A stretch of DNA of 32,000 bases from NCBI RefSeq assembly GCF_000619845.1, contig NZ_JHUX01000009.1, positions 60,001 to 92,000 of the forward strand, written 5' to 3'. Below the pieces are notes generated by a model. It was not told the origin of the DNA, did no database searches, and worked only from the letters and a program-made list of their open reading frames with translations. Of this stretch, positions 1-32,000 are shown one piece after another. Numbering within the stretch: position 1 is the stretch's first letter; every line of letters starts with the position of its first letter. The translations under genes were made by a program, and so were the position numbers. The DNA comes from Alkanindiges illinoisensis DSM 15370 (lineage in GTDB: Bacteria > Pseudomonadota > Gammaproteobacteria > Pseudomonadales > Moraxellaceae).

Positions 1-322
1 GAATTCAAGCCTGAAGGCCGGTGTAGAACATCTGGCACCGCAGCAATTTCCCAAAAAAATGACGAGATAAAGCAACCTAAGATCCGCACTAGATTTTCAT
101 TGAGCTTAATGTAAAGTTTTTCGTAGAGCGCGGTATTACTTTGATTTATTAGCAGCTTGGAAAATATTCTTTTTGTGATTAATAAAATTTCAATGCATTG
201 CTTCAAATTAGCGTTTCTCTTTAAGCATTGATCTAAGCTTGATTAATGATATTCATGCTTATTATTAATTAGGCTTAATACAAGTAGGCAGCCAGCATAC
301 TCTGGGGTAGGCAAAACCAGCG

Positions 323-985
323 CTATGGTTTTTTGGCTATCGTTTCAAGAGCGGTTTGATTGTCGCTTAGCCAAGAGGCTGTTATCTCACAACGAAATCT
401 CACCAGTTCTATTATTTTATGATAATCATCAGCTAATGCTCGATTAAAAATAGGTTCATGATGGGCAATTCGATTTCTCAAATATCGAATTTGATCAAGA
501 TACTGGTAAATCATTGTGCGTCGTTCTGTTATGGTTTTTGCTACATCCATATTGGGTAGTACGCTAGTGAGATAAGGAATCCATAGACGTTCATCATAAC
601 GTTGAGTAAACATTTTTTGCCAGAACACAAATTTAAGTTCCGGGATAACTTTCCCTGTAGCCTGAGTACTTCGTCGTGCATTCATCAGATCCCTGCGTGG
701 ACTGTACCCAATGCGCGGGTCGGGTAAGCTTCTTTCAAAAACTGTTGCCCAAGGCCACTGGGTTCCATAAACAGATTCTAAAGCAGCGGCAACAGCATTA
801 CGGATCACTACCTCACAAAGATGTAACGGCGTTAGTAACGCTCCGGACACTTGTGCATTCCATGCATAAAGGTGCAAAGCTGCCAGCTCATCAACATTTG
901 CTGTCCCAATGGCCGTTTCATAGGTTGCAATTCGCGCTGGAGAGATTGCTGTTTTTATGGCATTAATCATTGCTTGGTTTGACAT
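323..985 (-). CDS. Abi_2 (AbiD/AbiF-like) abortive-infection protein, HEPN-type RNase predicted
   Basis: 220-aa ORF. The C-terminal segment YLRNRIAHHEPIF carries the Rx4H HEPN motif in the form typical of Abi_2-family proteins. The N-terminal helix EVVIRNAVAAAL also fits the family. No Shine-Dalgarno is visible upstream of the ATG. Confidence 0.7.
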   Translation of the reverse strand: MSNQAMINAIKTAISPARIATYETAIGTANVDELAALHLYAWNAQVSGALLTPLHLCEVVIRNAVAAALESVYGTQWPWATVFERSLPDPRIGYSPRRDLMNARRSTQATGKVIPELKFVFWQKMFTQRYDERLWIPYLTSVLPNMDVAKTITERRTMIYQYLDQIRYLRNRIAHHEPIFNRALADDYHKIIELVRFRCEITASWLSDNQTALETIAKKP

Positions 986-1006
986 GTGTAGTATTAACTG
1001 TATAAT
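979..1006 (+). promoter_or_regulatory. Near-consensus sigma70 promoter (TTGACA-N16-TATAAT) pointing away from the Abi gene
   Basis: TTGACA at 979-984 and TATAAT at 1001-1006, read directly. The -35 hexamer overlaps the Abi start codon (983-985 on the - strand). Confidence 0.5.
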
Positions 1007-1012
1007 AAAGGC

Positions 1013-1096
1013 ACTAGCTATAGGACTTGCGGGCGAAAGCCTCCCCCTGTAGACGTACGATAGTATATGAAAAAACCCGCTTTTTGCGGGTTTTTT
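1013..1096 (+). ncRNA. Candidate ~85-nt small RNA or terminated leader
   Basis: Predicted start is about 7 nt after the -10 element. No ORF is present. There is an internal GGC-GAAA-GCC tetraloop hairpin (1032-1041), and the transcript ends at an intrinsic terminator (1076-1096). I did not recognise it as a known RNA family. Confidence 0.35.
1071..1096. terminator. Bidirectional rho-independent terminator
   Basis: AAAAA-CCCGC-TTTTT-GCGGG-TTTTTT: a 5-bp GC stem (1076-1080/1086-1090) flanked by an A-run and a T-run. Confidence 0.7.
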
Positions 1097-1250
1097 CTTG
1101 TCGTTTTAACATGAAATTTATTCTAAAAAATAGATACATAGCCATGTGCGTTTGGTACGAAAAGTGTGGCTAATAATCAAATCGCATAAGACATTATGGG
1201 TTAAACTCGTATGATCCCAACCTAATTCATCGTGATTTGATCTTGATGAT

Positions 1251-2471
1251 ATGACAATAATGCCGTCAAGCCCGCTGATTAAGCAATTAAAGCAGATGAC
1301 TCATCCCATACTGAGTTCATTTCGTTTGTTTCTTCGGGTGAAAAGTATTGCAGCCTCGTCTTGTGGTCATACCTTTGCCTATGGCATTGACCTCAATACT
1401 GATGAAATCATTAAGGTCCGGCTCAATACTGTCGATGAAGGCGTTGACGATTTAATGCAGGCCAGACAGATGAGCCGGGAACTGGCTCTAAAGCAGGTTA
1501 AATCCCAGTACACAGGCGCCAATAGTCGGGACAGTTTGCAGACCAAACGCGATAAATATCAGGCTGTTTATTTGTCCTTTGACCGTTGCATTGAAATTCC
1601 ATCTACAGAATTTGGTATTAAGGCCTATCGCAGCCACTGGGCAGAACTTATGAGTGCTGATCCGAGCGCTGAAGTGATATTTGGCTTAGGCCATGTGCAT
1701 CGTCAACCGAGTGATCCTGTACTACAAAATCAAAAGCCTGGGGCGGCATGGACTGAAATTGTCGAAGCAATTGAGATACTGACACCACAACAGCAAAGTT
1801 CTAATCATCAAAGTCTCATAGCTGCCTTAAGCCCGACGGATGAGCAGCATCGACCCCGGGAAGGCTATGCGGTATTACAGGTGTATGAGCAGGATCAGCT
1901 GCAAAGTGAAATAAAGATTTTTCAGCATCGAAAGGCGGTAACGCATCCTGATCCTCAAGGACAAGCGCTCTCCGTTTTACAGGCGGTGTCAGCAGAAGAA
2001 ACGCTAGAGTATTATTTTAATGGCCTTGTGACCAAGACTAATACGGAATTTGATATCTTACGTGACATTGCCCGGATCATCTTGAATATTTGTTGTGGCC
2101 ATCCGGTTAGTGCTTCACAATTTTCAAGTCAAGCCACTGATTATCTAGCGTCCTTACGCCAGCTTTATCGCCGTTTTAAAGACCAGCAATTGACGGTGCG
2201 CTTAATTGCGGTTCGTACCATCTTATTTGGCCCCTACAAGATTCGCAGCCTGCTGGCCAGTAATCCCCAAAAAGGCCCTTTAAAGCTGTATCAAAATTAC
2301 CAGTTTTTACCCACCATTCTGGTGATTCAGCGGCATGCCGATTCAGGCCGGGCTTTTGGGGTTTTCGCCTTGCCTGCTGAACAGGCTTCATCATTTAAAC
2401 CCTGCACCTTGTCAGCATTGCCCTTAGATATGGCACAATACAACTATCGGCATCTGATCGCAGAGGAGTAG
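1251..2471 (+). CDS. Hypothetical protein, 406 aa, no family recognised
   Basis: Long ORF and first gene of a co-directional trio. No Walker, nuclease or HTH motif recognised. Start codon uncertain because there is no clear RBS. Confidence 0.55.
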   Translation: MTIMPSSPLIKQLKQMTHPILSSFRLFLRVKSIAASSCGHTFAYGIDLNTDEIIKVRLNTVDEGVDDLMQARQMSRELALKQVKSQYTGANSRDSLQTKRDKYQAVYLSFDRCIEIPSTEFGIKAYRSHWAELMSADPSAEVIFGLGHVHRQPSDPVLQNQKPGAAWTEIVEAIEILTPQQQSSNHQSLIAALSPTDEQHRPREGYAVLQVYEQDQLQSEIKIFQHRKAVTHPDPQGQALSVLQAVSAEETLEYYFNGLVTKTNTEFDILRDIARIILNICCGHPVSASQFSSQATDYLASLRQLYRRFKDQQLTVRLIAVRTILFGPYKIRSLLASNPQKGPLKLYQNYQFLPTILVIQRHADSGRAFGVFALPAEQASSFKPCTLSALPLDMAQYNYRHLIAEE

Positions 2472-2478
2472 ATTCGCC

Positions 2479-2724
2479 ATGACAGATCAGCCAGAAAACG
2501 AGAAAAACAAACGTACTGAAGCCCAGCGCAATGCTGAGTTACGGCATGAACAGCACCGCATTCATTTTAAGATTAGTGCCAACTTAAAAACCAATCCTGC
2601 CTACGCCCGTAAATTTCAGCGATATCAGGAGGCTAATTTATTGGGAACATTATTGAAGGAAGCGCTGCTCAATGCGCCAGAGAACCCTGAAGACTTTGTG
2701 CCCTTAAAATCCAAAAAAACTTAA
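2479..2724 (+). CDS. Small basic protein, possibly ribbon-helix-helix DNA binding
   Basis: 81-aa ORF starting 7 nt after the previous stop. It has a Lys/Arg/Glu-rich N-terminus, then a RIHFKIS strand-like segment followed by two helix-like segments. The RHH call is inferred from this pattern only. Confidence 0.5.
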   Translation: MTDQPENEKNKRTEAQRNAELRHEQHRIHFKISANLKTNPAYARKFQRYQEANLLGTLLKEALLNAPENPEDFVPLKSKKT

Positions 2725-2798
2725 GAAAATTTTTCTATATCAGCTTATAAATACACAACCAGATGTAGGAAGTAGAACAACAATGAAGAGACAGAGTC

Positions 2799-3854
2799 AT
2801 GAATATATTAAATGAACTTGATGCATTAACATCATTACAACTAGAAATTATGATTTACAGGGCAATTGAAGAGGCGATCAGTACAGGTCAGAATGAACCT
2901 AGTATTGTGGCAGAGCTCACCAAAAAAATTCCTGAGTCTTTAAAATCACTAACTAAAATTGGAAAATACACATTAACTACAGGAGGAATTTTTGTTCATC
3001 AGACGCCAAAAGTTAAATTTAATGGAATGCAAAAGACAAGCATTGAAATTGGTGATCTGCTTTTATTAAATACGATTATTGATCAGCGTGGGAATCGATC
3101 CAGGCGGGCAATGCTATTTCAGGCAAAGATGGTTGATGCATTACCTGCGACCCCTGACAATGGCGATCAGCATGATCTTTATGAAAAGTGGCCCTTGTAT
3201 ACTTATGTACATGGAGCGCTACAAAATCAGCATCGCTATATTACAGCGCCCGATCTACATTTGGCTGCAAAGTATCTATTATTAAATAAAAATAATGCCG
3301 GGATACCTTTTAAAAGGCATTATTTGAAGCAAGCACTGGCCAATGCAAGTGCATTAACAGCGAGTCCAACTCGTCCCTTAAATCATTATCAGTGCTTTGC
3401 AGAGGAGCTTCGGCAGTTTATTTTAGGAAATGCCGGGAAGATTTTTTTGGCCATGGATGATCAGGATTATAAGAATTACTCTGATTTACATAATATAGGA
3501 ATATCTTATCCTCCTTCTGTGAAAAACGTACTACCTTTTCTTTTCGGATTTTATGATTGGGAGGGCTGGAGCTTGATGGTTAATGATCTTATCCGCTCTA
3601 CCGCTCGTAAAGCGACGAGATTAATGAATGTACAGCCATCTTCACAAGCTACAGGAGTAAGAGGCGTCAACGTTGAAAATATAATGATGTTTACATCTTC
3701 TATAAGTTTAATTTCGCAATTGGCTCCTCCTTCAGATCAAGTACCAACTGATAAGAATGATCCTAACGAAGAAGATGGAGGTATCAGTATTATTGAGTTT
3801 ATTTTACAAGAAGTCGAAGGTACTGAAAATAATAAATATTTAGAAGAGATTTAA
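2799..3854 (+). CDS. Hypothetical protein with an N-terminal PD-(D/E)xK-like nuclease signature
   Basis: 351-aa ORF. An acidic helix (LQLEIMIYRAIEEAI) is followed by IEIGD86LLLL and RAMLFQ108AK110M, matching D-x(n)-(E/Q)-x-K spacing. The remainder was not recognised. The C-terminal tail is acidic. Confidence 0.55.
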   Translation: MNILNELDALTSLQLEIMIYRAIEEAISTGQNEPSIVAELTKKIPESLKSLTKIGKYTLTTGGIFVHQTPKVKFNGMQKTSIEIGDLLLLNTIIDQRGNRSRRAMLFQAKMVDALPATPDNGDQHDLYEKWPLYTYVHGALQNQHRYITAPDLHLAAKYLLLNKNNAGIPFKRHYLKQALANASALTASPTRPLNHYQCFAEELRQFILGNAGKIFLAMDDQDYKNYSDLHNIGISYPPSVKNVLPFLFGFYDWEGWSLMVNDLIRSTARKATRLMNVQPSSQATGVRGVNVENIMMFTSSISLISQLAPPSDQVPTDKNDPNEEDGGISIIEFILQEVEGTENNKYLEEI

Positions 3855-3863
3855 GTGTAAGTA

Positions 3864-4502
3864 TTAAAGCGTCTGATTAAACTTTAATAAAAGATAGAGA
3901 TTATTATAAGTCGGATAGGTTGCTGTGAGAGATGGAAAATAAAGTTTTTTAACTTCCTTGATCGCAGGCTGCAAAATAAACTGCTTGAGATTATCCACTC
4001 GGTGATAAGAGCTTAAATGTTCAATCTGAAACATGGCTAAAATTTCTGGAAGATTAAACTGCTGCATCTTTGCTCCAGGCTCAATGTATAAATATAAAAT
4101 CTTGGCCATTGGTGTATTTAAACGAGCCAGATTTTCAATCAGCTTACTATCAAAGGCCTGCTGAATTGCAGTCAGGTGCTCCTGTAGTACGCTACTTAAT
4201 CCAATACGCAACGTTAACTGATCTAGGCTGAGCTGATGATGGCTGAAGCAAAAAAATTTAATAAAGTGGGGATGCAGACGACTAGCACTAAAAAATAGCG
4301 GTTTGGTGGCCAGTGCATCAATCACTGGCCAGAGCTGATAAGTCGCCGCAAAGTGGCTATTGAGGTGATCCAGTAATTCAGCTGTAGAGAGAATAATCTG
4401 TGGTTGCAAGGCCTGCCGATGATTAACCAGCTCATGAATCAGTGCCTGCTCAGGCAGAGATAACAGAGAGAGTGCCAGGCAGATTTCATGCTCAATCTTC
4501 AT
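3864..4502 (-). CDS. Rep_3-like (RepB/pi-type) winged-helix protein, short form
   Basis: 212 aa. The N-terminal LSLPEQALIHELV resembles the Rep_3 WH1 start. The C-terminal SSYHRVDNLKQFILQPAIKEV resembles the conserved Rep_3 WH2 segment (Y-R-x-DNLK-x-x-VI-x-x-A-x-K-x-I) of Acinetobacter Rep proteins as I recall them. Confidence 0.5.
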   Translation of the reverse strand: MKIEHEICLALSLLSLPEQALIHELVNHRQALQPQIILSTAELLDHLNSHFAATYQLWPVIDALATKPLFFSASRLHPHFIKFFCFSHHQLSLDQLTLRIGLSSVLQEHLTAIQQAFDSKLIENLARLNTPMAKILYLYIEPGAKMQQFNLPEILAMFQIEHLSSYHRVDNLKQFILQPAIKEVKKLYFPSLTATYPTYNNLYLLLKFNQTL

Positions 4503-4597
4503 GGTTGATCAATCATCAAAGGGGAGGGCAGTTCGAATCAGCTTAGCATACAATAAAGGCAATCCTGTTTGAACTATCCCAACACTGGCTCATTCAT

Positions 4598-4963
4598 ATG
4601 CTTGAAAATCCCTTGATGCAAGAACAGATCCGCAAACGGTTTTCCAAACTTCGACCGTTTGAGCAGCAGTTGCTTAGAGTGATTATTCAAAAAGCCATTA
4701 CTCAAAATCAGCCGGCGGCTTTCTGGGTAGACCTATCCTTCACCACGGTACACCAGCTGATGGGATCACATTATCCTAAAGCACTGGCCGAGCAACAGAT
4801 TGTAAAATCTTTAGAGGCCTTATTATTTGCCCGGGGTTATTTTCATGCCCCAGATCACGCCAGCCTGGAATATCAATTTATCGGCGGCTATAAGATAAAC
4901 CCAGATTTCTCTATCCGGGTTTATCTTAATTCACTGATTCAACCTTATCTGGTGCAATTATAG
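4598..4963 (+). CDS. Rep_3 WH1-domain-only protein (truncated rep or stand-alone winged helix)
   Basis: 121 aa. LRPFEQQLLRVII..., ...ALLFARGYF... and ...IRVYLNSLIQPYLVQL parallel the Rep_3 N-terminal domain. The ORF stops where the WH1-WH2 linker would begin. Confidence 0.45.
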   Translation: MLENPLMQEQIRKRFSKLRPFEQQLLRVIIQKAITQNQPAAFWVDLSFTTVHQLMGSHYPKALAEQQIVKSLEALLFARGYFHAPDHASLEYQFIGGYKINPDFSIRVYLNSLIQPYLVQL

Positions 4964-4983
4964 AGACTAATAATTACTTCTCT

Positions 4984-5182
4984 CCTAAATATATGGGAAC
5001 ACCATAGGATAGATAAGATTTAGCAACTCACTTCCATACTATATCTCTCAATTAACCCGCTTTATTTATCGTCAACGATATTAATCAATCGTTATCGATA
5101 AAGCAGGGCAGAAAGCTAATGTTTGGATAGGCCTTAAGAAGGATGATAGTAGATACTTTTATGGTGTTCCCATATATTTAGG
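4984..5182. repeat. 199-bp element with perfect 23-bp terminal inverted repeats and a concentric internal palindrome (MITE-like)
   Basis: CCTAAATATATGGGAACACCATA at 4984-5006 is the exact reverse complement of 5160-5182. An imperfect palindrome at 5059-5104 (core AACGAT/ATCGTT) is centred within about 1 bp of the outer repeat centre. Flanks are TACTTCTCT and TACTGCTTT (7/9 identical). Confidence 0.6.
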
Positions 5183-6581
5183 TACTGCTTTGCCCATCAA
5201 GCCACCTTAATACCTTTTCATCATTCTGTGCTAATTGCCTAATAGATTGATGAAATGATTTCACCTTAAAATTGGTCTGGTAAAAACCTTCATTCACTGC
5301 CGCTGCTAAAAAATATGGGTTCATGAGTTCAGGATACTGTACGGTGAGCTGAGCTAATAGATTCATTTGATAGGCTTTAACTATAAGCTTTGCCATTTCA
5401 TTTTTAGGAATAGTGGCCAGATTACCCTGGGCTTTTTCAAGTCTTGCAAAAATATCAGTCTTTGTGGTTTGCCGGTAAAGTTCCATATCCTCAATCTTGC
5501 GTATCATTTGCATTTTTGCAGGCATGGTCTGCTTTATGGCTAATAAGGTAGCGACTTCTATTCGCCAACGGCTACTTTCAAGTGATTCGCTAAACAAACC
5601 TTTCCAAAGACGCTTTTTTGCAGAATCAGAGAGTAAGGGAACTAGTTCGGTTAAAATAGACTTGGCAGTTTGACTGGGTGTCATAAAAAACTGGCTTGCT
5701 GGTGAGCGTATTAATTCATAAATGATTCTAACAGTGTGCTGATAAAGCTCACGCTGGTTGTAGTTTCCCTGCATGATTTTTGCCTGTTGCAGCAACTGCG
5801 CTATATCACTGATTACGATGGGGATAGGGTCAGTAAAGACGGTTGCATAGGCCTGATAAAGCCTAGTGAGTGATTTATATTGTTCAAGCAGGGCCAAAAG
5901 CCTGGCCTGTACATCATGGAAATTAACATAATGGGGCTGACAAGAAGCACAGATTCTGGGTTTTCTGCTGGGACTCGCATCTAGTACCTGCCAGTAATGC
6001 AATGTGGTATCTGGCTGTTCATTGAGTAAGGTATCAGCAGATAATTCCACCCAGCGGTTAATACCTGATTTTTTGACAGAATCTACCCGATGTGAGTGAT
6101 ATACCTCAAACATCAAGAAAGGATTGGTTTTCTCGTATTCCTCAAACACAGCCACATCACCACGAAAGCTCGTATCAGGATAGTTATATTCACTAATGGC
6201 CTGATTGACACTGGCTGGCAAGGTATAGATAAACTGATGTTTCCCACAAAAATGGCAAGGGAAGTGAAGGCAAATCTGGTGATGTTCAGTAATGGCCAGA
6301 ACAATGCGCTGTTTACCCAGAATATGTTGCAATGACTCATTACTACAATTTCTATGTTCGACATGCCTAAAGTGATGTACACGTTCAGTGCCAGCAACCA
6401 CAATGAGTGGATGGCCACAATCCGGGTCAGGACAATAATAATGATGCTGTTGGCTTTCTGCTCGTCGTGCAACAGCCTGAGTAATTGATATGATTTTGCC
6501 CTGCTGATCCAATGCCGATCTAAACCAGCTGCTGATAGAAGTATTGGTTAGTGCTGTTATTGATTGATCCCTGTCCATCAT
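5178..6581 (-). CDS. CoiA-like Zn-ribbon / PD-(D/E)xK nuclease domain protein with a long helical C-terminal extension
   Basis: 467 aa. CPDPDCGHP...VHHFRH...C.NESLQH..GK, a second CHFCGK pair, then RGDVAVF...FLMFEVYHSH. This has the same order and spacing as the CoiA family (C-x-x-C...HFAH...ES..H...D...E-V-Q-x-S). About 270 aa of unassigned helical sequence follow. Confidence 0.6.
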   Translation of the reverse strand: MMDRDQSITALTNTSISSWFRSALDQQGKIISITQAVARRAESQQHHYYCPDPDCGHPLIVVAGTERVHHFRHVEHRNCSNESLQHILGKQRIVLAITEHHQICLHFPCHFCGKHQFIYTLPASVNQAISEYNYPDTSFRGDVAVFEEYEKTNPFLMFEVYHSHRVDSVKKSGINRWVELSADTLLNEQPDTTLHYWQVLDASPSRKPRICASCQPHYVNFHDVQARLLALLEQYKSLTRLYQAYATVFTDPIPIVISDIAQLLQQAKIMQGNYNQRELYQHTVRIIYELIRSPASQFFMTPSQTAKSILTELVPLLSDSAKKRLWKGLFSESLESSRWRIEVATLLAIKQTMPAKMQMIRKIEDMELYRQTTKTDIFARLEKAQGNLATIPKNEMAKLIVKAYQMNLLAQLTVQYPELMNPYFLAAAVNEGFYQTNFKVKSFHQSIRQLAQNDEKVLRWLDGQSST

Positions 6582-6851
6582 CTATTCCTGGTACAGTTTT
6601 ATTTTGAAATTTCTCAAGGTATTCTATTTAAGCATTCACCCATAAATCCTGGGATTTGCCCAAGCAATCTTTATAACTATCAAAAATAATGAATCATTAA
6701 GGTAAATCCAATCCTGATTCCCAATTACTTCAAGATTCATGGAGTTATGGCGACATTCTGCGTCGTAGCGCACAATTGTAACTGTTGCTTTTCTTAAAGG
6801 TTTAGCTCAGTCTTAATTGACTAATAAATAAGCGAAAAGGTAGATTTCATC

Positions 6852-7811
6852 ATGAATCCTTTTGATGATATTCCCAAGATTAATCATTGGTTAGATTTAG
6901 AAAACAGAGAAAAATTTTCAGCGTGTATTGATTTAAAGCAAATTAAAGAACCTCAACCCTTAAAAAAGGTCATTGCTGCCTACGAGTTGTCTCCCAAGGT
7001 CTATTGTGGGATTGCCAGTTGTCATACTGCTCACCATAAAGGATTTTTAGTTGAGCTATTTGATGGCTCGGAAACTATTGTCGGGCATTGCTGTGGCAAG
7101 AAATATTTTGGTCGTGATTTTACCGTTGAAAAAAACCGACTTACCAAACTTGCTACTGACAAGCAAAACTATGAAATCATTACTCGCTTTATCAAAAATC
7201 TGTCTGTTCATAAAAATGAATTTAATAATGTATTTAATGAAAATGAGCTTAACTGTGGCTTTAAGAAACTGATGCTAGCGGTCATTGATTTTAATACTGT
7301 CAGGACAAACATCAGTAGCCAGACCTTTAGTAATATTGGCTATGATGGAGAGGTATTCCAACTCGTCAGGAAGTCAGATAAGGATATAGAAATTGAGAGA
7401 GTTGCAGGACAAGGACAGTTGATTGAAACTCATCAAAAGCACATTATTGCAAAAATAAATCACTTTAACCTGCTGTTTCAAATTGATAAATTTTATCAAT
7501 TAAAGGATTATTTTTCTAATCTTTTCATTTTCTTTGAACGCCACGGACGAGGCTTTACCAGCAATCAGCTTAAACAGTATGGCAAGCTGGTCAAAGATTT
7601 TGATAATAAGCTCTATGAGATGAAAATATTAGCTAAGCAAGGTTCTAATTTATTGAGTAAAACCAATCTAGAGAAGTTGAATCTGGCAATAGGGCCTCAC
7701 AGAGTTTCCGAATTACGTTTGGTCAATGCTTTTATTAATCGGCAGGCTTATTGTTATCTAAACAGGCAAGCTTTAAATTTCATGAATAGTCACAAAATTT
7801 TGACATGGTGA
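6852..7811 (+). CDS. Hypothetical Cys/His-cluster protein with a coiled-coil-like C-terminal region
   Basis: 319 aa. C-x4-CH-x2-HH...GHCCGKKYFG cluster (aa ~52-85), then Lys/Glu/Asn-rich heptad-like sequence. Divergent from the CoiA-like gene across a 270-bp spacer. Confidence 0.55.
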   Translation: MNPFDDIPKINHWLDLENREKFSACIDLKQIKEPQPLKKVIAAYELSPKVYCGIASCHTAHHKGFLVELFDGSETIVGHCCGKKYFGRDFTVEKNRLTKLATDKQNYEIITRFIKNLSVHKNEFNNVFNENELNCGFKKLMLAVIDFNTVRTNISSQTFSNIGYDGEVFQLVRKSDKDIEIERVAGQGQLIETHQKHIIAKINHFNLLFQIDKFYQLKDYFSNLFIFFERHGRGFTSNQLKQYGKLVKDFDNKLYEMKILAKQGSNLLSKTNLEKLNLAIGPHRVSELRLVNAFINRQAYCYLNRQALNFMNSHKILTW

Positions 7812-7815
7812 TTTT

Positions 7816-8010
7816 ATGGCGATGATGGAATATACAATTGAGGGAATCACTCACAAGGTTGAATACGACGTATTTGATGATGAACTCATTGTCTATTTGC
7901 CGGATGGTACAACACGTACCACATGGCTTAGAGGTCTCACAATCAAAACTGCAATTAGGCCACACCTGATTTCTTATCTTAATGGCCAAAAAGTAAGGCA
8001 TGAGATGTAA
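7816..8010 (+). CDS. Small hypothetical protein (64 aa), translationally coupled to the previous gene
   Basis: ATG lies 4 nt after the upstream stop, with GGTGA 4 nt upstream. Composition is strand-rich and protein-like. The overlapping - strand ORF 7780-8001 looks like a shadow ORF. Confidence 0.4.
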   Translation: MAMMEYTIEGITHKVEYDVFDDELIVYLPDGTTRTTWLRGLTIKTAIRPHLISYLNGQKVRHEM

Positions 8011-8064
8011 ATCTTAAAACTCATTAAAATGTTAGATAAAAGTAAGCTTGTCGGAGCTATTGTC

Positions 8065-9363
8065 TTAATAAATCCGCCATACATCCTTCCAGCTCGTCAG
8101 GTAACTGGGTGACTTGTTGGCCTGTGTCATTGTCCAGTTCCGGTTTTTAAAGGTGCAGGAGCCAATGGCTATCGTATCCTTGCCAAATTTCTTGTTGATT
8201 TCATCCAGGGTAAAGGTCAGTAGTTTACGTTCATTGATTTGTTCCTGATCAGCTAACAGATCAGGAATAAACCTGGCTTCAGGTACGATATTCAGCAGCA
8301 TCACACCGGCTTTTTTATAACGCTGGCCAGATTTGAAAATTTGCTCTAACCCATACATGGCCGACTTCACTAAAAGCAGCCGGTCATCGGTGGCATGGCT
8401 TAATGTGACAGTGATATAGGGATTATAGTAAGGCTGTTCAAACCGGCTAGTTTTAATAGTGACACCAATGGTTGCACATAACAGTTTTTGGCTTCTTAGG
8501 CGATCAACGGCGCGTAGCATGAATAGGGTAATGGCTTCGCGCAGGTCATCAATTGCTGTCACCGGTGCACCAAATGACCGGCTGGAAATAATCTGCTTTT
8601 TATCCGGCACTACGTCTTCAATGGCCAGGCACGATACGCCTTGAAGCTCTAATACGGTACGCTCAGTCACAATGGAAAAATAGCGCCGGATCATGGTGTG
8701 ATCGGCCATCATCAAGTCCATGACTGATACGATAGACAGGGCATTCAGGCGTTTTTTGATTTGACGGCCGACGCCCCAGACTTCACCCACATCCACAGTT
8801 GATAGCAGGTTTTCCAGCAGGTAGGGGTCAGCGTCCAGAAAATTGCAGACACCCTCAAATAGCGGATTTTTCTTGGCCATGTGGTTGGCCAGTTTTGCCT
8901 GAGTTTTGCTGGAGCCAATCCCGATACAGCAGGGCAGGCCAATCCATTGCTTAATGCGCTGCCGCATTTGTTGCGCGTATTCTGTCAGGTCAAATAAGTG
9001 TTCATAAGCAGTCAGCTCAAGAAAACACTCATCAATCGAGTAGACTTCCTGTTCCTCTGGAGCAACAAACCCACCCAAAATACGCATAAAGCGTTGGGAC
9101 ATCGCGCCATACAAGGCATAGTTACTCGACATGACCACCACACCATGCTGCCGGATTAATGCCCTGATCTCAAAAACGGGTATACCCATTTTAATGCCCA
9201 GGGCTTTGGCTTCTTCGCTGCGGGCAACGACACAGCCGTCATTATTGGACAGGACAACGACCGGACGGCCGTTGAGGGTAGGATCAAACACACGTTCACA
9301 GCTCACATAGCAGTTATTCACGTCCACCAGGGCGAATATGCGGCTATGATCAGTCATGGCCAT
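8065..9363 (-). CDS. umuC: Y-family translesion DNA polymerase subunit UmuC
   Basis: 432 aa. N-terminus [17 protein letters not shown]...[15 protein letters not shown] is diagnostic for UmuC/ImpB. The start lies 1 nt from the umuD stop. Confidence 0.9.
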
Positions 9364-9364
9364 C

Positions 9365-10108
9365 TTACCGGTTAATCACTTTCTTGATGTTATAGGTGAC
9401 CACGCCAATAATGACGATGATTTGCCCTGGCTCTGGATAGATATTTTTAAAGTCCGGGTTTTCGGCCTTAAACCAGATCGGCTGCTGGCTGACTTCCCCA
9501 TGAAATTCTTGCAGGGCATCACTTAAGGACTTGCCTGCATTTTCCGGCCGGTCACAGTCATGCAGGCTATCCGGGTTAACCTCATCTGTTTTGGTGTCAT
9601 ATTCACACAGCATTAATCGCTTCATGGTGAACTTATTGTCAATCATGGCAATCACCACGTCCTTATGACGCGCTTCAATACTACGGTCAATCAGGATTTC
9701 ATCGCCCACGTCAAAGCCAGCATCACGCATGGACAAAGAACCTACCCGTCCAACGAAGGTCGCACTTTTGTTGCGGATTAGGTGCTCGTTTAAGTCCAGA
9801 ACATCTTCAATGTGGTCTTCAGCCGGGCTAGGGAAGCCTGCCGGTATTAGTTCCTGGGCAACGGGGATTTGGTAATAGGTTAGTGCCTGCACTGGCCGTA
9901 AAGCCAGCTCAGCATTTAAGTCATGGCTAGGCATGGGAAACGGCACAACAGCAGAGCCGGTATTATCCAGGGTTTGCTTTAGGAAGTTTTTCACTAAGGC
10001 CTTTTTGGACACCGGCACACGAATGACAGTTGTTTCTTCATCATACAGCGGCTTACGGCCTGAATTGGGACGTACACCACCATGCTTTCCAGTTTTAAGA
10101 TCGGTCAT
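9365..10108 (-). CDS. umuD: UmuD-like S24 self-cleaving peptidase with an N-terminal extension and an internal insertion
   Basis: Aligns to E. coli UmuD from [12 protein letters not shown] (cleavage site AG), through GSLSM (Ser nucleophile), to FTMKRL (Lys). The Met at 10108 was chosen over the ORF-track start at 10144; neither has a good RBS. Confidence 0.8.
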
Positions 10109-10310
10109 ATTATCTTTGGTTTTGTAACTAAACCAAAATAGCATACGCGATCATTGTTTTTAAAAGCAAATTAGAAATGTTGATATATGCGTTATATGAA
10201 TTGCTAATTGTTTAATGCTCTAAAGTCTAAAGCATCCGAAAATCTAAAAATTTATAGCAATGCCAGAAAGGAGCCAAGAAAGATTTCAATCATTATAAAT
10301 ATTCTACACC

Positions 10311-10619
10311 TTATTTTTTTGCTCTCAACTTTTGGATAAATAAATGAAAAACCAAAATTAAACCAAACCAGAATAAATAGTCTAAAAGGAAATAGTTCAG
10401 AAGAAATTCATCTGTATCCCAGAAAATAAATAAAATACTTATTTTATTACCCGGTGATGTGAAATCTCCATCAATTAAAAATACAAAAGGGAATCCGCCT
10501 ACAATTCTCTGTACTTCCCCAACTCTATCTACCACTATACGTTTAACAGGAATGTATCTCTCATAAAAGGCTTTGTTGCACAATAGCCTGATTAAGCTGA
10601 ATAGCATAATTGGGACCAT
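10311..10619 (-). CDS. Doubtful hypothetical ORF in an AT-rich junction region
   Basis: 102-aa ORF with a hydrophobic C-terminus. It overlaps the end of the truncated OMF reading frame and resembles no family. It may be a gene fragment. Confidence 0.2.
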   Translation of the reverse strand: MVPIMLFSLIRLLCNKAFYERYIPVKRIVVDRVGEVQRIVGGFPFVFLIDGDFTSPGNKISILFIFWDTDEFLLNYFLLDYLFWFGLILVFHLFIQKLRAKK

Positions 10620-10857
10620 CCAGGTCTTTTAGGCTGGCGTTGCCCAGATTATCTGCCTGTATGGCGATTTCCGGGTTAGCTAAACGGCCACTTTGTTGGA
10701 CTCTGAGATTATCAGTTTCATTTTGACGAATGAGGTACTGTAATTGTGGGTCTAATTGATACGCCTGCTGCTGGAGTTGCTGCAGAGACAGCTGAGCATA
10801 GGTAGGCAAAGGCGAAATTAGCCCAATCAGCATTAATGCTGTTGGTAGGGTGCGCAT
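10561..10857 (-). pseudogene. N-terminal remnant of a TolC-family outer-membrane efflux protein (CzcC/CusC-like)
   Basis: Signal peptide MRTLPTALMLIGLISPLPTYA, then LSLQQLQQQAYQLDPQLQ...NPEIAIQADN...YAIQLNQ, typical of an OMF N-terminus. The frame ends after about 98 aa where ELGGKR-type sequence is expected. AGGA lies 7 nt upstream of the ATG at 10857. Confidence 0.6.
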
Positions 10858-10939
10858 AATGATTCCTAAAGAGTAAAGCAAAAATCTCTAGTCATGACAA
10901 AAGTCATAACTGGTTTAGATGCTTAAACTTCAGGAATGC

Positions 10940-11413
10940 TCAATGACGAAGTACAACTGTGCGGGTCAGTATGGTTATTGTGTTTCTTACTGGTGTATCA
11001 AAAATGGGTAAGATGCCAATACACTTGGGGATAATATCTCGAAGTAAGATAAAAAAAACCCAGAGAAGTATTAGAGCAGACATTACTGTGATCATTTCAA
11101 ACTGCAATGCTACTTTTAGCATATATTTGATGAAATCATCGCTGGGCAGTTTTAAAAGATGATCAGGGGTTTCATGCAAGATAGTCGCATGATGAGCATC
11201 ATGGTTAACTGACTTTTGACTATGCACATCATCTGTAGTGTGATGCACTATCCATGAGACGACATTGCCAGAATCTTGCCCCGTTGCCTGATGAGCTTGA
11301 TCAAAATTTAAAATGATAACGGGCAACCAGGACAAAACACCCATAGCCACCAAAAGATAGGCAGCTATGATTAGCTTTAATAAGCTTTTGGCGTATTTTC
11401 GGAGAGGCTGCAT
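10940..11413 (-). CDS. His-rich membrane protein of unknown function
   Basis: 157 aa. N-terminal and C-terminal hydrophobic segments flank HHTTDDVHSQKSVNHDAHHATILHETPDH. A metal-related role is inferred from context only. Confidence 0.5.
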   Translation of the reverse strand: MQPLRKYAKSLLKLIIAAYLLVAMGVLSWLPVIILNFDQAHQATGQDSGNVVSWIVHHTTDDVHSQKSVNHDAHHATILHETPDHLLKLPSDDFIKYMLKVALQFEMITVMSALILLWVFFILLRDIIPKCIGILPIFDTPVRNTITILTRTVVLRH

Positions 11414-11602
11414 ATCAAATTGATGAGTAAGAAAGCTCGTGGTGTAATTTAGCCTAATATCATAACGAAGGGAACAGTTCTTAATTATAAATACTGAGAT
11501 AGTCTGAACTAAAGGCGAGCCAGCTTAGCGATCAGCTGAGCCTGCATGAATTAAATTATACACTCTACCATTGAAATTCATTACTGGGCTTAAGCGTACG
11601 TT

Positions 11603-11640
11603 AAAAAGCCGACTCTCGTAGCGTAAAGAGTCGGCTTTTT
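11603..11640. terminator. Bidirectional rho-independent terminator after the DUF4396-MCO gene
   Basis: AAAAAGCCGACTCT-(10-nt loop)-AGAGTCGGCTTTTT, with a 9-bp GC-rich stem at 11608-11616/11627-11635. Confidence 0.75.
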
Positions 11641-11694
11641 AGATGCTTAACCGTTCAGAACAGAGAGAAATATTTTAGCTCTGAAATATGAGTG

Positions 11695-13698
11695 TTAAGT
11701 CGTGGGGTCACCTTCTACTTCAATATGCATCATCAAACCACCGCCACCATCATGTTCAACATTATTGTTGGTAGTATGATGCAGAATATGGCAATGGATC
11801 ATCCATTTACCTGGTTTAAGTGCTGTCCAGATGACATCATAGCGCTGACCAGGACCTACATTAATGGTATCCGCTTTGAAACGGGCAGAGGGAGGAAGGG
11901 TCTCGCCATCACGTGCCACCACCACAAACGGGCCACCGTGGATGTGCATAGGATGGATAAAACCACTACTAGAGCCAATAAAGCGGACTTTAAGGGTTTC
12001 ACCTACTTTCATTTTGATGGTATCTGTTGAGGGATAAGCACGACCATTGATAGTAAAGTAATTGGGCATGCCTCCTTCCATTGGCATAGCTGGGTAAGTT
12101 AAACCATCACGCACCAGCCACTCCTGGAGTTGCAGGGTATACTCATGGTCTGCTGGAATTGTATCAGCCGGATTTGCCGGGTCAATGATTAATGCGCCAT
12201 ATAATCCTAAGGTTTGCTGCCGGTCGACATGGTCGTGCGAGTGATAAAAATAAGTGCCAGACTGTACCGCAGTAAACTCATAGCGATAAATATCCCCGTT
12301 CTTGATGGGTTCCTGGGTGACGTGAGCCGCACCATCCATCACGTTGGGCAGGACCAAGCCATGCCAGTGTACAGTGGTGGTTTCGGGCAGGCGATTTGTC
12401 ACATTAATCCGGACACGGTCGCCCTGACGAAAGCGTAGGGTTGGTCCTGGCACCTGGCCATTAAAGGCATAAGCATTTACAAATGTTTTAGGAAGAATCT
12501 GCCAGCGGATGACCGAAGTATCCAGATCAAATACCTTAACGCCATTCTCCAGACGCGGCTCCAGAATATGCGCACCGCGCTGACTTAAATCGTATTTTGC
12601 CGACACATCCCGCGGATCGACCGCTGCCATATCCCGCATGGCTTCAGCTGAGGTTTCCTGCGTCATTATCATGCCAGGTGGCATGATAATCCCACCGACT
12701 TCTTCTGCTGATAGCCGTAAATTAAAGAATGCTGCTGGTAAAGTCATACCAGCGGCCAGAAGAAAAAGGCTAAAAAATGTAACGGCAGTAAGCTGCGCCC
12801 GAGTGACCGAAGGTGCGCCATGACCTGTATGATGCTCTCCGTGTTGTCCAGCATGTTGACTGTTAGTATGTGAGTGCGCTGGCGCCTTACCATCCTTAGC
12901 TTGGGAGCTAGTATGATCACTAGGTTGCTCTGCTAAATCATGGTTCATTTGCGCCATATCACCATGTCCATGGCTTCCCTGATGCGAAGCATGAGATGAA
13001 GAATGGTTATGTTCTCCGCTATCTGAAGAATCTGGACGAACCGTCATAAGGCCATGCTTCATGCCGCGTGAAACCATCCAGACATTCACTGGATAGGCCA
13101 GCGCGAAACCAGCGATGATACCAATGGACATAACCACCCAGAACAGTGGCTCTCCAGGCCACATGGCACGCATGTCGCGCCCCATCATTAAATAAACCAT
13201 GACTGGTGCCATACCGGCCATCATGCAGTTCATAGAAATTAGCTCTGGGAGGAAGCTACGCTTTACGTTTTCAAGATAACTGCCGCCCATCATTTTGCGC
13301 ATAAACAGCGCCTGAAAAATAAGTAGGCCGAACAAGAAACCGGCAGTATACTCAACGATCAGGTCGACCCACATCGATAGGCCAAGCATTGCGGTGATAA
13401 CTGCTGCGACGATAATTCCCGTAGCATCACCTGCAACACAATGCACGGTGGAGCCAACACCCTGTTTCCATAATGGTTTTACAAATTCTTCATGGGTGCC
13501 AGGTGCAGGTTCTTTGTCTGCCATCACATATAACAGCAAGCCAATTGGACCCATGTATAAGGTCACCAGCACAAAACCCCATTTCATTACGGCAGGCTCA
13601 GGATTGCCTCTGAATTGATCCCAGGCAACATAGGCTGCTGAAAGCACGGCGATAACTAGCCAGGCGTAGACAAAAATATCAATGGGTTGAATTAACAT
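11695..13698 (-). CDS. DUF4396 membrane domain fused to a two-domain multicopper oxidase
   Basis: 667 aa. The N-terminal ~215 aa are polytopic and contain GSTVHCVAGDATGII (DUF4396-like HC-x-AG-D). A His-rich linker follows (GEHNHSSSHASHQGSHGHGD...HGEHHTGHG), then one TM segment, then ~330 aa with HWHG, YHSHDH, HPMHIHG and HCHILHH copper-ligand motifs. Confidence 0.8.
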   Translation of the reverse strand: MLIQPIDIFVYAWLVIAVLSAAYVAWDQFRGNPEPAVMKWGFVLVTLYMGPIGLLLYVMADKEPAPGTHEEFVKPLWKQGVGSTVHCVAGDATGIIVAAVITAMLGLSMWVDLIVEYTAGFLFGLLIFQALFMRKMMGGSYLENVKRSFLPELISMNCMMAGMAPVMVYLMMGRDMRAMWPGEPLFWVVMSIGIIAGFALAYPVNVWMVSRGMKHGLMTVRPDSSDSGEHNHSSSHASHQGSHGHGDMAQMNHDLAEQPSDHTSSQAKDGKAPAHSHTNSQHAGQHGEHHTGHGAPSVTRAQLTAVTFFSLFLLAAGMTLPAAFFNLRLSAEEVGGIIMPPGMIMTQETSAEAMRDMAAVDPRDVSAKYDLSQRGAHILEPRLENGVKVFDLDTSVIRWQILPKTFVNAYAFNGQVPGPTLRFRQGDRVRINVTNRLPETTTVHWHGLVLPNVMDGAAHVTQEPIKNGDIYRYEFTAVQSGTYFYHSHDHVDRQQTLGLYGALIIDPANPADTIPADHEYTLQLQEWLVRDGLTYPAMPMEGGMPNYFTINGRAYPSTDTIKMKVGETLKVRFIGSSSGFIHPMHIHGGPFVVVARDGETLPPSARFKADTINVGPGQRYDVIWTALKPGKWMIHCHILHHTTNNNVEHDGGGGLMMHIEVEGDPTT

Positions 13699-13779
13699 TA
13701 GATTATTCCTTGTTTTCGTTTTAGCTTAAAACTTGTATCCCTTCAAAGTCGCTCCATAGAAGGTATTGCGTTTCAGAAG

Positions 13780-14064
13780 CTACCTTAAAGGTATTAAACT
13801 AGGTTTCGGTATTGAATAAATAATAGATTCCTGTGGTTTAGTATTGGGATTATCGTTTTGTAGATCATGATGATGGTCATGAGTTTTCTGCGCTTTCTCC
13901 TGAGCGGATGTCGCTGAATCATGATCGGATACCAGTTCCATTTCATCATCTGACATGGCCTGCATATCTTGGGCTAAGAGTTTTTGCTCAGCCCAAACAG
14001 GTGCGTTAAGAAAAATCAATAAAACAAGTCCTTTTGTTAAATTATTCATATTTTGACCTTTCAT
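13780..14064 (-). CDS. Small secreted acidic/His-rich protein
   Basis: 94 aa with a signal peptide (LVLLIFLNAPVWA) and KTHDHHHD. Its start overlaps the copD stop by 4 nt (ATGA coupling). Confidence 0.5.
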   Translation of the reverse strand: MKGQNMNNLTKGLVLLIFLNAPVWAEQKLLAQDMQAMSDDEMELVSDHDSATSAQEKAQKTHDHHHDLQNDNPNTKPQESIIYSIPKPSLIPLR

Positions 14065-14942
14065 TCGATTCCGATGACTGAGGTAATGTAGCCAGTCACT
14101 AGTAAAATAGATAAGCCCAGCATCATTTCAAACAAAATGGCATAGCTAAGGTGTCTAGCAAATTGTGAATATTGTAGGCGCGGGGTGAAGTACCATTTGT
14201 TGAATGCGGCAAGTAAGAGGATCGAACTAACCAGGATGAGCTTAATGATAAAGCCATGGCCGTACGGAGTAGTGAGAAGCGTATTCCAGTCTTTCAATAA
14301 CAGGTAGGCGACGGTAGCGCCGCACACTACCAATATAGCAACAATAAAAGCAGCAATTTTCCCAAACAGATGCATACTGTCTTTTAGAGTAATTCCCTGA
14401 ATACGGCGGCTGAGTTGCCACAAGGGAAATAGTGCGCCCATCCATAAAGACATAGCGCCAACATGCAGGATAATCAGGCCTTGGGCGAAAATGGAAAGAT
14501 TAGTCACATGTCCCATTTGGGAAAATGTGAAGAGCAGGGTGAGGAAACAGATTGCTAGTGCTACCCCTAAAATACATGAAGGCTTTGCTGGCTGTTTATA
14601 GTATTTCCAGGTCAGTAAGGCGATAATTGCTATAAAGCATAAGACCCGTAAGATCTGAACCGTTCCGACAGAGGTATGTAGAAGAATATTAAAAAACGTA
14701 GCATCAAATATGCCAAGCCAGCCCGAGTTGGCAAAACTACCTACCTGAATTAGAAAGCCTAAAATACTGGAGAGAATGCCGATCGTTGCTCCACCAAGCA
14801 TATATTTAATAAGAGTTTTATTTAATATCTGATATTTGGAAAGCAATAAATAAGAGAAAGCACCGCCTATGCTGATCGCTGTGGCAAGATAGAACATCAC
14901 TTTTGCAATCCAGCCAGCCCATAACCAGTACTCAGCGACCAT
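14061..14942 (-). CDS. copD: Copper resistance inner-membrane protein CopD
   Basis: 293 aa, about 8 hydrophobic segments, directly downstream of copC. The assignment rests on this classic copCD arrangement. Confidence 0.75.
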   Translation of the reverse strand: MVAEYWLWAGWIAKVMFYLATAISIGGAFSYLLLSKYQILNKTLIKYMLGGATIGILSSILGFLIQVGSFANSGWLGIFDATFFNILLHTSVGTVQILRVLCFIAIIALLTWKYYKQPAKPSCILGVALAICFLTLLFTFSQMGHVTNLSIFAQGLIILHVGAMSLWMGALFPLWQLSRRIQGITLKDSMHLFGKIAAFIVAILVVCGATVAYLLLKDWNTLLTTPYGHGFIIKLILVSSILLLAAFNKWYFTPRLQYSQFARHLSYAILFEMMLGLSILLVTGYITSVIGIE

Positions 14943-15006
14943 ACTTAGTTCTCATCCTAATGATTGAATCGGTGCCAACATCAGATGACACCTAATTGCC
15001 TTGATT

Positions 15007-15387
15007 TTATTGCGCTTGTTTTAAAGTGAAATTGTATTTGCCACTCATGTTGTGTCCGTCTTTACCCATCGTTGTCCAGATCACGGTATAGGTAGAATCT
15101 GGGAGGGCAGGTAGCGCCACGGTATGAGCCATTTGAAGGTCTGATGTGACTTTATAATTTAGATCAATATTTTTCTGTTGAGTGTCAACCAGTTTAATAT
15201 TCATCAGCATGACTGGTTCACCAAAATTAAGTAACAGTTTGGTCGGCTGTGTACTAACCGTAGCATTAATAGCGGGAGATGCACTTTGTAGCGTGGTGTG
15301 TGCAAAAGCACTGGTGGCTGCGACGGCAACTGCTGAAGCCAGGACGATGCTGCGTAGTGAAGTACTAAAGTGTTGACGTAAATTCAT
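15007..15387 (-). CDS. copC: Periplasmic copper-binding protein CopC
   Basis: 126 aa. A signal peptide ends AFA-HTTLQSASPA (N-terminal His of the mature protein). STYTVIWTTMGKDGHNMSGKYNFT matches the CopC C-terminal motif. Confidence 0.85.
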   Translation of the reverse strand: MNLRQHFSTSLRSIVLASAVAVAATSAFAHTTLQSASPAINATVSTQPTKLLLNFGEPVMLMNIKLVDTQQKNIDLNYKVTSDLQMAHTVALPALPDSTYTVIWTTMGKDGHNMSGKYNFTLKQAQ

Positions 15388-15517
15388 GAAACTATCCTGC
15401 CGCTCAAAAAATAAAGACTATTTGTATTGGAAAGACCAGTCCTAAAAAAAGATTGCATCTCGCCAATTCCTGAACTTTAGTATGTAAAGCAGAGCACGAC
15501 GACTGAATGACTAAAAA

Positions 15518-15533
15518 ATTACATTCTTGTCAT
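15518..15533. promoter_or_regulatory. CopR/CusR-type box 1 (ATTACA-N4-TGTCAT)
   Basis: ATTACATTCTTGTCAT lies 130 bp upstream of copC. It shares all 12 fixed positions with the boxes at 16563 and 18817 and resembles published cop/cus boxes (TGACAA-nn-TTGTCAT type). Confidence 0.6.
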
Positions 15534-15849
15534 TTTTAATATGTCCTAAATATTAAGATTGGACGTTTAGAGGTCTGTCATTAGGCGAACTATCGACAAG
15601 AACTTTCTCATAATTTATTTAATTTTAGGGCTATACCCAATCCTTTGGTAAAGCCGAATTAGAGCTAAATTACAGTTGGCTAGTCTTATAAAAAATATTT
15701 TTACATTATTTGGGACTAAAATTTAAATTAAAATATTGGTAAATTTAATAAATTTTACGCTTAGTAACTTAATACATATTCTGTATTCGGGTTTTTTTAT
15801 TTAGCTTATTCGATATATCAATTTTGATGTTTAAATTTGGAGAGTATAA

Positions 15850-16179
15850 ATGAATAGTATTAACCTTTCAGAATGTGCGAAAGCCTGTGTGTTATGTTCC
15901 TTAACCTGCACTTCATGTGCACATTTGTGCCTGGATGAGGATTCAGTTGAAATGATGCGTGAATGTATCAAGCGATGCTTGGATTGCGCTGATATCTGCG
16001 ACTTATGTGCGCACGCCCAACAAAGAAATTCACCTTTTACCAAGGAAATATGTGAATTATGCGCTAAAATGTGCGATTACTGCGCGGAAGAGTGTAGTAA
16101 GCATGAGGTCGAACACTGCCAGCAATGCGCAGAAGCTTGCCGTAAATGTGCTGCCGAATGCCGTAAAATGGCCGCTTAA
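15850..16179 (+). CDS. Cys-rich four-helix-bundle copper-binding protein (DUF326, Csp3/YhjQ-like)
   Basis: 109 aa with about 19 Cys in repeating C-x3-C patterns and no signal peptide. The C-terminal half SPFTKEICELCAKMCDYCAEECSKHEVEHCQQCAEACRKCAAECRKMAA closely parallels B. subtilis YhjQ as I recall it. GGAGAG lies 8 nt upstream. Confidence 0.8.
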   Translation: MNSINLSECAKACVLCSLTCTSCAHLCLDEDSVEMMRECIKRCLDCADICDLCAHAQQRNSPFTKEICELCAKMCDYCAEECSKHEVEHCQQCAEACRKCAAECRKMAA

Positions 16180-16200
16180 GACTGGTGCTTTTATATAAAG

Positions 16201-16225
16201 AGGATGCTTTCAAAGAAAGCATCCT
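16201..16225 (+). terminator. Hairpin terminator after the Cys-rich gene
   Basis: AGGATGCTTTC-AAA-GAAAGCATCCT, an 11-bp perfect stem, followed by a weak T-rich tract. Confidence 0.55.
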
Positions 16226-16562
16226 TTGGTTCTCTTATAGATAAATAAAAATTCAAAGATTTTCGACGAGACGTGATTGTAGGTATTATTGGTATTTTTT
16301 GCTAAAATAGAGATAAGGTGCGAAAAATAAATAAAAAACATATTTTTATTTAAATCCTCTCCTTTAAATTACTTAAAATAAAGTCTGATTTTTGAGTATT
16401 AAATTAAAATATATTTAAGTAGTAATCTTTCGTATTTAAAATATTGGATATTTATCTCCAAGAAATTATATTTTTAAAACCTGTAATTGCCCTATCATTA
16501 AAATGAAAATTATATTTTAACCGAATTATATTAGACCTAAGTAACGCAGGAGTGACCGTAAA

Positions 16563-16578
16563 ATTACATTTATGTCAT
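16563..16578. promoter_or_regulatory. CopR/CusR-type box 2, orphan
   Basis: ATTACATTTATGTCAT lies in a 480-bp AT-rich non-coding spacer between two convergent genes. Confidence 0.45.
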
Positions 16579-16704
16579 TTATAAACTTTTGCTTTACCCC
16601 TACCAGCAAACTCATGGCGTAGGGAAAACATCATTTATTAGCCGAAAGCTTGACTTAGGATAAGCACTTTGTGGTTAAGTTTATTTTTACAGGTATTTGA
16701 TTGT

Positions 16705-18081
16705 TCATGAAGCCTGTTTAAATAATTTAATCTTAAACGTCGTCTTTTCACGTTCTGAATCAACCTCGATACAACCGCCATGCGCCTCTACAATTGATTT
16801 GGTAATTGCCAGTCCCAGGCCTGCTCCCTCATCCGTTCTTCGTCTGGATGCATCAGTCCGGTAGAAGCGATCAAAGATTCGTTGCTGCTGGTCTTTACTG
16901 ATGGTTGGCCCTTCATTTTGTATGGTAATTATTGTTGATGAGGCTTGCTGAACGATAACTACATGAATATCAGTCCCTGGCTTAGCATAGCGGAGTGCAT
17001 TCGAGAGTAAGTTGCTTAAGGCACGCCTTAACATAAGTGCATCGCCCTGAATGGTTGCTTTACCGGAAGAAGCTAACTTCATTCCTTTTTCCGCGGCCAA
17101 AGCATCGTAAAACTCAAAAAGGGCTTGTACTTCCTGATCCAATTTTACTGGCTGCAAATTGGGTAGACATAGACCATGCTCTGCTTTAGCCAAAAACAAC
17201 ATATCAGAAATCATACGTGCCAAGCGCTCATATTCTTCCAGATTAGAAAATAGTACTTCCTGATAAGTACTAATATCTCGCTTTCGGGAAAGGCAGACCT
17301 GAGTTTGGGTCATTAAATTATTGATAGGTGTTCTTAGCTCATGAGTTAGATCAGAAGAAAAATCAGAAAGCCTGGCTACTGCGGATTCCAATCGATCTAG
17401 CATTTCATTAAAGGCAATCGCTAGAGATCTTAATTCTACCGGGATGTGATTAACTTCGAGCCGACCTGTTAAGTCCTGAGCGGAAATACCCTCAGCGACT
17501 CTGGCCATAGTATGCGCTGGGCGAATTCCTCGCCGGGCGGCAACCCATCCTAAAAGCATAAGCGTTAAGGTGCCAGCACTACCAATAATTAACAGCTGCT
17601 GGCGAAAATCATCTAGAAAAAGTTGGTGTTCGGTGGTGTCTATTCCTAGGATAATTTGATGACTATCCGCTAATTTTGTGTGAGGACTGGTAACGATCAG
17701 GCCACGAAAATTGTGTCCATTAGTCTGCCATTCGGTCAATGGATTCTTTGCATCTTGTAAGCGCAATTTACTGGAGATGAGGGGAGGGTGCGAGCTGAGC
17801 AACAAGTGTCCGATCGGCCGTTCGATCTGTACCATAAGCCCGTGATGGCCAACCAACGCATCTTCAAGTTGTGTGGTCAGGAATAAATCATTATTGTGGT
17901 ACTGCTTTAACAAATTCTCGATAAGTTCTACTTTACCCTCAAGTTGCGTATGATCCTGCTGTTCAAAGTGGTGCATGACTAATTGATGAATCACTATGCC
18001 CATAATCAGCAAAATAACGATAGTGAACAGTGAAAAAATAAGACTTATTCTTAAGCTAATTGCGTTAAGCAACGGGGTCAT
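16705..18081 (-). CDS. copS: Heavy-metal sensor histidine kinase CopS/CusS
   Basis: HisKA box [14 protein letters not shown], an HAMP-like segment, two TM segments and an ATPase domain ([11 protein letters not shown]). The start was moved to the Met at 18081 ([10 protein letters not shown]...), which has GGAGG 6 nt upstream and overlaps the copR stop by 17 nt. Confidence 0.9.
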
Positions 18082-18754
18082 CCTTAACCTCCAGCACATA
18101 ACCCATGCCACGTATATTTTGAATAAGCCGGGTATCAAAATTATTGTCAATCTTGCTACGTAGCCGCTTAATGGCCACCTCAACTACATTTGTGTCGCTA
18201 TCAAAATTCATATCCCAGACCTGAGAGGCAATAAGCGAACGAGGCAATACTTCTCCACGCCTGCGCATAAATAACTCCAGCAATGCAAATTCTTTAGCCG
18301 TTAAGTCAATGCGCTGTCCTGCACGTGTTGCCCGGCGCTTTCTTAAATCAAGTTCCAAGTCTGCCACACAGATTACATCATCTTCTCGAAGCTGCTGGCC
18401 ACGCCTAAGCAAGGTTCTAACGCGCGCCAATAACTCGGCAAATGCAAAAGGTTTGACCAAATAGTCATCCGCACCAAGTTCCAGCCCTTTAACCCGATCA
18501 TCAATTTGGTCTTTTGCTGTAAGAAATAAGACTGGCATTAATTTTCCGTTGCGGCGAATCCCTTCAAGAACTGTCCAGCCATTCATGCCGGGTAGCATCA
18601 CATCAAGTATGATCAGATCATACTCTTCTGTGAGAGCCTGATGCTGACCCGATATCCCATCGGTGACCCAGTCCGTAATATAGCCAGCTTCGGATAAACC
18701 TTGCTTGAGATAATCACCAGTTTTTTGTTCATCTTCAACTAATAGTATTCTCAT
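18065..18754 (-). CDS. copR: OmpR-family copper response regulator CopR/CusR
   Basis: 229 aa. [20 protein letters not shown]...[11 protein letters not shown] receiver domain plus a winged-helix C-terminus (IQNIRGMGY). Confidence 0.9.
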
Positions 18755-18816
18755 TTCCGAATCCTAAGTCATTCATTAAAACTATAATAACGTTATAAAA
18801 CATCTGATCGAGATAG

Positions 18817-18832
18817 ATTACAAATATGTCAT
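18817..18832. promoter_or_regulatory. CopR/CusR-type box 3 in the copR / copA-operon divergent promoter region
   Basis: ATTACAAATATGTCAT lies 63 bp from the copR start and 71 bp from the start of ORF 18903. Confidence 0.65.
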
Positions 18833-18902
18833 TTTCAAGTCACTTAGATGTTCAGTGCTTCACTTTATTGTAGTAGCAAGAAATTAACTTTTAGAGAAAC
18901 TT

Positions 18903-19199
18903 ATGAAAACTGTAGTGCGTCGTAGTCTAACAATTTTAATGTGTGCTGGAACTTTAATTGCTGGTACTCAATCTTGGGCAAAAGATGTATCAACCTCAAG
19001 TGCCACTAAAACGGTAAAAGCACAGGAACCTTGTACAAAACCTTGTAAAATGGAAAAAGATGACAAGACTCAGCAAGATCATAGTCAACATCAGTCTCCT
19101 AACTCATCTGACATGTCAAAAATGGATCATTCTATGATGAATATGGACCATTCTAAAATGGATCATTCAAAGATGAATATGCCTAGTAGCAATAAATAA
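18903..19199 (+). CDS. Small periplasmic Met/His-rich protein
   Basis: 98 aa with a signal peptide (CAGTLIAGTQSWA). The C-terminus is SDMSKMDHSMMNMDHSKMDHSKMNM, the same M/H/D motif type as the CopA insert. Confidence 0.65.
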   Translation: MKTVVRRSLTILMCAGTLIAGTQSWAKDVSTSSATKTVKAQEPCTKPCKMEKDDKTQQDHSQHQSPNSSDMSKMDHSMMNMDHSKMDHSKMNMPSSNK

Positions 19200-19288
19200 T
19201 TTTATAAATAGCGAGAAAGAAGTATTAAAGTTTATACTAAATATTTGCTTTATTACTTCAATCTTGACCTTTCTAAAGGTGAGATAGA

Positions 19289-21172
19289 ATGTCAAAAAAG
19301 TTAAGTCATATACTCTTAATTGGAGTTGGTTTATTTTCATCAACTTGGGTAATGGCGGCAGTTAAAGAATATGATTTAACAATCGCTGAACAAACTGTAA
19401 ATATCACAGGAAAACCAGTTGAGAGAATTACTGTAAATGGTAAATTCGTTGCACCACTTCTTGAATTTGAAGAAGGTGATGAGGCCGTTATCCGTGTTCA
19501 CAATAAGTTAAAAAATCAGGACTCTTCAATCCATTGGCATGGCTTATTATTACCTGGAATTATGGATGGTGTACCTGGATTTAACAAATTTAATGGCATT
19601 GCCCCTAATAAAACTTATGAATATAAGTTTAAAGTCCGCCAAAATGGTACTTATTGGTATCATTCACATAGTAAAGGACAAGAACAAGACGGTTTATATG
19701 GTGCTTTTGTTATTTATCCTAAAGATAAAATTCCACTAACAGCTGCTGAAAAAACCGATAAAGATTACGTTGTTTTGCTTTCTGATTTTCATAATTCAAC
19801 AAGTGATCAAATTATGAAAAATCTTAAAAAAGAAGCAGATTACTATCAGAACCGTCGCGAAACAGTATTCGATGTATTAAAACAAGTTAAACGTGATGGA
19901 TTAAAGGCAACTTGGCAAGACCGCTCTATGTGGAATCAGATGCGGATGTTGAAAACAGATATGTCCGATGTGACTGGTTATACATTTTTAATGAATGGCA
20001 AAACACCTCAGCAAAATTGGACCGGTAACTTCAAAGCTGGTGAAAAAGTTCGCCTTCGTTTTATTAATGCTTCCGCTATGTCATTCTTTGATGTACGCAT
20101 TCCAAACCTAAAAATGACTGTAGTCAGTGCTGATGGTCAACCTGTAAAGCCCGTTCCTGTAGATGAGTTCCGTATTGGTACTGCTGAAACCTATGATGTC
20201 ATTGTGGAACCAAAACAAGCACATTACCAAATTGAAGCTGAATCTATTGATCGTACCGGTTTTTCAGTGGGAACATTACATGAAGAAAGCAGCCCAGCAG
20301 TCAAACAAATTGAGATGCCTAAATCTCGCCCTCGTGCTTTATTAACTATGGAAGATATGGGGATGAGCCATGACATGTCATCTATGAAAGATATGAATCA
20401 CGATATGTCTTCTATGAAAGGCATGGATCATGATATGTCTTCAATGAAAGGTATGGATCATGATATGTCTTCAATGAAAGATATGAATCATGATATGTCT
20501 TCTATGAAAGGCATGAATCACGATATGTCTTCAATGAAAGGTATGGATCATGATATGTCTTCTATGAAAGGTATGGATCATGATATGCCGATGAATAGCG
20601 CTACTGTTAAGGCGGCTTCAGACAAGAATGATAATACCGTATTTGGATGGGCAAATGCTTCAACACCTGAAGGTAATAAAGCATTGCAATATAGTGATTT
20701 GCAATCGTTAGATCCTCAAAAAGACACTCGTGCAGCTGAACGTGAAATAGAGATCCGTCTTGGTGGAAACATGGAGCGTTATATTTGGACAATAAATGGT
20801 AAAAAATTTAATGAAGCCGACCCACTAGTGGTGAAGTATGGTGAACGTATTCGCTTAAAATTTGTCAATGACAGTATGATGGCTCACCCAATGCACTTAC
20901 ATGGCATGTTTATGCAGCTTGAGAATGGTCAGGATCCAAGCAATATGCCAAACAAACATACGGTAATTGTTCCACCTGGGAAAACGATAACCACTCTACT
21001 CACAGCTGATGAGTTAGGTGAGTGGGCTATTCATTGTCACCTGCTTTACCATATGAGTGCAGGAATGATGAATAAACTCATTGTAGCTCAAGTGGAAGAT
21101 GGTAATTCTACAAAGACTGTTCCTCAGTCCCAAGTAAATGAGAAGGGAGTAAATCCACATGCACATCACTAA
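19289..21172 (+). CDS. copA: Periplasmic multicopper oxidase CopA/PcoA
   Basis: 627 aa. Contains HWHG, WYHSHS, HPMHLHG and HCHLLYHMSAGMM motifs, a Sec-type signal peptide and a central Met-rich repeat region. Confidence 0.9.
   Translation: MSKKLSHILLIGVGLFSSTWVMAAVKEYDLTIAEQTVNITGKPVERITVNGKFVAPLLEFEEGDEAVIRVHNKLKNQDSSIHWHGLLLPGIMDGVPGFNKFNGIAPNKTYEYKFKVRQNGTYWYHSHSKGQEQDGLYGAFVIYPKDKIPLTAAEKTDKDYVVLLSDFHNSTSDQIMKNLKKEADYYQNRRETVFDVLKQVKRDGLKATWQDRSMWNQMRMLKTDMSDVTGYTFLMNGKTPQQNWTGNFKAGEKVRLRFINASAMSFFDVRIPNLKMTVVSADGQPVKPVPVDEFRIGTAETYDVIVEPKQAHYQIEAESIDRTGFSVGTLHEESSPAVKQIEMPKSRPRALLTMEDMGMSHDMSSMKDMNHDMSSMKGMDHDMSSMKGMDHDMSSMKDMNHDMSSMKGMNHDMSSMKGMDHDMSSMKGMDHDMPMNSATVKAASDKNDNTVFGWANASTPEGNKALQYSDLQSLDPQKDTRAAEREIEIRLGGNMERYIWTINGKKFNEADPLVVKYGERIRLKFVNDSMMAHPMHLHGMFMQLENGQDPSNMPNKHTVIVPPGKTITTLLTADELGEWAIHCHLLYHMSAGMMNKLIVAQVEDGNSTKTVPQSQVNEKGVNPHAHH
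20369..20587 (+). repeat. Seven and a fraction tandem copies of a 30-bp unit encoding HDMSSMK(G/D)M(D/N)
   Basis: Read directly: CATGAYATGTCWTCWATGAAAGRYATGRAT repeated head to tail inside copA. Copies differ mostly at synonymous positions. Confidence 0.9.
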
Positions 21173-22079
21173 TAATTTGTTTTCAAAAACAACTTTGATG
21201 ATTGCGCTATTTGGATTATCAAATCTAACGTTCGCTAAAAATGAAACTCCTGTACAAGACAGTAATATTACAAAAAATATGAAAATTCTTTTACAGGAAT
21301 CTGGAGGATTAAAGTATTCCCTTCAAGAGCGTTATCCAGAATATTATTCAATGGAAAATGCGAATATGGGGGATAAGAGTGTCCAGATTGCGCTTGAGAA
21401 CTCTAACTCACCTCATGACAATCATCTTAAAGAACATGGTGGACAAATTTATCAAACGACAAAATTTGAAAATGAATGGATGGTTGATGAAGACGGTAAG
21501 GGCAACCTAGGAACAAAGTTTGAAACTTTAATTGGAACAGATGAAAATCGTCTATTTATTGAAGCGAATTTGGATAAGCCAGAAAGCCATGACCCCAAAT
21601 ATGATGTGTCAGCACTTTATAGCCGCAATGTAGAACCTTTTTGGGATTTACAAGCTGGGGTGAGATACAGTGAAGATAAAAATAACAGCAACAGCGATCG
21701 AGTTGATGGTGTTATTGGGGTATTAGGGCTAGCACCTTATTTCTTTGAAACCCAAGCTTATTTATATGGTGGGGAAAATAACTTTTGGGGAGCAAGTTTT
21801 GAAGTCGAACGTGATTTCTTGTTAACCCAGAAATTGATTACCCAACCTTACCTAGAAGTAGATGCTGTATTTAGTGATGATTCTAACTATGCTGCTAAAT
21901 CAGGTTTATCAGAATTAAAAACTGGTATTAAAACGCGGTATGAGATAACTAAAAGAATCAGACCTTTTATTGATGTGGCTTATCAATATGAAAAAGGACA
22001 AAAAGCGACTAGTATGCAAGAAGCTACTGAGTCTGAAAAAGGTTGGAAATATGGTGCAGGTATCGAATTAGTTTTTTAA
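21159..22079 (+). CDS. copB: Outer-membrane copper resistance protein CopB/PcoB
   Basis: 306 aa with a signal peptide. The C-terminal beta-barrel-like sequence ends YGAGIELVF. The gene overlaps copA by 14 nt. Confidence 0.8.
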   Translation: MHITNNLFSKTTLMIALFGLSNLTFAKNETPVQDSNITKNMKILLQESGGLKYSLQERYPEYYSMENANMGDKSVQIALENSNSPHDNHLKEHGGQIYQTTKFENEWMVDEDGKGNLGTKFETLIGTDENRLFIEANLDKPESHDPKYDVSALYSRNVEPFWDLQAGVRYSEDKNNSNSDRVDGVIGVLGLAPYFFETQAYLYGGENNFWGASFEVERDFLLTQKLITQPYLEVDAVFSDDSNYAAKSGLSELKTGIKTRYEITKRIRPFIDVAYQYEKGQKATSMQEATESEKGWKYGAGIELVF

Positions 22080-22096
22080 GGTAATATGACTTAGTA

Positions 22097-22128
22097 TCAT
22101 GAATGATAGCTTTGGCTATCATTCATGA
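22097..22128 (+). terminator. 14-bp perfect hairpin after copB (terminator or attenuator)
   Basis: TCATGAATGATAGC-TTTG-GCTATCATTCATGA. The downstream tract is only moderately T-rich. Confidence 0.4.
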
Positions 22129-22190
22129 AATTATTGCTATTTAATTTCGAATCTGTAAAACTAAAAAAGCTTAAATTTTGGTCTAAATCT

Positions 22191-22586
22191 ATGCAGTGGT
22201 TAAAGACATGCCTATCGCTGTTTTTATCGTTTGCTATCCTGTTCGTCGGATCGGCTGCTGTTGCTTCGTCTGTACATAAGCGGTGTTTAATGCCATCTGA
22301 ACAGATGCAACCTATACCAATGGAAGCATCTCAAAATCAGGATACAATGCACACTGATTGTATGAAAGTAGAGACAAAGGCCAAAAAATCTTTACATGAT
22401 CCATCCTGTATGTCTGAGCAGGAGTGCATTATGTCTTTTGCCAAGATTGCGTATACCCCTTCTCCGCAAGAATTTCTGTACGCAAAGGTGTTCCCTCCTA
22501 TAGAGCGATCGGCTTTTTATTCTCTGGATCAAAACCTTCCTGCTCCTTTTCCTTCTGTTCTCTGGAAACCTCCACGCTCTATCTAA
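22191..22586 (+). CDS. Secreted Cys/Met-rich hypothetical protein
   Basis: I prefer the Met at 22191 (MQWLKTCLSLFLSFAILFVGSAAVASS, signal-peptide-like) because the ORF-track ATG at 22125 sits inside the hairpin stem. The mature part carries C and M residues (CLMPSEQMQPIPM, HTDCM, SCMSEQECIM). Confidence 0.5.
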   Translation: MQWLKTCLSLFLSFAILFVGSAAVASSVHKRCLMPSEQMQPIPMEASQNQDTMHTDCMKVETKAKKSLHDPSCMSEQECIMSFAKIAYTPSPQEFLYAKVFPPIERSAFYSLDQNLPAPFPSVLWKPPRSI

Positions 22587-22665
22587 TTTAATGATTCATC
22601 GTCATTCATAGCATTTTTATGGATGTTCTGCGCGTGCGCGTGTATATCATTTTAGAGCTAAAAAT

Positions 22666-23970
22666 ATGAAATTTTATAAAGAAAAGCTATCTCGCAGGGT
22701 GAGATGGCCGATAGGTGTGATCTGTTTTTCTCTGGTCTATGGCCAAGTCTATGCCCAGCCACTGACCTTGGATACAGCTTTGAATCTCGCTGAGCAATAT
22801 GCACCTACCCTAAGAGCAAATAGCGCCCAGATTGAAGGGGCCGAGAATGTAGTTTCAGCTTCAGGGATTTTACCCAACCCTAAATTATTTGTAGGTTTAG
22901 ATAATTACCCTGTATCCGGCGATGCCGCATGGTCAGTCACACGCGAAGGTATGACTATGCAGAAAATTGGCGTGATGCAAGATTTTCCAAATCGTGCCAA
23001 AAGACAAGCTGAGGTCGATTTAGCAAAAGCTGAACTAGGTTCGGCCAATGCTCAAACTGAGATTCTGCGTATTGAGTTGCGTCAGAAAGTCGCATCTGCT
23101 TGGCTTAAGCGCTTTTATCTTGAACGTAAATTAGCACTATACGATGAACTGTTTTCAGAGAATCGATTACTTTCTCAAATTACTCAAACACAGGTCATCT
23201 CTGGTCGTACAATCATTGCCGATGCACTTGATCCAAGACAAGAAGCCACGGTATTGCTTGACCAGAAGGATGATTTACTTCGTGATTTAAATAAAGCCAA
23301 GTTGGAGTTGCATCGGTTAGTCAGTGCAGAACCTACTGAAAATCTCTCTCAAATTGAAACCTTACCTGACCAAGCACCATCTATCTACCTTGATAGATCA
23401 AAGCTATATCATCATTTGCATCAACATCCTGAATTAAAAGCATTTCAGGCAGAAAAGCAAACTGCTGAAGCAAAACTGAAGCAAGCTCAGGCTTTACAGA
23501 AACCAGATTGGGGTATTGAACTTGCTTATCAGCATCGAGCACCCGAATTTGGCGATATGATCGGGGTGCAACTAACAACAGAGCTTCCTGTGTTTTCAAA
23601 AAGACGTAGTAGTCCACTCATTCGGGCAGCTTTAGCCGAACAAAACAGGATTACTGCCGATCAAGAAGTCCAATACCGTGACCATCTCACTATGCTAGAT
23701 GATGGGTTATCCGATCTTGATGCACTTGATCAGCAAATTAGACGTGCGATGCAAACAAGTATTCCACTCGCTAAACAAAAAGTGGGTTTACAGTTGGCAA
23801 GCTATCAAGCAGGTAAAAGTAATTTATCTAATGTTATTGCTGCTCGACAAGCTCTTTTAGAACAGCGTTTGCGTCTCATTGATCTCCAACAGCAACAGGC
23901 TGTGACTAAAGCCCAACTTTATTATGCCTTTGAAGAACCGACCTTAAACCATGTTGAGGGGCAGCCATAA
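22666..23970 (+). CDS. cusC: TolC-family outer-membrane factor of the heavy-metal efflux system (CusC/CzcC-like)
   Basis: 434 aa with a signal peptide. It has the OMF N-terminus PLTLDTALNLAEQYAPTL and two coiled-coil repeats. The ATG of the next gene overlaps its stop. Confidence 0.8.
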   Translation: MKFYKEKLSRRVRWPIGVICFSLVYGQVYAQPLTLDTALNLAEQYAPTLRANSAQIEGAENVVSASGILPNPKLFVGLDNYPVSGDAAWSVTREGMTMQKIGVMQDFPNRAKRQAEVDLAKAELGSANAQTEILRIELRQKVASAWLKRFYLERKLALYDELFSENRLLSQITQTQVISGRTIIADALDPRQEATVLLDQKDDLLRDLNKAKLELHRLVSAEPTENLSQIETLPDQAPSIYLDRSKLYHHLHQHPELKAFQAEKQTAEAKLKQAQALQKPDWGIELAYQHRAPEFGDMIGVQLTTELPVFSKRRSSPLIRAALAEQNRITADQEVQYRDHLTMLDDGLSDLDALDQQIRRAMQTSIPLAKQKVGLQLASYQAGKSNLSNVIAARQALLEQRLRLIDLQQQQAVTKAQLYYAFEEPTLNHVEGQP

Positions 23971-25460
23971 TGTTAAGAAATAAATTAGCAGTTACTGTCA
24001 TGGGCGTTGCGGTAATTAGTCTGGCTGCGGGTGGTGGCGCTGGATACTGGATTGCACATCAGAAATACAATCCTCAATCAGGTCCGCAACAGGCTGCCAA
24101 AGTGTTGTATTGGTATGACCCAATGAAGCCTGAACAGCATTTTGATAAACCGGGGAAATCGCCATTTATGGACATGCAACTGGTTCCTAAATATGCAAAT
24201 GAAAATACTACGATGACTGAAGACAGTTATCCTGCGGTTAAGATTGATCCATCCCTCCAACAAAATTTAGCCATCCGTTACGGCACAGTTGAACAGGCTG
24301 TAATTGGAAATGCCATGTTTACTAATGGCATATTACAAGCAAATGAACGGCAAACAGCTATTTTACAAACTAGAGCAAGTGGCTTTGTTCAGCGAGTGTA
24401 CGGGCATGCTGTTGGAGATATGGTGACCGAAGGAAACCCTATAGCTGATATTTCAATACCGGAATGGACTGGAGAGCAAACTGAATTTTTAGCTGTGCTC
24501 CGTACTGGAGATCGTTCCCTTATTCAAGCAAGCCGTCAACGTTTACAGCTTTTAGGAATACCACAAAATGTGATTCATCAAGTTGAGCGAACTCGTCGAG
24601 TGCAATCTAATATAACTTTGCAAGCTCCAACTAGTGGATTTATTGATTCACTAGAAGTCCGTAATGGTATGGCTTTGGCTATGGGACAAACCTTGGCCAC
24701 AATTAAAGGTGTCAACCCGATTTGGCTAGAGGCAGCCGTTCCTGAAAAACAAATTGCTGAAATCAAACGAGGTATGAGTGTAGAAGCCAATTTTGCTTCT
24801 TTTTCTCAAAAAGTAGCTGGCAAAGTTATCGACATTTTGCCTACCTTAGATACAACATCAAGAACTATTAAAGTTCGGATTGAATTACCAAATCCTAGTG
24901 GTCAACTTAAGCCAGGGATGTTTGCTTCTGTCAATATAATAAATAATCCTCAAAGCAGTTTGGTTATACCAGAGCAAGCTGTTATACGGACAGGTACTCG
25001 GAATGTTGTCATTGTAGGGCATGAGCAAGGACGTTTTGAACCTGTTGTAGTACAGTTAGGTCAAAGTGATGGCAATAAAATTGCAATTCTACAAGGGTTG
25101 AAAGCTGGTCAGAAGGTAGTAATTTCAGGGCAATTCCTGATTGATTCTGAAGCAAATTTACAAGGTGTATTGGATAAGCTGAACACTGGACAATCGATGA
25201 CTTCATCCCAAGTGGTTAAGACATCAATATATCAAGGCATTGGTAAAGTTGAAAAAGTCACAGCTCAAGACATTACCATTTCACATCAGGCGATTCCTGA
25301 GTTGGGTTGGGGGGCTATGACTATGAGCTTTAAACAACCAGTGCAACCATTTACCCAAATTCAGCAAGGCGATCAGGTCCGTTTTAGTTTTACACATGCT
25401 AGAGATACTTACGTTATTTCTGACATTTCCAAGATGTCTATGACATCTATGAAGAACTAA
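23970..25460 (+). CDS. cusB: Membrane fusion protein CusB with a C-terminal CusF-like domain
   Basis: 496 aa. [29 protein letters not shown] is the CusB/SilB N-terminal metal site. The C-terminal ~80 aa ([31 protein letters not shown]...GDQVRFSF) parallel CusF. Confidence 0.85.
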
Positions 25461-25474
25461 ACGGGAGGACGATT

Positions 25475-28400
25475 ATGATTGCCCGTATTATTCGTTTTTC
25501 AATTGCGAATCGTGTATTTGTCCTGTTAGCCGCTTTAATTCTGGCTGCTTGGGGAACTTGGGCCGTAAAGAATACTCCGGTCGATGCATTACCAGATTTG
25601 TCTGATGTACAAGTAATTATTCGAACTAATTTTTCTGGTCAGGCGCCACAAATTGTTGAAAATCAGGTGACCTACCCTTTAACAACAACCATGTTATCGG
25701 TACCTGGTGTTAAAACTGTTCGCGGTTATTCTTTTTTTGGTGACTCATTTGTTTATGTCATCTTTGATGAGCATACGGACCTTTACTGGGCCCGTTCTCG
25801 TGTATTGGAGTATCTAAATCAAATTCAAGGGAAAATGCCTGCAAATGCGAAATCTTCATTGGGACCAGATGCCACTGGCGTTGGTTGGGTTTATGAATAT
25901 GCATTGGTAGACCCAACAGGACAGCATGATCTTTCGGAGCTGAGAAGCATACAAGACTGGTTTTTAAAATATGAACTGAAGACATTACCTAATGTGGCTG
26001 AAGTTGCCACAATTGGGGGAATGGTTAAGCAATATCAGGTCATCTTAGACCCAAGCAAGATGGCTGCTTTAGGTGTCACACAAAACAATGTCATTGAGGC
26101 GATTCAAAAGGCTAATCAGGAAACTGGTGGTTCAGTTCTAGAAATGGCTGAAACGGAATATATGGTGCGAGCTTCTGGTTATTTAAAAACTTTAGATGAT
26201 TTTCGCCAGATTCCACTACGAACAAATAGTTTCGGTGTTCCTGTTTCTTTAGGTGATGTTGCAACTATTCAACTTGGTCCAGAAATGCGTCGTGGCATCA
26301 GTGAATTGAATGGGCAAGGTGAAACGGTTGGGGGTGTCGTGATTTTACGAGCAGGTAAAAATGCACGTGAAACGATTACTGCTGTGAAAGCGAAGCTAGC
26401 TGAATTACAACAAAGTCTACCGAAAGGTGTACAAGTTGTTCCTGTATATGATCGCAGTCAATTGATTGATAGAGCAGTAGAAAATCTCAGCCATAAATTA
26501 ATTGAAGAGTTCATTGTGGTGGCTTTAGTCTGTGGACTATTCCTCTGGCATTTACGTTCAGCAATGGTGGCTATTGTTTCTTTGCCGCTTGGGATTTTAT
26601 CTGCTTTCTTGGTGATGCATTATCAAGGGCTAAATGCCAATATCATGTCGTTGGGTGGTATTGCTATCGCGATTGGCGCTATGGTTGATGCTGCAATTGT
26701 AATGGTTGAAAATGCACATAAGCATATCGAAACTTGGCAACACGAACATCCTGAGCAAGTCTTGGAAGCACAAGTCCGTTGGAACATCATTACACGTTCT
26801 GCCAGTGAGGTCGGGCCAACTTTATTTTTCTGTCTACTCATCATTACCTTATCCTTCATTCCTATTTTTACTTTACAGGCACAAGAAGGTCGCTTGTTCT
26901 CACCACTGGCATTTACTAAAACCTATGCAATGGCAGCAGCAGCAGGTTTATCTATTACCTTGATTCCCGTTTTAATGGGTTATTGGATTCGAGGGAAATT
27001 ACCTTCTGAACAGCGTAATCCACTGAACCGTTTTCTGATCAAAATATACAGCCCTATGTTGGATAAGGTTTTAGCTCATCCAAAGACAATTTTACTTGGT
27101 GCATTGCTAATTTTCCTTATTAGTCTTTTCCCTTTAACACGGTTAGGTGGGGAGTTTCTACCCAATATGGATGAAGGTGATTTACTGTATATGCCTTCAG
27201 CTTTACCGGGATTGTCCGCAGCAAAAGCTTCTGAGCTACTCCAACAGACTGATCGAATGATTAAAACCGTTCCTGAAGTTGCAACAGTATTCGGTAAAGC
27301 TGGTCGCGCTGAGTCAGCCACAGATTCTGCACCATTAGAAATGTTTGAAACCACGATTCAGTTCAAACCACGGTCTGAATGGCGTTCAGGTATGACACCT
27401 GACAAATTGATAAAAGAACTAGATAAGGCAGTCCAAGTACCGGGTTTAACAAACATTTGGGTGCCACCTATCCGTAACCGGATTGATATGTTGGCAACTG
27501 GGGTGAAAAGTCCAATCGGGATTAAGATTTCAGCAAATGATCTGCAAGATATTGATCGGGTAGCACAGCAAATTGAACAAGTGGCTAAACAGGTGCCCGG
27601 TGTTAGTTCAGCTTTAGCTGAACGGCTCACAGGTGGTCGATATGTTGATGTCGATATTAACCGTATGCAGGCTGCGCGATATGGTCTCAATATTAAAGAT
27701 GTACAGCAAATCGTCTCATCAGCGATTGGCGGGGAAAATATTGGTGAAACTGTTGAAGGCTTGGCACGGTATCCCATTAATGTACGTTACCCACGAGAGA
27801 TTCGAGATTCACTGGAAGCCTTAAGAAATTTACCGATTCTAACAGAATCTGGTCAACAAATAGTCTTGAGTAGTGTTGCTAATATTCAAATTACAGATGG
27901 GCCGCCAATGCTTAAAAGTGAGAATGCCCGTCCAAGTGGTTGGGTCTATGTCGATGTACAAGGACGTGACTTAGCTTCGGTTGTACAAGATTTGAAGCAG
28001 GCCATAGACCAAAAAGTAAAACGTTCTTCTGCCATGAGCATTAGCTATTCAGGACAGTTTGAGTTCATGGAGCGTGCGAATGCTCGCTTAAAAGTTGTTA
28101 TTCCAATTACTTTGATGATCATTTTTCTATTGCTCTATTTGATTTTTAGGCAAGTACAAGATGCTGTTCTGATTATGGCAACACTACCTTTTGCGTTGAT
28201 TGGTGGTATTTGGGCTATGTACTTGAGTGATTATCACTTTTCGGTTGCGATTGCTGTTGGTTTTATTGCACTTGCTGGTGTTGCCGCAGAGTTTGGTGTA
28301 GTCATGTTGTTCTATTTAAAGCAAGCAATTGAGCATGCACAGCAAAGCCTATCTTCTTCAACGGCATCCTTAACAGAGCAACAACTCAATGAGGCAATTC

Positions 28401-28621
28401 ATACAGGGGCCGTGCTACGTGTTCGCCCTAAAGCAATGACAGTCGCTGTCATTTTGGCGGGGTTAATCCCTATTCTGTTGGGGACTGGAACAGGTTCTGA
28501 ATTAATGAGTCGTATTGCTTTACCTATGGTTGGGGGCATGATTTCAGCCCCTCTCTTATCTATGTTTGTTATCCCTGCGGCATATCAGCTTTTAATCAAA
28601 AGAAAACTATCAAAGAATTGA
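25475..28621 (+). CDS. cusA: RND heavy-metal efflux pump CusA
   Basis: 1048 aa with a typical HME-RND N-terminus ([17 protein letters not shown]...) and a 12-TM architecture. Confidence 0.9.
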
Positions 28622-28654
28622 TAGTTTTATTATTTCGTCAAAAGAGGTTTTATT

Positions 28655-29020
28655 ATGTTGAAATTTATGAAAACTGTGGCTCTTGTTGCAACCGTTGCTG
28701 CGTTAAGTGCATGTAGCAAAAATGAGGCATCAGAGCAAAAGAAAGCGGAAGCACCGATGGAGCAGATGAGTAAAGAGTCATCTACAGTTGCAACAGCTCA
28801 AGCTGTTGGTGTGATTACTGCTATTGATACGAAAGAAAATATTCTAACACTCGACCATGAAGCAATTCCTGCAATTAAATGGCCAGCAATGACTATGGGC
28901 TTTAAAGTCGCCAACCCGGCTTTATTAAGTGGTTTAACCGTAGGAGACAAAGTTGATTTTGAATTAAAAGCAGAAGGAGAAAATTATATAGTCATCGCTG
29001 TGAAGGCTAAAAGCTCATAA
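28655..29020 (+). CDS. cusF: Periplasmic copper chaperone CusF (lipoprotein-type signal)
   Basis: 121 aa with an LSAC lipobox. GVITAIDTKENILTLDHEAIPAIKWPAMTMGFKV...GDKVDFEL matches the CusF H/W/M/M site. Confidence 0.85.
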   Translation: MLKFMKTVALVATVAALSACSKNEASEQKKAEAPMEQMSKESSTVATAQAVGVITAIDTKENILTLDHEAIPAIKWPAMTMGFKVANPALLSGLTVGDKVDFELKAEGENYIVIAVKAKSS

Positions 29021-29101
29021 TTACGTCACTATCTTATGTCTAGAATAGGCTATTGCCTAGTTATTGTTGGTTAAATAGACATAGCGTGAAAGCCCTAAGT
29101 G

Positions 29102-29143
29102 ATATGTTAAATAACCTTATTCTTATAAAGTTATTTAACATAT
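29102..29143 (+). terminator. AT-rich long hairpin after cusF (probable terminator)
   Basis: ATATGTTAAATAAC (29102-29115) pairs perfectly with GTTATTTAACATAT (29130-29143). Four extra inner pairs are possible, and TTTTT follows the stem. Confidence 0.45.
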
Positions 29144-29304
29144 TTTTAGAAAACAAAACTCGCTGTTACCATGCGAGCACTGAGTAAGTCTTACAACGGG
29201 ACTAATGACTTTATATGTTTATGCATTTGGCATGAGTAGGGCTATACACCAAATTAGCCAAATGTAATTATAGTACCTCTGGGATCAAAGCTGTTCCACA
29301 CCTT

Positions 29305-29332
29305 ATTTAACATAATTAGTGTTATACGACAT
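29305..29332 (-). other. pdif / XerC-XerD recombination site
   Basis: The reverse complement reads ATGTCGTATAA-CACTAA-TTATGTTAAAT. The XerD arm is identical to the Acinetobacter dif/pdif consensus TTATGTTAAAT. The XerC arm matches ATTTCGTATAA at 10/11 positions, and the spacer is 6 bp. Confidence 0.75.
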
Positions 29333-29337
29333 TAAAT

Positions 29338-30819
29338 TGTAACTCCAAAATAGAAATGTCCGGTTTCTCCAAAGTAAAAATGTCCGCTTTTAGAATATGC
29401 ACTTTTGCAATTTCCTTAGCGGACGGTTTGATATGTTGGTGTCTATGTCGGATAAAGAACTTAAACGATTGTCGGTCTTGCAGGAAATCTGCGATCAACG
29501 CATAACTCAATCCCAGGCTGCTCAGCTACTTCATATTTCAGAACGTCAGATCAGACGCTTACTGCAGAAATACAAAGCCCAAGGTCCAGCTGCATTAGCC
29601 CATGCCGGTCGTGGCCAAATCAGCAATTCTAAACTTCCTGAAGAACTCAGACTCAAGTGCCTCAATATTGTTTCTGACCAACTCCATGGTTTCGGACCCA
29701 CTTTAGCGCATGAAAAGCTCACCACCGTACATGGATTCGATCTTTCAGTAGAAACCCTGCGTTCTTGGATGATTGCAGCTGATTTATGGATTCCTCGCGC
29801 CAAGCGTCTGAAACGCCCGTATCAGCCTCGTTACAACCGGGACTGTTATGGTGAACTGATCCAAATTGATGGCTCACACCATGACTGGTTTGAAGGACGC
29901 GCTGCTAAATGCTGTCTGCTGGTGTTTATCGATGATGCTACAGGAAAATTGCAGCATTTACGCTTCTGTGAGTCAGAATCAACCTTTGACTATATGATTT
30001 CAACACGTTTATATGTCGAACAGCACGGTAAGCCTTTAGCGTTTTACAGCGACAAACATTCAGTCTTTAGAGTGAATCAAAGCAGCAAGAAAGACACCAA
30101 GATTACCCAGGTTGGACGTGTACTCAGCACCCTGAATATCGATATCATCTTCGCTAATTCACCGCAGGCCAAAGGCCGTGTGGAACGGGCCAACAGAACC
30201 CTTCAGGACCGTCTGATCAAGGAGATGCGCCTGAAAGGCATCTGTTCGATTGAGCAAGCTAATGTCTGGCTACCCTGCTTCATTGAGCAGTTCAATCAGA
30301 AGTTCGCCAAGATGGCTTTTAATCCTAAGAATCTACATCGGACTGTCACTGAAACAGCCGAAGAATTAGATGATATTTTTACCTGGCGTGAACCTCGCAG
30401 AGTCACGAATAGCCTGACGATTACTTATGATAAATGCGTCTATCTGCTGGAAAATACAGAAGAAAACCAGAGTCTCATGGGTAAATACATTGAATTTCTA
30501 GAATACCCAGACGGTACGGTCGCCATTGAATATCAGGGAAGAAAAATCAATTACAGCATCTTCGATAAATTAAGTCAGCTGAACCAGCGAGAGATTGTTG
30601 AGAATAAACGTTTGAGTTCAGTCTTGGCCCATATCCAGCAACAGCATGAAGAACTGGAACAGCAAAACAAACGAAGTCGTTCTCAATCTATGCCACGTAG
30701 ACGAGCACAGAAAACAGCAATTCAACAACGAAATCTGAATCCTGTGCTTGACTTGGAAATGTCTGTATAGGACATTTCTATTTGGTTATTAGGTAGGACA
30801 TTTCTACTTGGGAATAACA
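29338..30819 (+). mobile_element. IS1202/ISNCY-family insertion sequence (~1.48 kb)
   Basis: Terminal inverted repeats TGTAACTCCAAAATAGAAATGTCC (29338-29361) and GGACATTTCTACTTGGGAATAACA (30796-30819) match at 20/24 positions. Each end has a second internal copy of the AGAAATGTCC-type motif. A single rve-type transposase gene lies inside. Confidence 0.7.
29433..30770 (+). CDS. ISNCY (IS1202-group) DDE transposase
   Basis: N-terminal HTH region KELKRLSVLQEICDQRITQSQAAQLLHISERQIRRLL. DDE candidates are IQIDGSHHDW, AFYSDKHSVF and KGRVERANRTLQDR. The start is uncertain (29397, 29433 or 29445). Confidence 0.8.
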   Translation: MLVSMSDKELKRLSVLQEICDQRITQSQAAQLLHISERQIRRLLQKYKAQGPAALAHAGRGQISNSKLPEELRLKCLNIVSDQLHGFGPTLAHEKLTTVHGFDLSVETLRSWMIAADLWIPRAKRLKRPYQPRYNRDCYGELIQIDGSHHDWFEGRAAKCCLLVFIDDATGKLQHLRFCESESTFDYMISTRLYVEQHGKPLAFYSDKHSVFRVNQSSKKDTKITQVGRVLSTLNIDIIFANSPQAKGRVERANRTLQDRLIKEMRLKGICSIEQANVWLPCFIEQFNQKFAKMAFNPKNLHRTVTETAEELDDIFTWREPRRVTNSLTITYDKCVYLLENTEENQSLMGKYIEFLEYPDGTVAIEYQGRKINYSIFDKLSQLNQREIVENKRLSSVLAHIQQQHEELEQQNKRSRSQSMPRRRAQKTAIQQRNLNPVLDLEMSV

Positions 30820-30904
30820 GCCGGCTTAGGCTAAGTTGGGTCTTATGGTAAATCAAAGAGCCTGCCTGAGAAACCTGGGCAGGTTTGGATTGAGATCAAA
30901 AAAA

Positions 30905-31900
30905 TTAACCCGTCAGCTTCCATGCTTGCCAGATCTGATCAATTTTTGCCAGCTGTCTGGCTTTTTCGGCATCACTTAGCCAGGAGGCAATAAAACTATT
31001 TCTGGCCAGTTGCACGATATCCTGATCAGACAGGTTGAGCGCCGTGGTGCAGGCTTTAAAGTTGTCATTCACATAACCGCCAAAGTAGGCCGGATCATCC
31101 GAGTTAATCATGACCATTAAGCCCATATCCAGCATCTGCTTTAAGGGATGTTGCTTTAGGGAAGGGAAAACTTTCAGGCGGATATTTGACAGTGGGCATA
31201 CCGTCAGGGGTGTCTGGTCAGCCACCAGTTGCTTGAGCAGCTGATCATTTTCAAGGCTGCGCACGCCATGATCAATGCGCTTTACCTTCAACAGATGCAG
31301 CGCATCCAGCACATATTCAGCAGGGCCTTCTTCCCCGGCATGTGCCACACAGGGCAGGTTTAATGCCTGGCAACGCTTAAACAACTGTTCGAACTTGGCC
31401 GGTGGATGGCCCTTTTCACTGGAATCCAGCCCGAAGCCATCTATGCCATGCAGAAAAGGCAAAGCCTGTTCGAGAATCTCAAAACCTTCCTGCTCAGTCA
31501 AATGCCTTAAAAAGCTCATAATCAGTCTGGATGACAGGCCCCATTGTGCCTGTGCCTCATCTAATGCCTGGCGAATGCCCTGATACACGGTGGCAAACGG
31601 TACACCCCGCAAGGTATGGGTTTGCGGATCAAAAAAGATTTCCGTGTGGACGACGTGATTACTATGGACTTTTTGCAGATAAGCCCAGGTCAGGTCATAA
31701 AAATCCTGCTCGGTCAGCAACACGGCTGCACCAGCGTAATACAGGTCTAAAAAAGATTGCAGGTTATGAAAATCATAGGCGGCGCGTAACTCGTCAATAC
31801 TGGCATAAGGCAAATTGACATGATTGCGCTGGGCCAGTGCAAACATCAGTTCTGGTTCAAGCGTGCCTTCAATATGCAGATGCAGTTCGGTTTTGGGCAA
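30905..31900 (-). CDS. add: Adenosine/adenine deaminase family protein
   Basis: [20 protein letters not shown], ...VAHAGEEGP... and ...[12 protein letters not shown] are the metal and catalytic motifs of the family. The start appears to be TTG at 31900. Confidence 0.85.
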
Positions 31901-32000
31901 TTGTTCAATTAGTTGTTATAGCCTGTCCTGAGTATTACTGCATTGCATGGTCATGATGCACCTATCTTAAGTATTTGGCTTGATTATTTGGCTTGAACAT

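Follow-up and report, generated by a model that had tools for sequence, protein, structure and literature searches.

Genes and signals at the locus

The window analyzed here, i.e. the whole stretch of 32,000 nucleotides, carries near its start three adjacent genes on one strand, designated A, B and C, preceded by a promoter and terminator element and by an abortive-infection-type gene in the opposite orientation. The features considered in the text are the following.

323-985, minus strand: Abi_2/HEPN abortive-infection-type gene (abi), 220 aa, divergent from A, B and C
979-1006, plus strand: sigma70 promoter with perfect consensus, TTGACA-16-TATAAT, upstream of A
979-1108, plus strand: promoter and terminator element between abi and A
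1069-1097: strong hairpin terminator with a 12-bp stem, apparently bidirectional, upstream of A
1251-2471, plus strand: gene A, 406 aa
2479-2724, plus strand: gene B, 81 aa, after a 7-nt gap
2799-3854, plus strand: gene C, 351 aa, after a 74-nt gap
3864-4502, minus strand: weak Rep_3-like ORF of 212 aa, converging on C and included in a 5.5-kb shared block
4598-4963, plus strand: ORF121, final gene of the backbone block shared over window 1-5525

This layout, three co-directional ORFs with short gaps, divergent from the gene at 323-985, is present exactly as described by the first-pass annotation. Gene A is given as in the ORF list; some sources report a protein of 403 aa, with an ATG 9 nt further downstream as its start. 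The ATG of B is preceded, at 10 nt, by a good Shine-Dalgarno sequence, GAGGAG. No predicted terminator separates the three genes, so that they are probably co-transcribed.

The neighboring gene had been read as a HEPN Abi gene, and this is supported by Pfam (Abi_2, E 1.5e-5; HEPN_RiboL-PSP, E 4e-4) and PADLOC (PD-T4-5, E 3.2e-17; AbiD, E 8e-7): it represents neighboring defence cargo, lying outside the A-B pair. Between abi and A, the promoter, which matches the consensus at 12 of 12 positions, and the terminator bound a candidate small RNA of about 90 nt (about 1013-1105), proposed from the sequence; the region folds at -36.5 kcal/mol (z = -4.8), and an Rfam search of window 1-6000 gave no family above threshold.

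Downstream of C, the Rep-like ORF matches Rep3_C in Pfam just above threshold (E 1.7e-4; 22.2 bits, cut-off 21.1), while its match to Rep3_N (E 0.053) falls below cut-off. A homologue of this ORF was not found in PLSDB, and a search of window 1-6000 for iterons was negative; by megablast, window 1000-4600 had no PLSDB match.

Searches of Pfam, NCBIfam, PADLOC and PHROGs at E <= 1 returned noise alone for A, B and C, which, as previously noted, fit no named family.

The A family and its plasmid context

Homologues of A, about 28% identical and near full-length, are found on 104 large plasmids in PLSDB, including clinical conjugative plasmids of Acinetobacter baumannii and plasmids of plant-pathogenic Xanthomonas; family members are always annotated as hypothetical. 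The family numbers at least six proteins in the profile search, and a scan of metagenomes for A returned two short fragments only. A phage origin was rejected, because scans of viral contigs for the A and C families were empty.

In seven out of eight loci an ORF of more than 1,900 aa starts 14-157 nt downstream of the A homologue. Its domains, AAA_34 and Helicase_C_4, assign it to the Strawberry-notch type, a helicase class described in PMC5512222. Among the loci read, the pair formed by A and the giant helicase occurs on plasmids of at least four genera (Acinetobacter, Yersinia, Xanthomonas, Acerihabitans). These distant A relatives come without B and C. Replication genes adjoin A homologues in L003 (RepA), L020 (Rep_3) and L021 (Rep_3 with an iteron array). 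Several A-B paralogues are present in one A. hydrocarboniclasticus genome.

The alignment of the A family features eleven invariant residues: R57, L58, T60, E63, F110, D111, R127, H129, W130, F326 and G327. The AF2 model, built from 7 sequences (pLDDT 75.7, pTM 0.74), is rich in beta structure, and the order of strands and helices fits repeated b1-b3/helix/b4-b5 units; two to three OB-fold-like modules are predicted. Foldseek comparisons of the model with the PDB gave weak matches to the OB domain of LysRS (probability up to 0.97), to the D. radiodurans SSB-ssDNA complex (3udg, E 0.087), to an RPA filament (8oej, E 0.18) and to a telomerase OB subunit; in BFVD, also weakly, baculovirus LEF-3 (E 0.014) and a phage SSB (E 0.016) were retrieved. 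The OB/SSB theme is consistent, but E values range from 0.01 to 0.3 and global TM scores are poor. Alignment by hhalign of the putative domains with each other did not reveal internal repeats, and no sequence match to A was found in the PDB. The searches of Pfam and NCBIfam gave no SSB family match, and no winged-helix, NTPase or HTH signal was detected.

A may be described as a putative ssDNA- or nucleic-acid-binding protein. It would be a multi-OB-fold binder, probably of ssDNA, acting in plasmid replication or establishment; this role is suggested because plasmids carry the family, rep/oriV modules lie beside it, and in most lineages it is found upstream of the giant Strawberry-notch helicase. 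If assigned, an ssDNA-handling role would fill a gap in the annotation of plasmid backbones.

Gene B and the nature of the A-B pair

B is a small protein with a basic N-terminus, and in close relatives of the locus (L014, L015, L017) it always directly follows A. Its family comprises only 6 representative clusters among 1.84 billion, one member (P0033) being a tandem duplication, and shares the conserved pattern HRIHFKIS...helix-helix. No match was found in Pfam, NCBIfam or PADLOC at E <= 1; four other members of the family and a close B orthologue gave no match to RHH families at E <= 10. In PLSDB, tblastn with B and with two divergent relatives found no homologue. On its sequence pattern, B is possibly a ribbon-helix-helix-like DNA binder or regulator, and would serve as the small DNA-binding partner, or autoregulator, of A.

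These features might also be read in another way, with A-B as a replication-initiation, partition or toxin-antitoxin module in place of an ssDNA-binding establishment pair: A, for example, could be a novel initiator for plasmids devoid of a recognizable rep gene, and B its RHH autoregulator. The size of B is typical of RHH regulators, A adjoins rep/oriV modules in four lineages, the large Acinetobacter plasmids with A homologues have no PLSDB replicon type, and the Rep-like ORF of the window is itself weak and not accompanied by iterons. Yet in Xanthomonas, in Acerihabitans and in L021 a bona fide RepA or Rep_3 is present besides A; the structural matches of A are OB-like, with none of the winged-helix, NTPase or HTH signals mentioned above; and the A-B paralogues of A. 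hydrocarboniclasticus fit an accessory function better than an incompatibility-determining one. An initiator, partition or toxin-antitoxin function is therefore regarded as improbable, and A-B is considered below as a putative establishment pair.

Association of the C family with type I R-M operons

The C family is rare: it comprises 23 clusters among 5.8 billion proteins, with sequences about 30-42% identical (30-41% by BLASTP, 33-42% in the alignment). In all nine contexts examined, C relatives lie inside type I restriction-modification (R-M) operons, on the same strand and often with overlaps of 1-4 bp. The most frequent arrangement is hsdM1-C-hsdM2-hsdS-hsdR, in which stop and start codons overlap. 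In all but one of these operons two distinct hsdM lineages are present, identity being 55-82% within M1, 54-93% within M2 and 41-51% between the two. In L006, L013, L027 and L028, C is located between hsdM1 and hsdM2, its codons overlapping or abutting theirs, whereas it is not between them in L009, L029 and L012; in L012, a 338-aa gene separates the two hsdM genes and is negative when aligned by hhalign to the C profile. In L011, C is found with a single, unrelated hsdM (30% identity).

The C family points to a type I R-M lineage that is conserved and encodes two distinct HsdM proteins, of which a description was not found in the searchable literature: reports on architectures with two hsdM genes turned out to concern only subunit stoichiometry or the naming of unrelated paralogues.

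The association of C with defence, claimed from the sequence of the locus, is strong, as its relatives are embedded in type I R-M operons; the Abi/HEPN gene is indeed adjacent. C itself is an orphan member of this otherwise R-M-embedded family: its normal partners are missing here, as hsd genes are absent from the 32-kb window. Three ORFs at 22.6-28.6 kb (434, 496 and 1048 aa) were considered as a partner system and rejected, being cusCBA-type efflux genes and not hsdS, hsdM and hsdR. When C was compared by tblastn to PLSDB, one weak match was found, which is a true remote homologue from Paraburkholderia (L031), located without R-M neighbors. Scans of all 23 family members against PADLOC-DB v2.0.0 and Pfam gave no match.

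C as a candidate nuclease

The core of the PD-(D/E)xK fold runs helix-strand-strand-strand-helix-strand, D standing at the start of a strand and xK on the next; its motif is D...(D/E/Q)xK, to which the RecB-like subgroup adds QxxxY. Mention of a (D/E/Q)xK signature is also made in 10.1101/2024.01.29.577857. In the alignment of 23 sequences the invariant positions of C include E33, P34, F65, H67, E83, G85, D86, Q108, K110, Q124, Y128 and W131, among others; the Paraburkholderia homologue keeps the aligned ones, except for G85, replaced by Ala. D86, Q108 and K110 are where the first-pass annotation had placed them, and the motif is far beyond chance, since it is invariant in such divergent sequences and retained in the remote homologue.

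The AF2 model of C (pLDDT 81, pTM 0.83) predicts helices at 33-48 and 122-130 and strands at 57-64, 71-74, 87-94, 100-111 and 134-136. In the model, this order fits a helix-strands-helix-strand core: D precedes one strand, QxK lies on the strand after it, and QxxxY falls in the helix that comes next. A conserved C-terminal strand, GGISIIEF, is found after a disordered acidic linker.

The proposal that C belongs to the PD-(D/E)xK group is supported in part: the conserved D...QxK and the order of secondary structure elements agree with it, but Foldseek and hhalign do not confirm the fold. Against the PDB, the best Foldseek match of the model is not significant (E 0.33), and NucC is reached with E 0.68 and TM 0.13-0.17; a sequence-profile search of the PDB gave noise only, and hhalign of the C profile against Mrr and the N-terminal nuclease domains of HsdR from the same loci gave probabilities below 1%. 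C is accordingly reported as a candidate RecB-like/PD-(D/E)xK nuclease, on the basis of motif and model. It would be a metal-dependent DNA nuclease, whose active site would combine E33 from the first core helix, D86 at a strand start, Q108-x-K110 on the other strand of the hairpin and, from the following helix, Q124-xxx-Y128, and would act as a defence effector.

The position of C in the R-M operons leaves room for a different role, that of a subunit dedicated to the two-methyltransferase type I R-M lineage, or of its controller, such as an assembly or bridging factor for HsdM1 and HsdM2, or a factor controlling restriction, rather than a free-standing defence nuclease. The orphan C of the plasmid would then bind the R-M complex of the host and might shield the plasmid, a form of anti-restriction through subunit mimicry. 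The link to the two-hsdM lineage, near-exclusive as it holds for all contexts but one, and the four loci where C is wedged between the two genes are in line with this role; the C-terminal strand past the linker could be a docking element, and the orphan copy lies on a plasmid, beside establishment-type genes. The full catalytic-type set of residues (E, D, QxK, QxxxY), in contrast, suggests an enzyme rather than a scaffold, because it is invariant throughout the family. Moreover, C lies outside the hsdM pair in three loci, its only hsdM in L011 is unrelated, and the L031 homologue has no R-M neighbors. Such a subunit or controller role is doubtful, and C is treated in the following as a candidate nuclease.

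One system or two units

The tight arrangement of the locus had suggested a dedicated three-gene system. This is not supported: beyond close relatives A, B and C do not co-occur, as C, A and A-B relatives each have different partners. C relatives are found without A and B, distant A relatives without B and C, and close A-B relatives with other third genes. In L014 and L015, where A is 86-90% identical, DNA homology is limited to window 1275-2728, i.e. to A-B, and breaks at the stop codon of B. The third gene after A-B in these relatives is not C; it is an HNH_2 fragment or a Toprim ORF. The latter, in L015, belongs to the TraC-type primase family, found on more than 4,000 plasmids, most of them conjugative, and lies inside an IncP-like tra region. 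The idea of an A-B pair with swappable nuclease effectors is weakened, because the third gene of L015 is a conjugative primase of this type.

Composition, too, separates the genes: C and abi have GC3 values of 0.284 and 0.317, against 0.445 in A, 0.439 in B and 0.41-0.45 in the Rep-like ORF and ORF121.

Within its own lineage, the trio is stable. Window 1-5525 is homologous at 95.3% to L017, from Alkanindiges illinoisensis, with the A-B-C order kept at 95% DNA identity; the exact B protein is found on 62 contigs and the exact C protein on 51, and two Alkanindiges species, as well as tens of metagenome contigs, keep the trio. This stability counts against a split into two units.

In a reading of the three genes as one new system, for defence or plasmid maintenance, A would be the sensor or scaffold, B a regulator or antitoxin and C the nuclease effector. 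Such a reading draws on this conservation, on the co-directional genes with no terminator predicted between them and on the adjoining Abi gene; in such a system the effector may be exchanged in relatives for other nuclease-type domains, and one of the alternative third genes is indeed an HNH_2 endonuclease fragment. The other one, however, is a conjugative primase and not a defence effector, homology ends exactly with B, and the GC3 of C differs from that of A-B. Neither A nor B is found near C relatives in any of the nine R-M contexts, nor in L031; distant A relatives are partnered by a helicase and not by B or C; and the A family is common in PLSDB, from which the B and C families are absent. 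One system made of all three genes is, on these grounds, very unlikely.

The first two genes are probably a plasmid backbone pair, and C a cargo gene, an orphan candidate defence nuclease of the R-M type, a reading put forward with some reserve. The locus would thus consist of two independent units, side by side on an Alkanindiges (Moraxellaceae) plasmid backbone: A-B, a conserved two-gene plasmid module, and C, a separately acquired cargo gene which, with the adjacent Abi/HEPN gene, would make a small defence islet flanking A-B. The case calls for caution, since tight co-directional spacing beside an Abi gene mimicked a system, where comparative genomics finds unrelated modules.

A more far-reaching combination may be envisaged. 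C would be the signature fifth component of an undescribed two-methyltransferase type I R-M subtype (hsdM1-C-hsdM2-hsdS-hsdR), a variant of a nuclease-like fold with no solved relative; the orphan would use its affinity for the R-M complex of the host, so that the plasmid would be armed with a portable effector or would disarm restriction at entry, and A would represent a new plasmid family of multi-OB ssDNA-binding proteins partnering giant Strawberry-notch helicases. Taken as a whole, this picture is unlikely.

Comparison with known systems

The closest parallel for the context of A is given by the Strawberry-notch/SWI2-SNF2 "polyvalent" helicases of conjugative elements (Iyer et al. 2017, PMC5512222), as its distant homologues pair with such a giant helicase; the A lineage of the window, in contrast, lost or never had this partner, and is followed by B instead. 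As for the protein, A would resemble bacterial SSB, RPA and LEF-3 in its beta-rich model with predicted OB-like units, its nearest structural neighbors being OB/SSB proteins, and, like plasmid and viral SSBs, its family is plasmid-encoded next to replication, helicase and primase genes. It differs in that the similarity is below significance and not matched by any SSB family of Pfam, and in that A is a monomeric, multi-domain protein of 406 aa, whereas SSB is a tetramer former of about 170 aa; nor was an acidic C-terminal tip established as conserved in A.

C shares with RecB, Cas4 and HsdR domains, and with D-QxK variants such as Mrr and NERD, the invariant acidic residue in the predicted N-terminal helix, the D at the strand start, QxK and QxxxY, the order of predicted elements being one that would fit the core fold. 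Unlike them, it has about 190 extra residues of unknown fold and no helicase or Fe-S module, and profile and Foldseek comparisons do not relate it to solved nucleases, to the HsdR N-domains of the same loci or to Mrr.

By position, C relatives fill, in the nine contexts, the same kind of slot as PrrC, the anticodon nuclease of the EcoprrI type I R-M operon, whose single accessory gene lies between hsd genes on their strand; embedded effectors of the PrrC type act as a backup when R-M is inhibited (as summarised in 10.1101/2024.01.29.577857). C differs from PrrC, as it has neither an ABC-ATPase nor an anticodon-nuclease domain, has no PADLOC PrrC match, carries motifs of the DNA-nuclease type and, in the window, is detached from any R-M system.

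Finally, discovery logic and genomic signature are those of the guilt-by-embedding candidates (PADLOC PDC/HEC sets; Payne et al. 2024 preprint). Candidates picked in this way are validated at a high rate, and over half of the genes that sit within type I R-M systems still lack an assignment, many rare genes being among those noted as unassigned (10.1101/2024.01.29.577857). The C family differs from the PDC/HEC candidates in matching no model of PADLOC-DB v2.0.0; if C is an active nuclease-type effector, it adds to the R-M-embedded defences a rare family, unmodelled in PADLOC, Pfam and NCBIfam.

Organization of the locus

The first-pass annotation had described three co-directional ORFs, here A, B and C, lying divergently from an Abi/HEPN gene and outside any named system. 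They are present as described, with the reported sizes and with gaps of 7 nt (A/B) and 74 nt (B/C):

323-985, - strand: abi, Abi_2/HEPN by Pfam, with PADLOC matches to PD-T4-5 (E 3e-17) and AbiD
1251-2471, + strand: A, ORF of 406 aa
2479-2724, + strand: B, ORF of 81 aa
2799-3854, + strand: C, ORF of 351 aa
3864-4502, - strand: Rep_3-like ORF, with weak likeness to Rep_3

A Shine-Dalgarno sequence, GAGGAG, lies 10 nt ahead of the ATG of B, and no terminator is predicted between A, B and C. All three are named "hypothetical protein" throughout the databases, and scans of Pfam, NCBIfam, PADLOC-DB v2 and PHROGs returned no credible match for any of them, in agreement with the earlier reading.

Between abi and A (979-1108, + strand), a sigma70 promoter of perfect consensus lies about 60 nt ahead of a T-flanked, bidirectional-looking terminator with a 12-bp stem. 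Together they predict a structured RNA of about 90 nt (structure z = -4.8) that would run antisense to the probable leader of abi. In Rfam, no family scores above threshold for this RNA; the best sub-threshold match is a type I antitoxin RNA (E 0.47).

The rest of the window contains umuDC, cop/cus copper-resistance operons, a two-component system, an IS and an adenosine deaminase; no restriction-modification (R-M) genes were found in it. In the copper-resistance cargo, a DUF4396 membrane domain is fused to a multicopper oxidase (11695-13698, - strand, 667 aa). The closest relatives of the window are from Alkanindiges (Moraxellaceae), with A. hydrocarboniclasticus H1 contigs at 99.5-99.9%. Contig L017, from A. 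illinoisensis, aligns with positions 1-5525 at 95.3% and then continues into arsenic-resistance cargo; this match, with differing cargo beyond it, indicates that Abi, A, B, C, the Rep-like ORF and ORF121 (4598-4963, + strand) form a block of about 5.5 kb common to plasmids. Within the block (L017 1699-7228), the nucleotide differences are 0/663 in abi, 0/246 in B, 8/1056 in C, 57/639 in the Rep-like ORF, 23/366 in ORF121 and 90/1221 in A, the latter affecting 55 synonymous and 22 non-synonymous codons. Such mosaic divergence suggests recent recombination patches, possibly exchanged with co-resident paralogues. The end of the block is spanned by a 467-aa ORF (5178-6581, - strand) with a CoiA_N domain (zinc-finger-like, from the N-terminus of the competence protein CoiA) and no assignment for the rest of its length; of this ORF, L017 keeps a 118-aa C-terminal remnant (L017 6881-7237).

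Separation of A-B from C

The three genes had been proposed to form one defence or plasmid-maintenance system. They are not a single system: the third gene differs in relatives, homology is confined to A-B and the GC3 values are split. In two metagenomic contigs, L014 and L015, A (86% and 90% identical, respectively) and B are kept with the identical 7-nt spacing, and the gene that follows differs: L014 has an HNH_2 fragment there, L015 a Toprim ORF. By blastn, homology to the window covers only 1275-2710 in L014, from 24 nt inside the A ORF to 14 nt short of the B stop codon, and only 1329-2728 in L015, from 78 nt inside A to 4 nt past the B stop codon. Over 4,000 plasmids in PLSDB, of which 90% are conjugative, carry members of the family to which the L015 Toprim ORF belongs, and its best PLSDB match is a TraC-type primase in an IncP-like tra region; this ORF is an establishment gene rather than a defence effector. 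GC3 is 0.445 in A, 0.439 in B and 0.41-0.45 in the Rep-like ORF and ORF121, while it is 0.284 in C and 0.317 in abi. When co-occurrence was checked in the wider A and C families, their contexts proved wholly different and mutually exclusive. The reading of A-B-C as one three-gene system is retained as a very improbable alternative, since in this plasmid lineage the linkage of the three genes is stable and their co-transcription probable.

The A and B families

Near full-length A homologues, about 28% identical, were found by tblastn on 104 PLSDB plasmids, 89 of them from Acinetobacter, the others from Xanthomonas, Yersinia, Pseudomonas, Serratia, Bordetella and Aeromonas. The full-length alignment has invariant R57, L58, T60, E63, F110, D111, R127, H129, W130, F326 and G327. 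In seven of the eight loci read, an ORF of more than 1,900 aa begins 14-157 nt downstream of the A homologue; since it carries AAA_34 and Helicase_C_4, it is assigned to the Strawberry-notch-type SWI2/SNF2 helicases, a class that Iyer et al. (PMC5512222) discuss with the polyvalent proteins that conjugative elements encode. Replication modules also adjoin A homologues: RepA in Xanthomonas, Rep_3 in Acerihabitans, and Rep_3 with an iteron array beside a second Alkanindiges paralogue (L021). The latter module (L021 3523-4935) consists of a genuine Rep_3 gene (Rep3_N E 5e-37), then about five copies of an iteron of about 20 bp (GTAAnCAAGnTAnATGTAGG) at 4461-4935; it is an oriV, some 0.8 kb upstream of this second A gene. 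In A. hydrocarboniclasticus H1 (contigs L018, L019 and L021) an assembly break falls inside gene A; the second paralogue, of 86% DNA identity, and three or more proteins of the B family, one of them (P0033) with a tandem domain, show that this one genome holds several A-B modules.

The AF2 model of A, built on seven sequences, none plasmid-derived, has a pLDDT of 75.7 and a pTM of 0.74; it is beta-rich, with a recurring b1-b3/helix/b4-b5 pattern, and hhalign detected no internal repeat. Foldseek gave no significant match in PDB or BFVD. The weak matches share a common theme: in PDB, the LysRS anticodon-binding OB domain (probability up to 0.97), D. radiodurans SSB-ssDNA, an RPA filament and a telomerase OB subunit; in BFVD, baculovirus LEF-3 and a phage SSB. 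A may thus be, with modest confidence, a multi-OB nucleic-acid-binding protein working in plasmid replication or establishment.

For B, a phmmer search run exhaustively over 1.84 billion representatives found six clusters only, with the common pattern HRIHFKISAN...NP.YA.KF.RY...LL...NAP.NP.DY. The ribbon-helix-helix (RHH) assignment suggested at first reading found no support, neither RHH nor any other family being detected in B-family members. No B-like gene was found in PLSDB, and in L001, a locus with a distant A homologue, the ORF after A is unrelated to B; taken together, these results mark B as a lineage-restricted partner of A. A DNA-binding role for B is a guess. In one A. hydrocarboniclasticus protein (P0033) the B domain is doubled in tandem, which would be compatible with a dimeric working unit like that of RHH domains.

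The C family and its R-M operons

Relatives of C form only 23 clusters among 5.8 billion proteins (30-41% identity by BLASTP), scattered among Idiomarina, Tannerella, Maridesulfovibrio and metagenomes. All nine with contigs read are embedded in type I R-M operons, co-directionally with the flanking hsd genes, which they commonly overlap by 1-4 bp. All of these operons except one have two hsdM genes, the commonest order being hsdM1-C-hsdM2-hsdS-hsdR. In an all-against-all comparison, HsdM identity is 55-82% within M1 and 54-93% within M2, and only 41-51% between them; eight of these operons (L005, L006, L009, L012, L013, L027, L028, L029) thus form a lineage of type I R-M systems that is conserved and carries two different hsdM genes, an architecture for which our literature search found no description. 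Other defence-type genes embedded in the C-carrying operons include Hypoth_Ymh/HEPN, Fic, GmrSD_N and a DUF4062 ATPase, with Mrr and AAA_13 genes next to the operons. Small HTH_26 genes (59-75 aa), recalling RptR-type R-M-proximal repressors (PMC12255303), lie directly upstream of hsdM1 in L006, L007, L008 and L027.

Invariant residues of C include E33, P34, F65, H67, E83, G85, D86, L88, Q108, K110, Q124, Y128, W131 and P132. In the AF2 model, which is confident (pLDDT 81, pTM 0.83), D86 stands ahead of strand 87-94, QxK at the end of the partner strand 100-111, and QxxxY within helix 122-130, an order of motifs and elements as in RecB-type PD-(D/E)xK nucleases; the (D/E/Q)xK signature is cited by Payne et al. 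(10.1101/2024.01.29.577857). Of the PD-(D/E)xK-like assignment made earlier, the motif stands, D86, Q108 and K110 being invariant, but the fold was not confirmed: Foldseek against PDB reached E 0.33 at best (NucC E 0.68), a PDB profile search gave noise only, and hhalign against Mrr and against the N-domains of HsdR from the C-carrying operons gave probabilities below 1%. C is therefore a putative nuclease by its motifs, not a demonstrated member of the fold. The conserved C-terminal GGISIIEF follows an acidic linker, disordered in the model (272-320), and forms a high-confidence strand (330-338). Within residues 272-351, the linker has a conserved D.PP.VP and the highly conserved terminal strand, GGISIIEF(I/V), packs onto the core in the model; this stretch could serve as a regulatory or docking element.

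A remote homologue of 393 aa, without annotation in PLSDB, is found by hhalign (probability 98.9%, E 1e-17) on the Paraburkholderia caribensis MBA4 megaplasmid (L031 6920-8101). It retains E-P, F.H, D86, Q108.K110, Q124...Y128 and W131. Its neighbours are a tyrosine, phage-type integrase, KfrA (KfrA_N), UvrD_C fragments and a protein-kinase fragment, with no R-M operon; these surroundings resemble an integrated element or a defence island in decay.

Interpretation and comparison with known systems

Two independent units at the locus are the best-supported picture. A-B would be a plasmid backbone pair, providing ssDNA handling or replication-establishment together with a small regulator; C and Abi would be low-GC3 defence cargo, acquired separately, one on each side of A-B. 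The two most valuable leads are the A family, as conserved partner of giant Strawberry-notch helicases on over 100 plasmids, and the C family, with the two-hsdM type I R-M lineage that it marks.

C would be a rare gene of the R-M-embedded type, now detached from its R-M host. Genes embedded in R-M are very often defence genes, and more than half of those embedded in type I R-M are still unassigned, likely including rare systems (Payne et al., 10.1101/2024.01.29.577857); C matches no PADLOC model, including the PDC set of those authors. Possible analogies for its control are PrrC, latent on the R-M complex, Mrr, with its autonomous type IV-like action, and a structural role in the two-HsdM complex, the last being an unlikely rival reading. 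The locus contains no named system, and its components are of familiar kinds, one a plasmid backbone pair and the other a candidate defence gene such as those embedded in R-M operons.

Follow-up and report, generated by a model that had tools for sequence, protein, structure and literature searches.

A predicted zinc-ribbon nuclease distantly related to CoiA in a putative mosaic cassette of accessory genes on Moraxellaceae mobile DNA

The three genes at positions 5178 to 8010 of the window, a 32,000-nucleotide stretch of Alkanindiges illinoisensis DSM 15370 DNA, appear on balance, and with some reserve, to form a small mosaic cassette of accessory genes on Moraxellaceae mobile DNA, in which a putative nuclease and a phrog_7003 protein would each act alone. 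This reading as a small mobile cassette of separate accessory genes, rather than a multi-part defence system, is preferred because relatives of one gene are not accompanied by relatives of the others. The open reading frame listing bore out the predicted extents of the genes, which encode proteins of 467 aa (5178..6581, reverse strand), 319 aa (6852..7811, forward strand), and 64 aa (7816..8010, forward strand). The first two genes diverge from a 270-bp intergenic spacer (6582..6851) that is AT-rich as predicted, with 33.7% GC versus 41.2% for the whole window. The spacer is 89% identical to its counterpart in the related copy L001, and promoter-like hexamers were not more frequent in it than in shuffled sequence.

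The surroundings are those of mobile DNA of the Acinetobacter-plasmid type, with copper resistance genes, one pdif site, and a degenerate Rep3-like gene. The window is 98.8-99.2% identical to contigs of Alkanindiges hydrocarboniclasticus H1, and its copper resistance region is about 90% identical to Acinetobacter plasmids. The umuDC genes (8065-10144) lie on one side of the cassette. On the other, a repeat search identified a 199-bp element (4984..5182) with perfect 23-nt inverted repeats at both ends, of which the right arm overlaps the stop codon of the 467-aa gene. This repeat is present in two copies only within the window, and the element has no match in PLSDB. An Acinetobacter pdif (XerC/D) module was considered and rejected: the sole good pdif-like site of the window is at 29305-29332, and no such site is found near 5188, 7992, or the L001 boundaries.

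Judged from its sequence, the 467-aa protein is a putative zinc-ribbon nuclease distantly related to CoiA and, strictly speaking, lies outside the CoiA family. All motifs predicted for it were found, namely, C50-PDPD-C55, H70-F-R-H73, C79-SNES-LQ-H86, C109-HF-C112, G-D142-V, and F-E159-VYHSH. They are not due to chance, since the residues are conserved in alignments of 71 and 75 distant homologues, in which C50, C55, H70, H73, C79, E82, H86, K90, C109, C112, E131, D142, E159, H164, K170, E179, C211, and C214 are invariant or at least 90% conserved. No substitution of D142, E159, or E179 occurs in the 71-sequence alignment, where conservation of E82, K90, E131, H164, and K170 reaches at least 95%, and the independent set of 75 homologues shows D142, E159, and H164 at 90-100%. 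A C2H2 zinc ribbon (C50, C55, H70, H73) is followed by helix alpha1 (E82, H86, K90), a CxxC hairpin (C109, C112), strands containing E131, D142, and E159, a helix with H164 and K170, a strand with E179, and a second CxxC (C211, C214). This ribbon and nuclease core, delimited by the conserved residues, the AF2 model, and hhalign, comprise residues ~20-215 and correspond to 5937..6524 on the reverse strand. The AF2 model (pLDDT 79 for the whole protein and above 85 in the core) contains a helix at 84-98, strands at 125-133, 140-147, and 156-161, a helix at 168-173, and a strand at 177-181. It places D142 on strand 2 and E159 on strand 3 of a helix, three-strand, helix, strand core, as in the PD-(D/E)xK layout. 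A Foldseek search of the PDB with the full-length model, which is dominated by the helical domain, returned no match for the core at E up to 0.001, and in a PDB profile search the motif weakly matched the nuclease domain of BsaXI (E 0.22). Structural matches include uncharacterised viral proteins. Its gene is under purifying selection, with dN/dS values of 0.26 against L001 and 0.30 against a further copy, L019.

The relationship to CoiA shows in the ribbon as a Pfam match above threshold and in the core at profile level. The Pfam CoiA_N model (PF25164) matched residues 43-80 with 30.4 bits versus a gathering score of 26.3, and 139 of the 146 homologues scanned also matched. The CoiA_nuc model (PF06054) gave no match on the 467-aa protein at E up to 1, and of the same 146 homologues it was present only in P0136. 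Alignment of the family profile with this PF06054-bearing protein using hhalign resulted in a probability of 95% (E 3e-8, residues 45-166) with the catalytic D and E aligned. On these grounds the CoiA_nuc core and that of the 467-aa protein are homologous, even though the latter falls outside the PF06054 model. The active-site motif also differs: the window protein has D142-V...E159-V-Y and its family the consensus E-[VI]-x-x-[ST]-H-x(5)-K, whereas the motif of P0136 is E-I-Q. The usual Lys of E-x-K is absent from E159-V-Y, and activity would therefore depend on a relocated Lys or His.

CoiA (YjbF) of Bacillota is competence-induced and was recently shown to resolve the transformation D-loop together with RadA; it is a structure-specific PD-(D/E)xK endonuclease, of which the D95A and E105A substitutions abolish function, and is reported to be restricted to Bacillota, whereas Acinetobacter uses YraN (bioRxiv 10.1101/2024.02.06.579203). 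The CoiA active site is a PD-E-x-Q variant with a conserved Arg (PMC1189080). The 467-aa protein resembles CoiA in its N-terminal C2H2-type zinc ribbon, in a core with the D on strand 2 and the E on strand 3 that can be aligned to a PF06054-bearing protein, and in a long C-terminal region without recognisable signature. It differs in having E-V-Y...S-H...K in place of E-x-Q, and in an extra CxxC (C109, C112) between helix 1 and strand 1 and another (C211, C214), neither of which is present in the aligned CoiA_nuc protein. In addition, its gene is not a core one but rare and accessory, and lies on a Moraxellaceae mobile element, while CoiA is confined to Bacillota. Of the CoiA-type domain originally proposed, the CoiA_N zinc ribbon and the PD-(D/E)xK-like core were retained, but the PF06054 match, the E-x-Q motif, and the Bacillota host are missing. 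A CoiA-type N-terminal zinc ribbon is also carried by PD-lambda-4B, which together with the STAND NTPase PD-lambda-4A forms the validated anti-phage system PD-lambda-4/Avs8. However, only residues 1-66 of PD-lambda-4B are CoiA-like, and the window locus contains neither an NTPase gene nor a PADLOC PD-Lambda-4 match at E up to 1.

In the mechanism that we propose, the 467-aa protein would be a metal-dependent DNA endonuclease of the CoiA superfamily. The C2H2 zinc ribbon at its N-terminus, together with a second knuckle of the Cys4 type, would place DNA on the PD-(D/E)xK core. There, D142 and E159 would coordinate Mg2+ and break the phosphodiester backbone with the aid of E82/E131 and K90 or K170. 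The analogy with CoiA makes single-stranded or branched DNA the most likely substrate, rather than duplex DNA of a specific sequence.

The remainder of the protein (residues ~216-467, 5181..5936 on the reverse strand) corresponds to the long helical extension predicted originally, and AF2 indeed modelled helices only from about residue 215 to 467. Along this domain pLDDT exceeds 85 up to residue ~330, drops to about 75 at 331-350, and stays under 65 in most of 351-467. For this domain, the Foldseek search of the PDB gave only non-significant alpha-solenoid matches. Nearly all of the 227 remote homologues align to residues 20-230 only, and the helical domain is kept in P0006 and P0008 alone, with partial retention in P0007 and P0010, whereas most family members have Cys-rich C-termini in its place. 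The window copy is a rare architectural variant of its family, with a helical C-terminal domain and without a helicase. This lineage-specific domain probably substitutes for the helicase partner or the Cys-rich tail of the relatives, as a module for regulation or partner binding.

Close relatives of the protein are few, with only 3 close clusters among 5.8 billion proteins, and a tblastn search of PLSDB with the 467-aa sequence found no match. When the family member P0013 served as the tblastn query, 814 plasmid records were matched, of which 672 are conjugative and three were inspected. Plasmid genes annotated as "competence protein CoiA family protein" (IncHI2 backbone, Deinococcus, Marinobacter, Massilia) belong to the same sequence family as the 467-aa protein. 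The IncHI2 protein matched the family profile with E 1.5e-32 and has the same D-V...E-I-x-x-T-H...K signature. ORF62 of pVA1 is annotated as CoiA-like. The plasmid proteins are less than 35% identical to the window protein and measure ~245-340 aa, with Cys-rich C-termini as opposed to its 250-aa helical domain. Some of their genes, on IncHI2 plasmids and a Deinococcus plasmid, overlap a UvrD-like helicase gene, whereas the window gene has no helicase neighbour; UvrD-helicase domains within the same protein were detected in one of the 75 relatives scanned. Other relatives are located among unannotated or housekeeping genes. By these sequence comparisons, the 467-aa protein belongs to a large, uncharacterised sister family of CoiA whose members are frequent on plasmids and often coupled to a UvrD-like helicase, either as a pair or as a fusion.

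These helicase associations raise the question of whether the protein might serve DNA processing and not defence. It could be a recombination enzyme of the mobile element that resolves D-loops, flaps, and other branched intermediates during plasmid establishment, repair, and recombination, and would then be the plasmid-borne equivalent of the nuclease-helicase pairs CoiA/RadA and YraN/ComM. This possibility, which we regard as rather doubtful, is in line with the homology to a D-loop resolvase, the helicase overlaps, the many conjugative plasmids, and the proximity of the gene to umuDC and the Rep-like gene in the window. However, the window locus has no helicase gene, and the gene is very rare and patchy. 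In a further copy, L002, the nuclease core was deleted while the flanking genes were kept, unlike what is expected of a backbone function. Furthermore, pairing of a nuclease with a UvrD helicase is typical of defence systems, too, Gabija being an example.

The 319-aa gene is an ordinary, uncharacterised prophage/plasmid gene. Its product matched the phrog_7003 profile over the full length (E 1.8e-37, residues 8-296 versus profile positions 11-306 of 309). It had been predicted to contain a compact metal-binding cluster, and this sequence, C52-GIAS-C57-H-TA-H61-H...H79-C-C81-G, is present as written. Among 14 diverse phrog_7003 members only C52, C57, H61, and C81 of the cluster are invariant, for which reason the conserved metal site is taken to be CCHC and smaller than proposed. 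The rest of the protein is predicted to be helical, although the model is poor (pLDDT 47). Over codons 1-186 the gene has a dN/dS of 0.17. The protein has no Pfam, PADLOC, or PDB match, and none of 13 phrog_7003 members matched PADLOC-DB 2.0 at E up to 1. The family is uncharacterised and is found on plasmids and in prophages. At the seven prophage loci examined, it is represented by a single gene on the strand opposite to its neighbours. In prophages, phrog_7003 genes occupy moron sites, either between the early-left operon and cI or in the interval from Q to the lysis or stx genes. The window gene shares with its family the invariant C-x4-C-x3-H...C and likewise stands alone among hypothetical genes on mobile elements. 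It differs in a frameshift-derived tail of 17 aa and in the 64-aa gene that follows it, which is found with no other family member. The protein, normally of 302 aa, is an independent member of phrog_7003, a family of predicted zinc-binding helical proteins.

This tail bears on the proposal that the 64-aa gene is translationally coupled to the 319-aa gene by a 4-nt gap. An extra T at 7748/7749, which shifts the frame, is present only in the window when compared with L019, L001, and the Alkanindiges H1 contig L006. In these three sequences, the counterpart of the 319-aa protein ends in RQAIVI* at 302 aa, ~54 nt upstream of the 64-aa start, and the stop codon used corresponds to ~7759-7761 in the window. 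Other phrog_7003 members have ~303-320 aa and lack the tail. Both the 17-aa tail and the 4-nt gap therefore stem from a single, window-specific nucleotide, and the coupling could not be upheld because the gap is unconserved. The 64-aa open reading frame itself is a real gene, a conserved orphan. It is intact in the window, L019, and L001, with dN/dS values of 0.17 against L001 and 0.10 against L019, and no homologue was detected in PLSDB, in 46 IMG/VR phrog_7003 loci, or beside divergent relatives of the 467-aa gene.

The trio occurs together only in copies that are 88-94% identical at the protein level, which reflects shared ancestry of one DNA segment. A 2.8-kb block of the window (5188..7992) is colinear with L001 at 88.6% nucleotide identity (blastn) and coincides exactly with the three genes, showing that they moved together at least once. 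The flanks of this block in L001 differ from those in the window, with Olokun genes on one side and an ABC-F gene on the other, and blastn comparison of the window, L001, and L002 revealed mosaic breakpoints at 5188, 6563, and 7992. Co-localisation of homologues had been named beforehand as a test, and it failed: no CoiA_N-family gene was found within about 4-8 kb at any of 58 independent phrog_7003 loci (12 from phages, plasmids, and metagenomes and 46 from IMG/VR), and no phrog_7003 or 64-aa homologue at any of five loci with divergent 467-aa relatives, a small sample.

These data speak against the two- or three-component defence or anti-plasmid module that had been suggested, with the nuclease as effector, the phrog_7003 protein as sensor or scaffold, and the 64-aa protein as regulator. 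Such a single system would account for the exact extent of the shared block, for purifying selection on all three genes (dN/dS 0.10-0.30), for the divergent arrangement maintained in the window, L019, and L001, and for the Olokun genes beside the L001 copy. It is nevertheless unlikely, since homologues do not co-localise, none of the three proteins matched PADLOC-DB 2.0 at E up to 1, and the phrog_7003 gene of L001 is a pseudogene (stop at codon 187 plus a frameshift) whereas its nuclease gene is intact. The window-specific origin of the 4-nt gap points in the same direction.

Given that the shared block equals exactly three genes and that every copy with an intact nuclease gene also has an intact 64-aa gene, the genes may be functionally linked in some way, for example with the 64-aa protein as a regulator or inhibitor of the nuclease. 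A further reading is toxin-antitoxin-like addiction, in which the 64-aa (or 319-aa) protein checks a nuclease toxin and thereby stabilises the cassette. This idea, which draws on the co-retention just mentioned and on L002, where the nuclease core is deleted and both partner genes are absent, is very improbable. The 64-aa gene, which lies on the strand opposite to the nuclease gene and ~1.2 kb from its start, is neither adjacent to it nor co-transcribed with it, divergent nuclease relatives have no such partner, the 319-aa gene can decay while the nuclease gene persists, and no TA family match was found in Pfam or PADLOC.

In the mosaic cassette that we favour, the nuclease and the phrog_7003 protein would most likely each serve on its own in mobile-element or phage conflict (exclusion or defence). 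Genes of these kinds all occur in accessory or defence-rich surroundings. In L001 the cassette has Olokun OloA/OloB as its neighbours, and the window has a PD-T4-5/AbiD-like gene at 323-985, 4 kb from the cassette. A defence or exclusion role of the cassette genes is plausible. A more specific version, which we consider quite improbable, is that the 467-aa protein is the equivalent of CoiA on a mobile element and targets the recombination or entry intermediates formed by incoming DNA (D-loops of transformation or conjugation) in naturally competent Moraxellaceae, and so allows the plasmid or island to manipulate or block host uptake of rival DNA, with the co-retained 64-aa protein as inhibitor or regulator. 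If this were the case, the helicase-coupled relatives on IncHI2 and other plasmids would represent a third nuclease-helicase pair beside CoiA/RadA and YraN/ComM.

With the three-part system unsupported, the locus itself is of modest interest. Its significance lies in the sister family of CoiA that it brings to light, which has the same zinc ribbon and a homologous nuclease core and is widespread on plasmids outside Bacillota. If members of this family cut branched DNA, this would suggest that plasmids carry a nuclease-helicase function, serving defence or DNA processing, that parallels the chromosomal transformation pairs.

The three ORFs of the original prediction are all present, namely, the gene of the 467-aa CoiA-like protein (5178-6581, minus strand) and, on the plus strand, those of the 319-aa (6852-7811) and 64-aa (7816-8010) proteins. 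The two divergent genes are separated by a 270-bp spacer with a GC content of 33.7%, as compared to 41.2% for the entire window. Purifying selection acts on all three genes. Relative to two further copies that were identified, dN/dS was 0.26 to 0.30 for the 467-aa gene, 0.17 for the 319-aa gene (codons 1-186), and 0.10 to 0.17 for the 64-aa gene. The last value identifies the 64-aa ORF as a real gene, and it is a small orphan. Neither the 64-aa nor the 467-aa protein had NCBIfam or PADLOC matches, and for neither gene was near-identical DNA or protein found on known plasmids or phages. No RNA family of Rfam was detected anywhere in the window, and promoter and terminator scans around the locus performed no better than on shuffled sequence.

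The 467-aa protein is a zinc-ribbon nuclease of the CoiA superfamily, which belongs to a sister family of true CoiA and possesses a rare helical C-terminal domain. Pfam CoiA_N was matched with 30.4 bits (curated threshold, 26.3) and was found in 139 of the 146 relatives scanned. True CoiA is characterized by the nuclease model PF06054 and an E-x-Q motif, whereas the 467-aa protein has no match to this model. Only one of the scanned relatives, P0136, matched PF06054, and it carries E-I-Q, as described for true CoiA. When the profile of the family alignment was compared with the P0136 sequence, a probability of 95% and an E value of 3e-8 were obtained over window residues 45-166, in which D142 aligns with an Asp of P0136 and E159 with the Glu of its E-I-Q; the CxxC hairpin of the 467-aa family is absent from P0136. 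Together with the CoiA_N score, this alignment shows that the initial assignment of a CoiA-type domain was right at the superfamily level. In two independent alignments, of 71 and 75 sequences, the motif residues on which that assignment was based show complete or almost complete conservation; these are C50, C55, H70, H73, C79, E82, H86, K90, C109, C112, E131, D142, E159, H164, K170, E179, C211, and C214.

Very few relatives match the protein over all or nearly all of its length. A word-indexed search of 5.8 billion proteins revealed only three close clusters, 88 to 94% identical and one of them truncated, and an exhaustive HMMER search of 1.84 billion representatives retrieved 227 relatives at E values up to 0.001, nearly all of which align to residues ~20-230 alone. 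Among the relatives, P0006 (466 aa) is 33% identical and P0008 (503 aa) is ~30% identical over residues 23-461, and P0007 and P0010 are partial matches. The P0010 gene (locus L010, 2707-3972) is located 1.6 kb from a C5 DNA methyltransferase gene, with a resolvase gene nearby. No significant match of the 467-aa protein was found in PHROGs or, by sequence or profile, in the PDB, nor did the close-subfamily alignment retrieve anything from metagenomes.

An AlphaFold2 model built from the 71-sequence alignment had a mean pLDDT of 79, with values above 85 for residues 20-330 and of ~75 for residues 331-350. In this model the ribbon is followed by a helix (84-98), a hairpin with C109 and C112, three strands (125-133, 140-147 with D142, and 156-161 with E159), a helix (168-173, with K170), and a further strand (177-181, with E179), whereas an all-helical domain extends from ~215 to the end. 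The predicted order of helix, three strands, helix, and strand is that of PD-(D/E)xK nucleases. A Foldseek search of the PDB with the full model, dominated by the helical domain, returned only nonsignificant helical-repeat matches. Among viral models, the first ~200 residues matched uncharacterized proteins of Ectocarpus virus, giant viruses, and phages, with E values down to 5e-9. The protein is best read as a putative Mg2+-dependent DNA endonuclease, in which D142 and E159 would make up a PD-(D/E)xK site, aided by E82/E131 and by a Lys or His at a shifted position (K90, K170, or H164), and the zinc ribbon and Cys knuckles would hold the DNA against this site. Judging from CoiA, the substrate may be DNA that is single-stranded or branched. 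The helical domain probably serves to regulate the nuclease or to recruit a partner, a role that would correspond to that of the helicase or Cys-rich tail in relatives.

The 319-aa protein matched phrog_7003 over its full length (E value, 1.8e-37), and no Pfam, PADLOC, or PDB match and only far-sub-threshold NCBIfam matches were obtained. Foldseek matches of its AlphaFold2 model were set aside, since the model was too poor (pLDDT 47). Of the Cys/His cluster originally noted, C52, C57, H61, and C81 are invariant among 14 diverse members and the other cluster residues are not, so that the conserved site has the pattern C-x4-C-x3-H...C. At each prophage locus examined, phrog_7003 is a single gene on the strand opposite to its neighbors, at one of two classic accessory sites, namely, between the Q antiterminator and the lysis/stx genes (phi467, vB_EcoS-611R1, and loci L017 and L018) or in the interval from the early-left operon to the cI repressor (D14S and Atpa001 of Pseudomonas and phi12.2 of Klebsiella). 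It also occurs on Burkholderia, Pseudomonas, and Vibrio plasmids amid hypothetical genes. The 319-aa gene is an ordinary, uncharacterized prophage/plasmid gene.

The 64-aa ORF had been considered translationally coupled to the 319-aa gene because of a 4-nt gap, which is an artefact of one extra base. Compared to L019 and L001, the other DNA copies of the trio, and to the contig of Alkanindiges H1, the window has one additional T at 7748/7749. In these copies the protein has 302 aa and ends with ...RQAIVI, and the gap is ~54 nt; the window tail is 17 aa longer and alone creates the gap of 4 nt. Either a genuine mutation or a sequencing error within a TT run could account for the extra T.

The locus lies in DNA of the Acinetobacter-plasmid type. 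The copper-resistance genes of the window are ~90% identical to those of many Acinetobacter plasmids, umuDC is located at 8065-10144, and the segment 6059-13802 shares 98.8 to 99.2% identity with two contigs of Alkanindiges hydrocarboniclasticus H1 (Moraxellaceae). A degenerate Rep3-like gene (3864-4502, minus strand) encodes a 212-aa protein with weak Rep3 matches, as Rep3_C scored 22.2 bits, just over threshold, and Rep3_N remained under threshold. This gene and a 121-aa orphan (4598-4963, plus strand) accompany the 3' part of the 467-aa gene in L019 and in L002, a copy with a deleted nuclease core, and possibly form a degenerate replication module. At 323-985 (minus strand), 4 kb from the locus, a 220-aa protein showed partial-length PADLOC matches to PD-T4-5 (E value, 3e-17) and AbiD (E value, 8e-7), and its possible identity is that of an abortive-infection-type gene, perhaps truncated. 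The only pdif-like XerC/D site of the window (29305-29332, one mismatch to the Acinetobacter consensus) adjoins the gene of a 457-aa protein with transposase-type HTH domains and has no relation to the cassette boundaries. Mobility of the cassette as a pdif module was rejected, as there are no flanking XerC/D sites.

On at least one occasion the three genes were transferred as a block, which brought them next to a known defense system. The region common to the window and L001 (5188-7992) is colinear, 88.6% identical, and comprises the three genes and nothing else. The flanks differ in L001, where one side carries a 95-aa gene and a complete Olokun system (L001 148-3587; PADLOC E values of 7e-176 for OloB and 2e-81 for OloA) directly next to the cassette, and the opposite side carries an ABC-F gene together with housekeeping genes. 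The L001 nuclease is 19 aa longer and homology stops at 5188, so the window gene may have lost its original 3' end to a MITE-like insertion. Perfect 23-nt inverted repeats (4984-5006 and 5160-5182, 153 nt apart) bound a 199-bp element, the right arm of which overlaps the stop codon of the 467-aa gene; no other copies of it were found in the window or PLSDB.

This linkage is mosaic. In L002, an internal deletion (L002 3228-3423; window 6002-6370 missing) has removed residues ~71-193, the nuclease core, and DUF305, Fer2, HMA, and MerR genes stand in place of everything upstream of window 6563, whereas the downstream 121-, 212-, and 351-aa genes are kept. In L001, a stop at codon 187 and a frameshift disrupt the phrog_7003 gene, and the nuclease and 64-aa genes are intact; a strict toxin-antitoxin pair with the 319-aa protein as antitoxin was rejected, given this pseudogene beside an intact nuclease gene. 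No phrog_7003 or 64-aa homologue was found near the divergent nuclease relatives with readable context (L007-L010 and L020), no CoiA_N-family gene near 12 independent phrog_7003 loci of phages, plasmids, and metagenomes, and neither a CoiA_N-family gene nor a 64-aa homologue in 46 IMG/VR phrog_7003 loci (491 kb in all). Neighbors of divergent relatives were considered as analogous partners (326 and 80 aa in L009; 264 aa in L010) and discarded, as they have no CCHC motif, no similarity, and no Pfam or PADLOC match. The original prediction, largely right as to ORFs, motifs, and superfamily, had proposed a two- or three-component defense or anti-plasmid module and had named co-localization of homologues as its own measure; since this is absent at the divergent loci, a multicomponent system is not supported, and the coupling does not stand either.

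Together with RadA, the structure-specific endonuclease CoiA resolves the D-loop of transformation; CoiA has been reported to be restricted to Bacillota, with Acinetobacter using YraN/ComM (bioRxiv 10.1101/2024.02.06.579203). A CoiA-type ribbon is also present in PD-lambda-4B of the validated defense system PD-lambda-4/Avs8, and one ORF of the Vibrio plasmid pVA1 is annotated as 'CoiA-like'. RefSeq names members of the wider family 'competence protein CoiA family protein', and a tblastn search of PLSDB with the relative P0013 matched 814 plasmid records, most of them enterobacterial and 672 conjugative. On IncHI2-type plasmids (L026 5986-9008; L025 6118-9008), the family gene overlaps a UvrD-like 'ATP-dependent helicase' gene by 4 nt, and its product matches the family profile (E value, 1.5e-32) and bears the D-V...E-I-x-x-T-H...K signature. 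A family gene of a Deinococcus plasmid (L028 1841-4119) overlaps a UvrD-like helicase gene in the reverse order. These arrangements suggest a candidate plasmid nuclease-helicase pair, whereas the 467-aa gene has no helicase neighbor. UvrD-helicase domains within the same protein were detected in 1 of 75 relatives scanned, and a Marinobacter plasmid has the family gene alone, with an adjoining toxin-antitoxin pair.

As to the function of the 467-aa protein, its rarity, the mosaic linkage, the loss of the core in one copy, the distribution over plasmids and viruses, and the defense-type neighbors suggest that it probably takes part in conflicts with phages or among mobile elements. The main alternative is that it may serve the DNA processing of its own element. 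The protein represents a new architectural variant in a known, uncharacterized plasmid-borne branch of the CoiA superfamily.
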